DNA from: an uncultured Trueperaceae bacterium
GTDB lineage: Bacteria > Deinococcota > Deinococci > Deinococcales > Trueperaceae
Reading direction: 5' to 3'
Length of the DNA: 64,000 nucleotides
Assembly (NCBI GenBank): GCA_963799485.1
Contig: CAWCXJ010000005.1
Span: forward strand, 128,001 to 192,000
Position 1 is the stretch's first letter. Each line of letters starts with the position of its first letter. This document shows positions 1 to 64,000 of the stretch, piece by piece. Position numbers and translations under genes: made by a program. The notes under the pieces were generated by a model, which was given only the letters and a program-made list of their open reading frames with translations, did no database searches and was not told the DNA's origin.

Positions 1-18
1 ACGGACACTGAGGTGATT

Positions 19-2001
19 ATGCACGTAACGCTGCCCGACGGAAAACGCCTAGATTTACCCGACCACGCGACCGCCAAGCATGCCGCTGAAGCCATCGGCC
101 CCGGCCTCGCCAAAGCTGCTCTCGGCGCGACCGTCAACGGTCAACTGAGCGACTTATTCACTGAACTCCCCGACGCCGCTGAGATTTCTATTCTGACCAA
201 AAAAGACGATAAAACCATCCGCCTGATGCGCCATACGCTGGCGCACGTGATGGCGCAAGCCGTGACCGACGTGTTCGCCGCCGAGGGTCACGCCCGCGAC
301 ACCGTAAAAATGGGTATCGGCCCGGTGATTGAAAACGGCTTTTACTACGACTTCGACCTGCCGCGCAACCTGACCCCGGAAGATTTGGGCACCATCGAAG
401 CCCGGATGCGCGAAATCGTCAAGGCCAAACTGCCGCTCCGCAAGTTCGAGCTGCCGCGCGTCGAAGCCCTGGCTCGGTTTGAGAACAGAGACCCGTACAA
501 GCTCGAGCTCATCACCGACCTGCCCGAAAACGTCCCGCTGACCTTTTACGAACAAGGAGGAGACGAGGGTTTTACCGACCTCTGCCGGGGGCCGCACGTC
601 CCCAATACCGGCGACGTCCCGCCGCACTTCAAGCTGATGTCGGTCGCCGGGGCGTACTGGCGCGGCGACGAAACGCGGCCCATGCTCCAGCGGATTTACG
701 GCGTGGCGTTTAAGACTAAGGACGAGTTGGAGCATCACCTCTGGCAGTTGGAAGAAGCGAAAAAGCGCGATCACCGTAAACTCGGCCGTGAACTCGACCT
801 GTTTGCTTTTTCAGAAGACATCGGTTCAGGGATTCCGCTGTTTCTGCCCAGGGGTGAGATTATTCGTCACGAGATGGAGCGCTTTGTCCGCGAGGTGCAG
901 ACCAGCTACGGTTATCAGCACGTCTGGACAGGGCACCTTGTCAAAGAAAGCCTCTACGCCAAGTCCGGGCACCTAGCCAACTACGCCGAGTCGATGTTTC
1001 CGGCGATGGCAGACGAAGACGTGCGGATGCGGCTTAAGCCGATGAACTGCCCCAGCCACATGACCCTCTTCAACGCCCGTCAGCATTCCTACCGCGAATT
1101 GCCCCTGCGTTACGCCGAGTTTGCGACGCTCTACCGCTACGAAAAGTCGGGGGAGCTGAACGGTCTCACTCGTGTGCGTTCGTTGACCCAAGACGACTGT
1201 CATATCTTCTGCACCGAAGAGCAAATTCAAGAAGAGTTCGCCCTTGCGCTCCGGCTTATCCGCGAGGTTTTGGATACTTACGACTTCAGAGATTATATGG
1301 TGCAGCTGAGTTTGCGTGGTCGTGAAGGCAAGTACGTCGAGGACGAAGAGAAGTGGGAAAAAGCTACCGCTGCGCTGCGGCGTGCGCTCGAGGCTGAGAA
1401 CGTTCCGTATCTTGAGGCCGTAGGTGAAGCCGCTTTTTACGGCCCCAAAGCCGACTTTATGGCGCGTGACGTGCTGGGCCGTGAATGGCAACTTTCGACG
1501 ATTCAGGTCGATTTTATTCAACCGGAACGTTTAGGGTGTGAGTACGTCGCTGAAGACGGCTCCCGCAAAACCCCGGTTGTTTTGCACCGTGCCGTTACCG
1601 GTTCGACCGAGCGGTTTATGGGCGTGATGATTGAACACTTCGCCGGCGACTTTCCGCTCTGGCTCGCCCCCGAACAAGTCCGTATCGTCCCCATCGCTGA
1701 CCGGCACAACGATTACGCCGTAAAACTCCGCAAGCAGCTGTTTGACGCAGGTTTACGCGCCGAGACCGACCTCCGCAGCGAACGGATGAACGCCAAAGTC
1801 CGCGACGCCGAACTCTACAAGGTGCCCTACACCGTCATCGTCGGGGATAAGGAGATGGAGGCCGGGGCGGTGTCGTTCAGGAGCCGGAAAGAGCCGGAGC
1901 AGAAGGGGATTGCGGCGGCGGTGTTTATGCAGCACCTGAAGGTGCATGTGGAGGGACGGGCGTTGGGGGTCGTGCCGCTAACGCACTTAGAAACGGCGTA
2001 G
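19..2001 (+). CDS. thrS: Threonine--tRNA ligase
   Basis: N-terminal TGS domain, editing motifs RHTLAH and DLCRGPH, DHRKLG, LKPMNCP, AAFYGPK, C-terminal anticodon-binding domain. ATG at 19 preferred over GTG at 13. Confidence 0.97.
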   Translation: MHVTLPDGKRLDLPDHATAKHAAEAIGPGLAKAALGATVNGQLSDLFTELPDAAEISILTKKDDKTIRLMRHTLAHVMAQAVTDVFAAEGHARDTVKMGIGPVIENGFYYDFDLPRNLTPEDLGTIEARMREIVKAKLPLRKFELPRVEALARFENRDPYKLELITDLPENVPLTFYEQGGDEGFTDLCRGPHVPNTGDVPPHFKLMSVAGAYWRGDETRPMLQRIYGVAFKTKDELEHHLWQLEEAKKRDHRKLGRELDLFAFSEDIGSGIPLFLPRGEIIRHEMERFVREVQTSYGYQHVWTGHLVKESLYAKSGHLANYAESMFPAMADEDVRMRLKPMNCPSHMTLFNARQHSYRELPLRYAEFATLYRYEKSGELNGLTRVRSLTQDDCHIFCTEEQIQEEFALALRLIREVLDTYDFRDYMVQLSLRGREGKYVEDEEKWEKATAALRRALEAENVPYLEAVGEAAFYGPKADFMARDVLGREWQLSTIQVDFIQPERLGCEYVAEDGSRKTPVVLHRAVTGSTERFMGVMIEHFAGDFPLWLAPEQVRIVPIADRHNDYAVKLRKQLFDAGLRAETDLRSERMNAKVRDAELYKVPYTVIVGDKEMEAGAVSFRSRKEPEQKGIAAAVFMQHLKVHVEGRALGVVPLTHLETA

Positions 2002-2208
2002 TAGACGCTTCCTAATTTTGCGCCATAGTGGACGCAGCACACGAAAGTCGTCAACACTGCTCGGTTTGCTGAACTTGACCAAGGCGCATCTCCAGAAATG
2101 AGGTTCAGAGACTCTATTCTGCATGGATGCGCCTTATCTAACTGGGTATGGCTTTGTTGCCTAAATCAGTCTGAAGGTACCAGACCGTTGTGTAGACCAG
2201 CAAGCATC

Positions 2209-2975
2209 GGTAGTGGGTCATCAAAGACTGATAAGCTAAGGGATGGTCACTAAAGTTGTTCACTGCCGGCACTGCGAAAGCGACCAACTTGTCAAGAACG
2301 GTCATGCACCAAATGGCAAGCAAAAGTACCTGTGCCGAGCATGTAGCAAGTCCAGCCGTGAGAACGCAAGCGCCAAAGGCTATAGCGAACGGAAGAAAGA
2401 GGAAATACTGAAGTCTTACCAGGAGCGCTCGAGTATGCGCGGGCTGAGCAGAACCTTCGGCGTATCCAGGACGACACTAGCGAAGTGGCTTAAAAAAAGC
2501 CGAGACGACTCCGCCGCTCAGTACCACACTTATCACGCCCGACAAGCCTGAAGCGGTTCAACTCGAACTTGATGAAATGTACCCTGCCACTTCGTTTGGG
2601 GCACTTTGGTCATTCGTGCACCGCAAACACACCAAACGGTGGGTCTGGTTAGCGGTTTGCAAACAAGCCAAACAGGTCGCTGTGCTTGTCACAGGTGGAC
2701 GCGGCGTCGCTACCTGCCGCAAGCTGTGGAGCAGCATTCCTACTACAAACAAGGTACCGTGTTCAGCGACTTCCGGGAAGCTTATCAGGCTGTGCTCTTT
2801 GACAAACAACACCAGGCTGTAGGCAAGGACTCGGGTCTAACCGCCCACGTTGAACGTTTTGACAACCCCATTCGCCAACGTCTGGCTCGCTTTGTTCGAA
2901 AAACCCTAGCCTTTTCCAAGTCAGAACACCTGCACCTGATGTGTCTACAGCTGTTCTTAGTCCGCTACAACCTTA
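2209..2975 (+). mobile_element. Degenerate IS1-family insertion sequence (InsA/InsB transposase pseudogene); right end missing
   Basis: GGTAGTGG left end at 2209. InsA zinc ribbon (CRHC...VKNG...QKYLCRAC) and HTH at 2243-2500. A7 tract at 2492-2498. InsB motifs ELDE..LWSFV, WVWLA, SDF, HVERF..RQRLARFVRKTLAFSKS are split over two frames. No matching right inverted repeat seen. Confidence 0.85.
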
Positions 2976-3215
2976 GTTCGCTCCTTCGTGAAGGGCCGAC
3001 CAGGGGTCGAGGCCGATGTGGGCGCGGAGCATCAGCGAAATGGACAAACCGAAAACCATCAGGCCGAGGTTGAGCTGAACAAGTCTGCGCCAGAATGAGG
3101 CGGTGGCAAGTGGAGCAGCAAGACGGGACACGCCGGTCAGTCTAAGGCGGCGTTCGGGTTTTACGGGTTGCAACGGTAACGTCCCTGGCGTTTTGCGAGC
3201 GTTAGTTTCCGGCAT
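2973..3215 (-). pseudogene. Truncated YczE/YitT-like membrane protein (N-terminal fragment)
   Basis: RRLVQLNLGLMVFGLSISLMLRAHIGLDPWSALHEG matches the first repeat of YczE-type proteins; the ORF stops at the IS junction. Confidence 0.65.
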
Positions 3216-3412
3216 AAGTCGTAAAGCGCGGTTAGATGAGCTTAAGTTTCGCTTAAGCTTTCGGGCTTACCCTTAGCTCGTTGTTCAACAACTTAAGCTG
3301 TGCGCCTGGTGAAGTCAGGTGAGAGAGGGATAGTTTGGGCAAGGTTACAGTGTTGGGATCAAAACGGTATTGAACAAGCTGGTCGTTTTTTGTCTCGAGA
3401 GGACACAGAGGT

Positions 3413-4597
3413 ATGAAACGGTTTCGACTAACAGTAGCGGTTTCTCTGGCAGTTGGCCTGCTGATCTCAGCCTGTAGTCAGGCACCGGAAGCTCGTAAAG
3501 GGCTCGAGCCCCAGTTTGGCACAGCACTAGATGACTTTGCTATTGCCACCGCCTCGGATCCTAGACAAGGGCTTGTCTATGTAACAGGGATTGAGTCGGT
3601 CAACTCCAACAGTCTCGATGATTATAACCGTTTCCTCCGCCAGTACAACAAAAATGGCAAGCTGATCTGGAACAAGCGCTTTAGTAACATAGGCGGAAGT
3701 GGTGCATCCGTAGATAGTGCCGGAAACATCTATGTTCCGGGATTCAAAGCTAGTTCAGGTGGTGGTAAAGCAATTTTTGCCAAACTTAACACTTCAGGTA
3801 GGGTACTTTTTCAACGTGAACTTGGTCGTGGTGTAAACAGCATCGCGGGTTTTGAAGGGGATGCGCGCGGAAACAGTTATCTTTTGGGCGTTTCTAGGCA
3901 GAATGGAACCATTTCGGACAGCTCCCTTTACAAGTACGACAAGCAGGGTAAGTTGATTTGGAAGCAAACAAGTCCTAGCGGCGACAGTAGTGAGTATAAC
4001 TACTTCGTGCCAAACGACCTCGGCGTGGCTGGAGACGGCTCGGTCTATGTTTTAGGAAGCTACTACGATGACGATATTTATCTGCTGACCAAGTACAGTG
4101 GTGTCGGGCATAAGGTTTGGACGATTCAGGCGTGCCCAGCCAGTCCTGGCGGTGGCTCGCCAGCATTAGTGACAGCAGGGGCTAAAGACGTATACCTTGC
4201 TTGTTCCATTGCCGGCAACGTCTTTATCGAAAAGTACGACCGGAACGGTTTGCCTGTCTGGGGAGATTATCGTTATGCCGACGGTACGGAAGTGAGTGCT
4301 ATCGACGTTGACAGCAACGAAAATCTGTATGTTGCGGGTTCAGTCTTCTCACAAGATAATGGTTCAGACCCGGATTTGTTCATTAGCAAATACACGACAA
4401 ACGGAAAACTGAGTTGGAACTACGCGCCGAGACGTAAAAGCGCGGCAGAGAATGTATTCGGCGTTTCTGCAAATGATCGCAGGCGTATTTACATTGCCGG
4501 ATATACAACAGGTAAGGTCAACGGCAAAAATTCGGGGGGCGCTGATGCCTTCTTAATGAGGATTGGTGATAAAGGTCAAGAAGTCTGGGAGCGCTAA
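3413..4597 (+). CDS. Lipoprotein with SBBP-like beta-propeller repeats
   Basis: Lipobox LISAC; repeated D-S-x-G-N-x-Y-V and KYD-x-x-G-x-x-x-W units; GAGG RBS; lower GC than its neighbours. Confidence 0.8.
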   Translation: MKRFRLTVAVSLAVGLLISACSQAPEARKGLEPQFGTALDDFAIATASDPRQGLVYVTGIESVNSNSLDDYNRFLRQYNKNGKLIWNKRFSNIGGSGASVDSAGNIYVPGFKASSGGGKAIFAKLNTSGRVLFQRELGRGVNSIAGFEGDARGNSYLLGVSRQNGTISDSSLYKYDKQGKLIWKQTSPSGDSSEYNYFVPNDLGVAGDGSVYVLGSYYDDDIYLLTKYSGVGHKVWTIQACPASPGGGSPALVTAGAKDVYLACSIAGNVFIEKYDRNGLPVWGDYRYADGTEVSAIDVDSNENLYVAGSVFSQDNGSDPDLFISKYTTNGKLSWNYAPRRKSAAENVFGVSANDRRRIYIAGYTTGKVNGKNSGGADAFLMRIGDKGQEVWER

Positions 4598-4615
4598 CCA
4601 GCCTCGCTAAACAAG

Positions 4616-4644
4616 AAGCTCCGGCGAAAACCGGAGCTTTTTTT
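4616..4644. terminator. Intrinsic terminator between convergent genes
   Basis: AAGCTCCGG-CGAAAA-CCGGAGCTT followed by a T run. Confidence 0.8.
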
Positions 4645-6172
4645 ATTCCCACTCGATTGTCGCCGGTGGTTTGCTGGTGATGTCGTACACCACCCGGTTC
4701 ACCGTCGGCACACTGTTGACAATCCGGTTGGAAACCGTCGCTAAAAAGTCGTGTGGCAAGCGCGTCCAGTCGGCGGTCATGCCGTCGGACGAAGACACGG
4801 CCCGGAGCGCGACGGTGTTGGCGTAGGTGCGTTGGTCGCCCATGACGCCGACCGACATGATGGGGGTCAGGATAGCTAGAGCCTGCCAGGTGCTGTCGTA
4901 GAGTCCAAATTCGCGCAGCGCCGAGATAAAGATGTCGTCAACGCGCCGTAAAACCTCGAGCCGTTCCGGGGTCACCTCACCCAGGCAGCGCAGCGCGAGC
5001 CCCGGCCCCGGAAACGGATGACGCCCCGATAAAGCGGGCGGCAAACCCAAAAGCGCAGCGAGTTCGCGTACCTCGTCTTTGAAGAGCGTGCGGAAGGGCT
5101 CGATCAGCTTGAACTGCATATTTGCCGGTAGGCCGCCGACGTTGTGGTGCGATTTGATGTTGGCTGCGCCGTGTCCGCCCGCCGATTCGATCACGTCCGG
5201 GTAGAGCGTGCCTTGCGCCAGAAAGCGAATCCGGCCTTCGGCCTGCTTTTTCCTGACTACCGAATCGAAGACCTCGATAAATTCGCGCCCGATGATCTTG
5301 CGTTTTTGTTCGGGGTCTTCAACGCCTCTGAGCGCTTCTAAAAATGTCTCGGACGCATCAATGACGCTCAGGTTCATACCGACGCCGCGCAGCGCCTTTT
5401 CGACCTCTTGGGCCTCGCCGGTACGCAGCAGGCCGTGATCGACAAACACCGCTTGCAACTTGTCGCCGAGGGCGCGGTTGAGGAGCAGCCCTAAGGTGCT
5501 CGAGTCCACTCCGCCCGAAATCGCTAACAGCACCCGTTCGTCTTTGACCTGCGCTTTGACCTCACGGGTGAGGGACTCGAGGATTTGCTCCGGCGTCCAG
5601 TCGCGCGGGATCCCGGTGCGGCGCAGGAAATTCTCCAGCAGCGTGCGGCCCTTGGGCGTGTGCTGCACCTCCGGGTGAAACTGCATACAGTAAATCCCCC
5701 GCACCGGGTTTTCCATCGCCGCAATTTCGGTGTCGCGGGTGCCGGCGACCACTTCGAAGCCTTGCGGCAAACGCATCACCGAGTCGCCGTGACTCATCCA
5801 CGCCGTAAACTCACCCTCGACGCCGCTAAACAGCTCGCCCCGGTAGCCTGAAAGCTGCGCCTTGCCGTACTCGCGTACCCGGCTCGCCGTGACTTTGCCG
5901 CCCGCGGCCTGCGCGACGAGCTGCATCCCGTAACAGATGGCGAAAATAGGCAAGCGCGCCTCCAGGAGCCCGTGGGGAAGAACGGGCGCACCTTCGTCGT
6001 AAACGCTGCCGGGGCCGCCGGACAAGATGACGCCCCTGGGGTCTTGCGCCAAAATCTCGTCAAGCGTCGCGTCGGCCCCCAAAATGACCGAGAAGGCGCT
6101 TAGTTCGCGGAGCCGCCGCGCGATGAGGCGCGTGTACTGGGAGCCGTAGTCGAGTACGACGATACTAGCCAT
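4643..6172 (-). CDS. guaA: GMP synthase (glutamine-hydrolysing)
   Basis: [45 protein letters not shown]-terminus. Start taken at MASIVV. Confidence 0.97.
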
Positions 6173-6227
6173 GAAGTCCTTTCGCGTGTGCGGCAAGTTG
6201 AACTGTTTTTTGAACCCTTGTCACGCG

Positions 6228-7643
6228 TTAGATAAACTGGAGTACGAGCAGTACCAGCAGGGCAATGCCGAGCAGCGTCAAGAGAAGAACCCGTCGCCCG
6301 CCCCGGTAAAGTGTCGGATCGGGGGCGCGGTCGTCGATGTCGTCGATGACCTCGAAGTCGTCGGGGTCGTCGCGCTGCTCGTCGCGCCTGCGGCTCGAGT
6401 CCTTTTCGGTGCGCGCCGTACCGGCTGCGTTCGGGATAGGCTGAACCCGGACTCGAGGGGGTAGCGGCGCAGGTTCGGTCGCCTGGGTCGGCTGCCGCGT
6501 AACCGTCTGTGTAACCCTGGTTTGTGTGGTGGGTAGTACGGCGGGCGCGGGCGGTTTTGCCGCTGCAACGTCGCTACCTTCACTACCTTTAGCGCCGTGT
6601 TTGGCGTTGTGCGCCGCTAGACGTATTTTATAGGCTTCGGTCGCGTCGAGCTGTCTGAGCAGGTCGGTTGAACGTTGAGCTTCGGGTGTGCCCGGTAGCG
6701 ACCGCACGCTACTTACAGACACATTACTTACAGACACATTCGTAAGTGGGCTCGAGGGTGTCGGGGTTTCCGGTGTAGGCTCCCGCTGAGCGGGCTCAGG
6801 CACGAGTTTTTCTGCCGTCTCCCGTCCCGGTGATTGCGCTGTTTGCTGCCGCCGATATTCTTTGAGCTTAAAGGTTTTGGGGGGCAGCGTGAGGTTGCTT
6901 AGGTCGTCGCTCAAACCGTCTCGTTCTGCGCCCGGGTCGTCTTCAGCGTCGTCTTCGGCAAAGCGTTCGAACGCCGAGGTGTCGCGGTGCGCCTGCGGGT
7001 TTGGTTTCGGAACGCTGCCGCTAAAGGGATAGCGCTCTAGGGCGGCGCGCAACTCGTGGGCGTGGGGCCGCGCGCCCGGATCGGCGTTTAGGCAGCGGTC
7101 GAGAAGGTCGCGCAGGTCGCCGGGAAGTGGCCCGGAAAGGTGTTTGACCGTCCGCGCCCACGAGAAGATGTCGCCGGCAAACGACGGGCCGCTGATGCGT
7201 TCGGGCGCGCTGAATTCGCTCGGGCGTACCGGCCACGGCACCCCGTAGCCCTCGAGTACAAACCTGCCCGACTTGCCCCCCTCACGGTCGAAAAAGATAC
7301 GCTCCGGGGACAGGTCGCCGTGAACGACGCCCGCTTTGGCCGCGTCGTCGAGCGCGGCGGCGGTTTGCCGCAAAAGTACCTCGACGAGGGGCGGGGTAAC
7401 CGCGCCCCTCGACTTTTTGAATTCGTCCGAAAAAGCGCTGACGACCTCACCTGCGAGCCCGGTAAAGCTCGAGCTTAAAACCGGCGGGATAAAGTCCGAT
7501 CTAAGCTCGCTCTCTTTAAGGGTCGGTTCGCCGACAAAACTGTAGAGCCTGACCGGCAAGCCGTTTACCACGTCGCGTCCGGCAAACGTCTGTACGCCGC
7601 CGTGTTCGCCGATCAGTTCACTCGGTTGGTAGCGTTTAGCCAT
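6228..7643 (-). CDS. Membrane-anchored protein kinase-like protein (probable pseudokinase)
   Basis: HGDLSPERI, SAPE and DIFS kinase-fold motifs; long Pro/Thr-rich linker; C-terminal hydrophobic helix. Confidence 0.65.
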   Translation of the reverse strand: MAKRYQPSELIGEHGGVQTFAGRDVVNGLPVRLYSFVGEPTLKESELRSDFIPPVLSSSFTGLAGEVVSAFSDEFKKSRGAVTPPLVEVLLRQTAAALDDAAKAGVVHGDLSPERIFFDREGGKSGRFVLEGYGVPWPVRPSEFSAPERISGPSFAGDIFSWARTVKHLSGPLPGDLRDLLDRCLNADPGARPHAHELRAALERYPFSGSVPKPNPQAHRDTSAFERFAEDDAEDDPGAERDGLSDDLSNLTLPPKTFKLKEYRRQQTAQSPGRETAEKLVPEPAQREPTPETPTPSSPLTNVSVSNVSVSSVRSLPGTPEAQRSTDLLRQLDATEAYKIRLAAHNAKHGAKGSEGSDVAAAKPPAPAVLPTTQTRVTQTVTRQPTQATEPAPLPPRVRVQPIPNAAGTARTEKDSSRRRDEQRDDPDDFEVIDDIDDRAPDPTLYRGGRRVLLLTLLGIALLVLLVLQFI

Positions 7644-7812
7644 GCAGCTCAGCTTTGGCTCGGCTTGGGGAGCGCTGCAAACATAGAACACATCTCACCC
7701 GCCTAGTATAGCCCTAACCTGCCCTGCTCCGACCATGAACCTTTGCGCGCGTCAAACCCGGCAGGTGTTCTGAACCCTTGTGAGCGCAAGGCGAAAGAGT
7801 TAGCGTAACCTC

Positions 7813-8868
7813 ATGGCAGAGATTACCGAAAAAGCGCTTTTGGATGCGCTCCGCACCGTAGACGACCCCGAGCTGCACCGCGACCTGGTAAGCCTCGGGA
7901 TGATCAAACAGCTGGATTTCGACGGGAGTTCGGTAACGCTGACCGTCAACCTGACGACCCCGGCGTGTCCGATGAAAGCGCAGATCGAACGCGACGTGAG
8001 AACCGCGCTCGCCCGTGTTCCCGGCGTCGAGCAGGTCAACTTGTCGTTCGACGCGCAGGTCAGGGCTTCCTCGCAAAAAGAACTCCCCGGCATCAAAAAC
8101 GTCATTGCCGTCGGATCGGGTAAAGGCGGCGTCGGTAAATCGACGGTCGCCGCAAACCTGGCCGCGAGTCTGGCTTTGGAGGGCGCGGCAGTCGGTCTTC
8201 TGGACGCCGACATTTACGGCCCGAGTCAGGCCAAGATGTTCGCCGTCGAGGGCAAGCGCCTGATGGCGGACGACGAAAAACGCATCTTGCCTTTGCGCAA
8301 CTACGGCGTCAAGGTGATTTCGATTGCCAACCTGGTCGAAGACGGGCAAGCCTTGACCTGGCGCGGCCCGATTTTGCACGGTACCCTGACGCAGCTCCTT
8401 AAACAAACCGTCTGGGGTGAGCTCGATTATCTCATCGTCGATTTGCCCCCCGGTACCGGCGACGTGCAGCTTTCGCTGGCACAACTCGTACCGCTGACCG
8501 GCGCAGTCGTTGTCACCACGCCGCAAGATGTCGCGTTGTTGGACGTGCGCCGCGCCTATACGATGCTCCGCAAAACGCACGTACCGGTTTTGGGCGTGAT
8601 CGAAAATATGTCGTATTACGAACTACCCGACGGCAGCCGCGATTACATCTTCGGCGAGGGCGGCGCAGCCAAATTTGCCGAGGCTGAGCGGCTCGCGCTG
8701 CTGGGTCAGATTCCGATTACGCGGGCGATGCGTGAAGCGGGCGACGCCGGGAAACCGCTCGTGGTCTCTTCACCTGAGAGTCCGGACGCACAGGCGCTGC
8801 GTAAAGCCGCACGTATTTTAGCCGGTCAAATCAGTATTCAGAACCTAAACGCGCTGCCTGTTCTCTAG
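7813..8868 (+). CDS. apbC: Mrp/ApbC (NBP35-family) Fe-S cluster carrier ATPase
   Basis: N-terminal DPEL...LTTPACP (DUF59-like) domain, GKGGVGKS, DADIYGPS, DLPPGTGD, ENMS. Confidence 0.92.
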   Translation: MAEITEKALLDALRTVDDPELHRDLVSLGMIKQLDFDGSSVTLTVNLTTPACPMKAQIERDVRTALARVPGVEQVNLSFDAQVRASSQKELPGIKNVIAVGSGKGGVGKSTVAANLAASLALEGAAVGLLDADIYGPSQAKMFAVEGKRLMADDEKRILPLRNYGVKVISIANLVEDGQALTWRGPILHGTLTQLLKQTVWGELDYLIVDLPPGTGDVQLSLAQLVPLTGAVVVTTPQDVALLDVRRAYTMLRKTHVPVLGVIENMSYYELPDGSRDYIFGEGGAAKFAEAERLALLGQIPITRAMREAGDAGKPLVVSSPESPDAQALRKAARILAGQISIQNLNALPVL

Positions 8869-8914
8869 CTTGCCCGTCTAGCTTACAAGGTATACAGTCT
8901 GCTATACTTCGGGA

Positions 8915-9208
8915 GCGTTGAGCGGGAAGAGTAACCCGGCGATGCCCGACAGAGAACCCAGGTGACGCGCTGAGAGCCTGGGCCGGGAGCCGTGTGAACG
9001 TCGCCCGTGAGCAGGGGAAGAAAGACGTTATTCGTGTCTGAGTAACGTTTATTAGACCCCCCGGTGGCTGCCCGTTTGCAGTCTGAATGAAGTGCTTAGA
9101 GGTATCATCTCTAACGGATACTTTTAAGAAATGCGGTGGTACCGCGGGGTTCGCCTCGTCCGCAAAGCCCACATTTACGCTTGGGCCACATGCGGAGGAG
9201 GTTTTTTT
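8915..9208 (+). ncRNA. T-box riboswitch leader (valine) upstream of valS
   Basis: AGTA/GAA loop-E, AGAGA and GCTGAGA apical motifs, specifier GTC (Val) at 9000-9002, T-box GGTGGTACCGCG at 9135-9146, terminator ending in T7. Extended -10 TGCTATACT at 8900-8908. Confidence 0.93.
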
Positions 9209-9415
9209 GTGGCGACTCAACCATCAGCCGGTACCAACAAAGACGAGTTCGGTGAACTGTACAGGCTCGAGCACACCCGATCGTTCACCCCGAAGAGAAC
9301 AGGGCGCGAGGTTTTTGCATAGATATGCGCTCGTTTACTATAACTTTTAAGCGCCTACGGCTAAGACATCAGTCAGTCCCGCTTTTTACTCATTTCGAGA
9401 TTAAGGAAGTTTGAC

Positions 9416-12040
9416 ATGCCCGAACTCGCCAAACAGTACGACCCTTCAAGCGTAGAAGGAAAATGGGTCAAACGCTGGGCTGAAACGCCCTTTACGGCAG
9501 ATGCACAGAGCGAAAAACCCCCCTTTTGCATCGTCATTCCGCCGCCGAACGTGACGGGCAATTTGCACCTCGGTCACGCCTTCGACAATACGCTTATCGA
9601 CACCCTGATCCGTTTCAAGCGGATGAACGGCTTTGAAGCGCTGTTTCAACCCGGTACCGACCACGCGGGTATCTCCACCCAAGTGCAGGTCGAGCGGGCT
9701 CTGCGCGCCGAAGGCAAAACCAAGGAAGACCTGGGCCGTGAGGCGTTTTTAGAGCGCATGTGGGCTTGGAAAGAGCGTTACGGCGATATTATTTTAGGAC
9801 AGCTTCAGCGGTTGGGAGTTTCCGCCGACTGGAGCCGTACCCGTTTTACGCTGGATGAAGGCTTGACCAGAGCGGTGCGTAAACAGTTTGTAGAGCTGTA
9901 TCACCGGGGGCTCATCTACCGGGGTGAGCGCATCGTCAACTGGGACCCGGAGAGCCGGACGACCTTGAGTGACCTCGAGGTCGACCGCGAAGACCGCCCT
10001 GGAGAGCTCTACACGCTTTCTTACGAACTCGGAAACGGCGGCGCGCTTACGGTTGCGACCGTGCGCCCTGAAACGATCTTCGCCGACGTCGCCTTAGCCG
10101 TTCACCCGGATGACGCGCGCTTTACGCATTTGCACGGACAAAAGGCCCGGATTCCGCTCACCGAACGCTGGATACCGATTATCACCGACGAAGCCGTCGA
10201 GATGGATTTCGGTACGGGCGCGCTCAAGATTACGCCCGCGCACGACCCGACCGACTTTGAAATCGGTGAGCGCCACGGCTTGCCGCACCCGAGCGTGATT
10301 GACCTGGACGCCAAGCTGACGGGAGAACTCGTGCCCGAAGCTTTTAGAGGGCTGGACAGGTTCGAGGCCAGAACCGCCGTCGTTACTGCTTTGCAAGAAG
10401 CCGAGAACCTCGTGAACACGCAGGCTTACACGGTTCCGCTCGGGGTGTCGCAACGCACGGGCGTGCCGGTCGAACCGATTCTCTCAACGCAGTGGTTTTT
10501 CAAGATGGGCGAGGTTGCGCCGCGAGTTCTCGCTGCGCTTGGGGCCGGTGAGATGCGCCTTTCCCCCGAGCGCTACACCAAGGTCAACCGCGACTGGCTC
10601 CAAAACCTGCGCGACTGGAACATCTCCCGGCAGCTCTGGTGGGGCCATCAGATTCCGGCGTGGTTTGATGCTGAGGGCAATATCTATGTGCCCGACCCGG
10701 AAAGTCCCGAGCTCGAGCCGCCCGACGACCCGCGTTATGCGGGCATTACGCTGACCCAAGACAGTGATGTGTTCGACACCTGGTTTTCATCGAACCTCTG
10801 GCCTTTTTCAACCCTCGGCTGGCCCGACTTGGAAGACCCGTTTTTTAGGAAGTTTTACCCGACTTCAGCGCTCGTTACGGGCTACGACATTCTGTTTTTT
10901 TGGGTGACGAAAATGCAGTTGGCAAGTTATGCGTTACTGGACGAAAAGCCTTTCTCTGACATCGTGCTGCACGGGCTGGTCTTGGACGAACACGGGCAGA
11001 AGATGTCGAAATCGAAGGGCAACGGGATCGATCCCTTGACCGTGATGGACGCGTTCGGTGCGGACGCGCTGCGGTTTGCGGTGGCGCATACCTCCACAGG
11101 CGGGCAAGACATCCGCTGGGACGCGCGCCGCGTCGAGATGGGCCGTAACTTCAACAACAAGCTCTGGAACGCAGCGCGGTTTGCGATGCTGAATTTTGGC
11201 GACGCTGTCCCTCGAAGGGACGCCGTAAAACCTGAAACCCTCGCCGACCGCTGGATTTTAAGCCGGTTGCAGCACGCTACTCAGGAGGTGACGCGGCACC
11301 TCGGCGCGTTCGATTTGGGCGCGGCGACCCGCGCCGCCTACGAGTTCGTCTGGTCGGAGTTTTGCGACTGGTACTTGGAGGCGGCGAAACCGGAGCTGCG
11401 CGAAGGCAACGCGGTGACCAGAGCGGTTTTGGCTCGCGTCCTAACCGACATCTTGAAGCTGTTGCACCCGCTCATCCCGTTTATTACTTCAGAGCTGTAC
11501 GAAGCGCTAGGTTTTGACGAGCAGTTGGGTTGGGCGTCTTGGCCCCAGGTTGACAAGGCGTTTACAGATTCTAGAGTAGAGCACGATTTTTCTCTCTTAC
11601 AAGCCTCGGTTACGGAGGTGCGAAATCTAAGAGCGAAGGCAAACGTCCCGTTCTCGCAGAGAATTGACGATCTGCTGGTCAAAGGTGACGTTGCTCGCGT
11701 AATCGGTGAGAACAGAAGGGTTTTTGACAGCCTGGCCAACGCTGGTGTTACCTTTGAGGCAAGTGTAAAGCACACGGATAGTGCCGCCCTCACTTCGGCT
11801 TTTACAGGTGGAGATATAACTGTCCCTCTCGAGGGTCTAGTAGACCTGGACGAGTGGCGGGCAAGGCAGGAAAAACGCCTGAAAGAGCTGCAGAATAACC
11901 GTGACAAAAGTGCTAAAAAGCTGTCAAACGCTAAGTTTGTGCAAAACGCGCCCGCTGCGGTCGTCGAAGAAGAAAAACGTCGCCTTGAAGAAGCCGAAGC
12001 GCTGATTGGGGGGCTCGAGGTCAGCTTGCGTGCGCTTTAG
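9416..12040 (+). CDS. valS: Valine--tRNA ligase
   Basis: PPPNVTGNLHLGH (HIGH), DWNISRQLWWGH, KMSKS, C-terminal coiled coil. Confidence 0.98.
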   Translation: MPELAKQYDPSSVEGKWVKRWAETPFTADAQSEKPPFCIVIPPPNVTGNLHLGHAFDNTLIDTLIRFKRMNGFEALFQPGTDHAGISTQVQVERALRAEGKTKEDLGREAFLERMWAWKERYGDIILGQLQRLGVSADWSRTRFTLDEGLTRAVRKQFVELYHRGLIYRGERIVNWDPESRTTLSDLEVDREDRPGELYTLSYELGNGGALTVATVRPETIFADVALAVHPDDARFTHLHGQKARIPLTERWIPIITDEAVEMDFGTGALKITPAHDPTDFEIGERHGLPHPSVIDLDAKLTGELVPEAFRGLDRFEARTAVVTALQEAENLVNTQAYTVPLGVSQRTGVPVEPILSTQWFFKMGEVAPRVLAALGAGEMRLSPERYTKVNRDWLQNLRDWNISRQLWWGHQIPAWFDAEGNIYVPDPESPELEPPDDPRYAGITLTQDSDVFDTWFSSNLWPFSTLGWPDLEDPFFRKFYPTSALVTGYDILFFWVTKMQLASYALLDEKPFSDIVLHGLVLDEHGQKMSKSKGNGIDPLTVMDAFGADALRFAVAHTSTGGQDIRWDARRVEMGRNFNNKLWNAARFAMLNFGDAVPRRDAVKPETLADRWILSRLQHATQEVTRHLGAFDLGAATRAAYEFVWSEFCDWYLEAAKPELREGNAVTRAVLARVLTDILKLLHPLIPFITSELYEALGFDEQLGWASWPQVDKAFTDSRVEHDFSLLQASVTEVRNLRAKANVPFSQRIDDLLVKGDVARVIGENRRVFDSLANAGVTFEASVKHTDSAALTSAFTGGDITVPLEGLVDLDEWRARQEKRLKELQNNRDKSAKKLSNAKFVQNAPAAVVEEEKRRLEEAEALIGGLEVSLRAL

Positions 12041-12244
12041 CACCTGCCGAGGGTAGAGCAGTAAAAAAGCTACAGCTCGGGTTCGGTGCCGGGGAAGCTC
12101 AGCTCGAGCGCAGCCGTAAGCACCTAAAAGGGTTTAGTTTGCAGCGCCCGAGACCGCCTGTTCAAGCCGACTTGGGGGCATTAGCAAACTTCAAAAAATA
12201 CCCTCGCCGGGCGCGTGTTTTGCTCCGGTCGCTGCTCTAACCAC

Positions 12245-12273
12245 AAAAAAGCCTCACCCGTAGGTGAGGCTTT
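12245..12273. terminator. Intrinsic terminator (minus-strand U-tract, possibly bidirectional)
   Basis: AAAAAAGCCTCACC-CGTA-GGTGAGGCTTT. Confidence 0.8.
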
Positions 12274-12313
12274 GAGAGCTTGGAACCTTGTTCGGCGGAA
12301 ACCCCATTCGGCC

Positions 12314-14869
12314 CTATTCGGTCGGCGGGTTCAGGTAGCTCGTCAGCATCAAACCGTAATCGCCGGTGGTGGCGTTTGCCGGGTTGATGGAGTCCCAGGC
12401 GATAACGACGACGTAGTAGGTTCCGCCGGTCTCGCTGGTGTAGGTGGCGCGCGACTCGCGGCCGCTATAGTCGTCGTTAAAGGCGACCTGCTCAAAGTCT
12501 CCGTTATAGATGCCCAAAAGCGTATCGGGTACGCCGCTCTCTTCGGTCTCGACGTCGGCGACGAGTGTTTCGCCGGCGGCTACATCGACCTCGAAGATGT
12601 CGGCGTCGTCTTCACCTAAAGCGGCGTTTAGGGCGCTCCCGAGTGCGACGCTCTGCGCGCCGTCAAAGTTGACGTTTTGAATTGTCGTGCTGACGGCTTC
12701 GGCGCTGCCGTTGGGCTCTTGTTCGTCGCCGATAATGGGCGCGATGTCGAGGTCGTAGAGGTTGAAGGGGCTGTTAGCCGCCGGCGCGCCACTCACCTCG
12801 GAAACTTCGACGTAAACTACGCCGCCCTCGGGAGCCGTAAAGTCCACGAGCGGGTCGCTGCTAAAGGTCTGGTTGTCGTTGTTTTCAGCCAGCACCGAAC
12901 CGTCTTCGGCGTAGACCGTCAGGGCCGCGTCGAAGCTGCCGGTGGCGGTCTCGAAGTTGACGCGGTAGGGTGTGCCGCCGGTTACGGGTAGCGCGTACAC
13001 GTCTACGTCGGTGTCGGCGTTTTCGTCGTACAAGCTGGCGCGCAGCGTGAGGCTGTCCGCCCCGAGTTCGGCGGCGGTGGCGATCTCGCCGTTAGGCTCG
13101 AACGGATCATCGAAGGTATCGACGTCGAGTGCAACCTGCACGTTGGTGGTGTTGCCGGGGGTGATCGTCACGTCCGTTTCGGCGGTCGCGGCGGGAATGC
13201 CGGTCGTAGCGGTGTGCGGCCCGCTGACCTGGAGGGTATAGTCGCCCGCATCCATCTGCTGAAACAACCCGAGGCCCAGGGGGACGAAGAGCGAGCCGTC
13301 GGAAGTCTGGGTGTATTCGACGGCGTTGTCGCCCTCTTTAGGGATCAGGACCAGGCCGACAGTGGGAATCTGCACGTTGGGATTACTCGCGAGCACAGCA
13401 CTGACCAAAACCGAACCGCCGTCTTCAACCGGGTCGGAGGCCACTTTCAGCGCGCGCTGAACTGCTGCTGCCGAGTTGACAATTCCGGCACCGAGGGCGC
13501 TGCGGTCGTAGCCGCTGGGCTTGAAGGCGGTTTCGCGGAGGATGTGACGAACCTGTGCGGCGCTTAGAACGCCTGTAATGTTGCCGTTGGTGTCGCGTTC
13601 GGCGCTAGCCTCGAGCACCAGCGCGGCGGTACCGGCGGTCGCAGGGCTCGAGAACGAGGTGCCGTTAATATAGGTGTAGGCGTTTTCACCGTCGCAAGAG
13701 CTGCCGTCGGGGGTGGCGTAGATACAGCTGCGCGTCGTCGGCACCCAGATATTTTCACCGGGCGCAGCGACGTCTACCTGCAGACCGCGGTTCGAGAAGC
13801 TGGTACGCCCGTCTTGCGGAGTTGTCGCCGCGACGTTGATGAGGCCGGGAGTCCACGACGGGAACGACGGGCCTTCGGTCGGGGTGTTACCCGCCGAGGT
13901 CACCAGTACGATGCCCGAGCTGAGCATCAGGTCCATGGTGTCTTTGATGGCCTGGCTATAAAAGTCGCTACCCCACGACATGTTGACGACGTGGACGTAA
14001 GCACCGGTTTGGGGATCGGTACCGGGGGCGCGGTCGTCGCCACCGGGTTGTAGGTCGGGCCCGAGTACCGCAAAGATCGCCGAACTGATAATGGCCGAAT
14101 CGACGAGACCACCATCTTCGGGTTCGCTGATAGCGAGCGGCACGATGCTCGCGCCGTAAGCCGTGCCGAGGCCGCCAAGTTCGTTGCTGACCGCAGCGGC
14201 AGTTCCGGCAACCGAGGTTCCGTGATTGCCGGTGCCGTCGTGCGGCGTTTCGGGGGTGATAAAGGCGTCCTCGAGGGGTTCGCCTTCGCCCAGGTTAGCG
14301 GCCTTAAAACCGTCGAAACCCGGATAGAACATGTTGTCCACCAAGTCGGGGTGGCGGTGGTCGATAAAGTCGTCGAGAATCCCGATACGGATACCGGCAC
14401 CGGTAACCCCTTTATTCCAGGCTTCCAGCGAGTTCATCTGGCGGTGCATCCACTGCACGGCGAAGTCCGGGTCGGGAACGCTGACCTGGCTGGGGCTCAG
14501 GGTCGTTTTGACGCCACCCGCTCCGGCGGGGTCTTCGGGGCGGCGGTGAACATAGTTGGGTTCGGCGTAGCGAAGCCCGCGCAGGTATTGCGCGTTGGCC
14601 TGCGCCTTGGCGACCGGCAGACCCTTGGGCAGCGTCACGAGCGCCGCACCGATCTGCGACCAGTCGGTTTTGAGGGTACCGCCGAGCTTGCGGGCGAGGG
14701 CGGCGGCGTCGGCCCCTTTACGGTAGCCAATCACGAGTTCGCCCGCGATAAAGCCGCGGCTGTCGATCTGGTAGGTATAGTCCGGGGCGCTGGCCTGCGG
14801 TGCCCGAACGTTGGTCTGGCAGGCAGTCAGCGTCAAAAGCAGTAGTGCGCCGGTAAAGTAACGTCTCAT
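12314..14869 (-). CDS. S8 subtilase lipoprotein with C-terminal PPC-like domains
   Basis: Lipobox LTAC; catalytic ILDD, HGTSVAG and GTSFSSP motifs; two acidic C-terminal D-x-D-x-Y/F...NDD repeats. Confidence 0.9.
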   Translation of the reverse strand: MRRYFTGALLLLTLTACQTNVRAPQASAPDYTYQIDSRGFIAGELVIGYRKGADAAALARKLGGTLKTDWSQIGAALVTLPKGLPVAKAQANAQYLRGLRYAEPNYVHRRPEDPAGAGGVKTTLSPSQVSVPDPDFAVQWMHRQMNSLEAWNKGVTGAGIRIGILDDFIDHRHPDLVDNMFYPGFDGFKAANLGEGEPLEDAFITPETPHDGTGNHGTSVAGTAAAVSNELGGLGTAYGASIVPLAISEPEDGGLVDSAIISSAIFAVLGPDLQPGGDDRAPGTDPQTGAYVHVVNMSWGSDFYSQAIKDTMDLMLSSGIVLVTSAGNTPTEGPSFPSWTPGLINVAATTPQDGRTSFSNRGLQVDVAAPGENIWVPTTRSCIYATPDGSSCDGENAYTYINGTSFSSPATAGTAALVLEASAERDTNGNITGVLSAAQVRHILRETAFKPSGYDRSALGAGIVNSAAAVQRALKVASDPVEDGGSVLVSAVLASNPNVQIPTVGLVLIPKEGDNAVEYTQTSDGSLFVPLGLGLFQQMDAGDYTLQVSGPHTATTGIPAATAETDVTITPGNTTNVQVALDVDTFDDPFEPNGEIATAAELGADSLTLRASLYDENADTDVDVYALPVTGGTPYRVNFETATGSFDAALTVYAEDGSVLAENNDNQTFSSDPLVDFTAPEGGVVYVEVSEVSGAPAANSPFNLYDLDIAPIIGDEQEPNGSAEAVSTTIQNVNFDGAQSVALGSALNAALGEDDADIFEVDVAAGETLVADVETEESGVPDTLLGIYNGDFEQVAFNDDYSGRESRATYTSETGGTYYVVVIAWDSINPANATTGDYGLMLTSYLNPPTE

Positions 14870-14877
14870 CACGCCTC

Positions 14878-16530
14878 CTAAAAGCTGCCGTCGCCGGTGG
14901 AAAAGGTGTTTACGGGGCCGTCGGAAACGCCGAAACCGACGCCAAAGAAGTCGAAGAAGTCCGCGCCGACCGAGATGGCGTTTTCGCCCTCGATTTCACC
15001 TTCGCTACTTACCGTGCCGTTACTCGTGATGGCGACAGGTTGCCAGTCGTAACCGTGGAAGGGTTGCAGCGCGTCGTTGACGGCGCTGCCGTCTAGGTTA
15101 TGGGACAAGCTAAACTCGGTCTCGGCGCCGAGGTCGACGCCGAGAAAAACCCACTCGAGGGGACTGCCGTCGGCGTGAACCCGGTCGAGTACAGCTGCGC
15201 CGATGTAGAGCAGGTTGTCGCGGTTGTCTACGGCGATATCGTAGGTGGGGGAGACCGATACATCAACCGCGTTGTTATCGGGACTGAGCGCCGCGACCTC
15301 GAGGATCGGCAGCGGGGTGACAAACGCATCTTTGGACGTACTCGAGGCGTCGCCGTAAAACGCTTCGACGCGGTACTGGGTCTTTACGCCGGCCTCCAAG
15401 CCGGCGCTGGCGTCGCGGTAGCTGTACAGCGTGTTGTCTTCGTTTTCCGGGTCCAGCGACGCCTGCGCGGGACTAACCTGCGCGATAGGTACGAGGCCCC
15501 CGGCAGGCCGACCGATCAGCTTGCGGTAGATGCGAAAGCCGGTCGGGAGCGTGTCGCCGTCGTAACTAAAAACAACGTCGGCCCAGATCAAGCCCTCGTC
15601 GAGATAGCCTTGAGCTTTTACACCTGGCTGAGCCTTCGGAGCAAACGCTTTAAGCGCGCTCAAGTCATCTGCGCGCACGGCTTTCATCAGTTCGCGACCA
15701 CTAAAACCGACATCCGCACCGGCCCCGCCCGTGGTGCTGAGCGATCCGAACACGGCGGTGTCGGCAAACGTCACGGCGAACGCGCCCAGGTTGGTTACGT
15801 TGCCGAGGTCGGTTTCGTCTGCCGGAGCGCCGACGCTAACGTAACGCACGACTTCGGTGCGGTTGAAGTTGCCGTCGTAGGCGACGACGTGAACGCTCGT
15901 ATCGCCCTCGAAACCGGTAGTCGAGACCTCGACCGGCGTTTCGCTGCCGTCGAAGCCGAAGCTCGTTCCCGCTACCGAGGCGTTGAGGTAGCCCGAGGTG
16001 CCGCGTGACTGACCGAGCCCTACGGTTGCCAGCTCGTAAAATCTGGTGACGTCGGGATCGGCGACGCTGCCGCTGACCGTAAAGCTCAGGCTGCCGTCGT
16101 CGCCACCGGGGACGCTCGAGCCGTTTTCCAGGCTGACGTTTAGCGTGGGTGAGACCGTGGGTAAAAAGGGATCGAACGCTTCGGCTTGGATGGTGCTGTA
16201 CTTCGTTTCGGCGCGGTCGCCAACCCGCAACCCCTCGACCGTAGACGCTGCGTAACCGTCTTGAGAGAACGTCAGGTCGGCAAAACCCGCAGGGATACCG
16301 AAAAGTCGGTAAAAGCCGTTTTCGTCAGTGGTAGTGCTGATTTCGGTTCCGGCGAGCGTCACCACGGTACCGGTCACAGCGGTTCCGGCTTTGCGGTTGA
16401 CGACGTACCCCGAAACGCTGCCGGTACCCGGTGCCCAAGTCGCCGCGTCGAGCGGCGGCGTAGTGGTTTGTGAACAGGCCGCGAGCACAACGAGCAACGC
16501 TACGACCAGACTGCGCGGATAAAGCTTCAT
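14878..16530 (-). CDS. Lipoprotein with carboxypeptidase-regulatory-like beta-sandwich domains
   Basis: Lipobox LAAC; GSVSGYV...TTTDENGFY motif; GGAGG RBS; co-oriented with the S8 protease. Confidence 0.75.
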   Translation of the reverse strand: MKLYPRSLVVALLVVLAACSQTTTPPLDAATWAPGTGSVSGYVVNRKAGTAVTGTVVTLAGTEISTTTDENGFYRLFGIPAGFADLTFSQDGYAASTVEGLRVGDRAETKYSTIQAEAFDPFLPTVSPTLNVSLENGSSVPGGDDGSLSFTVSGSVADPDVTRFYELATVGLGQSRGTSGYLNASVAGTSFGFDGSETPVEVSTTGFEGDTSVHVVAYDGNFNRTEVVRYVSVGAPADETDLGNVTNLGAFAVTFADTAVFGSLSTTGGAGADVGFSGRELMKAVRADDLSALKAFAPKAQPGVKAQGYLDEGLIWADVVFSYDGDTLPTGFRIYRKLIGRPAGGLVPIAQVSPAQASLDPENEDNTLYSYRDASAGLEAGVKTQYRVEAFYGDASSTSKDAFVTPLPILEVAALSPDNNAVDVSVSPTYDIAVDNRDNLLYIGAAVLDRVHADGSPLEWVFLGVDLGAETEFSLSHNLDGSAVNDALQPFHGYDWQPVAITSNGTVSSEGEIEGENAISVGADFFDFFGVGFGVSDGPVNTFSTGDGSF

Positions 16531-16880
16531 AAAACCTCCGAAAAAGAACGCGCTAACTTCCGATCCAACTAGCTAAAACTGCACAAGCTGCCAGACGCCT
16601 CCCCTCGCGCTTTGCCCTTGACCGAGCGCTCGAGTAGTGCTCGGTACAAGATGCATTACATTTAAGCATACGAAACTCCTCACAAAAGGGAAATACGCAT
16701 TTGGTGGTAACACTCTGCTAAGAGTCAAGTGCAAGCGTACCTCAAAATGCCCTTTTGAAGCTACCCCGCCGCCTTGAGACGCCTGAAATATCGCCGCTTA
16801 TCTGACAAAACGCTGACGCAACCCCCGTATTCTCACTCTGTACTGCTTTTGCCCTGTACCACTTCTAGGAGGATATCTAA

Positions 16881-17855
16881 GTGAAACAACTTCTTGCACT
16901 GCTCGCTCTTGGCGCTGCCGCTTCTGGTACGGCGTTCGCCCAGTCCATCGCCGTAGACGGTTCTTCAACGGTTTATCCCATCTCGCTGGCGATGGCTGAA
17001 GAGTTCCAGATCATCAACCCCGACGCCCAGGTTACCGTCGGTTTTGCCGGTACCGGCGGCGGTTTTGAGCGCTTTTGCGCCGGTGAAACCCAGGTTTCAG
17101 ATGCCAGTCGCGTCATTCAAGACGATGAGGTCGCCGCCTGCGACGCTGCCGGTATCCCTTTTATCGAGCTGCCGATTGCCGCCGACGCGCTGACCGTCGT
17201 CGTCAACCCCAAAAACGACTTTGTAACTTGTTTGACGACCGAGCAGCTGACCCAAATCTGGTCAGCGGGTGGCGGCGTCACCAACTGGAGCGACGTCAAC
17301 CCCGACTGGCCCGCTGAACCCATCGACCTCTACGCCCCCGGCGTCGATTCGGGAACGTTCGACTACTTTAACGAAGCCATTATCGGCGACGGCAACGAGA
17401 TTCGCCAGGACTTCTCGCCCAGCGAAGACGACAACGTACTCGTGCAAGGCGTCCAGGGCAACGAGTATGCGATGGGCTTTTTCGGTTACGCCTACTACGC
17501 CGAAAACCCCGACACGCTAAAAGCCGTTGAAATCGACAACGGCAACGGCTGTGTCGCGCCGAGCGCCGAAGCCGTCGTAGATGCGTCTTACGAGCCGCTC
17601 TCACGCCCGCTATTTATCTACGTCAGCCAAAACGCGGTCGACAACACTCCGGCGGTTGGCGATTTCGTCAACTTCTACCTTTCGCCGGATAACCGTGAGC
17701 TGATTACCAGCACGGGCTATGTAGCCTACGACGCCGCCGTGTACGAGGCTGTGCAAGGCCGTTTTGACAACCGCGTTACCGGGAGTGCCTTCGCTAACTT
17801 TCAGCCGGGTGACAACGTAATTGAAGCGGTGCAGAGCGCTGAAGAAGCTCAGTAA
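16881..17855 (+). CDS. pstS: Phosphate ABC transporter substrate-binding protein
   Basis: DGSSTVYP, GTGGGF, DSGTFDYF, SEDDN, YEPLSRPLFIY; AGGAGG RBS. Confidence 0.95.
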   Translation: MKQLLALLALGAAASGTAFAQSIAVDGSSTVYPISLAMAEEFQIINPDAQVTVGFAGTGGGFERFCAGETQVSDASRVIQDDEVAACDAAGIPFIELPIAADALTVVVNPKNDFVTCLTTEQLTQIWSAGGGVTNWSDVNPDWPAEPIDLYAPGVDSGTFDYFNEAIIGDGNEIRQDFSPSEDDNVLVQGVQGNEYAMGFFGYAYYAENPDTLKAVEIDNGNGCVAPSAEAVVDASYEPLSRPLFIYVSQNAVDNTPAVGDFVNFYLSPDNRELITSTGYVAYDAAVYEAVQGRFDNRVTGSAFANFQPGDNVIEAVQSAEEAQ

Positions 17856-17927
17856 ACTGAAAAAGCTCAGCAAAGCTGTAAAGCGCACCTGACGCTCAGC
17901 TGACACTGCGCTGAAATACCTAGACTA

Positions 17928-17957
17928 AGCTAGTCCTTAGCTGAGGACTGGCTTTTT
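17928..17957 (+). terminator. Hairpin/terminator between pstS and pstC
   Basis: AGCTAGTCCT-TAGCTG-AGGACTGGCT followed by TTTT. Confidence 0.6.
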
Positions 17958-17987
17958 CTTATTCAATTCTTTAGTCCGGGAGATTAC

Positions 17988-18932
17988 ATGGCGACCAGAA
18001 CGCCGAATTCGGTGCTAGATAGGGCTCGAGCTGTGGGCCTCAACAAACGTACAAGTCGGCGGGCTGGCGAGGCTGTTATCGGGACGCTCCTGCTCTTGTG
18101 CGCGCTCATCTCGGTGGTGACGACGGTTGCCGTCGTTTTTTCCATCGCCGAGGAAACGGTGCAGTTTTTCCGCGAAGTCTCTGTCGCCGAGTTCTTTACC
18201 AGCCGCGTCTGGGCGCCGCTTTTTGCCACCAAAAGCTTCGGTATCGCGCCGCTCGTGATCGGCACGCTGATGGTCACCTTTATCGCCTGCATCATCGGTT
18301 TGCCGCTAGGCCTCGGCGCGGCGATCTACCTCGCCGAATTTGCGGGCGATAAAACGCGCCGCACGATTACCCCGATTTTAGAGGTGCTGGCAGGCATTCC
18401 CACGGTAGCGCTCGGCTACTTTGCGCTGCTCTTCGTAACGCCGGTTATTCGCAATATCATCCCCGGCGTAAATTTTTTCAACCCGATTTCAGCAGGGATT
18501 GTTATGGGTTTTATGATCATGCCGACGGTCACGTCGATCTCGGTCGATTCGCTGCGCGCAGTACCCCGGAGTTTACGCGAAGCGGGCTACGGTCTCGGCG
18601 CGTCGAAGTATGAGCTGATTACCAGGGTGATCGTCCCGGCGGCGCTTTCAGGTATCGTGGCGTCGTTTATTCTGGCGATCTCGAGGGCTATCGGTGAAAC
18701 GATGATCGTGACGCTCGCCGCCGGTCAAAAACCGACTTTCACCCTCGACCCACGCGAAACGATTGCTACGATGACCTCGTTTATCGTCCAGGCCGGAACC
18801 GGCGACCAGCCTGCCGGATCGATCGGGGCGCGCTCACTCTACGCGGTCGCCGCCGTGCTCTTTACCATGACGCTGCTTCTCAATATCGCGTCGCAACAGG
18901 TCGTGCAGCGCTTTTCGGAGCGTTACGAATGA
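17988..18932 (+). CDS. pstC: Phosphate ABC transporter permease
   Basis: LEVLAGIPTV, EAA loop, SRAIGETMIV. Confidence 0.95.
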   Translation: MATRTPNSVLDRARAVGLNKRTSRRAGEAVIGTLLLLCALISVVTTVAVVFSIAEETVQFFREVSVAEFFTSRVWAPLFATKSFGIAPLVIGTLMVTFIACIIGLPLGLGAAIYLAEFAGDKTRRTITPILEVLAGIPTVALGYFALLFVTPVIRNIIPGVNFFNPISAGIVMGFMIMPTVTSISVDSLRAVPRSLREAGYGLGASKYELITRVIVPAALSGIVASFILAISRAIGETMIVTLAAGQKPTFTLDPRETIATMTSFIVQAGTGDQPAGSIGARSLYAVAAVLFTMTLLLNIASQQVVQRFSERYE

Positions 18933-20308
18933 AAGCATCTATCGAAGCTCCCGCTGTGGCGCGCCGCCCCGCCAAACGCCTCGTCAGCGCCGGCGAAGCG
19001 CGTCGCCTTGCTGCGCGTACCCGGATGGGCCGCATTTTCGCGGTCGTGACTTTCGTTCCGGTCGTGCTGGCGGTCGCGCTCGTTGTTACTTTGTTGCTCG
19101 ATACGCTTTTCGATACCTTTTCATGGCAGATCGTCGAACCGAGTAGCAGCGTCAGTGCTCAGACGTTTGCGTGGTCGGCGGCACCCCTTGGGGGTTACCA
19201 GGTTGTCCGCCTAGACCTCGAGGCGCAAGGCGAAACCCCGGCAGACATCGCCGCGTTTTTCAACGACCCTGAAGAGCTGCGCCTGTTCAACGCGCGCAAC
19301 CGCATCGAACTGATGTGGCGCACGCAGGACGGCCCCTTTCGCTGGGTCGTCACCAACAGTCGTGACGACGGCGTTGCCGACATCGGACTGTTCGGCGTCA
19401 ACGGTTATTTGAGCGGAGTACGAGATGACCTGGCAGAGCAAGACGCAGCGGATTTAGAACCTGCCGCACAAATTCTCCTAACCCGCCTGCAAGCTGCGAA
19501 TTTGGCTTCGTGGAATCCTTTTGCCAACACCGGTCTGCTGGCAAGCACCTTGACAGAGGGTCAAAATCTCTACCTAAACCCGTGGCTCGACTTTTCGTTC
19601 TTGACCAAAAACGCCTCGCGTACACCGGTGGTGGCGGGGCTCAGCGTCGCTTTATTGGGGACACTCTGGGTTATCGGTCTGGTCATTTTGTTTACTCTGC
19701 CGACCGGCGTCGGCGCGGCGATTTACCTCGAGGAGTACGCCTCGGCAAACCGGTTCTCACGACTTTTAGAGGTCAATATCCGCAACCTGGCAGGCGTTCC
19801 CAGCATCGTTTACGGCATTTTGGGTCTTTACCTGTTTGTGCGTCTGGCAAACATCGGCCCGACGATTTTGTCGGCCGCCCTGACCCTTTCGCTGCTCGTT
19901 TTGCCGGTCGTGATTATCGCGGCGCGTGAGGCGATCCGCGCCGTTCCGAGTACGTTACGGCAAGCGAGCTACGGCCTCGGCGCAACCAAGTGGCAAACGG
20001 TCGTTTCGGTCGTTCTGCCTAACTCGGTCGGTGGTATCGTCACCGGCGTTATTCTAGCGATTGCCAGGGCTATCGGTGAAACCGCGCCGCTCCTCTTGGT
20101 CGGCGCAGTCGGTTTTATCGTCTTCCCCCCCGACGGCCCGTTTTCGCGTTATACGGTGATTCCTTCACAGATTTACAACTGGATTGCTGAAAACGACCCC
20201 GAGTTCGCGCACGTCGCCTCGGCGGGTATTATCGTGCTGCTCGTTATCTTGTTTGTTCTTTACGGTCTGGCTTTTTATCTGCGCCGCCGTTTCGAGCGTT
20301 CGTGGTAA
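18929..20308 (+). CDS. pstA: Phosphate ABC transporter permease with enlarged extracytoplasmic loop
   Basis: [30 protein letters not shown] overlap with pstC. Confidence 0.93.
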
Positions 20309-20333
20309 CCGAAACAGCCACCAAAGGAGTTTT

Positions 20334-21170
20334 ATGACAACAGCGACGAAGCCCCAACCCGGTGAACCTAAAGCGTTCGATTTCAAGCAGGCGTCGGTGC
20401 GAACCGACCCGGTAGGCGATGAACAGTCCGTCGTGAGTATTCACGACTTCAGCCTCTGGTACGGCGACTTTCGGGCACTTCACAACATTTCGCTCAACGT
20501 CCCGAAAAATCAAGTGACGGCTTTGATCGGCGCGTCGGGTTGCGGTAAATCGACGCTGCTGAGAAGCATCAACCGCATGAACGACCTTATCCCGACGGTT
20601 AAAACGGAGGGTACGGTTACTTATGAAGGCGTCGACCTCTACGACCGCGCCGTCGATCCGGTCGAGGTGCGTCGCCGCGTCGGGATGGTTTTTCAAAAGC
20701 CCAACCCGTTCCCCAAATCGGTTTTCGATAACGTCGCCTTCGGCCCCCGGCTCAACGCGTACAAGGGCGACCTGAACGCGCTCGTCGAGAAATCTTTACG
20801 GCGCGCGGCCTTGTGGGAAGAGGTCAAGGACAAGCTCAAAGGCTCCGGTTTGGGACTCTCGGGCGGTCAGCAGCAGCGTCTTTGTATCGCCCGGGCGATG
20901 GCGACCGAACCCGACATCATCTTGATGGACGAACCGACCTCGGCGTTAGACCCGATGTCCACGGACAAGATTGAACAGCTGATTCACGAGATTAAAAAGG
21001 AATACACGGTTATCATCGTGACGCACAACATGCAGCAGGCAGGGCGCGTTTCCGACCGGACGGCGTTTATGCACCTCGGCGTGTTGATCGAAGAGGGGCC
21101 GACCGACCAGATTTTCACGAACCCCAAACACGAGATGACCGAGCGCTACGTCGAGGGACGGTTCGGTTAG
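20334..21170 (+). CDS. pstB: Phosphate ABC transporter ATP-binding protein
   Basis: [48 protein letters not shown] before ATG 20334. Confidence 0.96.
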
Positions 21171-21328
21171 GCTGACTGAACCATCTTCGGCAGGTGTGCT
21201 GAAGCCTGACGAAGCGAGGCTCGAGCAACCCTTCAAGTATGTGTCGGCGCTGAAGACCCATTTTCGAGCGCAACTACCAAACCGGCTGCAAAATCAACTG
21301 CAAAACCAACACCAGAGATTGCCCCGAA

Positions 21329-22066
21329 CTATTCGCCGGCTTTCTCCTGCAAAACGGGCCGCTGTGAACGAAAATTGAGCTGTAGCGAGTGCAGCGTGTA
21401 ATAAACCGGGTAGACCAGCGACACATAAAGGAGCCCCGTCCTGAGCGCGCCTTGCTCGAGCAGCAGCGCCGCCAGACAGAGCAAACTCCACACCGAACCC
21501 AGCGCGACGTGCAGCGTGCGTCCGCGCGGCAAACGGCTCACGTATAAAAAGCGCACCGGTACGAAAACCAGTAGCGACAAGCTTAAAATCAGCAGGGTAT
21601 TAAACAGCGGCGGTGTTTGCAGCAGATAAAGGTAAAATACGACGATGCCCCAGTACGACGGAAACCCGACGAAAAAGCCCGCGTCGGCGAGTTTGGCGGT
21701 CGTGCGGGAAAAACCGAAGGCCGAAGAGAACATCGCAAACGCCGCAATCAGTACGGCGGGCGGCACCAGCAGTTTGGCTTGCAACAAGAGCAGCATCGGC
21801 AGAACCACATAGCTCGTAAAGTCGATGATGTTGTCGAGCAGTCCACCGTCGATGGCGGCGGCGGTCTCTTTAACGCGGTATTTGCGCGCCAGCGCGCCGT
21901 CGGTCGCGTCGATGACCATCGTTACGGCAATCGCGCCGAGCGCCCAGCGAAACGTTCCTTCTAGCAGCCACTGCACCGCCAAGGCCACAAAAAAAAGCGT
22001 CGAAGCGGTGTAGATGTGAACAAGGTAGCCCTGAACGGTTTCCTGAATGGTGTCTCGGCTCGGCAT
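21329..22066 (-). CDS. CDP-alcohol phosphatidyltransferase, phosphatidylcholine synthase (Pcs)-like
   Basis: VHIYTAS, DATDGALAR...G..LDNIIDF CDP-alcohol motif, FVGFPSYW; multiple TM helices. Confidence 0.8.
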   Translation of the reverse strand: MPSRDTIQETVQGYLVHIYTASTLFFVALAVQWLLEGTFRWALGAIAVTMVIDATDGALARKYRVKETAAAIDGGLLDNIIDFTSYVVLPMLLLLQAKLLVPPAVLIAAFAMFSSAFGFSRTTAKLADAGFFVGFPSYWGIVVFYLYLLQTPPLFNTLLILSLSLLVFVPVRFLYVSRLPRGRTLHVALGSVWSLLCLAALLLEQGALRTGLLYVSLVYPVYYTLHSLQLNFRSQRPVLQEKAGE

Positions 22067-22225
22067 TACAGAGAGCGTAGCACGTTACCCGTAAAAACCC
22101 GGTGTAGTCTCTCGAACAAGGTCAAGTAAATCGGTCATGCAAGTTGGCAGGGGAGCTGAGAATAAAGAACGCTTTGATTTTTCCCTGGCACTCTGTTTTC
22201 TACTTCTCCCAACGCTACGCCGCCG

Positions 22226-22268
22226 GTTCTCACTGTCTTAAGTTCTCACTATCTTAAACTCTCACTGT
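22226..22268. repeat. 16-bp tandem repeat, about 2.7 copies
   Basis: GTTCTCACTGTCTTAA / GTTCTCACTATCTTAA / ACTCTCACTGTC. Confidence 0.7.
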
Positions 22269-22579
22269 CCTGTCGGGCAGCTTCGGGTTCAGTCCTTAAA
22301 CCGTCTCGAGACGCTCATCAAACCGCTGCCGGCCAAAATAACGACGCCGACTACCACCCACGGCGTCGGAACACCGAGCAGGTCGGCCCCGAGCGCAAGG
22401 CCCAAAATCAGCAAACAGTAACCGAGGAGATATAAAAGCGTTTGGGACACCCTCTACTTTACGGCATTCGGGATAGCCTCGGCCTGAGGTTTTGCACGGT
22501 TTTCGTGAAGCCGGCTTCACCGGATTTGTGGCGCAGCTTGCCTGAAAAGGGGCTCGAGGGGATGCTACGATAAGCTATC

Positions 22580-23434
22580 TTGATCGCCGTTATCGCCGAC
22601 ATCCACGCGAATATTCAGGCTTTAGAAGCCGTCTTAGCAGATATCGCCGAGGTGGGTGCGGGCGAGATTGTCGTCAACGGCGACCTGGTAAACCGTGGGC
22701 CGAACAACGCCGCCGTCGTCGAGCGTATCTTCAACCTCGGCAACGTCAGCGCCGTTACCTTGGGCAACCACGACGACCTGATGTGCAAGTGGATCGACCA
22801 CGACCCCGATATTCCCGCGCTCTGGTTTGAAGACGCCTTCTGGTACGGGATGGCGTGGCCCGCAGCGCAGCTCGCTCAAAAGGGCGCTTTGGAACCCTTA
22901 CGGACGCTCCCGATGACCTACCGGGACGCCAGGCCGGGGCTGCCCCGGCTGCTCTTTTCACACGGTTCCCCGCGTCACTACCGTGAGGGCTACGCGAGTT
23001 ACTTGGACGACAGTGTATTGGGGGAAATCGTCGCACACTATCCCGCCGATATCCTCATCGGGTCGCATACCCACCGGCCTTACGAGCATCGTTATGGTGA
23101 GCACCTTATCTTAAATACCGGCGCAGTCGGAACACCCTTTAACGGCGACCCGCGCGCGCAGTATCTGCTACTCCACCCGAAAAACAGGTTCTGGCACCCT
23201 GAATTTAGAGCGGTACCTTACGACCGCACGGCGGCTCTCGGCGCGTTCGAAACGTCGGGCTACTTGGAGGCAGGGGGCCTAAGTGCCCGTATTTTTTACG
23301 AAGAGTTGCGGCTGGCGCGGCCCCTGTATATGAACTTTTGGGAGTGGACGGAGACGCAGGAGCGGCCCAAAGACTGGGAGAGCTGGGACGTTTTCAAGGA
23401 GCGCTACGCCGAGCGGTTTCAAGGGGTCGTCTAG
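22580..23434 (+). CDS. Calcineurin-like metallophosphoesterase
   Basis: DIHAN, GDLV, GNHD, HGSP, SHTH, NTGAVG motifs; TTG start. Confidence 0.9.
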   Translation: MIAVIADIHANIQALEAVLADIAEVGAGEIVVNGDLVNRGPNNAAVVERIFNLGNVSAVTLGNHDDLMCKWIDHDPDIPALWFEDAFWYGMAWPAAQLAQKGALEPLRTLPMTYRDARPGLPRLLFSHGSPRHYREGYASYLDDSVLGEIVAHYPADILIGSHTHRPYEHRYGEHLILNTGAVGTPFNGDPRAQYLLLHPKNRFWHPEFRAVPYDRTAALGAFETSGYLEAGGLSARIFYEELRLARPLYMNFWEWTETQERPKDWESWDVFKERYAERFQGVV

Positions 23435-23512
23435 CTTGCCCGCACCTTTAATGACATGCACCAACGACAAACGCCGAACCTAAACCGTCCGGCGTTTACA
23501 AATTGGTTTGGT

Positions 23513-23749
23513 CTAGACGCCCGACAAATCGTAATTTTTCTGAATAAACGACTCCCATTCGCTCGGTACGTCTTCTTCGGGAAAGATGGCGTTGACCGGG
23601 CAGGCCGGGACGCACGCGCCGCAGTCGATACACTCGTCGGGGTGGATATAGAACTGGTCGGCGGCTTCGTAGATGCACTCGACGGGACACACATCGACGC
23701 ACGACTGATCTTTGACGCCGATGCACGGTTCGGTGATGATATGGGGCAC
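23513..23749 (-). CDS. 7Fe-type ferredoxin
   Basis: C..VKDQSCVDVCPVECI and CIDCGACVPACPV; AGGAGG RBS. Confidence 0.95.
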   Translation of the reverse strand: MPHIITEPCIGVKDQSCVDVCPVECIYEAADQFYIHPDECIDCGACVPACPVNAIFPEEDVPSEWESFIQKNYDLSGV

Positions 23750-23831
23750 GGTTTTCCTCCTAAATTAAGTAGCGACGCTTCTCTGGCGAGGGGATGAAAG
23801 ACTCGAGCAAAACGCTCGGAAAGATCTTTGT

Positions 23832-24305
23832 TCAGGCGGCGGCAGGCTCCGCGCCTACCCCTTTATTATGCGCGGCACGCGCAGAACGCGCAACCCCTAT
23901 GAGGAAAACAGTGATGAGCGTAAACGCGGTGAGCGCAAGCAACGAAATGGTGATGAAGCCGCGCCAGTTGATGTATTCCTGAGAGCAGGGAACACCTGCG
24001 CGGCAGATACTCGGGGGGCGAAACCCCGGTACTTTTTGCTCGAGGTAGTAAAACGTCGAAACACCCATACCCGAGATTGAGAGCGGCAACGCGTAACCGA
24101 CGATGCTGCGGTCTTGGCGGCACGAGGCGATCCCCCAAAAAATTACGCGTGGGTACATCAGAATGCGCTGATAACAGCAGAGCGTACACGGAACAAAGAG
24201 CCGCGCCTCGCTAAAATACAAACTTCCGGCAGTTGCGACGATGGCAAGCAGCCACGCCGCGTAAAGTCCAAACCCGTGAAAAAAGCTAGTTGGCCTGCGC
24301 GTTTT
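23832..24305 (-). pseudogene. BdbC/DsbB-like disulfide bond formation protein, probably decaying
   Basis: LYAAWLLAIVATAGSLYFSE..PCTLCCYQRILMYP...C...PCS...FITI. No ATG, GTG or TTG lies upstream of the first TM helix, and several usually conserved residues are substituted. Confidence 0.65.
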
Positions 24306-24350
24306 CGACGGCAGCTTGAATGGCGCCGAGCCGAAAACTCTCGAGCCTCT

Positions 24351-24575
24351 CTAGAGCGCGTTTTGTGTATTAAGCGACGCGTTGTAGCCTTCAGCTTCGA
24401 CCGCTTGTAACATCGTCTGCACGTCGGCGGCCCCTTCGACAGTCGCCTCACCTGCTTGCAGGTCGACCTGCGCTTTTTCGACGCCGGGGGTACGCTCGAG
24501 CGCCTCTCTGACCGCCTTGACGCAGTGGTCGCAGGTCATGCCCTCGACGTTGAGCCGGGTTTGATAATGAGCCAT
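24351..24575 (-). CDS. CopZ-family heavy-metal chaperone (HMA domain)
   Basis: VEGMTCDHC...AVEAEGY; AAGGAG RBS. Confidence 0.92.
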   Translation of the reverse strand: MAHYQTRLNVEGMTCDHCVKAVREALERTPGVEKAQVDLQAGEATVEGAADVQTMLQAVEAEGYNASLNTQNAL

Positions 24576-24608
24576 TGCTATCTCCTTTGTATTGCCTGTA
24601 TTGCCCAA

Positions 24609-24637
24609 ATTCTAGCTTGAGGGCACAGGCCCGTCAA
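24609..24637 (-). promoter_or_regulatory. Sigma70-type promoter of the CopZ gene with an overlapping inverted repeat
   Basis: Minus strand TTGACG-N17-TAGAAT; the imperfect palindrome TTGAGGGC-ACAG-GCCCGTCAA spans the -35 and spacer. Confidence 0.65.
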
Positions 24638-25010
24638 CGGTGCACGTTACGGTTCACGTGGTTTTTACGGGATTTTCCCGCGCTACTGACGCTTCTATCT
24701 CCAGGTAAAGTGCCACAGGTCAAGCGTAAAACCGCAAACGGACGCCTTCAGCTGATACGGAAAGCTGTGCAGCACGTCCTTTCCCGAATCGGTACAACAG
24801 GGTTTTACAGACCGTTTTACCCCGCAAAAAGGTTTGTGTAGAGGCTCGAGCGTACCGGGTGTGACCGGCATTTCGCCAACCGAGGTGGTTTTGCTTGAAA
24901 TGTAAGCTAGGGCGCTAGACAGCTAAAAAAGGCGGGCGTAGCGTACCGGGGGGTAAAGGCTCGGGACTAGGGGCCGACTACGCTCAAAAACCTGATTCTG
25001 AGGGGGGATT

Positions 25011-25853
25011 ATGGAATTTGCAGGTGGGTTCGTTCCGGTTGCAGGTCAAGTCGGGTTGTTGTCGATGGTGGCCTACTACTGCATCTTCGCGGCGGTGTTC
25101 GCCTTGGGCGCGGCCTTTGTGTTCTTTCTGGCGGCTGAAAAGCGCGTTGCCCCTGAACACCGTTCGGAAATGATCTTATCCGCGCTTATCGTCGGGGTGG
25201 CAGCGGTTTCGTACTACCTGATACGTGGTTTTTTCCAAGACGCGCTGCGCAGTGTCGCCAACGCGCAAGACCCGGCGGCGCAGCGACGGCTTATCCAGAA
25301 CGCGTACCTCGCTGTCGGTCAGTACCGCTACGTAGACTGGCTGATCACGACGCCGCTACTTTTGCTTAAAACCGTCTTGGTTTTAGAGGCCAAACCGCGC
25401 AAACTGTGGGGGGCGCTGACGATCTTGCTCCTCGCCGACGTGTTTATGGTCGTTACCGGTTACATCGGTGAGCAGCAGTTCTCCGCCAACGGTAGCGTAG
25501 ACGTTCAGGGACGACTCTTCTGGGGTTTTATCGCGACGATCGGCTACGTCATCATCCCCATCACCCTGCTCTACATCTACCGGCGGTTCAAAGCGGGCGC
25601 GCATCCTTGGGAGCGCCGGGCGTTTAAGATTTTGGCGTTTGCGACCGTTACGACCTGGGGCGTTTACCCGCTCGGCTACCTCGTCCCGGCGCTCTGGCCG
25701 CAACTGTCTTACAACTGGATCAACATCGTGTTTAGTATCGCAGATGTGCTTAACAAAGTTGGCGCAGGCGTCGTAATCTATATCGGCGCAGCGAGGGTTC
25801 TAGAAGACCGGGTACCCAAAGACGCGACCCGGCAGGCTCGAGAGGTCGCCTAA
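25011..25853 (+). CDS. Microbial (type 1) rhodopsin, DTK motif
   Basis: Seven hydrophobic helices; helix C RYVDWLITTPLLLLK; helix F WGVYP; helix G ADVLNK (Schiff-base Lys249); GAGGGG RBS. Confidence 0.95.
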   Translation: MEFAGGFVPVAGQVGLLSMVAYYCIFAAVFALGAAFVFFLAAEKRVAPEHRSEMILSALIVGVAAVSYYLIRGFFQDALRSVANAQDPAAQRRLIQNAYLAVGQYRYVDWLITTPLLLLKTVLVLEAKPRKLWGALTILLLADVFMVVTGYIGEQQFSANGSVDVQGRLFWGFIATIGYVIIPITLLYIYRRFKAGAHPWERRAFKILAFATVTTWGVYPLGYLVPALWPQLSYNWINIVFSIADVLNKVGAGVVIYIGAARVLEDRVPKDATRQAREVA

Positions 25854-25975
25854 AAAGCCTACGGTCTCCTGCTTGCTGTGGATTAAGTTTCAGTAGAAGT
25901 CCCAAACCGGTGTGCAGAGATTATCGCAGACAAAACCCGCAGTACGTACGACTGCGGGTTTTGTCTGCCGCTTTT

Positions 25976-26698
25976 CTAATCGCTGGATTCATCCAAAAAC
26001 TGTTGCAGCTTGGCTTTGTCGACTGCAATCGGCGCGCGGCGGCGGCGCACTGCGCCGTACTCCAAAAGCCGCGCCAAACAGTGCGAAACGGTCTCACGCG
26101 TCGCGCCGATCATCTTCGACAGGTCTTGCTGCGTCAAGTTGAGGTCGATAATTGTGCCGCGGTCGCCCTCTTTACCGAAATCGTGCGCGAGGCGCAAGAG
26201 CAAGTTGGCTAAGCGTCCGGGGGCGTCGAACGCCCCGACCTCGGCAAAACGCGTTTGGGCTTGCCAGAGGTTGGTGGACATCACCTGGATAAACTTCATG
26301 GCGATTTTAGGTTGCTGGGTAATGAGGCGCTGAAAATCGTCTTCGGGCAAGACGATAAGGGTCGTGTCCATCACGGCTTCGGCCTGGTTCGGGCGGCGTT
26401 CGGACGGGAGCAGCAGCAGCTCACCGAAGGCGTCGTATTTGCCGAACAGCGCCAGGATCATCTCTTTGCCGTTGGGAAAATACATCGAGATTTTGACCAT
26501 GCCTTCGCGGATAAAGTAGAGCGCGTCGGCGGGGTCTTCCATGTGGTAGATCACCTCTCCGGCCTTAAAGCGTTTGTAGGGGGTGATGCGCGAGAGGCTC
26601 TCGAGTTCTTCTTCGGAGAGGTCTTCGAACAGTTGGGTGTTCTTCAGGTGCCACACGAGGCTGGGATACTCTTGCATCATGAAGTCAGTGTAACGCAC
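25976..26698 (-). CDS. Crp/Fnr-family transcriptional regulator
   Basis: cNMP-binding fold (FGE...R) and C-terminal HTH LTQQDLSKMIGATRETVS; exact start uncertain. Confidence 0.92.
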   Translation of the reverse strand: MRYTDFMMQEYPSLVWHLKNTQLFEDLSEEELESLSRITPYKRFKAGEVIYHMEDPADALYFIREGMVKISMYFPNGKEMILALFGKYDAFGELLLLPSERRPNQAEAVMDTTLIVLPEDDFQRLITQQPKIAMKFIQVMSTNLWQAQTRFAEVGAFDAPGRLANLLLRLAHDFGKEGDRGTIIDLNLTQQDLSKMIGATRETVSHCLARLLEYGAVRRRRAPIAVDKAKLQQFLDESSD

Positions 26699-26790
26699 CG
26701 CCTGTTTATTCTCTTCACATTCCTCACGTGACGAATCTTACTTCTAGGTGTGCAGCGTTAAAGCACGTCCAACACCCGACAAAGCGGCTT

Positions 26791-27141
26791 TCATGGTTCA
26801 TCCTCAGCGCTCAGCTGCGCGCCGCACGCGTCCCACTCGTCGGCGCTGCCCGCTTCACGGTAAAAGGGCAACCCCCGCAGATAGCCCGAGCGGGCGATCA
26901 TATAGGCTGACAGCGGCGCGGTCAAAAAGAAAAAAGCAGTGATGAGGACGATTCTCGAGACCGCCAGTGGCGTCCCGAAACGGAGCGCCGCCGCGATAAA
27001 AATCCCTATCCCGCCGAGTGTAACGAGCTTGGTCGAGGCGTGCAACCGGGTGTAAAAGTCGGGAAAACGGAACACACCGATAGCGGCTGCCAAGATAAAA
27101 AAGCTGCCGAAGAGCAAGAACAGGTCGCTGACGAGCTTCAT
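26791..27141 (-). CDS. mrpG: Mrp Na+/H+ antiporter subunit G
   Basis: RFPDFYTRLHASTK, LTAP; start at MKLVSD overlaps the mrpF stop. Confidence 0.9.
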   Translation of the reverse strand: MKLVSDLFLLFGSFFILAAAIGVFRFPDFYTRLHASTKLVTLGGIGIFIAAALRFGTPLAVSRIVLITAFFFLTAPLSAYMIARSGYLRGLPFYREAGSADEWDACGAQLSAEDEP

Positions 27142-27395
27142 TTGAGTACCTGGCGTAAAAGCAAATAACGGGTCAGCGCCACCGTTGTCAAAAAACCCAG
27201 GATCGACACGAGCAGCGCTACGTCGAGAAAGCTCTCGAACCCGGTGCGAATAGCCAAAACGACGATCAGAACGGCCAGGTTGACGGTTAAAAAATCGAAG
27301 GCGGTAACGCGGTCGCCCCACGACGGCCCCCGGACGACACGGTAGACGGCGAGTGCCACGGCAATAAGAAGACAGACAAGTGCGACGGTGGTCAT
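27138..27395 (-). CDS. mrpF: Mrp antiporter subunit F
   Basis: RVVRGPSWGDRVTAFD; three TM helices. Confidence 0.9.
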   Translation of the reverse strand: MTTVALVCLLIAVALAVYRVVRGPSWGDRVTAFDFLTVNLAVLIVVLAIRTGFESFLDVALLVSILGFLTTVALTRYLLLRQVLK

Positions 27396-27408
27396 CTAGC
27401 TTCCCTTC

Positions 27409-27873
27409 TCACTTCATAAACCCCAAAATGCGTGTTTCCATCTTTGTCACGCTCTCCCGCGCCTCGTCTACGTCCTTGATGTTGATGGCGTGGGCGTAGA
27501 GCAGCTTGCGGTCGGCCGAGACGCCCATCGCTACCGTTCCCGGCAAAAGCGTGATGGTCGCGCTCAGGAGCGAAATCGCGGCGTCGCTACGCAACCTGAG
27601 CGGTACGGCGATGATGTGCGGATAAAAGACCGGACGGCGGCGCAGTGCGAGGAGCGCAATCAGGATATTTGCCAGCAGCAGCTCCCAGAAAAACGCGCCC
27701 AGATAACGGATAAACGCCCCCAAACGACGCGCAAACGACTCGCCGCCGCCCCGCAACACACTCAACAAAAGTGCCGCCAGCAGGCCACCGACGATTAAAT
27801 TATAGGCGGTCAGCTCACCGACCAGAATAGGCCACAAAAGTGCAAAGAGAAACAAGATGAAGACTTGACTCAC
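27409..27873 (-). CDS. mrpE: Mrp antiporter subunit E
   Basis: ITLLPGT, LYAHAI. Confidence 0.9.
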   Translation of the reverse strand: MSQVFILFLFALLWPILVGELTAYNLIVGGLLAALLLSVLRGGGESFARRLGAFIRYLGAFFWELLLANILIALLALRRRPVFYPHIIAVPLRLRSDAAISLLSATITLLPGTVAMGVSADRKLLYAHAINIKDVDEARESVTKMETRILGFMK

Positions 27874-29417
27874 GGCACCCGCTCCGGTGCTGTCTCCTGT
27901 GCTGCTTTTACTGTTTCTTGCGGCAGAACCCTCGAGATATAAGCCTCAGGCGTTCTCAGCTGCGCCGCAACCCGCTCGGAAAGCGCGTAAACCGGGCCAC
28001 TCGCCACAGCGAGCAGTACGAGCAGCGAACCCGCGACCGCCGTAATCCGCCACATTCCTGTGGGCAACGCGACTTTATGAACGGCGTCCTCGTCCCCCCA
28101 GAAAAAGCCGCGCCAGACGGCGATACCGGCGTAAAGGAGGAGTAACCCGGCGGCAACGGCGACCGTTGCCACGCCGATGCGGAGTGCGCCGCCGGTTTCT
28201 AAAAGCGCCTGAATCAGGGCGAACTTGCCGATAAACCCGCTTGTCGGCGGGAGGCCGGCAAGGGCCAACGCCGCGACAAAATAGACCGCCCCTAAGAGCG
28301 GGTACGCGCCCAGGTGCCCCTCGGTGTGGTCGCCGAAGCGTTCCCCGGCGATGAGTTCAGCAAGTCCGGCGAGCAAAAAGAGGGTAAAAATCACCAGCAC
28401 CGAATGGACGAGGTAGTAGAGCGTCGGGGCCAGTGCGCCGCTCCCGATCCCCATCACCAGATACCCGACCGAGGCGATGTTGGCAAACGCCAGCAGGTGC
28501 CGCCAGCGGCGCTGCGCCACCGCGCCGAGCGCGCCGAACAAGATGGTCAGTCCGGCGAGCAGCAGGAGCGTGTTGCGTAAACCCGTCTCTGCGGGTGTCA
28601 GCAGCGTAAAAAGCCGCAAAAGCGCGTAAACCCCGACTTTGGTCAGCATGGCCCCGAAAAACGCCCCGACTGCACCCGGTACCACCGGGTAGCTGTACGG
28701 CAACCAGAACCCGAACGGGAAGGTGGCAGCTTTGGTGGCGAAGACGAGCGCTAACAGGGCGGCGACGAGCGTCACGCGGGTGTCGCCGGTGACACCCTGC
28801 AAACGCAACGCGATATCGGCAAAATTGAGCGTGCCGAAAAGGCCGTAGGCCAACCCCGCCGCGGCCACGAAGATGGCCGAGGCCACGAGGTTGACGACCA
28901 CGTACTTAAAGCCTTCGCGGAGTTGCGGCAAGGTGCCGCCGATCAGCAGCAGGCCATACGAGGCGATGAGCATCACCTCGAACGAGACGAACAGGTTAAA
29001 GAGGTCGCCGGTTAGAAACGACATGTTGACGCCCATAAACAAAAATTGTAACAGGGCCAGGGTGCCCAGCTTTTCGCGGAGGCCGTTAAGCAGCGGCGAC
29101 GCACCCCGGCGCGGCGCGCGCTTTAGGCTCGAGCCCGCATAAACTGTACTTAAAAGCCCGGTCACCCCCGAAAGCAGCAGCATAATCCCGGTGAGACCGT
29201 CGGCAACCAGGGTAATCCCGTAAGGCGCGGGCCAGCCGCCGAGCTGCGTGACGAGAATCTCACCGGAGAAGCTGAGAACGGCGAGCCAAAGAGACGCGAG
29301 CAGCGTCAGTAACGAGACGATAGCTGAAGCTAAGGCCCTAGCCTGCGGCGTCCTGAGCAGGAGCAGCAGTGCACCCCCGAAAAGGGGCAGCAGTACGGGT
29401 AGCGTCAGGGCGATCAT
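27870..29417 (-). CDS. mrpD: Mrp antiporter subunit D
   Basis: DLFNLFVSFEVML, KAATFPF.FWLP..Y, TKVGVY, GLPPTSGFIGK. Confidence 0.93.
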   Translation of the reverse strand: MIALTLPVLLPLFGGALLLLLRTPQARALASAIVSLLTLLASLWLAVLSFSGEILVTQLGGWPAPYGITLVADGLTGIMLLLSGVTGLLSTVYAGSSLKRAPRRGASPLLNGLREKLGTLALLQFLFMGVNMSFLTGDLFNLFVSFEVMLIASYGLLLIGGTLPQLREGFKYVVVNLVASAIFVAAAGLAYGLFGTLNFADIALRLQGVTGDTRVTLVAALLALVFATKAATFPFGFWLPYSYPVVPGAVGAFFGAMLTKVGVYALLRLFTLLTPAETGLRNTLLLLAGLTILFGALGAVAQRRWRHLLAFANIASVGYLVMGIGSGALAPTLYYLVHSVLVIFTLFLLAGLAELIAGERFGDHTEGHLGAYPLLGAVYFVAALALAGLPPTSGFIGKFALIQALLETGGALRIGVATVAVAAGLLLLYAGIAVWRGFFWGDEDAVHKVALPTGMWRITAVAGSLLVLLAVASGPVYALSERVAAQLRTPEAYISRVLPQETVKAAQETAPERVP

Positions 29418-29438
29418 AACGGTATTTTCATAATATTT

Positions 29439-29855
29439 TCATGCGCGTGAGTGCCGCGCGCCCTGAGTTTCCGGCGAGACCGACGGGTGTTCGGGATCGG
29501 CGTAAATACGTTGCGGCGTCGCCGGGTCGGGTTTTTCTAAAAGCTCTTGTACGTGGTCGGTACCGGTCGCCTGAAACGCGCGCATGGCGAGCACCAAAAG
29601 GAGGGAGGTGGTACCGAACCCAATGACGATGGCGGTCAGGATGAGCGCTTGCGGGAGCGGATCGACGTAGGGGCCTTTGAGATTTGTCAGCGGCGGGTCG
29701 CTGAGTCTGCCGCCGGCAACCAGCAAGATCGACAAGTTTGCACCGTAGGCGATCATCGACAACCCGATGATCAGGCGGATCATCGCCCGTGACAAGACCA
29801 GGAACACGCCGGTACCAACCAAAAGTGCTGCGAGTAGCGGCAAAAGCAGCTCCAT
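29439..29855 (-). CDS. mrpC: Mrp antiporter subunit C
   Basis: DPLPQALILTAIVIGF. Confidence 0.93.
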   Translation of the reverse strand: MELLLPLLAALLVGTGVFLVLSRAMIRLIIGLSMIAYGANLSILLVAGGRLSDPPLTNLKGPYVDPLPQALILTAIVIGFGTTSLLLVLAMRAFQATGTDHVQELLEKPDPATPQRIYADPEHPSVSPETQGARHSRA

Positions 29856-30325
29856 CAGTCCTCCTGCGCGTCGAGCGGCGCGAGCGTCGTATCGGTATCT
29901 TCGGCTAAAAGTTCGATGATGGTCAAAGTCGTGCCGACCACGACCAAAAAGACCCCGGCGTCAAAGAGCACCGCCGTCGCCCACTCGAACTCACCGATCA
30001 GCGGCCACGTCAGGTAGCCGTAAGCGGACTTCAAAAAGGCTTGTCCGAAGACGAGCGGCACGACGCCGGTGAGGAGCGCTAGCAGCAGCCCCCACGGTAA
30101 GAGGCGTTGCGGCGGCAGGTTCAAAAAGGGCCGGTCGAACACGATTCGCGACAAAAGCGCGGCGACCGCGACGATGAGCCCGGCGATAAACCCGCCCCCC
30201 GGCGCGTTGTGACCCCGCCAAAAGAGGTAAAAGCCTAGAAAAACCAGCACGAACACGACAGGTCGAGCGAAGGTTTGAAAAAACAGCTCGAGCCCGCGTT
30301 TATCGTGTTTATCAGTCATGTTCAT
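29855..30325 (-). CDS. mrpB: Mrp antiporter subunit B
   Basis: GHNAPGGGFIAGL, FDAGV. Confidence 0.92.
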   Translation of the reverse strand: MNMTDKHDKRGLELFFQTFARPVVFVLVFLGFYLFWRGHNAPGGGFIAGLIVAVAALLSRIVFDRPFLNLPPQRLLPWGLLLALLTGVVPLVFGQAFLKSAYGYLTWPLIGEFEWATAVLFDAGVFLVVVGTTLTIIELLAEDTDTTLAPLDAQED

Positions 30326-32591
30326 CACGTTCCTTTTCAGACACCGTTTTAACCTTGAGCAGCGCGTAGACGCTCACCCCGACAATCGCCAGCACGGTAA
30401 TCTCGCCGAGTGTGTCGTAACCTCTAAAATCGACTAGAATCACGTTGACGACGTTGTAACCGCCGGCTCCCGCTTTGCTCTCGGTAAGAAAAAACCGCTG
30501 TAACCGTTCGCCGATAGGCGTCTGCACTGCTAACAGCGCCCCAAAGACCGTCAAACCGACTGCGCCGGAAAGCGCAGCGTCGAAAAAAGAAGCGCGCCGC
30601 GAGCGGCGGTAACGGGTCAGTCTGGGCAGGTAGCGAAACACCGAGACGAACAAGATGACGGTCACGGTTTCGATTAGCAGCTGCGTCAGGGCGAGGTCGG
30701 GGGCGCGGAGTGCGACGAACAGCAAAACAAGCGACAACCCGGCCAAACCGGAAAAAATCAGCGCTGAAACCCGCGCCTGGGCAATGATGACGCCGTAGGT
30801 GCTACCCGCGACCAATAAGGCAGCGGCGAGAAACTCGAGCGGTACCGGGCTCAGGTTTTGCGGCAAATACGCGCCTAGACCGACAAAGGCAAACCCCACC
30901 CCGAGCAGCGCGACCGGCAGCCACAACACCCGCAGTTGTGCGGCGAAGGTGGCGTTTTGGGTTCTGGCGGTGGCAAAACGGGCGGTGCGCTCGAGGCCGC
31001 CCATCAGCGCGTAATATACCGTGTTGGCGTTCCACGAGGGTGTCAACACCTCTTGCAGTCGACCGAACGGACCTATGAGCGCAAAAAGCACGATCCCGGC
31101 TCCCCACGTCCAGAACGACAAGATGAGCATCGGATTAAAACCGTGCCAGAGATAGAGCGCTTCGGGTTCGAACCCGAGTGCCGGCGCCGCAAGCGCCACA
31201 ACCGGCGTCGCCAAAGTTGCCTGCCACGGAAAAACGCCGAAAAGCACGACGAGGACGCTCAGCAGCGCAGGTGGTAAGAGCATCCACAGGGGCGCTTCGT
31301 GCACGTTGGGGCGGTGACAGCGGTACGGCCCGACGAATACCCTTAAAAACTTGAGGCTGTACGCAAAAGTCATCACACTGCCGACGACCGCGAGCGCAAT
31401 CGGCAACGTCCCGCTACGCAGCATCTCCTCATAAAACAGCTCTTTGGAGATAAAGCCGCCGAACGGAGGCAGGCCCGCCATCGACAGCGCTGCCGGAACT
31501 GCAATCAGAAACGTCCAGGGTAGTTTGCGGGCAAGCCCCGACAGTTCACGGATGCTGCGGCTGCCCGTTTCGTGGTCGATGCTGCCGACGACCAGAAAGA
31601 GCGCCGCCTTAAACGTGGCGTGGTTTATCAGCTGCGCGGTCGCCGCAAGCGGATAGCCCGCGCCGTAAAGCGCTGTTAAAAGCCCGAGCTGTGAAACCGT
31701 CGAATAAGCCAAAAGTGCCTTGAGGTCGTCTTGTTTAAGCGCCAGATACGAGCCCCAGACCATCGTCACGAGCCCCAGGTAGAGCAGCCCGTCCGACCAT
31801 GCGCTCAGCACGAACAGCGGCGCGAACTTGGCTAAGAGGACGATACCGGCTTTGACCATCGTCGCCGAGTGCAGGTACGCCGAGATCGGCGTGGGCGCTT
31901 CCATGGCAGTCGGCAGCCAGATATAAAAGGGAAACTGCGCCGATTTGGTCAGTGCGGCAAAGAGCAAGAGCGCGAGCGCCGGGACAAACGACGAACTCTG
32001 CCGAACGGCAGCAAAGTCGAGCTGAGACAAGTTGACGCTGCCCCCGGCAAGGCTTAAAAGAATCACCGACGCGAGGAGCGCCAACCCACCCGCCGCCGTA
32101 ATCACGAGCGCCTTGAGCGCCCCGTCTTGCGCCGCGCGGCGTTCGTCCCAAAAACCAATCAGCAGAAACGACGCGACCGAGGTCAACTCCCAAAACGCGA
32201 ACATGGCGATCAGGTTGTCGCTCAAGACGAAGCCCAGCATCGCGCCGCCGAAGAGCAGCAGATAGCTGTAAAAACGTCCGTGCCGCTCTTTCGGGCCGAG
32301 GTACGACGAGGCGTAAACCACGACCAGAACGCCCATCACCGCGACGAGCAGCGCAAACAGCAGCGAAAACCCGTCGGCGCGAAACGAAAGCGTGAGATTG
32401 ATACCCGGAACCCACGCCGCGCTCCCCGCAGCGGGTGTGCCGTGCGCTGCCGGAATCAGGGTAGCGAGTGCCAGTGCCGGGGCAAAGGCGAGCGTCAAAG
32501 GCCACCCGGCCCGCGCGCCCAGCGGTCGCGTCAAAAAAGGTGCGAGCAGCGCCCCTAGAAAGGGGGTGAAAACAGCTAGAACGAGCAGCAT
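30312..32591 (-). CDS. mrpA: Mrp antiporter subunit A
   Basis: FWELTS, TKSAQFPF..WLP.AM.APTP.SAYLHSATMVKAG, NVVNVILVDFRGYDTLGE. Confidence 0.95.
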   Translation of the reverse strand: MLLVLAVFTPFLGALLAPFLTRPLGARAGWPLTLAFAPALALATLIPAAHGTPAAGSAAWVPGINLTLSFRADGFSLLFALLVAVMGVLVVVYASSYLGPKERHGRFYSYLLLFGGAMLGFVLSDNLIAMFAFWELTSVASFLLIGFWDERRAAQDGALKALVITAAGGLALLASVILLSLAGGSVNLSQLDFAAVRQSSSFVPALALLLFAALTKSAQFPFYIWLPTAMEAPTPISAYLHSATMVKAGIVLLAKFAPLFVLSAWSDGLLYLGLVTMVWGSYLALKQDDLKALLAYSTVSQLGLLTALYGAGYPLAATAQLINHATFKAALFLVVGSIDHETGSRSIRELSGLARKLPWTFLIAVPAALSMAGLPPFGGFISKELFYEEMLRSGTLPIALAVVGSVMTFAYSLKFLRVFVGPYRCHRPNVHEAPLWMLLPPALLSVLVVLFGVFPWQATLATPVVALAAPALGFEPEALYLWHGFNPMLILSFWTWGAGIVLFALIGPFGRLQEVLTPSWNANTVYYALMGGLERTARFATARTQNATFAAQLRVLWLPVALLGVGFAFVGLGAYLPQNLSPVPLEFLAAALLVAGSTYGVIIAQARVSALIFSGLAGLSLVLLFVALRAPDLALTQLLIETVTVILFVSVFRYLPRLTRYRRSRRASFFDAALSGAVGLTVFGALLAVQTPIGERLQRFFLTESKAGAGGYNVVNVILVDFRGYDTLGEITVLAIVGVSVYALLKVKTVSEKERDEHD

Positions 32592-32969
32592 CTAGCGAAG
32601 CACCCCCAACCTCGAGATCGCTCCCGGCAACACCTCACCTTGTCCGGCAAGCTCCGCAGCTCTCGTTTTTAGGAAAGCGGCGACGGGTTCAGTCGGTTCA
32701 TCCCCGTACCCTGTCGCCGCGCCGGCGGCTTTGGCCAAAGCCGCCGGCCCCTGCGGGCTGAGCCCGGCGTTCCCGGAAACGCGGTAGCGTGCGCTGCCGC
32801 GCGTCGTCAGCGTAAACTTCAGACCTTGGGCGCAGTAGCCCTGCGCTGTCCGGGCCGGGTTGAGGCTCGAGAGTTCTTGTACCAGCTGTGCCGGCGGCAA
32901 ACCAACCTGCGCGAAGGCGACGCCGTAAAAGAGCAAAAAGCCTAAAACGCACTTCACACCGGATTTCAC
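32592..32969 (-). CDS. Small hypothetical exported protein, possibly truncated
   Basis: Signal-peptide-like N-terminus ending AFA-Q; start overlaps the M32 stop and its stop abuts the mrpA start. Confidence 0.5.
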   Translation of the reverse strand: MKSGVKCVLGFLLFYGVAFAQVGLPPAQLVQELSSLNPARTAQGYCAQGLKFTLTTRGSARYRVSGNAGLSPQGPAALAKAAGAATGYGDEPTEPVAAFLKTRAAELAGQGEVLPGAISRLGVLR

Positions 32970-34483
32970 GCCGTAACCCCGTAAAGTGCGCCGAACTTTT
33001 CTTTCAGGTAGCGGATATACGGCCCGGCGTCCAGACCGCTACCGGTCGCCCGTTCGAGGAGTTCGGCGGGTTCGTACCGTGCGCCGTGCTGATGGATGTT
33101 CTCGCGGAGCCAACCCAAGAGCTTGCCGAAGTGTCCATTTTGAATGTCTTGTTCAAGTTCGGGATGCGCGGCTTTGGCGGCTTCAAAAAGCTGCACGCTG
33201 ATGAGGTTGCCGAGCGTGTAGGTCGGAAAATAGCCGAACATCCCCAAAGACCAGTGGATGTCTTGCAAACAGCCCTGTGCGTCGTTCGGCGGCGTCACAC
33301 CCAGATAATCGTTATATTTGGCGTTCCACGCTTCGGGCAGCTCACTTGCTTTAAGCGTGCCTTCGATAAGGGCCAGCTCGAGTTCAAAGCGCACCATGAT
33401 ATGCAGGTTGTAGGTGACTTCATCGGCTTCGACGCGGATCAGACTCGGCGAGACGCGGTTGATGGCCCCGTAAAAGTCGTCGCGCGAGACGGCCCCTAAC
33501 TGTGCCGGAAAGGTCTCCTGCAGCTGCGGATACGCCCAGCGCCAGAACCCGTTACTCCGGCCTACGAGATTTTCCCAAAGCCGCGACTGCGACTCGTGGA
33601 CGCCTAAACTTACGGTCTTGCCGAGCGGGCTACGGTCGTAGGCGCTGCTGACGCCCTGTTCGTACATGGCGTGTCCCGCCTCGTGCAGCGTCCCGAAAAG
33701 CGCCGGACTTAAGAAATCAGCGTGATAACGCGTGGTGATCCGCACGTCGTACTTGCTAAAACTCGTGGCAAACGGATGGACGGTGCGGTCTAAACGACCG
33801 TGGTCGAAATCGTAGCCGAACGCCCGGATGATGTGCGTGGCAAACGCTTCTTGGTCGGCTTCCGGAAACGCCTGACGGAGTGGCGCGTCCGGGTGGTTCT
33901 CACCGTTAGCTCTGTCGGCGAGGTCACGCAGCAGCGGCACCGCCGCGTCACGGAGTTCGGCAAAAACGGTGCGGAGGCGCTCGGTGCTGCTGCCGCGTTC
34001 AAAAAGGTCGTGCAGCGCGTCGTAAGGGTGCGCGTCATAGCCCAGAAGCTCGGCCTGACGGAGGTTCAGTTCGACCATCTTTTCCAGATGCGGGGCAAAC
34101 CGGGAAAAGTCCGACGCGGCCCGCGCTCCGACCCAGGCCGTCTGTGACGCGCTCCTGGCCTTGGCAAACGCCTCGACGAACGCTCCCGGCAGCTTCGTCG
34201 CCTGCGCGAAGTCGTGACGGGCGACGCGCACGAGCGCCGCGTCTGCGGTGTCGCCCCGGTCGGCCCCGGCAGCTTCCAGTTCCGTAAGCCACGCCGCTAC
34301 CTTGGGGTCGGTCGCGCGTTCGTGGATTACCCGGCCCAGCGTGGCGAGCTGTTGCCCGCGGGCGCGAGCGGCGCCGGGCGGCAGGTAGACGTTTTGATCC
34401 CAGTTGAGCAGGGCCTGCGCCTGCGTCAGGTCGGCGGTAACAGCCAGGTGTGCTTTGAGGTGCTCGAGCGTGTGAACCTTCAT
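32966..34483 (-). CDS. M32 carboxypeptidase (carboxypeptidase Taq-like)
   Basis: HPF, DVRITTRY, HEAGH, HESQS, IRVEADE, GYFPTY. Confidence 0.96.
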   Translation of the reverse strand: MKVHTLEHLKAHLAVTADLTQAQALLNWDQNVYLPPGAARARGQQLATLGRVIHERATDPKVAAWLTELEAAGADRGDTADAALVRVARHDFAQATKLPGAFVEAFAKARSASQTAWVGARAASDFSRFAPHLEKMVELNLRQAELLGYDAHPYDALHDLFERGSSTERLRTVFAELRDAAVPLLRDLADRANGENHPDAPLRQAFPEADQEAFATHIIRAFGYDFDHGRLDRTVHPFATSFSKYDVRITTRYHADFLSPALFGTLHEAGHAMYEQGVSSAYDRSPLGKTVSLGVHESQSRLWENLVGRSNGFWRWAYPQLQETFPAQLGAVSRDDFYGAINRVSPSLIRVEADEVTYNLHIMVRFELELALIEGTLKASELPEAWNAKYNDYLGVTPPNDAQGCLQDIHWSLGMFGYFPTYTLGNLISVQLFEAAKAAHPELEQDIQNGHFGKLLGWLRENIHQHGARYEPAELLERATGSGLDAGPYIRYLKEKFGALYGVTA

Positions 34484-34564
34484 CAGGTCAGCTTAACGCA
34501 CCGGCGGCGAAACGTTGCCGAACCCCTTTCTGAAGGGCACAAGCTGCGTGCTATTGTGCAGTTT

Positions 34565-36316
34565 ATGAACCTCCACATGTCCGAGGCGGCGCGCGCGCTC
34601 CTAAACCGCGAACGCCTCGTCATCGCCGACCTCGGGGCGTTGTTGGGCAGGCTCGAGGCGCGCCCCGAAGACCGGGCCGAGCTTAAAACCGCGCTTGGTG
34701 ACCTCGAGGGCTTGTTTCTGCTCGTCGTTTGCGGCGAATACAACGCGGGTAAGTCCACCTTCTTAAATGCGCTGTTGGGCGAAAAGGTGATGTTGGAGGG
34801 TGTCACGCCGACCACCGACCGCATCACCATCGTGACCTACGGCGCGGCGCGGCGCGACACCGAAGAGGGCGAGTTTATCCTCCGCCGCGAATACCCCGCC
34901 GACATCCTGCGCGAGCTGGCCTTCGTCGATACGCCCGGTACCAACGCGGTCATCAAACGCCATCAGGAGCTGACCGAGCGTTTCGTCCCGCGCGCCGACC
35001 TGGTGCTGTTTGTCACCTCCGCCGACCGCCCCTTTACCGAGTCCGAACGGCAGTTTCTAGAACTCATCCGTTCGTGGGGTAAAAAAGTCGTGGTCATCGT
35101 CAACAAAATCGATATTCTGGAAGAAGACGAGCAGCAGAAAGTGCTGGCGTTTGTGCGTGAACACGCCGCCGAAACGCTTAAGGAGACGCTCGGCAGCGAC
35201 CCGCAGGTCTTCGGTGTTGCGGCGCGAGACGCGTACAAGGCTCGAGCTGCCGCAGACGCCGCCGCCCTGGAGGGGAGCGGGCTACCGGAACTCGAGCGTT
35301 TTATCGGCACCACCCTTGCGGGCGAAACTCGCCTCAAACTCAAACTCGGGACGCCGCTCGGGGTCGCGCAGCGCCTCGCTGAAAGTTACGGGAGCGTGAT
35401 CAGCGGCGAGCTAGGGCTTTTGGCGGGCGACCGCCGCACCCTAGAAGAGGTCGAGCGGCAGGTGGCGCAGTTCAAAAAAGACATGCGGCGCGAGTTCGAA
35501 AGTTACCTCTCACGTGTAAAAACCGTGCTGTTAGAGGTCGAGCGGCGCGGCGACGTGTTTTTCGACGACACCGTGCGGCTGACCAAAATCTTGCAGCTCA
35601 TCGACAACGAACGGATGCGCGAAGCGTTTCGCCTCCGCGTCATTCGCGGCGCGGACAAAGAGATCGACCGGGCCGTCGCCGAGATGGTGGACTGGTTTAT
35701 CGGGCGCAACCTGCAACTCTGGGAAGACGTGATGGCGTTCGTCCAAGAACGGCGACAAGCCTCGGACGAGCGCGTCATCGGCGAAATCGGCGGGAGATTC
35801 CAGTACGACCGCGACGCGCTGATTCGCGGCTTGAGCGAGAGCGCCGAAACAGTCATGACGAGCTACAACGAGGACGCCGAAGCGCGCCGCTTGGCCGACG
35901 CGATGCAGAGCTCGGCGCTGCAGACCGGCCTGATTCAGGTCGGCGGCCTGGGCCTGGGCGCGGCGATGGTGGCATTTTTGTCGGGGGCCGCGCTCGACGC
36001 AACCGGGATTTTGGCGGGTCTGACCGTCGCCGGACTCGGCTTTCTAGTCCTCCCCAACCGCCGCCGCGCCGCCAAACGCAACCTGCACGAAGAGATGCAG
36101 CGGCTCCGCGACGGGCTCGCGGAAAGTCTGAACGGGCAGTTTGAACGCGAATTGGAGCGTTCCGCTGAAAAACTCAGCGCGGCGATTTCGCCGTATACCC
36201 GGTTTGTCAAAAGCGAAGTAGGGAGGCTCGAGACCCTTCAGAGCGAACTCGAGGCCCTCACCGGAAGCTTGCGTAACCTGCGCCGGGAGGTCAATTCCCT
36301 TTCCGAGACCGTTTGA
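34565..36316 (+). CDS. Bacterial dynamin-like GTPase
   Basis: G1 GEYNAGKS, G2 PTT, G3 DTPG, G4 NKID; helical stalk; hydrophobic hairpin near the C-terminus. Start at MNLHMS. Confidence 0.88.
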   Translation: MNLHMSEAARALLNRERLVIADLGALLGRLEARPEDRAELKTALGDLEGLFLLVVCGEYNAGKSTFLNALLGEKVMLEGVTPTTDRITIVTYGAARRDTEEGEFILRREYPADILRELAFVDTPGTNAVIKRHQELTERFVPRADLVLFVTSADRPFTESERQFLELIRSWGKKVVVIVNKIDILEEDEQQKVLAFVREHAAETLKETLGSDPQVFGVAARDAYKARAAADAAALEGSGLPELERFIGTTLAGETRLKLKLGTPLGVAQRLAESYGSVISGELGLLAGDRRTLEEVERQVAQFKKDMRREFESYLSRVKTVLLEVERRGDVFFDDTVRLTKILQLIDNERMREAFRLRVIRGADKEIDRAVAEMVDWFIGRNLQLWEDVMAFVQERRQASDERVIGEIGGRFQYDRDALIRGLSESAETVMTSYNEDAEARRLADAMQSSALQTGLIQVGGLGLGAAMVAFLSGAALDATGILAGLTVAGLGFLVLPNRRRAAKRNLHEEMQRLRDGLAESLNGQFERELERSAEKLSAAISPYTRFVKSEVGRLETLQSELEALTGSLRNLRREVNSLSETV

Positions 36317-36332
36317 AGCCGGCGACCCATGA

Positions 36333-36360
36333 AAAGCGCAACCCCGCGGGGTTGCGCTTT
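36333..36360. terminator. Bidirectional terminator
   Basis: Perfect 13-bp stem AAAGCGCAACCCC-GC-GGGGTTGCGCTTT between convergent genes. Confidence 0.8.
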
Positions 36361-36377
36361 GGTCATGCTAAAACTTT

Positions 36378-37199
36378 TTACTGGACGATGTTGACGTAAC
36401 CGCGCTCCGACCCGAGAACTGCGTTACCCGCGCCGTCCGTTACATTCGCGCGGAAAACGTAAGCAAATTCATTTCCGGCCCCGGCTAACTCGGAGATATC
36501 GACCGTTCCCGCCTCAACCGTAATCGGGTAGACGCAAGTCACGGCTGTCGGGCTCGAGCTGAGGTCGCAACCGGTAGGTTCGCCGATGGTAAAGCCGCCG
36601 CTAGGAAGCGTGACCGGAAGTGGGCCTTTGATACCTTCGGGGCTACTGTTGACGAGGTTGATAGCGATGCTGGCGATGCCGTCGGGATCGCTGTAATCGA
36701 CCTGGGCGTAAAAGGTGCTGCCCGCCGCCACGCTGATGATACGGTCGTCGTCGTCGCTGCTGATGCCACCGTCCGCGTCGTTGGTGAAGGTGCCGCTGGT
36801 GCTCGTGCCAACGCCGAAGGTGCCCTCAGGTAAGCTCATGGGGTCGCCGCCACCATTGTTACCACCCGAGCCAGGGCCGTTACTTACCGTAACGGTTGCG
36901 GTTCTGGTGCTGGTACCGCTAGCGTTGGTGGCGGTCAAGGTGTAGGTCGTCGTAACGGTGGGCATGACGGTTACGCTGTCATCCGAATCGTTGGTAACGT
37001 CGCCGACACCACCCGAAATCGAGATGCTGGTCGCGCTGCTGTCGACGTTCCAAGTCAGTACCGAGCTTTGCCCCGACGTAATCACTGCGGGGTTTGCAGC
37101 AAAGCTGGTGATCGCCGGGCCACTGCTACCTAAAAGGCTGCAAGCTGACAGGCCGAACATCAACCCGACAGACAAAAGTCCTAGTTTACCTGCGTTCAT
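36378..37199 (-). CDS. Ser/Thr/Gly-rich lipoprotein with Ig/PKD-like domain
   Basis: GGAGG RBS; lipobox LSAC; P.ITSF.ANP..I..G.S..L.W and TTTYTLTATN motifs. Confidence 0.75.
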   Translation of the reverse strand: MNAGKLGLLSVGLMFGLSACSLLGSSGPAITSFAANPAVITSGQSSVLTWNVDSSATSISISGGVGDVTNDSDDSVTVMPTVTTTYTLTATNASGTSTRTATVTVSNGPGSGGNNGGGDPMSLPEGTFGVGTSTSGTFTNDADGGISSDDDDRIISVAAGSTFYAQVDYSDPDGIASIAINLVNSSPEGIKGPLPVTLPSGGFTIGEPTGCDLSSSPTAVTCVYPITVEAGTVDISELAGAGNEFAYVFRANVTDGAGNAVLGSERGYVNIVQ

Positions 37200-37545
37200 A
37201 TAGTTCCTCCCGTGCGTAAATTGGCAGCTCCGACACCCTGTAAGCACAGCAAACACAGAAGAGTAAGATACTACCGCTACTCTTACTACCTTACAAGATG
37301 CGAGATGAAAAACACATGACGATTGCACATGGTTTTGGCGGATTTTGTGTATAGCTTCCCGCGAGCGTAGCAAAACTACGGACAAACGGGGGTGAACTTT
37401 CTCATATGAGGTGTTGTGTCGCAAGGTGCCGGGTGCCTCGAGCCACCCCCACCCCAAACCGCAAAAGATGCTCCCACCTGTAGACTGCTTTTTGCGGTGG
37501 CAGCTTTTGACCGTCGCCGCCGGGGTGCGTCCCGTAAACTGGGTT

Positions 37546-40350
37546 ATGACCCCCGCCGCGTTTATCGCCAAGTGGGCGCAGGTGACGACCACGGAACGCG
37601 CCGCCGCGCAAAGCCACTTTCTAGACCTCTGTGAACTCTTAAACGTCGAAAAGCCGCTCGACGCCGACCCCACCGGCGCGTTTTACGCCTTCGAGCGCCG
37701 CGTAAACAAGATACTCGGTGGTAAAGGCTTCGCCGACGTGTGGAAACGCGGGCACTTCGCCTGGGAGTACAAACGCAAAAACCGCGACCTGCAAGCGGCC
37801 TATACCCAACTCCTGCTGTACCGCGAAGACCTCGAGAACCCGCCGCTGCTCATCGTCTGCGACCTCCACCGTTTTGAAATCCACACCAACTTTACCGGCA
37901 CGCCCAAACGCATCTACGCCTTTACGCTGTCCGAGCTGAACCAGCCCGAAACGCTAGATTTGCTCCGCGCCGCTTTTACCGACCCCAACGCCTTAAACCC
38001 CAAACGCTACCGCGAACGGGTCACCCAGGAAGCCAGTCGGCAGATCGGGGCGCTGTCGCTCCGGCTTCATACCAGAGGCCACGAACCGCAAACCGTCGCC
38101 CACTTTATGATGCAGCTCGTATTTGCGCTTTTCGCCGAAGACGTGCGGCTCTTGCCCGACAAACTCGTCACCCGGATTCTGGAAAAGACGTATACGCAAC
38201 CAGGGCGCGCCCAACGGTTTTTAAGCGACCTTTTTACGGCGATGGCGCACGGCGGGGACGTGGGCCTCGACGAAGTGCCGCATTTCAACGGCGGCTTGTT
38301 CGATAATCGGGGCGCACTGCCCCTGGAGCAGACCGAACTCAAAATCTTGTTGGACGCCGCCAAGCTCGATTGGGCCGAGGTCGAACCGGTGATTTTCGGC
38401 ACGCTCTTTGAACGCTCGCTAGACCCCGGCAAACGCAGTCAGTTGGGCGCGCACTACACCTCCCGCGAGGACATCTTGCGAATCGTGCAACCCGTCGTCA
38501 TCGACCCGTTACGCGCCGAGTGGAGCGCCGTTCGTAGAGAAGTCGAAACGTATCTGGAAGACAACCCGCTCCCCGACGAACGCACCCTCGACCGGAAACG
38601 TTTGGCGGCCTTTAACGCCGTAAAACGCAAACGCGACGAACGCACGCTCCGGCCCATCAGCAGCTTTCTGGAGCGTTTACGGCACCTCAAGGTGCTCGAC
38701 CCGGCGTGCGGCAGCGGCAACTTTCTCTACGTCGCCTTTCAGCAGCTTAAAGAACTCGAGCGCGACGTGCTCACCTTCGCCGGCAGCATCGGTTTGCCCC
38801 TAGCGCCGTTTGTCAGCCCCCGGCAGTTTTACGGCCTGGAGGTCAACGTTTTCGCCCATGAACTCGCCAGCATCGTGGTGTGGATTGGCTATTTGCAGTG
38901 GAACTTTCTCAACCACACCTCGGACACGCAGCGGCCTATTTTGGAGCGGCTGGGCAACATCAAGCTGCAAGACGCCCTGTTGGACGGGGATAAAGAGACC
39001 GCGTGGCCTGAGGCGGATTTTATCGTCGGCAATCCGCCGTTTTTGGGGAATTACAAGATGCGGCAAGAATTGGGCGACTCGTATGTGCAAAAGCTTTACG
39101 ACCTGTTTAGAGGGCGTGTGCCGAACGGTGCCGACTTTGTGTGTTACTGGTTTGAAAAGGCGAGGGCGCAAATTGCAGAGGGCAAAACGGCGCGTGCCGG
39201 ACTCATTACGACCAATAGCGTCAGACAGCCGAAAAACAACCCGGTGCTAAACCGCATCAAAGCGACCGGCGAGCTTTTTACGGCGTGGTCGGATGAACCG
39301 TGGGTGCTGGAAGGGGCGGCGGTGCGGGTAAGCATGGTGGCGTTTGACGACGGCAGCCAAGAGGTAAAACGCCTTAACGGCGAGCTGGTCACAACAATCA
39401 ACGCAGATTTGACAGGCGGCGCAGACATCAGCAGTGCTAAATTCTTGGCGGAAAACCTCAACAAATGTTTTAAGGGTGTCGAGCCTGCGGGTGCGTTTGA
39501 CATAACCGCAGAAACAGCTCAGGTCTGGGTTACACAACTCAACCCCAACGGCAAAAGCAATTTAGAAGTACTAAAGCGTTACGTCGGCGCAAAAGATATC
39601 GTGCAAAAAGACTCGGAGCGGTGGCTAATCGACTTTCGGCAGATGAGCCAAGCCGAAGCTGAAGATTATCTGGTTCCCTTTGCTCATGTGATAGAAAACG
39701 TAAAGCCTGAACGCGGAAATAATCGTGAGCCGGTAAGACGTGATTTTTGGTGGCGACATGGGCGCTCGAGGCCAGAGCTGCGGGCAGCTCTTGAAGCTTT
39801 AGAACGCTATATAGCAACGCCGAGAGTTTCCAAGCACCGCGTTTACGTTTGGTTGACGAAAAACGATCTGCCCTCGGGGGCCCTGTCAGTTATCGCTACC
39901 GACAAAGATTTCTTTTACGGCGTTTTGAACAGCTCTATTCACGTTTTATGGTCGAACGCTCGAGGGAGTTCTTTAGAAGATAGACCGCAATATACGAACG
40001 AAGTCTTTGAAACCTTCCCCTTCCCCCGCCCTGCCGTAAAAGAGCACGCCGACACCGAAAAATGGGCGAAATATCTCGATACGGTGCGGTCTCGGCTTTT
40101 AGCAGCCGACGAAAAAAGAACCATGACGAAGCTCTACAACGACCTCACGGTTTTACGGGAGACGCGGGACAGCTCGAGCCCGGTTTACGCGCTGCTCGTT
40201 GCCCACGACAAACTCGACGCGGCGGTGGCGGCGGCTTACGGCTGGGACTGGCCCCTGCCTGACGAGACGATTTTGGAGCGGCTGCTGGCGCTGAACCTGG
40301 CGCGCGCGGCAGAAGAAAACGCCCAGCCGCTTACGGTGGGCACTCGTTAA
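37546..40350 (+). CDS. MmeI-like (Type IIL/IIG) fused restriction endonuclease-adenine methyltransferase
   Basis: N-terminal E...ADVW...AWEYK nuclease-like motif, FNGGLF, GAHYT, LDPACGSGNFL, IVGNPPFLG, C-terminal target recognition region ending LD.AV..AYGW...ILERLL.LN. Confidence 0.9.
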   Translation: MTPAAFIAKWAQVTTTERAAAQSHFLDLCELLNVEKPLDADPTGAFYAFERRVNKILGGKGFADVWKRGHFAWEYKRKNRDLQAAYTQLLLYREDLENPPLLIVCDLHRFEIHTNFTGTPKRIYAFTLSELNQPETLDLLRAAFTDPNALNPKRYRERVTQEASRQIGALSLRLHTRGHEPQTVAHFMMQLVFALFAEDVRLLPDKLVTRILEKTYTQPGRAQRFLSDLFTAMAHGGDVGLDEVPHFNGGLFDNRGALPLEQTELKILLDAAKLDWAEVEPVIFGTLFERSLDPGKRSQLGAHYTSREDILRIVQPVVIDPLRAEWSAVRREVETYLEDNPLPDERTLDRKRLAAFNAVKRKRDERTLRPISSFLERLRHLKVLDPACGSGNFLYVAFQQLKELERDVLTFAGSIGLPLAPFVSPRQFYGLEVNVFAHELASIVVWIGYLQWNFLNHTSDTQRPILERLGNIKLQDALLDGDKETAWPEADFIVGNPPFLGNYKMRQELGDSYVQKLYDLFRGRVPNGADFVCYWFEKARAQIAEGKTARAGLITTNSVRQPKNNPVLNRIKATGELFTAWSDEPWVLEGAAVRVSMVAFDDGSQEVKRLNGELVTTINADLTGGADISSAKFLAENLNKCFKGVEPAGAFDITAETAQVWVTQLNPNGKSNLEVLKRYVGAKDIVQKDSERWLIDFRQMSQAEAEDYLVPFAHVIENVKPERGNNREPVRRDFWWRHGRSRPELRAALEALERYIATPRVSKHRVYVWLTKNDLPSGALSVIATDKDFFYGVLNSSIHVLWSNARGSSLEDRPQYTNEVFETFPFPRPAVKEHADTEKWAKYLDTVRSRLLAADEKRTMTKLYNDLTVLRETRDSSSPVYALLVAHDKLDAAVAAAYGWDWPLPDETILERLLALNLARAAEENAQPLTVGTR

Positions 40351-40719
40351 ATGAACTTTGGGCGGCGTGTCGGGGCAAGCTCAGCCATAAAAAATCCTGC
40401 CAGGGTGTTCTGGCAGGTCACAGGTTGTCACCGCACCGTCGTTGCCCCCGGCGGCTTTTATAACATATCATATCCGTGACAGCCTAGTGACGCCAAGCAC
40501 CATTTTGGGATACAAAAAGCAGGTCTGGGTCATCACCATCGGGGGCAGACCGTTGGCACAGCGACAACCCAAACCTACCAGCTCTGAACGGGCACCTAGA
40601 AGGACTAACTGAAGGCGCGTCCGCAGAGCTTATAACACCCTAAGTATATCTTTGGGTGTAGACAAAGGTACCAGCCTACAGTCTTCAAGGTTGCAGCCAG
40701 TTGCGGCAATCCTCGCCGG

Positions 40720-41496
40720 TCAGGGCAGCGCCAGCACGCGCACGTCGATTCCCGAACCTTCCAGGGCGTCGGCGACGATTTGCGGGTCGGCTTCGCCCTG
40801 ATGGTAGGGCACCACGACGCTCGGCGAGATGACCTTGATACAGCCCACGGCTTCCTCGGGCGGCATCGTGTACGGCAGGTTGATAGGCACGAACGCCAGG
40901 TCAACCTTGCCCAAACCTCCCATTTCCGGGATGCACTCGGTATCCCCGGCGATGTAAACGGTAAAATCGCCGAAGGTTGCCAGGTAGCCGTTGTACTGAC
41001 CTTCGGGGTGAAACCTGCTGCCGGGTTCCGGGCCGCGAACCAAGTTGTACGCAGGAACGGCCCGCACAGTGACGCCGTCGGCGGTCGTCTCGTCGCCGTT
41101 TTGCAGCACCGTGACCTGCTCACCGCCGCCGAACTTTTCTGCCGAAGCCTCGTCCATGAGGTAGCGGGTGGCGTCGGTGCTGAGGGCCTCGAGCGCTGCC
41201 GGGTCGAAGTGGTCGGGGTGGTCGTGGGTAAGCCACACCCAGTCGGCGTCCGGTTGAGCGCTGTAGTCGGCGACCTCGCTGTACGGATCGACGTGGATGA
41301 CCGTACCGTTGTACTCGAGGCGCAGCGAACCGTGACCCACGGGCGTCACCGTAAGCGGGCCACCCGAAGTCTCGAAGCTCAAGGTTTCTTGGCCCGGTTC
41401 TTGGCCTGTGTCTTGACTTGCGTCTTGTGCGAAGGCCGACGTACCCAGCGACGTGAGCGCCGCCGTAAAAACCAGAGCTGGCAGGGACAAGGTCAT
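40720..41496 (-). CDS. Exported metallo-beta-lactamase-fold hydrolase
   Basis: Signal peptide, VDP, THDHPDH, YIAGDT, PYH; AGGAGG RBS. Confidence 0.88.
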   Translation of the reverse strand: MTLSLPALVFTAALTSLGTSAFAQDASQDTGQEPGQETLSFETSGGPLTVTPVGHGSLRLEYNGTVIHVDPYSEVADYSAQPDADWVWLTHDHPDHFDPAALEALSTDATRYLMDEASAEKFGGGEQVTVLQNGDETTADGVTVRAVPAYNLVRGPEPGSRFHPEGQYNGYLATFGDFTVYIAGDTECIPEMGGLGKVDLAFVPINLPYTMPPEEAVGCIKVISPSVVVPYHQGEADPQIVADALEGSGIDVRVLALP

Positions 41497-42024
41497 ATTT
41501 TTCCTCCTGAGCTGTTTGTAACATCTTTTTTGCATAATCTTTGTAGACGGACCGGCAAACCGCCGGGTACGGTACTTTAAGCAAACCGTAAGACGTCGCA
41601 AAATTCTTTATCAAACCAGCTTATTTTGGATCATGCGACCCCATGTTCTTCTCGTATTTGCGCTCCTCACGTCTGCTGCCCAGCGTTCCCCGCAGGTCAG
41701 GGCCTGAAGCCCGGTCAACCCACGTGCGGACGAAATCCGGCGAACGGCGTGTACGGTCGAGCCCGGAGACGACGGGCCGCAGTCACCCCGCACCCCTTCC
41801 GACGCGCCTTTGCTGCTCCAAGTGCGCTACGATTTTAGTTGCTGCGTACCCAAAGCAACCCGTTTGCTGAACGTTGCACTGTTTATCTCAGGTGATTTTT
41901 CCGCTGGCTGGTGGCGGGCTCGAGCCCGCTCTACCAATTTCGGAACCATTCCGATATGCGTCTGGAACAGCTTTTCTTTCATTTCCTACCTTGACACTCA
42001 GAATTAAATCTGACATGATAACGC

Positions 42025-42051
42025 TAATCCCAAGTAGATTTGTCGGGATTA
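42025..42051. promoter_or_regulatory. Candidate palindromic operator upstream of the iron-uptake operon
   Basis: TAATCCC-AAGTAGATTTGTC-GGGATTA; 18/27 identical to the site at 46054-46080. Confidence 0.6.
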
Positions 42052-42111
42052 AAGCTCGAGCCGCCGTAGCTATCTTTTCATTTGGGATGTGCTCACCGAA
42101 AAGGAGACGCC

Positions 42112-42354
42112 GTGTTTTCAGCCAAAGCGTATACGCTCAGTTTCAGCGTTTTACTCGTGAGTCTGTTCGGTCTGGCCTTTTTAACCCCGGCAGGAGCGCT
42201 TTTCGCCTACGTTCTGGCCTTTATGAATGCGGCGGTCACGCTTTGGGTTGTGTCGGGGCTCGAGCGACTTTACCAATTCGTAGCCGTAAATGCGGCAAAG
42301 CGGCGCACGCCGACAAACCGAACAAACGGTTCAAATCGGTACGTCTACGACTGA
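42112..42354 (+). CDS. Small two-TM membrane protein (hypothetical)
   Basis: AAGGAG RBS before GTG 42112; two hydrophobic segments; stop overlaps the nitroreductase RBS. Confidence 0.55.
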   Translation: MFSAKAYTLSFSVLLVSLFGLAFLTPAGALFAYVLAFMNAAVTLWVVSGLERLYQFVAVNAAKRRTPTNRTNGSNRYVYD

Positions 42355-42363
42355 GGAGTTATC

Positions 42364-42960
42364 ATGTCTGCTGCTTTAAGCACCCCGTCTACACTTCATC
42401 CCAACCCTACGGTCGAGCTTTTACTCAAACGCCGTTCGCTCGTCGTTGCCAGCCAGAGCGAACCGGGGCCGAGCGCGGAAGACCTCGAGACCATCCTCCG
42501 CTGCGCCGTCCGCGTCCCCGACCACGGCAAACTGACGCCGTGGCGGATTCAGGTCGCCCGCAAAGAGGCCCAGGCGAGATTGGGGGTGGTCTTTGCCGAC
42601 ATCTACGCCAAAAAGAACCCCGACGCCGGTAAAGAGCGCTTGGAGCTCGAGCGTCAGCGTCCGCAACGTGCGCCGCTGCTGCTTATCGTCAGCACCAAAA
42701 TCGATTCCCAGCCCATCCCGCGCCCTGAACAGCTTTTGTCCGGCGGCGCAGTCTGTCAAAATATCCTCATCGCCGCGACTGCGCTGGGTTACGCCTCGCA
42801 GTGGCTTTCGGAATGGGTGAATTACGACCCGGACGTTAAAGCGCATTTGGGTATTTCTCCAACCGATGAGATTTTGGGGTTTATGTATCTCGGCAGCGCG
42901 AGCGAAAAGCCGAAAGAGCGCCCCAGACCCGAATTAGAAGAGATTGTCAGCTACCTGTGA
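42364..42960 (+). CDS. Nitroreductase family protein (YdjA-like)
   Basis: [33 protein letters not shown]. Confidence 0.92.
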
Positions 42961-42985
42961 AGTTCACTTCCCCGGAGGAAACCTC

Positions 42986-43987
42986 GTGAAAAAGCTGATT
43001 ATTTTACTCGGTCTAATTATGCTTGGTTTTAGCTACGCACAGGAATGTGAGGAAGGTTTCCGGTTCTTCGACCATGAACTTTTGGCGACCGAACCCCTTT
43101 GCATCCCCGAAAATCCCGAACGTATTCTCGCTCTCGACATGGCGTCGGTGGAAATGACGCTGCTGACAGGAAAAAATCTGGTGGGCACGGCGAACTGGAT
43201 TCTGAGCGAACTGCCCCTCTTGGAGACCCGCTTCGCCGACGCCCTCGAGAGTGCTGAGGACGTGGGCTATCCTGCGAACCTGGAGCAAACACTTTTACTC
43301 GCGCCCGATCTCATCTTGGCGGTCGGCACCAGCGTTGCGGGGGACACCATCGACGCCTCCGCGGCAGGCGAGATTGCGCCTGTGGTGCTCGCTGACCCCG
43401 CCGTGTTCGACGACTGGCAGCTCGGCATGTCGTTCTGGGCAGAGGTGTTAGGGACACAAGACCTCTACACCGAGATGTTGACGAACTACGAAACCCGCGT
43501 GGGCGAACTTAGGAGCGAACTGGGCAATGCGAGCGAAACGACCATCTCGCTCGTGCCCATCGCCGGAGGCAGCGTCTATATGTGGATGCCCGACACCGCG
43601 CCCGGCAGCATCCTAGAGGACGTGGGCTTCGCCCGCCCGGAGCCGCAAAGCTTGGAGGCTGAAGCCGCCCAGGAGCGCTACGGTGCAGCGCAGTACATCC
43701 AGGTTTCCGAGGAGCGCTATGACCTCTTGGACGCAGACGTTATCTTCTACTTCACCTACGCCGCCTCCGACCCCGGAACCGCCGGAAAAGAGGCGGGCAA
43801 CGTGAGGGCGCTGGAGCAAAACCCCCTCTGGCAGTCTTTGAGCGCAGTGCAAAACGACCGAGCCTATTTCGTGCCGGGCTACTGGTGGCGGGCGCAGACA
43901 TACCTACTTGCCAATAAAGTTCTTGACGATATGTTTATTAACCTGGCGGGCGCGGAGGCAGATACGCCTGTGCTCGAGCTGCCGTAA
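42986..43987 (+). CDS. Iron-siderophore ABC transporter substrate-binding protein
   Basis: Signal peptide, [41 protein letters not shown] with GTG start. Confidence 0.88.
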
Positions 43988-44017
43988 AACCATTTGCTCA
44001 CATTGCAGAGGATACCT

Positions 44018-45037
44018 ATGACTATCAAACCGTTTCGCACCGAAAGAGCCGAGGGCTTGCTCGTCGTTTACAGCGGCAACCGGCCCGTAGACGCCGCCGC
44101 CTTTCAGACCTTTTTAGACCGCTGGGCCGAGCAACTCGGCAGGGGCGAGCGTTTCGGCGTCGTGCTGGTCTACGAAGCTTACGAATACGAACAAAAAGTA
44201 CGCGACGCCGCCGAAGAAGACCGCTTTACCCACGCGATGGGTGAGTTTCGCCGCCGTCACCGCGAAGCGGCAAACCGGCTCTGCACCGGGGTGTCGCGGG
44301 TGTTTCCCGCCGAGTGGCTCGCCGGGCTGGACGCAGGGAAGACGGCGCGGTACGAGGCGCAGACGAGCCGGTTTGCGGCGTACACTTTCGGCGTGCGAGG
44401 CAAAAACTTTACGAGCCTGGACGAGGCGAAAGGGTGGCTTACGTCCATCTCTGATGAAGCGCCGCTGGCTTTAGGTGAGGAAGAAAAAAGTGATACAAGC
44501 CGTACCGGGTTTTATTACGGCAGCACCACGGGTACCACCGAGTTTGTGGCGGAGAAAATGCGGGACGCGGCTCTACTGAGGGGACTCGAGCTAACCCCCG
44601 TAAACATCGGCACCTTAAGCGACCCTCGAGACTTCTTAAAGCACGACCGGCTGATTTTAGGTATCCCTACCTGGAACGTCGGGCAGCTTCAGGACGACTG
44701 GCTCAGGCTCTACCCGAAACTGGACACGCTCGACTTTTCAGGCAAACAAGTGGCCCTTTTCGGTGTGGGCGACCAAGTGGGCTACCCGGACAATTTTCTC
44801 GACGCGCTCGGCACGTTAGGTCAAAAATTGCACGAGCGCGGCGCAGAGCTTGTCGGTTCTTGGTCTACAGCAGGCTACGACTTCACCGCCTCCAAAGCGC
44901 AAGTCGGCGACCGGTTTATGGGTTTGGGTATCGACGACTACAACCAAGAAGACCTGACAGAAGACCGCGTCACACGTTGGTTGGGGCAAATTCAAAGAGA
45001 GTTCGGCGCGACCAGACGCCTTATGGAGTACGCATGA
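44018..45037 (+). CDS. Long-chain flavodoxin fused to an uncharacterised N-terminal domain
   Basis: C-terminal half: YGSTTGTTE, GIPTWNVGQLQDDW, LFGVGDQVGYPDNFLDA, GLGIDDYNQEDLT..R...W. About 150 extra N-terminal residues. Confidence 0.88.
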   Translation: MTIKPFRTERAEGLLVVYSGNRPVDAAAFQTFLDRWAEQLGRGERFGVVLVYEAYEYEQKVRDAAEEDRFTHAMGEFRRRHREAANRLCTGVSRVFPAEWLAGLDAGKTARYEAQTSRFAAYTFGVRGKNFTSLDEAKGWLTSISDEAPLALGEEEKSDTSRTGFYYGSTTGTTEFVAEKMRDAALLRGLELTPVNIGTLSDPRDFLKHDRLILGIPTWNVGQLQDDWLRLYPKLDTLDFSGKQVALFGVGDQVGYPDNFLDALGTLGQKLHERGAELVGSWSTAGYDFTASKAQVGDRFMGLGIDDYNQEDLTEDRVTRWLGQIQREFGATRRLMEYA

Positions 45038-45975
45038 AAAAAATCCTGCTGAGTTTCCTCGTCCTTTTCCTCGGTACTACCTTCGCCCAGGGCTTTCCCG
45101 TCACCATCCCCCACAAGTTCGGCGCGACCACCCTTCAAGAAAAACCCAAACGCATCGTCAGTTTGGGGTACACCGAACAAGACACGCTGTTCGCCCTGGG
45201 AGCCGAACCGGTCGCCGTCCGCTACTTTTTCGGTGACGCGCCGGGCGCGATTTTCCCCTGGGCGGCGGACGCGGCGGGCACTGCCCAACCGGAAGTCCTC
45301 AATATGCCTTACGGCACGCTCAACTACGAGGCGATTCTCGCCCTAAAGCCCGACCTCATCACGGCGGTCGGCGCGGGCATTACTGAGGCGGAATACGAAA
45401 CGCTTTCACAGATTGCGCCGACCCTCGCGCAGTCGGACGACTACATCGATTTCGGCACGCCGTGGCAGGAGCAGGTGCGGCGTATCGCCCTGGCTCTCGG
45501 GGAGACGGCTCGCGGCGAAGCACTCGTGCGTGGGCTCGAGGCCGAATTCGAGCAGGTTCGTCAGGCGTACCCCGAATTTGCCGGAAAAACCGTCGCCGTC
45601 GCCTACAACAGCGGGGGCACGTACGGCTTTTACACCGCACAGGACGCGAGGGCACGTTTTTTCGAAGACTTGGGCTTTGTCGTCCCGCAAAGCCTCGTAG
45701 ACCTAGCCGGTGAGAGCTTTTACGCCGATGTAAGCGAGGAGCGCCTCGACCTCCTGGATCAAGACCTGCTCGTTTTGCTCGACGTACCGTTTGCCGAAGC
45801 GGGCACACAGGGGCCTACAGACGACCCGCTCTTGTCGCAGCTCGGCGCGGTGCAAGCGGGGCGGGTGCTAAACGTCAGCGGTGACGAGGTAGACGCCCTG
45901 CAGTTCGGGACGGTGCTGAGTCTGGGCTACCTGCTGGAGAACCTCGTACCCGAAGTGGCGGCAGTCGTAGAGTAA
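45034..45975 (+). CDS. Iron-siderophore ABC transporter substrate-binding protein
   Basis: FPVTIPHKFG.T....PKRIVSLG, NYEAILALKPDLI, LSQIAPT; ATGA overlap with the flavodoxin gene. Confidence 0.9.
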   Translation: MKKILLSFLVLFLGTTFAQGFPVTIPHKFGATTLQEKPKRIVSLGYTEQDTLFALGAEPVAVRYFFGDAPGAIFPWAADAAGTAQPEVLNMPYGTLNYEAILALKPDLITAVGAGITEAEYETLSQIAPTLAQSDDYIDFGTPWQEQVRRIALALGETARGEALVRGLEAEFEQVRQAYPEFAGKTVAVAYNSGGTYGFYTAQDARARFFEDLGFVVPQSLVDLAGESFYADVSEERLDLLDQDLLVLLDVPFAEAGTQGPTDDPLLSQLGAVQAGRVLNVSGDEVDALQFGTVLSLGYLLENLVPEVAAVVE

Positions 45976-46053
45976 CTACACCGTAACTACGGTTGGTTCA
46001 GACGAAAGAAGCGACCGCTACAGCCTTTGACGCTCGCTCGAAGGGTGGTCGCT

Positions 46054-46080
46054 CAATTCCGAGTATAATGCTCTAGATTA
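46054..46080. promoter_or_regulatory. Second copy of the candidate operator, overlapping a TATAAT -10 box
   Basis: CAATTCCGAGTATAATGCTCTAGATTA; TATAAT at 46064-46069. Confidence 0.6.
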
Positions 46081-46098
46081 CAGGTACTCGAGGTTCTA

Positions 46099-47121
46099 AT
46101 GGCTTATTCTACCTCTCCCCGTGCGAAAACGCTGCAACGTTCCAAATGGTTGGGCTTGGCGCTCGGTTTGGGTTTGCTGCTCGCGTGTTTAGCGCTCAGC
46201 GTCACCTTAGGCGCAGCGGACATCTCGGTCGGGACGGTGTTCGCCGCGCTGTTTCGCGCCAACGGGTCGCTCGAGCATCTCGTCATCCGCACGGTGCGTT
46301 TGCCCAGGGTACTCGCGGGCGCGGTTGTCGGCGCAGCTTTGGCAGTTGCGGGCGCAATCATGCAGGGGCTGACCCGTAACCCGCTGGCGTCGCCGAGTAT
46401 TTTAGGCGTCAACGCGGGGGCGTCGTTCGCCGTCGTTTTAGCGGTGTTGATTCTGGGGAGCCCGCCGTTCTCGCTTTACGCTTTGTTCGCCTTTATCGGC
46501 GCGGCGGTAGCCGCTGCGTTCGTCTACGCGCTCGGTTCGGTCGGGCGCAGCGGCGCGACACCCCTCAAACTGACGCTGGCGGGCGCGGTTTTTACGGCGT
46601 TTGTGAGTTCGTTTACCACTGCGATTCTGATTATGAGTCAGAGTACGCTCGAGCAGGTGCGTTTCTGGACGGCGGGCTCGTTGGCGGGTCGTGAGCTGCC
46701 GCTGCTGCTCGGGACAGCACCTTATATTTTGGTCGGGCTCGTCGGCGCGATGTTTTTAGGACGGCAGCTCACCGCGCTCAGCCTGGGCGACGACGTAGCG
46801 ACAGGTTTGGGACAAAACACGGGCTGGCTCAAAGCGCTCGCAGCGGTGCTGGTCGTACTTTTGGCGGGGGGTGCGGTGGCGCTCGCGGGGCCGGTCGGGT
46901 TTGTCGGTCTGATTGTACCGCACGTCGTGCGTTTTCTCGTCGGGGTCGATTACCGCTGGATACTGCCGTACTCGGCGCTTCTGGGCGGGGTGCTGGTGAC
47001 ACTCGCAGACATCGGAGCGAGACTCGTTATCCGGCCACAGGAGTTGCCGGTAGGTGTGATCATGGCGCTTATCGGCGCGCCTTTTTTTATCTATCTGGCG
47101 CGTACCAGGGTGCGGCGCTGA
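46099..47121 (+). CDS. FecCD-family iron-siderophore permease
   Basis: RLPR, MQGLTRNPLASPSILG, GPVGFVGLIVPH, ELPVG, GAPFF. Confidence 0.94.
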   Translation: MAYSTSPRAKTLQRSKWLGLALGLGLLLACLALSVTLGAADISVGTVFAALFRANGSLEHLVIRTVRLPRVLAGAVVGAALAVAGAIMQGLTRNPLASPSILGVNAGASFAVVLAVLILGSPPFSLYALFAFIGAAVAAAFVYALGSVGRSGATPLKLTLAGAVFTAFVSSFTTAILIMSQSTLEQVRFWTAGSLAGRELPLLLGTAPYILVGLVGAMFLGRQLTALSLGDDVATGLGQNTGWLKALAAVLVVLLAGGAVALAGPVGFVGLIVPHVVRFLVGVDYRWILPYSALLGGVLVTLADIGARLVIRPQELPVGVIMALIGAPFFIYLARTRVRR

Positions 47122-47187
47122 TGCTGCACGAATCTATCAAGGTGCGGCGCTGATGCTGCACGAATCTATCAAGGTGCGGCGCTGATG
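47109..47187 (+). repeat. Perfect 32-bp tandem repeat (about 2.5 copies) at the permease junction
   Basis: GGTGCGGCGCTGATGCTGCACGAATCTATCAA twice, then GGTGCGGCGCTGATG. Confidence 0.95.
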
Positions 47188-48261
47188 GCGCACAGGTTAC
47201 AACCTGAAACCCGGCAAGGTGGCGCGGGAACCTGGCATACCGTCCGTCTGGGCAAACGGGTTTCTTTTCGCCTCGACCGGCGTGCCCTGCCTGTCCTGCT
47301 CGTGCTGCTCTTTTTGCTCTTGGCAGTCGCGGTTTTAAGCGTGAGCTACGGCGAGTACAAGATTGCGCCGCTCGACGTGGTGCGGGCGACGCTGGGTTTG
47401 GAGACCGGCAACGACGATTACCCTTTGGTGGTGCGGCTGTTTCGCTTGCCGCGTATCGTGCTGGCGGCGCTCGTCGGGGCGGCGCTGGCGGTCTCCGGGG
47501 CGGTTTTGCAGGGCATTACGCACAACCCGCTCGCCGACCCCGGTATTCTGGGCATCAGCAGTGGCGCGGCGCTCGCTGCCGTTTCTCTGCTCATCTATTT
47601 TACGGCGGCCCCGGCCCTGCTTTTACCGTGGGCGGCGTTCGGCGGAGCGCTGCTGACGGCGGCGCTCATCTATCTGCTGGCGTGGCGCGGGGGCAGTTCG
47701 CCGCTGCGCCTGATTCTTATCGGTATCGGTTTCGCCGCCGCCGCGCAAGCCCTGACGACGCTCTTGGTCGTTTTTGGCGACATCAGCGACGTGCAGCGGG
47801 CGTTCGTGTGGCTTTCAGGGAGTGTCTACGGGCGCGGTTGGGCGGACGTGCGGGTGCTGGCGCTGTGGCTCGCGGTTCTTTTACCGCTTACGTTCTTGAG
47901 CGCGCGGCAGCTCAATACGCTCTCCCTCGGGGACGAGAGTGCGACCGGGCTGGGGGTGGGGCTCGAGCGTACCAGGGCTTTTCTCAGCCTCCTGAGCGTC
48001 GCACTCGCCGCGGGCGCAGTCGCGGCGGCGGGTACGGTCGGGTTTGTCGGGCTCGTTGCGCCGCACATCACCCGGCGGCTGGTCGGCCCCGGGCACGAAG
48101 GCTTGCTCCCGGCGAGCGCCCTGACCGGTGCGCTGCTAGTCGTTACCGCCGACCTGATAGGGCGCACGGTCATCGCGCCGAGTCAACTGCCCGCCGGACT
48201 CGTCACGGCGGTTATCGGCGCACCCTATTTTATGTACCTGCTCTGGCGCTACCGGGATTAG
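47185..48261 (+). CDS. FecCD-family iron-siderophore permease
   Basis: RLPR, NPLADPGILG, GFVGLVAPH, GAPYF. Confidence 0.94.
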   Translation: MAHRLQPETRQGGAGTWHTVRLGKRVSFRLDRRALPVLLVLLFLLLAVAVLSVSYGEYKIAPLDVVRATLGLETGNDDYPLVVRLFRLPRIVLAALVGAALAVSGAVLQGITHNPLADPGILGISSGAALAAVSLLIYFTAAPALLLPWAAFGGALLTAALIYLLAWRGGSSPLRLILIGIGFAAAAQALTTLLVVFGDISDVQRAFVWLSGSVYGRGWADVRVLALWLAVLLPLTFLSARQLNTLSLGDESATGLGVGLERTRAFLSLLSVALAAGAVAAAGTVGFVGLVAPHITRRLVGPGHEGLLPASALTGALLVVTADLIGRTVIAPSQLPAGLVTAVIGAPYFMYLLWRYRD

Positions 48262-48270
48262 GAGACGTTT

Positions 48271-49122
48271 ATGAAAACGGCTGTGAAGTCTACCCCCGAC
48301 GCTATTTCTAATACAGCGGTCGATACCGCCCTGAGCGCCGACAACCTGACGCTTGCCTACGACCGGAACGTCGTGATTCGGGAGCTGGGCGTGACGATTC
48401 CTGCAGGGCAGGTCACGGCGCTTGTCGGCCCGAACGGGTGCGGCAAATCGACCTTGCTGCGGGCTTTGGCACGGCTCCTGAAACCTAGAGGTGGCGCTGT
48501 CTATCTCGACGGCGAGGCCATCGTCACACTTTCCACGAAGGCCGTCGCCAAAAAGTTGGGTATCTTGCCGCAAGGCCCGAGCGCTCCCGAAGGGCTCCGG
48601 GTGCGCGAACTTGTCGCGCAGGGGCGGTATCCGCACAGCGGGTTTTTGCAGGGCTGGTCACCCGCAGACGAGGCGGCGCTCCTCCGGGCGCTCACCATCA
48701 CGCGGATGGAGGGGTTTGCCGACCGGCCCCTCGAGTCCCTTTCCGGCGGTCAAAAACAGCGCGCCTGGATTGCCATGACCTTGGCGCAGGAAACGCCGAT
48801 TCTCTTACTCGACGAACCCACGACGTTTCTTGACATGGCCCATCAGGTCGAAGTCTTGTCATTGTTGGACGAACTCAACGAACGCGAGGGGCGCACCATT
48901 GTGATGGTCTTGCACGACGTCAACCAGGCCTGCCGTTACGCGCATCACCTGATTGCGCTTAAGGGCGGTGAAATTATCAAACAGGGGAGTCCGGCTGAAG
49001 TCATCGACGCTGCGCTCCTCCGCGAAGTCTTCGGCCTCGAGTGCCTCGTCGTCCCCGACCCCGTAAGCGGTACGCCGCTCTGCCTGCCGCAAAGTTACCC
49101 GTTACGCGTGCAGCGGCCCTGA
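48271..49122 (+). CDS. Iron-siderophore ABC transporter ATP-binding protein (FecE/FhuC-like)
   Basis: [37 protein letters not shown]. Confidence 0.94.
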
Positions 49123-49185
49123 TTTCGGCCCGCTTGGGCTTGCGTCTCGAGTCCACCCGCTTTAGTTTCTTGGGTGTCCACTACG

Positions 49186-49491
49186 CTAGCCGTTTACACC
49201 ACGCCCACCTACCACGCGTAACTTGGCACCTTCAGGTTTCCCGTTCATCAGCAGCGTCGCCTCTGAAATAAGCGCCCGCACCTGCTCGTCTTTGAGCGAC
49301 GCGTCATGCGCTTCTTCGTCGTCCCACATTTCATAAATCCAGATAGCGGTTTCGTCCGCTAAATCTTCGTTGACGATGTAGAGGTGACAACCGGGAAACT
49401 TACCTACGAGGGCAGCCGCTCGGGTCATAATCTCGACAAACTCAGCTCGTTTGCCCGCTTGCGCTGTGAGTTTTCCGTACAAACCGTACAT
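49186..49491 (-). CDS. ABM/putative quinol monooxygenase family protein
   Basis: MYGLYGKL.A..GKR, PGC.LY, IYE.W....H.ASL; GAGG RBS. Confidence 0.85.
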   Translation of the reverse strand: MYGLYGKLTAQAGKRAEFVEIMTRAAALVGKFPGCHLYIVNEDLADETAIWIYEMWDDEEAHDASLKDEQVRALISEATLLMNGKPEGAKLRVVGGRGVNG

Positions 49492-49541
49492 AACTACCTC
49501 TTTCCAAGCTCTTGTCAAAGTAGACTGTCTGGACGCTCTAC

Positions 49542-50381
49542 TTATTTTTTACGCGCCGCCTCGAGCGCGTCCCACTGCTCGGGCGTCACCTCATCCAGAA
49601 TGTTGAACTCACCGCCGTTCCAAGCGGTTTCGCCGCCGTCTATGGCGATCAGGTCGCCGGTGATAAATGCCGCCGCGTCTGAAATCAGGTAGCTCGCCAG
49701 GTTCGCCAGTTCCAGGTGTTCACCTACCCGCCCCAGCGGAATCTGCTTTTCAAACAGCTCCCCGATCTCCGGGGTCGGCATCAGGCGGCTCCACGCGCCC
49801 TCGGTCGGAAACGGCCCCGGTGCGACGGCGTTCAAACGAATCCCATACTTGCCCCATTCGGCAGCCAGCGATTTGGTCAACGCCACCACGCCTGCTTTCG
49901 CCGCTGCCGAGGGCACCACGTAGCCCGAACCCGACGCCGCATAAGTGGTGGCGATATTCAAGACGGTGCCCTTTTGCGCTTGGGCAATCCAGCGTTTGCC
50001 GAGCTCGAGGGTGCAGTAAAACGTCCCGTGCAGCACGATATTGAGCACCGCGTCTACGGCTCTCGGTGACAGCCGTTCGGTCGGCGAGATAAAGTTTCCG
50101 GCGGCGTTGTTGACCAAAACGTCCACCTGCCCGAAGTGCGCTTCGGCGTCGTCAATCATCGCCGCGACCTGCGCCGGGTCGCGCACGTCGCACGTGACCG
50201 GTAGCACCTCACCGTCCATCTCACTCGCGGCGTCTTGCAAGACCGCCTCGCGCCGCCCCGAAATCACGAGCTTCGCGCCCAGCGAAAGAAACCGTTCGCC
50301 CATCGCCCGCCCGAGGCCGGTACCGCCGCCCGTTATGAGGACGACCTTACCTTGCAACAAGTTCTTGGCAAATACTTCCAT
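49542..50381 (-). CDS. SDR oxidoreductase, 2,4-dienoyl-CoA reductase-like
   Basis: TGGGTGLG, NNAAGNF, SAAAKAGV, APGP. Confidence 0.88.
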   Translation of the reverse strand: MEVFAKNLLQGKVVLITGGGTGLGRAMGERFLSLGAKLVISGRREAVLQDAASEMDGEVLPVTCDVRDPAQVAAMIDDAEAHFGQVDVLVNNAAGNFISPTERLSPRAVDAVLNIVLHGTFYCTLELGKRWIAQAQKGTVLNIATTYAASGSGYVVPSAAAKAGVVALTKSLAAEWGKYGIRLNAVAPGPFPTEGAWSRLMPTPEIGELFEKQIPLGRVGEHLELANLASYLISDAAAFITGDLIAIDGGETAWNGGEFNILDEVTPEQWDALEAARKK

Positions 50382-50470
50382 CTTGTAAGCCTCCCGTCAG
50401 CATACCGTGTTCGTGAGACGTCACCCGCTGGCTTTATGTAGGCTATGCTACTGTCGCACGGGGGTTTATC

Positions 50471-50719
50471 TTGGCCTGGCAAGCTGACATCATCGAGACC
50501 AGAGAGGCGCACCTGCGGGCGGTGCTCGCCGAGTGTGCGCGTGACTGGCACCTGGTAATCCGGGATTATCTGATTTGTCTCGAGGCGGCCGAGCGCGCCG
50601 GAGACAGGCGCGCCACGCGGTTCTTCGCTGCCAAACTGGTTACGGCCTACAGCGCCATCGGTTTGACCGACAAAGCGCGTGGCTACAGTGAAGTTGCTAC
50701 CGCGAGGCGGCAGCAATGA
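50471..50719 (+). CDS. Hypothetical helical (TPR-like) protein
   Basis: Open frame with genome-typical codon usage; start uncertain. Confidence 0.5.
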   Translation: MAWQADIIETREAHLRAVLAECARDWHLVIRDYLICLEAAERAGDRRATRFFAAKLVTAYSAIGLTDKARGYSEVATARRQQ

Positions 50720-50760
50720 GGTTGCCACACCGAGGTTGCCACACCAAGGTTGCCACAGCA
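50719..50760. repeat. 14-bp tandem repeat, 3 copies
   Basis: AGGTTGCCACACCG / AGGTTGCCACACCA / AGGTTGCCACAGCA. Confidence 0.85.
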
Positions 50761-50848
50761 AGCCGGAGTCGTCTTAGCCTGGAAATAAACGGGCTCGGAG
50801 GTAAAAAGAGGTAAACAGGCTCGGCGGTAAACGGTAAGATACCAGGCG

Positions 50849-51286
50849 ATGAACTATGCGGCGTTACTGGCCCTGCTCGCGGCGCTCGCTTTTACCGCGC
50901 CGTTTCTGGTCAATCTAGCGTCGCGCCTCGGCATCCCCCGGGCACTCGGAATTGTGACCACGCTCGTCGGCGCAGTTTTTCTGCTAGGCTGGCTGTTGGT
51001 ACGTGAGCGGGTCGAAAGGCACCAGCGGCTCGAGGCGCGCATCAGCATCCTGCAGACGCGCCGGAGCCGCGCGCCCCAAGACCCGGAAAGTTACTTTTTG
51101 GCGGGTGAACATTTAGGCGATTTGCTCGAGCAGGTTGGGCGGCCCCGCGAAGCTCTGAGGGTTTTTGAAGCTTACGCAAGACTGCTTAAACGAACCGGCA
51201 CAGCGGCGGAGCAGCAGGCGACGGCCGAAACTATCGCTGCACTCCGGAAAGAACTCGCCGAAAGGGAGGATGATGCAAGCATATAA
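50849..51286 (+). CDS. Hypothetical membrane protein with TPR-like C-terminus
   Basis: Two N-terminal TM helices; LGDLL..VGR..EAL..F. Confidence 0.7.
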   Translation: MNYAALLALLAALAFTAPFLVNLASRLGIPRALGIVTTLVGAVFLLGWLLVRERVERHQRLEARISILQTRRSRAPQDPESYFLAGEHLGDLLEQVGRPREALRVFEAYARLLKRTGTAAEQQATAETIAALRKELAEREDDASI

Positions 51287-51470
51287 AGGAATTCTCAGGA
51301 ACGGTGTGGTGGTCTTACCCGAGGGGGTTCGGCTCCCTGAAGGTGTTACGGTTACGGTCACCGTCAGTGAAGTCGAGCTGTTACGCGCCCGGATGCGGCT
51401 GGCGCTGATTCGCAACGCACCCCGGCGGACCCGCGCCCGGACGCTCGTCCCCGACGCGGTAACCGGTTGA
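51273..51470 (+). CDS. Small DUF104/AF2212-like beta protein
   Basis: GGAGG RBS; YKG...NGVVVL......PEG..V.V pattern. Confidence 0.65.
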   Translation: MQAYKGILRNGVVVLPEGVRLPEGVTVTVTVSEVELLRARMRLALIRNAPRRTRARTLVPDAVTG

Positions 51471-51491
51471 GGCTGAACTAGGCCGCGTTGG

Positions 51492-52292
51492 ATGGCTGAA
51501 GTCACGCTCGTTCCAACGCCGATCGGCAACCTAGAAGACATCACCTTGCGGGCGCTGCGTGTGCTGCACGAAGCCGACGTTATCGCTGCCGAAGATACCC
51601 GGCACAGCGGCAAGCTTTTGGCGCACTTCGAGATTTCGGGGCGGCTCGAGCGCCTAGACGCCCACACCATTACGGCTCGGGCTCCTGGGTTACTCGAGCA
51701 ATACACCCGCATCGCTTTCGTCACCGACGCCGGAACCCCCGGTTTATCCGACCCCGGCGTAGAACTCGTGCAGCTTGCGCTCGCGGGCGGACACAACGTC
51801 GAGGTGCTGCCCGGCCCGACCGCTCTGATTCCCGCCCTCGTCTTGTCCGGATTACCGCTTGCCCGCTTTTCTTACGAAGGTTTTTTGCCCCGTAAAGGGG
51901 CCTCCCGACGTGAACGCCTTACTGCTATCGCCAAAAGCCCGCAAACCGTCGCGTTTTACGAGTCGCCCAAACGTTTAGCGGCGACGCTGGACGACCTGAT
52001 TGAAGTGTGCGGCGAGGCCCGTTCGGTCAGCGTCTCTCGTGAACTGACCAAGCACTTTGAAACGACCTACCGAGGAACTTTGACTGAAGTGCGGGCGCAA
52101 CTCGCGGGCGAAGTCAAGGGCGAATGTGTGGTCGTGGTGGGGCCGAGAGAGACGCCTGAAACCGTGGACTTTTCCGGTTTGGCCGAGACGCTCGCCGAGT
52201 CGGGGCTGTCGGGGCGGGCGCTAAGAGAAGCGCTGACTGAGGCGGGTGCGCCGCGTAACTTGGCGTATGAGCTGGCTCTGGCGAACACTTAA
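51492..52292 (+). CDS. rsmI: 16S rRNA C1402 2'-O-methyltransferase
   Basis: TPIGNLEDITLRAL, AEDTR, DAGTPGLSDPG, YESP.R, RELTK.FE. Confidence 0.95.
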   Translation: MAEVTLVPTPIGNLEDITLRALRVLHEADVIAAEDTRHSGKLLAHFEISGRLERLDAHTITARAPGLLEQYTRIAFVTDAGTPGLSDPGVELVQLALAGGHNVEVLPGPTALIPALVLSGLPLARFSYEGFLPRKGASRRERLTAIAKSPQTVAFYESPKRLAATLDDLIEVCGEARSVSVSRELTKHFETTYRGTLTEVRAQLAGEVKGECVVVVGPRETPETVDFSGLAETLAESGLSGRALREALTEAGAPRNLAYELALANT

Positions 52293-52637
52293 AGCTACGG
52301 GTTCTGGCAGCGGCTCAAAGGTCTGGCGTATGCTGTGAGTATGAAGGCTTGAGTCACAGAAAAAGGCGTCACTATTCCTAAAACGTTGCTCGCGGGTATT
52401 GACACCGTTGAAATCCGGAAAGAAAAAAATGTCATTACGGTTGCCCCTCTTGCAGACGACCCGATTTTGGGGCTTGGCAGTCAACCAGTCGAGGGCAAGG
52501 TCACAGACGCCTCAGAAAACCACGACGCTCATCTGTACTAACAGCTTCTGATTTACCGTAGGCGTCGCAGTTTGTGCGTCACGCAGCTCACCCCGTAATT
52601 CAGCCTTGCCGTACCGTTAAACTGGGGTCAGATTTTT

Positions 52638-53237
52638 ATGCGACTGTTTCACTTTAGCGACGACCCTGATATTGATATCTTCACCCCTCGGCCTGTTCGT
52701 ATTCCGGTCGAAAGACCCGCTGGCATGGACTGGCTGAACGGCCCACTCGTCTGGGCGATAGACGACGCGCATGGGCCGATGTATCTGTTCCCCCGCGAGT
52801 GTCCGCGTATTTTGCTATGGGCCACGCCCGAAACAAAACGAGAAGATTACGACGACTGGTGGCGAGGAAGTCACAGCAAAATCCTGGCTTACGTTGAAAC
52901 GGCGTGGTTGGAGCGCGTAGAAACTGCAACGATTTACCGTTATGAGCTGCCAACGGCGACCTTTGAAGACCTTGACGACGCCGGGATGTGGGTCTCTAAA
53001 ACCGCCGTAAAACCTTTTGGACTCGAGACCCTCTCAAACCTGCCGCAAGAACATCAATTTCACGATGTTGAACTCCGGGCGCTCGAGACGCTCTTACCCC
53101 TTAAAGGTGTGTGGCAAACCTCGCTTCACGCCAGCGGTATCCGGCTGCGGAACGCTCAATATTGGGGCCAACCGGGATGGACGCATTCCAAACAGGGTAG
53201 AGTCGTTCCCAGCACAAAAGCTGACCGGGCAAGCTGA
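52638..53237 (+). CDS. Conserved hypothetical protein (DUF6886-like)
   Basis: LFHFSDDP.I..F.PR, VWAID, YLFPRECPR, SGIRLRNA. Confidence 0.7.
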   Translation: MRLFHFSDDPDIDIFTPRPVRIPVERPAGMDWLNGPLVWAIDDAHGPMYLFPRECPRILLWATPETKREDYDDWWRGSHSKILAYVETAWLERVETATIYRYELPTATFEDLDDAGMWVSKTAVKPFGLETLSNLPQEHQFHDVELRALETLLPLKGVWQTSLHASGIRLRNAQYWGQPGWTHSKQGRVVPSTKADRAS

Positions 53238-53337
53238 ACAGCAGTTACGGGCACGGCGACTAAAGCTGTCTTTTACGCGCAAATCTCAGTCCGCTATTCC
53301 GGGTAAACTATAGAAGACGCCCGGAGGGGCTATTTTT

Positions 53338-56300
53338 ATGTCTCGAGCTGTACCTCCTACAACCCAAACGCCCACGCAAACAACGTCAAAACGGCTGCTC
53401 GGTCTGCCCGCAGTTGCCAGACTCATGCTTTTTACGCGGCAATCCGGCCCAGCGGTCTTGGTTACGACTTCGGAACGGCTCGAGCTGTTCCAGCAGAGTG
53501 GTGTTTTCGGTGAACCTGCCAGCCTCAACCCCACCCTGAGCGACTGGCCCGGCAAACGCGAAAAAGTTGTGCTTGACCTGAACAGTGCGCTGGCGGCGTT
53601 TCCGGTCAATCCCGAACGCTTCGCCCTGACGCTCAAACTCGGGCAGGATTACCCGCGTGAGGCGCTGTTGGCGCAGCTGGTAAGTTTCGGCTACCCGCGC
53701 GACGAACTGCCGGGATTCGTGGTGCGCGGCGACACCGTAACGCTTTACCTGAGCGAAAACGAAGAAGAGGAGTTGCGGCTCGAGTTTTTCGGTGATGAAC
53801 TCGACACCCTGACGCTCTTGGGCAAAACGGTCGAAAGCTACGTTCTAGCGCCGCGTGAAGATGCTGAGCTGGGCGACGCCGAAGACGCCTGGACGAGTCA
53901 CCTTTTGGAGCATCTCCCCGGCCCGGTCTTTCTGGATTCGTCTGAACTCTTTGCCGGTGAAATCAACTCGGGTGAGCTGGGCTGGTTTTGGGAACATTTG
54001 GGCGGGCGTGAAGTGGTGTCGTTCGGGCGTGACCTACTTTCGCTGCCGGACGAAAAAAGTGTGCTCGAGCCCCTCGGCTACTACCGGGGCAAGCTCACGA
54101 CTTTCGCGCGTGAGGCGAAAACGTGGCTTGAAGGCGGCTACAGCGTCACGCTCCTTTTACGGTTTGAACGTACCGGGCGGTATCTGCAGGAAAAAGTCCT
54201 GGACGGTGTTGAAACAAGCTGGGCGAACAAAGTTGCGGCGCAACCGGGCAAGCTGACCTTTGTTGCCGGGGCCGACACGCGCGGCGGCTACCGCGACGCT
54301 AAAGCCAAAGAAATCATCCTCACTGAAGACTTGCTTTACGGCTATCAGGGAACCAGACCCGGTGGCGTCGGTTCCAGAAAACTCTCCGGGCGGCGCGTGC
54401 AGGACACCGTGCAGCTCTCAGTGGGCGACTACCTGATTCACCCCGACCACGGTATCGGGCGCTTTTTGGGGCTCGAGCCGCGGCAAGTGTTGGGCGTCAC
54501 CCGCGACTACCTCATCCTCAAATACGCGGGCGAAGGCAAGCTCTACCTGCCGGTCGAACAGCTGCCGCTTTTACGGCGTCACCCCGGCACCACCGACGAC
54601 CCGCCGCGCCTTTCAACGCTAGGCACCAACGAGTGGGCGCGGGCGCGGGAAAAAGCCCGTGTCGGGGCCCAAGAACTCGCGCTCAAACTCATTCGCACCT
54701 ACGCCGAACGGCAGGTTCAGGCCGGTCTCTCGATGCCCGCAAACCCCGAATGGGACGCGCTCATCGAAGAGAACTGCCCTTTTACCCTGACGTCCGACCA
54801 GAAGGGCGCGGTGCAGGCGGTGTGGCGCGATATGGGTAAAGAAGTGCCGATGGACAGGTTGATTTCAGGCGATGTGGGTTTCGGTAAAACTGAAGTCGCC
54901 ATCCGCGCCGCGCACCGGGCTGTGGGTCACGGCAAACAGGTCGCCATGCTCGTCCCGACGACGGTTTTGGCCTCACAACACTTCGAGACGTATCAGGAAA
55001 GGTTCGGGGGGCTGCCGGTAAGGCTCGAGCTCTTATCCCGCTTCTCCTCGGACCGTGAAGCCCGTGACACTATCAAAGGCCTCAAAGACGGCACCGTTGA
55101 TATTGTCATCGGCACGCATAGACTTTTGTCCGAAGAGATCACCTTCAAGGATTTAGGACTTTTAATCGTAGACGAAGAGCACCGCTTCGGCGTCGGGCAA
55201 AAAGAGCGGATGAAGGCGATGAAAGCGAACCTCGATGTGCTTTCACTTTCTGCCACACCGATTCCCCGGACGCTCTATATGAGCCTCGTGGGTCTGCGCG
55301 ACGTGTCGCAGATTATGACGCCGCCGGCGGGCCGCCAGCCGATTCAAACCGTCTTGCAACCCTTCGACCCGATGGTCGCGCGTGAGGCGGTGATGTTTGA
55401 ACTCGAGCGCGGCGGCAAAACCTTCTACATTCACGACCGCGTGGGTTCGATGGGTTCCAAAGCACTGTGGCTGCAAAAACTCGTCCCTGAAGCGCGGATC
55501 GGGGTGGCACACGGACAGATGGGCGGCGATGAGCTCGAGGAAGTGATGCTCAACTTTACCGAGGGTGCGTATGACATCTTGCTCGCTACAACCATCGTCG
55601 AATCGGGTTTGGACGTGGCGGGCGCGAACACCTTGGTGATCGAACGCGCCGACAAACTCGGGTTGGCGCAGCTCTATCAGCTCCGGGGCCGCGTCGGGCG
55701 ACGCTCGACCGAAGCGTGGGCGTACCTGCTCTATCCGGGCCGCTTGACCGAACAGGCGCAGCGCAGGCTTTACGCCTTGGCTGAACTCAACGACTTGGGC
55801 AGCGGGCACCTGCTAGCCGAAAAAGATATGGAGATTCGCGGCGTCGGCAACCTCTTAGGCCCCGAACAGCACGGCAGTATCAGCGCGGTGTCGCTCGAGG
55901 TCTACACCGAAATGCTCGCTGAAGAGATTGCCAAACTCAAGGGTGAAGCCGCAACTGAGGCCCGTAAAGCCGTCGCTATCGATCTGAACCTAGACGCCCG
56001 CCTGAGCCCCTCGTATATCGCCGATGACGACGCCCGTATCGCCTACTACGGCAGGTTGTCCGAAACCGACTCTTTAGCCGAGGTCGGGCGCGTGCAGCGC
56101 GAGTTGCGCGAACGTTACGGGCCGCTGCCGCCTGAAGTCAAGGTATTCACCGAGCTGGTCAAACTGCGGCTGTTAGCGGCGCAAAAAGGTGTTACGTCGA
56201 TTTCAGAGCACATGAGCGACGTGCAGCTCTCATTTGAGGGCGAAAGCTTGGACTACGACGCCCGCAAACTCAAAAGCTTGCCTTTTACCGCCGAAGCGAC

Positions 56301-56394
56301 GCGCTACCCACCGGGTTTCAGCATCAAAAAGCGTGGGATTAAAGGTGATGAACTGCTGGGCGCAATCAGCGACGTGCTCTACCTGACCGCTTAG
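53338..56394 (+). CDS. mfd: Transcription-repair coupling factor
   Basis: RID domain (GDYLIH.DHGIG), GDVGFGKTEVA, DEEHRFGV, SATPIPRTL, QLRGRVGR, TRCF C-terminus. Confidence 0.96.
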   Translation: MSRAVPPTTQTPTQTTSKRLLGLPAVARLMLFTRQSGPAVLVTTSERLELFQQSGVFGEPASLNPTLSDWPGKREKVVLDLNSALAAFPVNPERFALTLKLGQDYPREALLAQLVSFGYPRDELPGFVVRGDTVTLYLSENEEEELRLEFFGDELDTLTLLGKTVESYVLAPREDAELGDAEDAWTSHLLEHLPGPVFLDSSELFAGEINSGELGWFWEHLGGREVVSFGRDLLSLPDEKSVLEPLGYYRGKLTTFAREAKTWLEGGYSVTLLLRFERTGRYLQEKVLDGVETSWANKVAAQPGKLTFVAGADTRGGYRDAKAKEIILTEDLLYGYQGTRPGGVGSRKLSGRRVQDTVQLSVGDYLIHPDHGIGRFLGLEPRQVLGVTRDYLILKYAGEGKLYLPVEQLPLLRRHPGTTDDPPRLSTLGTNEWARAREKARVGAQELALKLIRTYAERQVQAGLSMPANPEWDALIEENCPFTLTSDQKGAVQAVWRDMGKEVPMDRLISGDVGFGKTEVAIRAAHRAVGHGKQVAMLVPTTVLASQHFETYQERFGGLPVRLELLSRFSSDREARDTIKGLKDGTVDIVIGTHRLLSEEITFKDLGLLIVDEEHRFGVGQKERMKAMKANLDVLSLSATPIPRTLYMSLVGLRDVSQIMTPPAGRQPIQTVLQPFDPMVAREAVMFELERGGKTFYIHDRVGSMGSKALWLQKLVPEARIGVAHGQMGGDELEEVMLNFTEGAYDILLATTIVESGLDVAGANTLVIERADKLGLAQLYQLRGRVGRRSTEAWAYLLYPGRLTEQAQRRLYALAELNDLGSGHLLAEKDMEIRGVGNLLGPEQHGSISAVSLEVYTEMLAEEIAKLKGEAATEARKAVAIDLNLDARLSPSYIADDDARIAYYGRLSETDSLAEVGRVQRELRERYGPLPPEVKVFTELVKLRLLAAQKGVTSISEHMSDVQLSFEGESLDYDARKLKSLPFTAEATRYPPGFSIKKRGIKGDELLGAISDVLYLTA

Positions 56395-56403
56395 CCGTGA
56401 CGA

Positions 56404-56445
56404 GACACAAAAAAAGAGCAGCACCTGGCTGCCCTTTCTTGTGTC
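56404..56445. terminator. Bidirectional terminator-like hairpin
   Basis: GACACAA..AAAG.GCAGC-ACCTG-GCTGC.CTTT..TTGTGTC between convergent genes. Confidence 0.6.
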
Positions 56446-56453
56446 GTCAGGTT

Positions 56454-56954
56454 TTAGAAGTGGTAGTTAATACCCAAGGAAACGCGCGGCTCAAATTTGA
56501 GCGGAACAGTAAGCCCTGAGCCTAGCTCGACATAAAAGCCGAGTTCACGGTTAAAGCGGTACTCGCCGCCCGCAAAAGCAGCTAGACTGATAGTAGGTGA
56601 CTCAAACGCAAAGGTGGTACCAAGTCCGAGCGACGGGCCACCGTAAATCTGAATGGCATTTTCGATCTGCGTGATGTCGAACATCGCGTCAGCGCTAAGG
56701 GAGATGTTACCGGTATAGATAACGTCACCTGAAAGGCGAAAACGCAGATCCGGGTTGGTACCGAACAGGTCAACGTTCTCGAGTCCGTAGTGCAACCCTA
56801 AAGGAAGGGGCAGCGAAGCGCCGACAAACTGGGTTGTGTCGAACTCTACGCCCGCTTGCGGCTCGATGTTTACGTTCAAATCTACATCGGTCTGGGCAAA
56901 CGCTACGCCTGTCAGAAGAATCATGCCCGCCATCGTTGCCAGTAGTTTACGCAT
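56454..56954 (-). CDS. Small outer-membrane beta-barrel protein
   Basis: Signal peptide (AFA-Q), amphipathic strands, C-terminal GINYHF; GGAGG RBS. Confidence 0.75.
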   Translation of the reverse strand: MRKLLATMAGMILLTGVAFAQTDVDLNVNIEPQAGVEFDTTQFVGASLPLPLGLHYGLENVDLFGTNPDLRFRLSGDVIYTGNISLSADAMFDITQIENAIQIYGGPSLGLGTTFAFESPTISLAAFAGGEYRFNRELGFYVELGSGLTVPLKFEPRVSLGINYHF

Positions 56955-57100
56955 ATCTAACCTCCAGAAATCATGTGAACAGACTTGAGCTACTGTTCAC
57001 GTTCATGCGGTTATATCACGGGGTTTTAGCGGGTAACAAGTAGGGGAGACTACAGCTTTTGTGCAAACAAGCTACAATCTGCTGCCGCGCCGGGTGCAGA

Positions 57101-57451
57101 TCACTCGCTGCCGCTGCGCTCGAGGTACCGCTTACGTGCGTCCCTGACCCGCTGCGACGCCCGGTTACAAGGCGGCAGCGCCTCGTATTTAGCCAAATAT
57201 TGCCGTAAAAGCTCGGCTTCTTCGGAACGCGGCACCCGGCTGTAACGGCTCCGCCAATAGACAGCATCCTCAGTGATGCACACATTTTTGCCCAGATGCT
57301 GACGAATACGGTTCGGCACGTCTTTGGTGGACTGACCGATATAGACGACCTGTTTTTTCGCGTCGGCGAGTTCATACACGCCCGGCTCGGCGTCACGTCC
57401 GCGTTTGGGTGGGAGCGCGTCTAGTCTGCGCCAGCGTGCGCTGATTGGCAT
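57101..57451 (-). CDS. Stand-alone GIY-YIG domain protein
   Basis: PGVYEL......VVYIGQS....NRI.QH...E.ELL......P.CN. Confidence 0.8.
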   Translation of the reverse strand: MPISARWRRLDALPPKRGRDAEPGVYELADAKKQVVYIGQSTKDVPNRIRQHLGKNVCITEDAVYWRSRYSRVPRSEEAELLRQYLAKYEALPPCNRASQRVRDARKRYLERSGSE

Positions 57452-57466
57452 GGATTCTTAACAACC

Positions 57467-58480
57467 TCAGCTTTCGTAGCCGAGTTCGCGTAAAGATTCC
57501 GGGTCTTCACGCCACGATTTGTGCACGGCGACCTCGAGGTCCAAGTACACACCCCGGTTCAGGAAAATCTCGAGCTGCTTTCTGGCCGTGCGCCCGATTT
57601 CCCGGATCATGCTGCCGCCTTTACCCAAAACGATCATCCGGTGATTCGAGCGCTCGACCCAGATTTCTGCCAGGATGTAAACGAGGTCGTCCGAACCCTC
57701 CTCCGGGTCGCGCCACTCCAGCACCTGCACCGCCACCGCGTAAGGGAGTTCCTGGCGCAGGTGCGTCATCGCGCTCTCCCGGACGATTTCACCGGCCCAG
57801 GTTTCGCGGGACTGGTCGCTGCGGATGTTGTCCGGGAAAAAGAAGGGGCCGGGCTGGAGTTCGCTTAAGAGTTCGCTGCGCAAACGGTAAACCGCTCCTG
57901 GGTCGCTCTGGGCGCTCAAGCTGTAGCTGCGGCTTAGCGTCGGCACGAGGTCGCGGTAAAGACTCAGAGCTTCGTCCGGATACTTGGCGGCGTCGAGCTT
58001 GTTGCCGACCAGGTAAATACGCGTGTCGGGGCTGAGGCTGCGCAGGAGCCGAGCCACGTCCTTGTCTTCGTCTCCGGGTGGGCGGCGCAAATCGACGAGC
58101 CACAAAATCACGTCAACGTCTACTACAGCGTTTCTGACTTCGCGGTTCATGTATTCGCCCAACGCGTCTTTAGGCCGGTGAAATCCGGGGGTATCGACGA
58201 ATACGAGCTGCCGGTCGCCTTCGGTAAAGATACCGCGCACACCGCGCCGGGTCGTTTGCGGCTTGGCGGTAATCGGCGCGACTTTTACGCCCAAAAGCGT
58301 GTTTAGAAGCGTAGATTTGCCGACGTTGGGTTTGCCCAAAATGGCGACGAAACCGGAATAGGTTTTGGGTGAATCCACCTCCAGCATGTCGTTATCTAAG
58401 GCTTGCGCCTCTAAAGTTCCTGTCTCTAAGGTCTCTGTTTCTGCAAGCTCGGGCGAGGTGGTCTCTGAAGGTTCAGACAT
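57467..58480 (-). CDS. era: GTPase Era
   Basis: [26 protein letters not shown] domain GKGG.MI..IG. Confidence 0.96.
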
Positions 58481-58804
58481 GTCAAACTCCCTTTTGCCGC
58501 GCGCTTTACCGTGCGGCGAGAACGCTCATTATAGCGCCCCCGGTCTTGTGGGATTTGCCTGTGGCCTAATGTCGAACCCGGTCAGGGGTATGCGGAACCG
58601 GCTTCTTTTACTTTGGCGGCGTGCGCTGACGGGTTGTGGTCTCGAGTAAACTGCCTATTAGAGACGAGTTGCCATCTGTTTACCGCTTCTTTGGCCCCCG
58701 GTGCAGCTACGTTGCTACTCGCCGCTCACCTACCCACCGCAGCGTTTCCCGCAAAACCTCACAAAAGGGTGTTCAAAAACGCTGAATTGTGCTAACTTTA
58801 AGAA

Positions 58805-59590
58805 GTGACCACCGATAATACGCTGGTGCCTGCCGAGCGCCATCAGCATATCCTGCGTCTAGCCTTGGGTGAGCGCATCGTCCGCATCAAAGACCTCGCG
58901 CGGAGTCTGGGCGTCCACGAGATGACGATTCGCCGCGACCTCGACACGCTCGCCGACCAGGGTTTGCTGCAACGCGTTCACGGCGGCGCGCGCCTGACGC
59001 AGCAAGCAGGCGCAGAAGTTGCCTACACGATGCGCGCGACGCAGCAGTTAGGCGCAAAGGCGCGTATCGCGCAGGCGGCGCTGTCTCTTGTTCAAGAGGG
59101 TGACGCGGTAGGCTTCGACGCCAGCACGACGGCGCTGACCCTCGCGCAGCGACTCGGTCGGGTACAAGTTCAGGCGGTCGTCACGGGTTTGGACGTTGCC
59201 AACGCGCTCGCCGCCGCAAAAGTCCCGTTTACACTGATCGGCGGCACCTTTCACGAACGGGCGCGCTCGTTTGTCGGGAGCATGGTGACGCAGGGTTTGT
59301 CGCGGCTCCACCTCGATACAGTCTTTTTCTCCGCCAAGGGGTTTTCGGTGCAGGCCGGGTTTACCGACGCGCACCTGCCCGAAGTCGAGGTCAAAGAGCG
59401 GCTGATTGCAGCCGGAAGAGAAATTGTGGCGCTCCTCGACAGCTCGAAAGTCGGGCATGAGGCGTTTAGCAAAATCGTCGGCTTAGAGAAAATCGACGTA
59501 CTGATTACCGACGCCGAACCGTCCGAAGAACTCCGGGAGGCGCTCGCTGCCGCCGACGTTCGGCTCATCGTCGCTGAGGAGGAAGGGTGA
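58805..59590 (+). CDS. DeoR-family regulator (probable rhamnose regulator)
   Basis: MTIRRDL, RVHGGA, DASTT, DSSK, ITD; heads the rhamnose operon. Confidence 0.9.
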
Positions 59591-60756
59591 ATCAGGCTGT
59601 TTTAGAGGCTCTACGCGCGCAAGCTATCGAAACGCCGTCGTGGGGTTACGGCGACACCGGCACCCGTTTCAAGACGTTTGCGTACCCCGGCGCAGCCCGG
59701 AACGTGTGGGAAAAAATCGCGGACGCCGCCGTCATTCATAAACTTACGGGCGTCGCCCCGCGTGTCGCGCTGCATATTCCGTGGGACAAGGTAGAAGACT
59801 GGGCCGAGCTTAAAGATTTTGCCGAAGGTTTAGGCGTCGGTATCGGCGCAATCAACCCGAACGTGTTTCAAGACGAAGCGTACAAACTCGGGTCGTTAGG
59901 ACACCCGGACGCCAAGGTGAGGCGGAAGGCTGTGGGGCAGCTGCTGGGGTGCTGTGACGTAATGCGTGAAACCGGTGCGAAAGACCTCTCGCTCTGGTTT
60001 GCCGACGGCACGAATTACGCCGGTCAGGACAGTTTACGGGAACGTAAAGCGCACTTTGAAGAAGGTTTAGCCGAGGTTTACGCCGCGCTGCCCGAAGGCG
60101 GTCGGATGCTTTTAGAGTACAAACCCTTCGAGCCCGCTTTTTACGCGACAGACATTGCCGACTGGGGCATGGCCTACGCACACTGTCTTAAACTCGGGCC
60201 GAAAGCCCAAGTTTTAGTGGATTTGGGCCACCACCTGCAGGGCACCAACATCGAGCAGATTGTCGCGTTTTTGCTCTCCGAAGAAAAACTCGGCGGGTTT
60301 CACTTTAACAGCCGCCGTTACGCCGACGACGACCTGATTGTCGGCAGCAAAGACCCCTTTGAGCTGTTTTGTATCTACACCGAACTCATCAAGGCCCGTC
60401 ACGACGACCTGCCCGGAGCCGAGCGCGTCGTCTATATGATCGACCAGAGCCACAACATCGAACCGAAGTTGGAGGCCATGCTGCTCTCGGTTCTCAATTG
60501 TCAAGAGGCGTATGCCAAAGCGTTGCAGCTGGACTTTACGGCGCTTTCGGAACGGCAGCAGCAAGGAGACGTTCTGGGCGCACACGAAGTCTTGATGGAC
60601 GCGTTTAGAACCGACGTGCGGCCTCTTTTACGGGAGTTCCGGGAGACGTCAGGGCTAGACCCCAACCCTATGCAAGCGTTGAAACAAGGCGGCTACGCGG
60701 AGAAAAACGCCTCAGAGCGCGGCACCGCCACCGGTGGCGGCGGCTATCCGAGCTGA
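59587..60756 (+). CDS. rhaI: L-rhamnose isomerase (RhaI type)
   Basis: [51 protein letters not shown]. Confidence 0.9.
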
Positions 60757-61496
60757 TGCGCGTCTCGTTATTTATCACCTGCTACACCGACACGCTTTTT
60801 CCCGAAACCGGGCGGGCGGTGGTCGAGGTGTTAGAACGGCTCGGTCACACCGTAGACTTTCCCGAAGCGCAGACGTGTTGCGGGCAGATGCACGTGAATA
60901 CCGGGTATCAGCAAGAGGCGCTGCTGCTGGTGCGTCACTTTGCCGAAACGTTTCGGGACGCCGAAGTTATCGTCTCGCCGTCGGCGTCTTGTGTCGGTTT
61001 GGTGCGCGAGCTTTATCCGGAGCTGGCGCGGCGTACCGGAGATGATACGCTCGTCACCGAAGTCGAAGCGCTTTCTCAAAAAGTCCTCGAGTTTTCCGAG
61101 TTTCTGGTCAAACTGGGTGTGTCGGACGTGGGCGCGTACTACCCACACCGCGTCACCTACCATCCGACGTGTCACAGTTTACGGGGGCTTAAAATCGGCG
61201 ACGCGCCTATCAAGCTGTTAGAGAACGTACGGGGCCTCGAGCTCGTCCCCTTAGAAAACGCCGCCGAGTGCTGCGGTTTCGGCGGCACCTTTGCCATCAA
61301 AAACGCCGATACCAGCACCGCCATGCTCTCCGACAAGGTGCGCTGCATCCTAAACGGTCGCGCCGAAGTCTGCGCCGCTGTAGACAATTCGTGCCTGATG
61401 CATATCGGCGGGGCGCTCCACCGGGGGCGCACGGGCGTGCGGACGGTTCATCTCGCCGAGATTTTGGCCTCGCGGGAAGGGGACACGCATGTCTAA
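60756..61496 (+). CDS. lutA: L-lactate utilisation protein A (LutA/LldE)
   Basis: Two CCG domains (QTCCGQ, CCGFGGTF). Confidence 0.9.
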   Translation: MRVSLFITCYTDTLFPETGRAVVEVLERLGHTVDFPEAQTCCGQMHVNTGYQQEALLLVRHFAETFRDAEVIVSPSASCVGLVRELYPELARRTGDDTLVTEVEALSQKVLEFSEFLVKLGVSDVGAYYPHRVTYHPTCHSLRGLKIGDAPIKLLENVRGLELVPLENAAECCGFGGTFAIKNADTSTAMLSDKVRCILNGRAEVCAAVDNSCLMHIGGALHRGRTGVRTVHLAEILASREGDTHV

Positions 61497-62919
61497 AGTC
61501 CCGTTACCGATGCGCTTTGAAAGGGCAGCCAAACGCACCCTCGCCGACACGCAACTCCGCCGTAATCTGGGCAAAGCGACCACGACCATCCGGGAAAAAC
61601 GGGCGGCGGTCGTGTCCGAGCTGCCCGATTGGGAGGCGTTACGGGACGCAGGTGAGGCGATTAAAACGCAGGTCATGGCAAACTTGGACGGGTATTTGGA
61701 AGAGCTCGAGGCCGCCGTAACTCGGGCCGGGGGACACGTTCACTGGGCCAGGGACGCCGCCGAAGCCAACGAGCTGATTACGGCGTTGGTCGAACAGCAC
61801 GGGGCAAATGAAGTTATCAAGGTCAAGTCGATGGCAACGGATGAAATCGGTCTGAACGACGCGCTCGCGCAGGCCGGAGTTCAGGCCATCGAAACCGACT
61901 TAGCCGAACTCATCATCCAGCTCGCCGGTGAAACCTCGTCGCATATTCTGGTGCCTGCCATCCACAAAAACCGCGCCGAAATCCGTGAACTCTTTATGCG
62001 AACGCTGGGCTTACCCGAGTTGTCCGACGAACCTGCAGCGTTAGCAGGCGCAGCGCGGCGCTACTTGCGTGAGAAGTTTTTAAGCGTCCCGGTCGGGATC
62101 AGCGGCGCAAACTTTGCCGTAGCGGCGACCGGCACGGTCGGCGTCGTTGAATCCGAAGGCAACGGGCGGATGTGTTTGACGCTGCCCAAAGTCCTGATTT
62201 CGGTGATGGGCATCGAAAAACTCCTACCGACGTGGCGCGATTTAGAGGTCTTCTTACAACTTTTGCCGCGTTCCTCGACGGGTGAGCGGATGAACCCCTA
62301 CACCTCATTCTGGACGGGCGTGACACCGGGCGACGGGCCGCAGGAGTTTCACCTCGTGATGCTCGACAACGGACGCACCCGAGTTTTAGCCGATGAGGTC
62401 GGGCGGGCGGCGCTGCACTGTATCCGCTGCAGCGCGTGCTTAAACGTCTGCCCGGTGTACGAACGCGCGGGCGGACACGCTTACGGCTCGGTCTATCCGG
62501 GGCCGATTGGCGCAATCCTGACGCCGCAACTTAAAGGTGTCCAGAACGCCTCGTCGCTGCCGTTTGCGTCGTCACTGTGCGGTGCGTGCTACGAGGTCTG
62601 TCCGGTCAAGATTGATATTCCCAAGATTCTGGTGCATTTACGGGCCGAGGTGGTCGAACGAAAAGAAGGCAAACCGCTGAGGAGGCTCGAGCCCGAACGC
62701 CTAGCTATGATAGCCGCCGCAAAAATCTTCGCCGTCCCAAGCCGGTACGAGCGGGCGCAAAGGTTGGCGCGGACGGCGCAGGTCCCGTTTGTTCGCAGAG
62801 GGTTTTTAGAGCGTTTACCGGGGCCGCTCGCGGGGTGGTCGGCGACGCGCGATTTGAAGGCGGTTCCGAAAGAACCCTTTAGAGACTGGTGGCGCAAAAG
62901 ACCGCGTAGTGAGCAATGA
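61489..62919 (+). CDS. lutB: L-lactate utilisation Fe-S protein B (LutB/LldF)
   Basis: ETDLAE, NEGN-like SEGN, CIRCSACLNVCP, YPGPIG, CGACYEVCP. Confidence 0.93.
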   Translation: MSKVPLPMRFERAAKRTLADTQLRRNLGKATTTIREKRAAVVSELPDWEALRDAGEAIKTQVMANLDGYLEELEAAVTRAGGHVHWARDAAEANELITALVEQHGANEVIKVKSMATDEIGLNDALAQAGVQAIETDLAELIIQLAGETSSHILVPAIHKNRAEIRELFMRTLGLPELSDEPAALAGAARRYLREKFLSVPVGISGANFAVAATGTVGVVESEGNGRMCLTLPKVLISVMGIEKLLPTWRDLEVFLQLLPRSSTGERMNPYTSFWTGVTPGDGPQEFHLVMLDNGRTRVLADEVGRAALHCIRCSACLNVCPVYERAGGHAYGSVYPGPIGAILTPQLKGVQNASSLPFASSLCGACYEVCPVKIDIPKILVHLRAEVVERKEGKPLRRLEPERLAMIAAAKIFAVPSRYERAQRLARTAQVPFVRRGFLERLPGPLAGWSATRDLKAVPKEPFRDWWRKRPRSEQ

Positions 62920-62929
62920 GTAACGAGCC

Positions 62930-63559
62930 ATGAGTGACGCTAAGACCGAGATTTTAAGCCGGATACGGGGCGCTTTAGGTGAACGTCGGAATGCGCCTGA
63001 GGTGGCGCGAGGCTACCTCCACACCTCAGGCTTGCCGCAAACCGAACTTGTCGAAATGTTTTCTGAGCGCACCACCGAATACCGTGCGACGGTCTACCGG
63101 ACGATCGAGGCCGAACTGAGTAAGAAAATCGCAGAAGTCTGCCGTTTACGCGGGGCAAAAACGCTCGTCGTTCCTGCCGACCTGCCGGATTCTTGGAGAG
63201 CTCGAGCTGTGCAGTTCATCCCCGACAACGGCCTGACGAACGCCGAACTGAGCGCCGCCGACGGCGTGCTGAGCGGGTGTGCGCTGGCGGTGGCGCAAAC
63301 CGGAACCCTCGTTCTAGACGGTGGTACGGCGCAGGGGCGGCGCGCTCTGACGCTCTTACCCGACCTGCACCTCTGCGTCGTCTTTACGCGTCAAATCGTC
63401 GGGACGGTGCCCGAGGCGGTTACGGCGTTGCAAGGTGCAGCAACCCGTCCCCTGACCTTGATTTCAGGGCCGTCGGCTACCTCGGACATCGAACTGAACC
63501 GGGTCGAAGGGGTTCACGGCCCGCGCACCCTAAATATCTTGCTCGTGGAGGAGACTTGA
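62930..63559 (+). CDS. lutC: L-lactate utilisation protein C (LutC/LldG)
   Basis: ISGPSATSDIE...V.GVHGP. Confidence 0.92.
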   Translation: MSDAKTEILSRIRGALGERRNAPEVARGYLHTSGLPQTELVEMFSERTTEYRATVYRTIEAELSKKIAEVCRLRGAKTLVVPADLPDSWRARAVQFIPDNGLTNAELSAADGVLSGCALAVAQTGTLVLDGGTAQGRRALTLLPDLHLCVVFTRQIVGTVPEAVTALQGAATRPLTLISGPSATSDIELNRVEGVHGPRTLNILLVEET

Positions 63560-64000
63560 TGGATTTTCGGCACGTCAATTATTTGTGGGATGACGACAAG
63601 GCGGCGCAGTTAGGGCCGGTAGAACGGCTCGTCTACCGCTCGAACCTCTTAGGTCAAGACCAGCGCATTACGAATACAGGCGGCGGCAACACCTCGGCGA
63701 AACTCACCATGCGCGACCCGCTGACGGGCGAAGACGCCGAAATCTTATGGGTCAAAGGCTCCGGCGGCGACCTGAGGACGTCCAAACGCGAAAACTTCGC
63801 CTCGCTCTATCTGGAGAAGTTGGAGGCGCTTAAAAGTATCTACAACGCTGCGCCCGACAGGGGTGTCAAAACGCCCGTTGAAGACGAGATGGTGGGGCTG
63901 TACCCGCATACGGTTTACGGGCTGAACCCCAGGGCCTCGTCTATCGACACGCCGCTGCACGCCTTTATCCCTTTTAAGCACGTAGACCACACCCACCCGA
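63559..64000 (+). CDS. Bifunctional rhamnulose-1-phosphate aldolase/dehydrogenase (RhaEW-like), 5' part only
   Basis: TGATG overlap; YRSNLLG.D.RITNTGGGNTSAK, WVKGSGGDL, SIDTPLHAF....HVDHTHP; cut by the window end. Confidence 0.9.
   Translation, partial: MDFRHVNYLWDDDKAAQLGPVERLVYRSNLLGQDQRITNTGGGNTSAKLTMRDPLTGEDAEILWVKGSGGDLRTSKRENFASLYLEKLEALKSIYNAAPDRGVKTPVEDEMVGLYPHTVYGLNPRASSIDTPLHAFIPFKHVDHTHP

Follow-up and report, generated by a model that had tools for sequence, protein, structure and literature searches.

The lysine-donor type of rhodopsin pump is itself already known. Three families with the helix-C motif DTK have been tested, ESR, HeimdallR and ACB, and all pump H+ outward (PMC12137139; PMC7148096); the HeimdallR family is described as shallow and archaeal. 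A preliminary description of the DNA analysed here had called DTK rare, with ESR as the classic case, which overstates the rarity in view of the three tested families. In ESR, the Lys donor carries no charge in darkness, proton uptake follows, and the Schiff base is then reprotonated (PMC8387761). According to a second ESR study, the proposed exit path runs through Asp85, His57, water and Glu214, His57 lowers the pKa of Asp85 (2.3 in the wild type versus 6.3 in H57M), Thr43 was calculated to raise the pKa of Lys96 by 1.9 units, and the wild-type protein already pumps at pH 4.5 to 8.5 (PMC11155677). The His–Asp pair is a defining feature of proteorhodopsin-like pumps; what it does has been argued mainly from mutants. 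In the reference table of PMC12137139, all 8 DTK rows have the helix-B His, and none of the 8 lies in the clade described below.

The window (the whole 64-kb stretch of DNA that was analysed) contains a DTK rhodopsin gene whose stop-free translation of 280 aa matches Pfam PF01036 (E 7e-33) and whose GC3 is 0.71, compared to 0.67-0.76 in neighbouring genes. An in-frame stop four codons upstream fixes its start codon. The gene and its immediate signals are:

25011..25853, plus strand: type-1 (microbial) rhodopsin gene of the 'NewDTK' clade, stand-alone, 280 aa (Pfam, alignment, trees)
25000..25007, plus strand: Shine-Dalgarno-like run GAGGGGGG (sequence)
25926..25968, no strand assigned: perfect 18-bp hairpin between the convergent rhodopsin and CRP-family genes, present as a single copy in the genome

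The rhodopsin gene is flanked by a copper-chaperone gene in divergent orientation and, on its other side, by the convergent CRP-family gene, no same-strand ORF adjoins it, and these flanks are unlike those of an 89%-identical relative (L008). From its sequence and position, the hairpin is likely to be a terminator common to the rhodopsin and CRP-family genes; no sigma-70-type promoter was found on the plus strand upstream of the rhodopsin gene. On the minus strand, 23832-24221 encodes an apparent disulfide oxidoreductase (DsbB/BdbC-like) fragment that covers profile positions 26-135, scores just below the cut-off, and may be truncated or frameshifted. A few kb from the rhodopsin gene lie an Mrp-type Na+/H+ antiporter operon (27138-32591, minus strand) and a Pst phosphate-transport operon (16881-21170, plus strand), both named from translations; neither was seen as a common neighbour in related loci.

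We assigned residues to columns by phmmer alignment to solved structures (4hyj, 9jtq, 3ddl), counting the numbering from the printed alignments, and compared them across a pool of 253 distinct clade proteins (fetched sequences of 255-305 aa whose clade-profile score was 250 bits or more). This pool takes in the sister sequence P0154 and a few degenerate paralogues, and its members are not independent samples. The positions that bear on function are:

25158..25160, plus strand: H50 in the cytoplasmic A-B turn (PEHR), His in 247/253 clade proteins
25167..25169, plus strand: E53 on the column of ESR Thr43 (4hyj alignment), Glu in 1/253 and Ser in 223/253
25209..25211, plus strand: S67 in place of the helix-B His of PR, XR, ESR and HeimdallR, Ser in 246/253 and His in 1/253 (P0154)
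25224..25319, plus strand: B-C extension (residues 72-103), predicted to form a helical hairpin on the extracellular side (AlphaFold2 DSSP H48-84, H88-123)
25326..25370, plus strand: helix C motif by alignment, with R106, D109 (proton acceptor), T113, L117 (green-tuning position) and K120 (Lys donor)
25524..25538, plus strand: G172-F173-x-x-T176, equivalent to xanthorhodopsin G156-F157-x-x-T160, predicted fenestration at the retinal ring (3ddl and 9jtq alignments)
25722..25724, plus strand: N238, aligned with ESR Glu214, a position with His in 239/253 and Asn in 7/253
25743..25757, plus strand: D245 as second counterion and K249 as the lysine of the retinal Schiff base, Asp in 252/253 and Lys in 247/253

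Residues S67, R106, D109, T113, K120, D245 and K249 lie where the preliminary description had put them. S67 falls on the His column of ESR (4hyj, H57), HeimdallR1 (9jtq) and xanthorhodopsin (3ddl); K120, a position singled out beforehand for checking, aligns with the ESR donor Lys; and the full outward-pump set R106/D109/T113/K120/D245/K249 aligns with both ESR and HeimdallR1. Helix C is strongly conserved in the clade (D109 in 246, T113 in 250 and K120 in 241 of the 253 proteins), and E154 supplies a Glu on the ESR E130 column. The only His residues in the protein are H50 and H198. The first is a possible proton-collecting site near the donor, to judge from its conservation, and an equivalent His occurs too in some other DTK proteins. 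Asn at 238 occurs in a small branch that holds several sequences at 86-89% identity, and Glu at 53, beside the donor Lys, is private to the window protein among the 253; this singleton might reflect neutral drift or a mistake in the assembly.

The B-C region had been described as a long loop. Its length is borne out, with 39 residues from S67 to R106 (a spacing found in 209/253 clade proteins) versus 25 in ESR, but its reading as loop or coil is not, as AlphaFold2 predicts a helical hairpin with helix B running to residue 84 and helix C starting at 88. The AlphaFold2 model (25 sequences; pLDDT 86.7, pTM 0.85) has seven long helices plus short terminal helices, with a pLDDT of about 85-91 in the B-C segment, where L79 is kept in 245/253 clade proteins. 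The top structural match of the model is ESR (4hyj; Z 27.0, rmsd 2.1 over 234 residues), and the matches as a group are ESR and PR/XR-type pumps, several of which lie within 1 Z and are thus tied. The ESM Atlas returned generic rhodopsin clusters only.

By phylogeny, the window protein is a member of a well-supported clade, not an orphan, and by its residue signatures it is probably not an ESR-family protein. The clade received 100/100 support in IQ-TREE under both LG+G4 (59 rows) and LG+C20 (33 rows), in hand-picked subsets where database proxies stand for ESR, HeimdallR and ACB; for FastTree, 14 of 194 rows were removed beforehand as fragments. Its sister is P0154 (99/98 under LG+G4 and 99/99 under LG+C20), an unnamed 287-aa DTK protein with a long insert and with both the helix-B and the helix-G His, which likely represents an intermediate state. 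Deeper ties to the HeimdallR-like P0172, the ESR-like P0182 and other DTK lineages are unstable between models. A sister relationship to HeimdallR (P0172) had 97/96 under LG+G4, was unsettled under LG+C20, and is not claimed; free trees placed the ESR-like proxies P0182 and P0186 elsewhere, and an AU test did not reject a grouping with them (p = 0.058) in a tree that did not include ESR itself. Alignment and trees uphold the earlier claim of a little-studied DTK clade distinct from ESR and lacking the helix-B His, and the outward-pump part of that claim is likely as a prediction. The clade is not alone in combining a lost His with a Lys donor, because other His-less DTK lineages occur among the 50% representatives. 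P0166, P0168 and P0169 are His-less, fenestrated DTK proteins with short B-C loops and long C-termini on a branch near the clade.

The nearest named relatives, at 89, 60 and 55% identity, come from Truepera sp. and Trueperaceae, in keeping with the Deinococcota-like origin proposed earlier. A protein search found 443 relatives, of which the best 120 were listed, and a genome scan found 69 loci with related rhodopsins, from Truepera, Deinococcus, Hymenobacter, Spirosoma, Mucilaginibacter, Ilyomonas, Lewinella-type Bacteroidota, Chthoniobacterales and others. In the same phylum, 11 of 364 genomes had a match, and 2 of these 11 matches contain internal stops.

Several members depart from the common pattern. 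In a nested Spirosoma subclade (P0148, P0150, P0151, P0155, P0156, P0159, P0162, P0170; L067:5001-5789), the acceptor Asp, the retinal Lys or both have been lost and the helical insert is kept; from their sequences, these paralogues are possibly retinal-free opsins with another role. An upstream DUF305 gene is common to L065, L067, L068, L071, L072, L075 and L032. Among the Deinococcus-order loci (L156, L157, L158, L160, L161), several have Ala or Asn for the donor Lys (DTA/DTN), and L157 and L161 carry internal stops. In P0066, a 446-aa database entry, tandem ACT domains are fused to a clade rhodopsin, and read-through or a frameshift may have produced this fusion as an artefact, because ACT is a separate following ORF in 8 Verrucomicrobiota-type loci (e.g. 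L063:5879-6343). The related Trueperaceae-type genomes at L089 and L120 encode odd xanthorhodopsin-like proteins with helix-C motifs DTA and YTS.

The clade already carries a label. Supplementary Table S4 of Inoue et al. 2021 lists 12 rows as 'NewDTK' (PMC7979833), so that a check on placement put the window protein inside a named clade, for which we found no measured representative. The base wavelength of 'NewDTK' is given as 'NA', and therefore, by that paper's definition, no absorption maximum had been reported for any representative; the absorption predicted by machine for the DTK rows is near 542 nm, and the main text makes no mention of DTK (PMC7979833). The link to the window protein comes from two listed rows, AMR28740.1 (P0389) and WP_070746711.1 (P0122), which are 46% identical to it and score 373 and 417 bits, respectively, on the clade profile; P0121, inside the 100/100 clade, shares a 90% cluster with WP_070746711.1. 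By our own position mapping, 22 of 23 compared positions of the retinal-pocket string match the listed Hymenobacter rows, the exception being A175 for Ser. Unlike most 'NewDTK' members, which have H, S and S at these positions, the window protein has N238, E53 and A175, and no Truepera sequence is among the 12 rows. The main texts of Bulzu 2022 and the CryoR paper contain no mention of DTK, and no tested clade member was found in open-licence PMC and bioRxiv main texts.

The main risk to the clade's uncharacterised status is HnPR of Hymenobacter nivis. HnPR of strain P3T is reportedly the subject of two studies, Kondo 2024 and Terashima 2019. In H. nivis S9.2P, the only rhodopsin found is a clade member; Hymenobacter genomes also encode ordinary DTE proteorhodopsins, and no P3T record occurs among the named matches or the cluster members listed (40 of 109 for one cluster). 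We consider it doubtful that HnPR belongs to the 'NewDTK' clade.

We read the window protein as an outward H+ pump powered by light, with a probability of roughly 0.8 on the evidence of its sequence. It probably binds retinal at K249, and it is predicted to move protons out of the cell under green light, with energy harvesting as the role of the stand-alone gene. After retinal isomerisation, the Schiff base would give its proton to D109, with D245 as second counterion; K120, uncharged in the dark, would take up a cytoplasmic proton and then reprotonate the Schiff base; and D109 would let its proton out late in the cycle. We infer this order by analogy with ESR and HeimdallR1. On the exit side, the clade has Ser where ESR has His57 and His where ESR has Glu214; the co-occurrence of these states, together with P0154, suggests that the helix-G His took over part of the relay, with one clade counting as one event. 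Because the window protein has Ser67 and Asn238, only R106, S67, E154 and water would be left to tune its D109. On the uptake side, E53 may form a pair with K120 that raises the pKa of the lysine, and the carboxylate might keep K120 protonated. The fenestration glycine, the clade His at the Glu214 column, Glu53 and a blh gene elsewhere in the genome were all missed in the preliminary description.

Identity to tested pumps is about 28-31%, and a three-letter motif alone does not settle function (PMC10154332). The helix-B His is not needed for pumping, because KrActR and QsActR, listed as proton pumps in PMC12137139, have Ser or Ala there; in His-less DSE rhodopsins, pumping is absent or very small and the photocycles are slow (PMC10865882). 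Drift away from pumping does occur, as the nested clade paralogues without acceptor Asp and retinal Lys indicate, and the window protein could behave unlike its clade because both His residues are absent and Glu53 is private to it. The earlier suggestion that the pump might work across more of the pH scale finds no support: in the DTK prototype ESR, His loss narrows the acid range, because the counterion pKa rises from 2.3 to 6.3 in H57M (PMC11155677). His-free pumps (KrActR, QsActR) and His-free near-non-pumps (DSE) both occur, and the counterion pKa is not predictable from His loss. In green proteorhodopsin, the effect of the His on the counterion pKa is opposite to that in ESR.

A protein that binds retinal but cycles slowly without the His and the Glu214 equivalent might instead serve as a photosensor, or pump very weakly, with any signal relayed to a partner, perhaps by the extracellular hairpin or by the helix at the C-terminus. 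His-less DSE rhodopsins act in this way (PMC10865882), the Spirosoma paralogues that keep the hairpin without acceptor Asp and retinal Lys suggest a scaffold role beyond pumping, and a CRP-family regulator adjoins the rhodopsin gene. That regulator gene, however, is convergent and is not among the ORFs beside the 89% relative, blh is the only widely common neighbour of clade rhodopsins, and no transducer is widely common to the related loci. Acceptor and donor are also strongly conserved in the clade (246/253 and 241/253), whereas sensory rhodopsins have no cytoplasmic donor (PMC10519204). We therefore judge the sensor or weak-pump reading unlikely.

Less probable still is that the clade pumps and the window allele is atypical or crippled, with a Glu53-K120 salt bridge and a D109 pKa raised by the absence of both His residues that would leave it active only under alkaline conditions or barely active. 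Glu at 53 in 1/253 and Asn at 238 in 7/253, the increase to 6.3 of the counterion pKa in ESR H57M (PMC11155677) and the broken copies in the phylum (stops in 2/11 matches) would fit such an allele, but the ORF is intact with GC3 like that of its neighbours (0.71 vs 0.67-0.76), the N238 branch comprises several sequences at 86-89% identity, and carboxyl donors are functional in ESR (PMC8387761). We give least credence to transport of another ion (outward Na+ or Li+) or inward proton pumping. Some DTG/DTS rhodopsins are reported as Na+/Li+ pumps despite an Asp acceptor (PMC10154332), but the window protein has no NDQ motif, it has Asp and not the xenorhodopsin Pro at the D212 position, its genome already encodes NDQ and TSV rhodopsins, and every tested DTK protein pumps H+ outward (PMC12137139). 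Outward proton pumping remains our preferred reading.

Retinal supply for such a pump is no gap. The window contains no blh gene, as had been stated, but a copy is present elsewhere in its genome (G000; 3.66 Mb, 99.99% complete, 4.63% contamination) at C13:100839-101675, with a TIGR03753 score above the cut-off, and the genome also encodes lycopene beta-cyclase (crtL) and crtI, so that retinal can be made. Of the two enzyme types proposed for a genome search, blh was thus found and an RPE65-type oxygenase was not found in G000. At the 69 related loci, blh is the commonest common neighbour, lying within the fetched flanks of 27, with crtY in 5 (both Pfam-checked; many flanks are short), and its orientation near clade rhodopsins is convergent, tandem or divergent by lineage. 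It was unmatched in 8 of 20 clade-bearing genomes, including that of the 89% relative; the 20 had mostly been picked from loci where no blh adjoins, in genomes whose completeness was not given. The window's genome holds three rhodopsins. Besides the DTK protein, it encodes an NDQ rhodopsin of the Na+-pump type (C7:226862-227692, minus strand; L002/L007) and a TSV rhodopsin (C6:418846-419769, minus strand; L001/L006) closest to cyanobacterial chloride pumps (E 6e-69), so that predicted pumps for H+, Na+ and Cl-, each from a separate clade, occur together in one Truepera-like genome; blh adjoins none of them. A heliorhodopsin search of G000 gave no match, and its control was unmatched too.

The same genome contains a carotenoid cluster (C13:262658-269305; L171) with a CrtO-like ketolase that scores below its equivalog cut-off, a lycopene-cyclase-domain/CruF fusion whose CruF-like partner is a hydratase, an unassigned ORF, a glycosyltransferase and a CrtD-like desaturase. 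These gene families make a monocyclic keto-carotenoid likely in the host, and the cluster suggests a glycosylated keto-carotenoid product. In the rhodopsin, the fenestration glycine G172 is kept in 253/253 clade proteins, Y223 lies on the xanthorhodopsin Y207 column in the 3ddl alignment, and the HeimdallR1 antenna contacts T142 and F149 correspond to F173 and V180. An antenna is plausible because of the invariant fenestration Gly, the XR-like neighbours and the host genes of keto-carotenoid type; a fenestrated non-binder is known in ACB-G35, which has no antenna (PMC12137139). That the xanthorhodopsin-type fenestration holds a carotenoid antenna is accordingly a tentative proposal, to which we give less than even odds.

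Taken as a whole, the widest version of our reading would make the clade a so-far untested fourth lysine-donor pump family in at least four bacterial phyla, with stepwise rewiring of the extracellular path, His-free pumping, and use of blue light via a host keto-carotenoid in the xanthorhodopsin-type fenestration; in this full form, we consider it on the unlikely side. On the stepwise reading, the helix-G His at the ESR-Glu214 site would have come first, as P0154 has both, and the helix-B His would then have been lost; in the Truepera-like branch, the second His would have been lost too and a Glu gained beside the donor Lys. Because the clade has both-His (P0154), helix-G-only (239/253) and neither-His (window) states, all three with the Lys donor, the role of the His–Asp pair is testable on naturally evolved proteins. 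Given its frequent occurrence in Hymenobacter, Spirosoma, Mucilaginibacter, Chthoniobacterales and some Deinococcota, in many cases next to blh, the clade may also be an overlooked light-energy route outside the sea. If the host carotenoid does bind, the protein would represent a new antenna system.

Among known systems, HeimdallR1 (PDB 9JTQ), an outward H+ pump with a xanthophyll antenna (PMC12137139), is the best PDB sequence match of the window protein (E 1.4e-25). The two share DTK, the fenestration Gly (G141 of HeimdallR1 = G172), Tyr206 (= Y223) and Asn at the helix-G column, but identity is about 30%, and HeimdallR1 keeps the helix-B His, a short B-C segment and an ICL3 insertion. Membership in the HeimdallR family was rejected on S67 and the roughly 30% identity to 9jtq, which the family proxy P0172 matches at E 1.6e-89. 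ESR (PDB 4HYJ) has the same Lys donor, D/T acceptor pair and Glu at the E130 column (E154), at 28-30% identity; in the window protein, His57 is replaced by Ser and Glu214 by Asn (His in the clade), Arg213 is lost, and the B-C spacing is 39 rather than 25. ESR is not fenestrated (Tyr), whereas the window protein has the fenestration Gly. On residue signatures, assignment to the ESR family was likewise rejected, as the His57-Asp85 pair is absent (S67) and the FPLLxG/LRE signatures (PMC10519204) are replaced by KTVLVLE/NWINI. A xenorhodopsin-type inward H+ pump was rejected because the Pro at BR Asp212 is absent, with D245 there, and an NDQ sodium pump because helix C reads D-T-K and not N-D-Q. 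Xanthorhodopsin (PDB 3DDL) and Kin4B8-type proteins resemble the window protein in G156/F157/T160/Y207 (= G172/F173/T176/Y223) and in an extended B-C region; xanthorhodopsin differs in having DTE with the His and in forming a separate supported branch, and the B-C extension of the window protein is predicted to be helical. The P1 clade (KrActR, QsActR, DSE) offers the parallel of a natural helix-B His loss in the PR/XR superclade with a fenestration Gly, but with a Glu donor versus Lys in the window protein. Because P1-resembling His-less DTE/DSE proteins fall on the XR side, we infer that the helix-B His was lost independently in the two clades.
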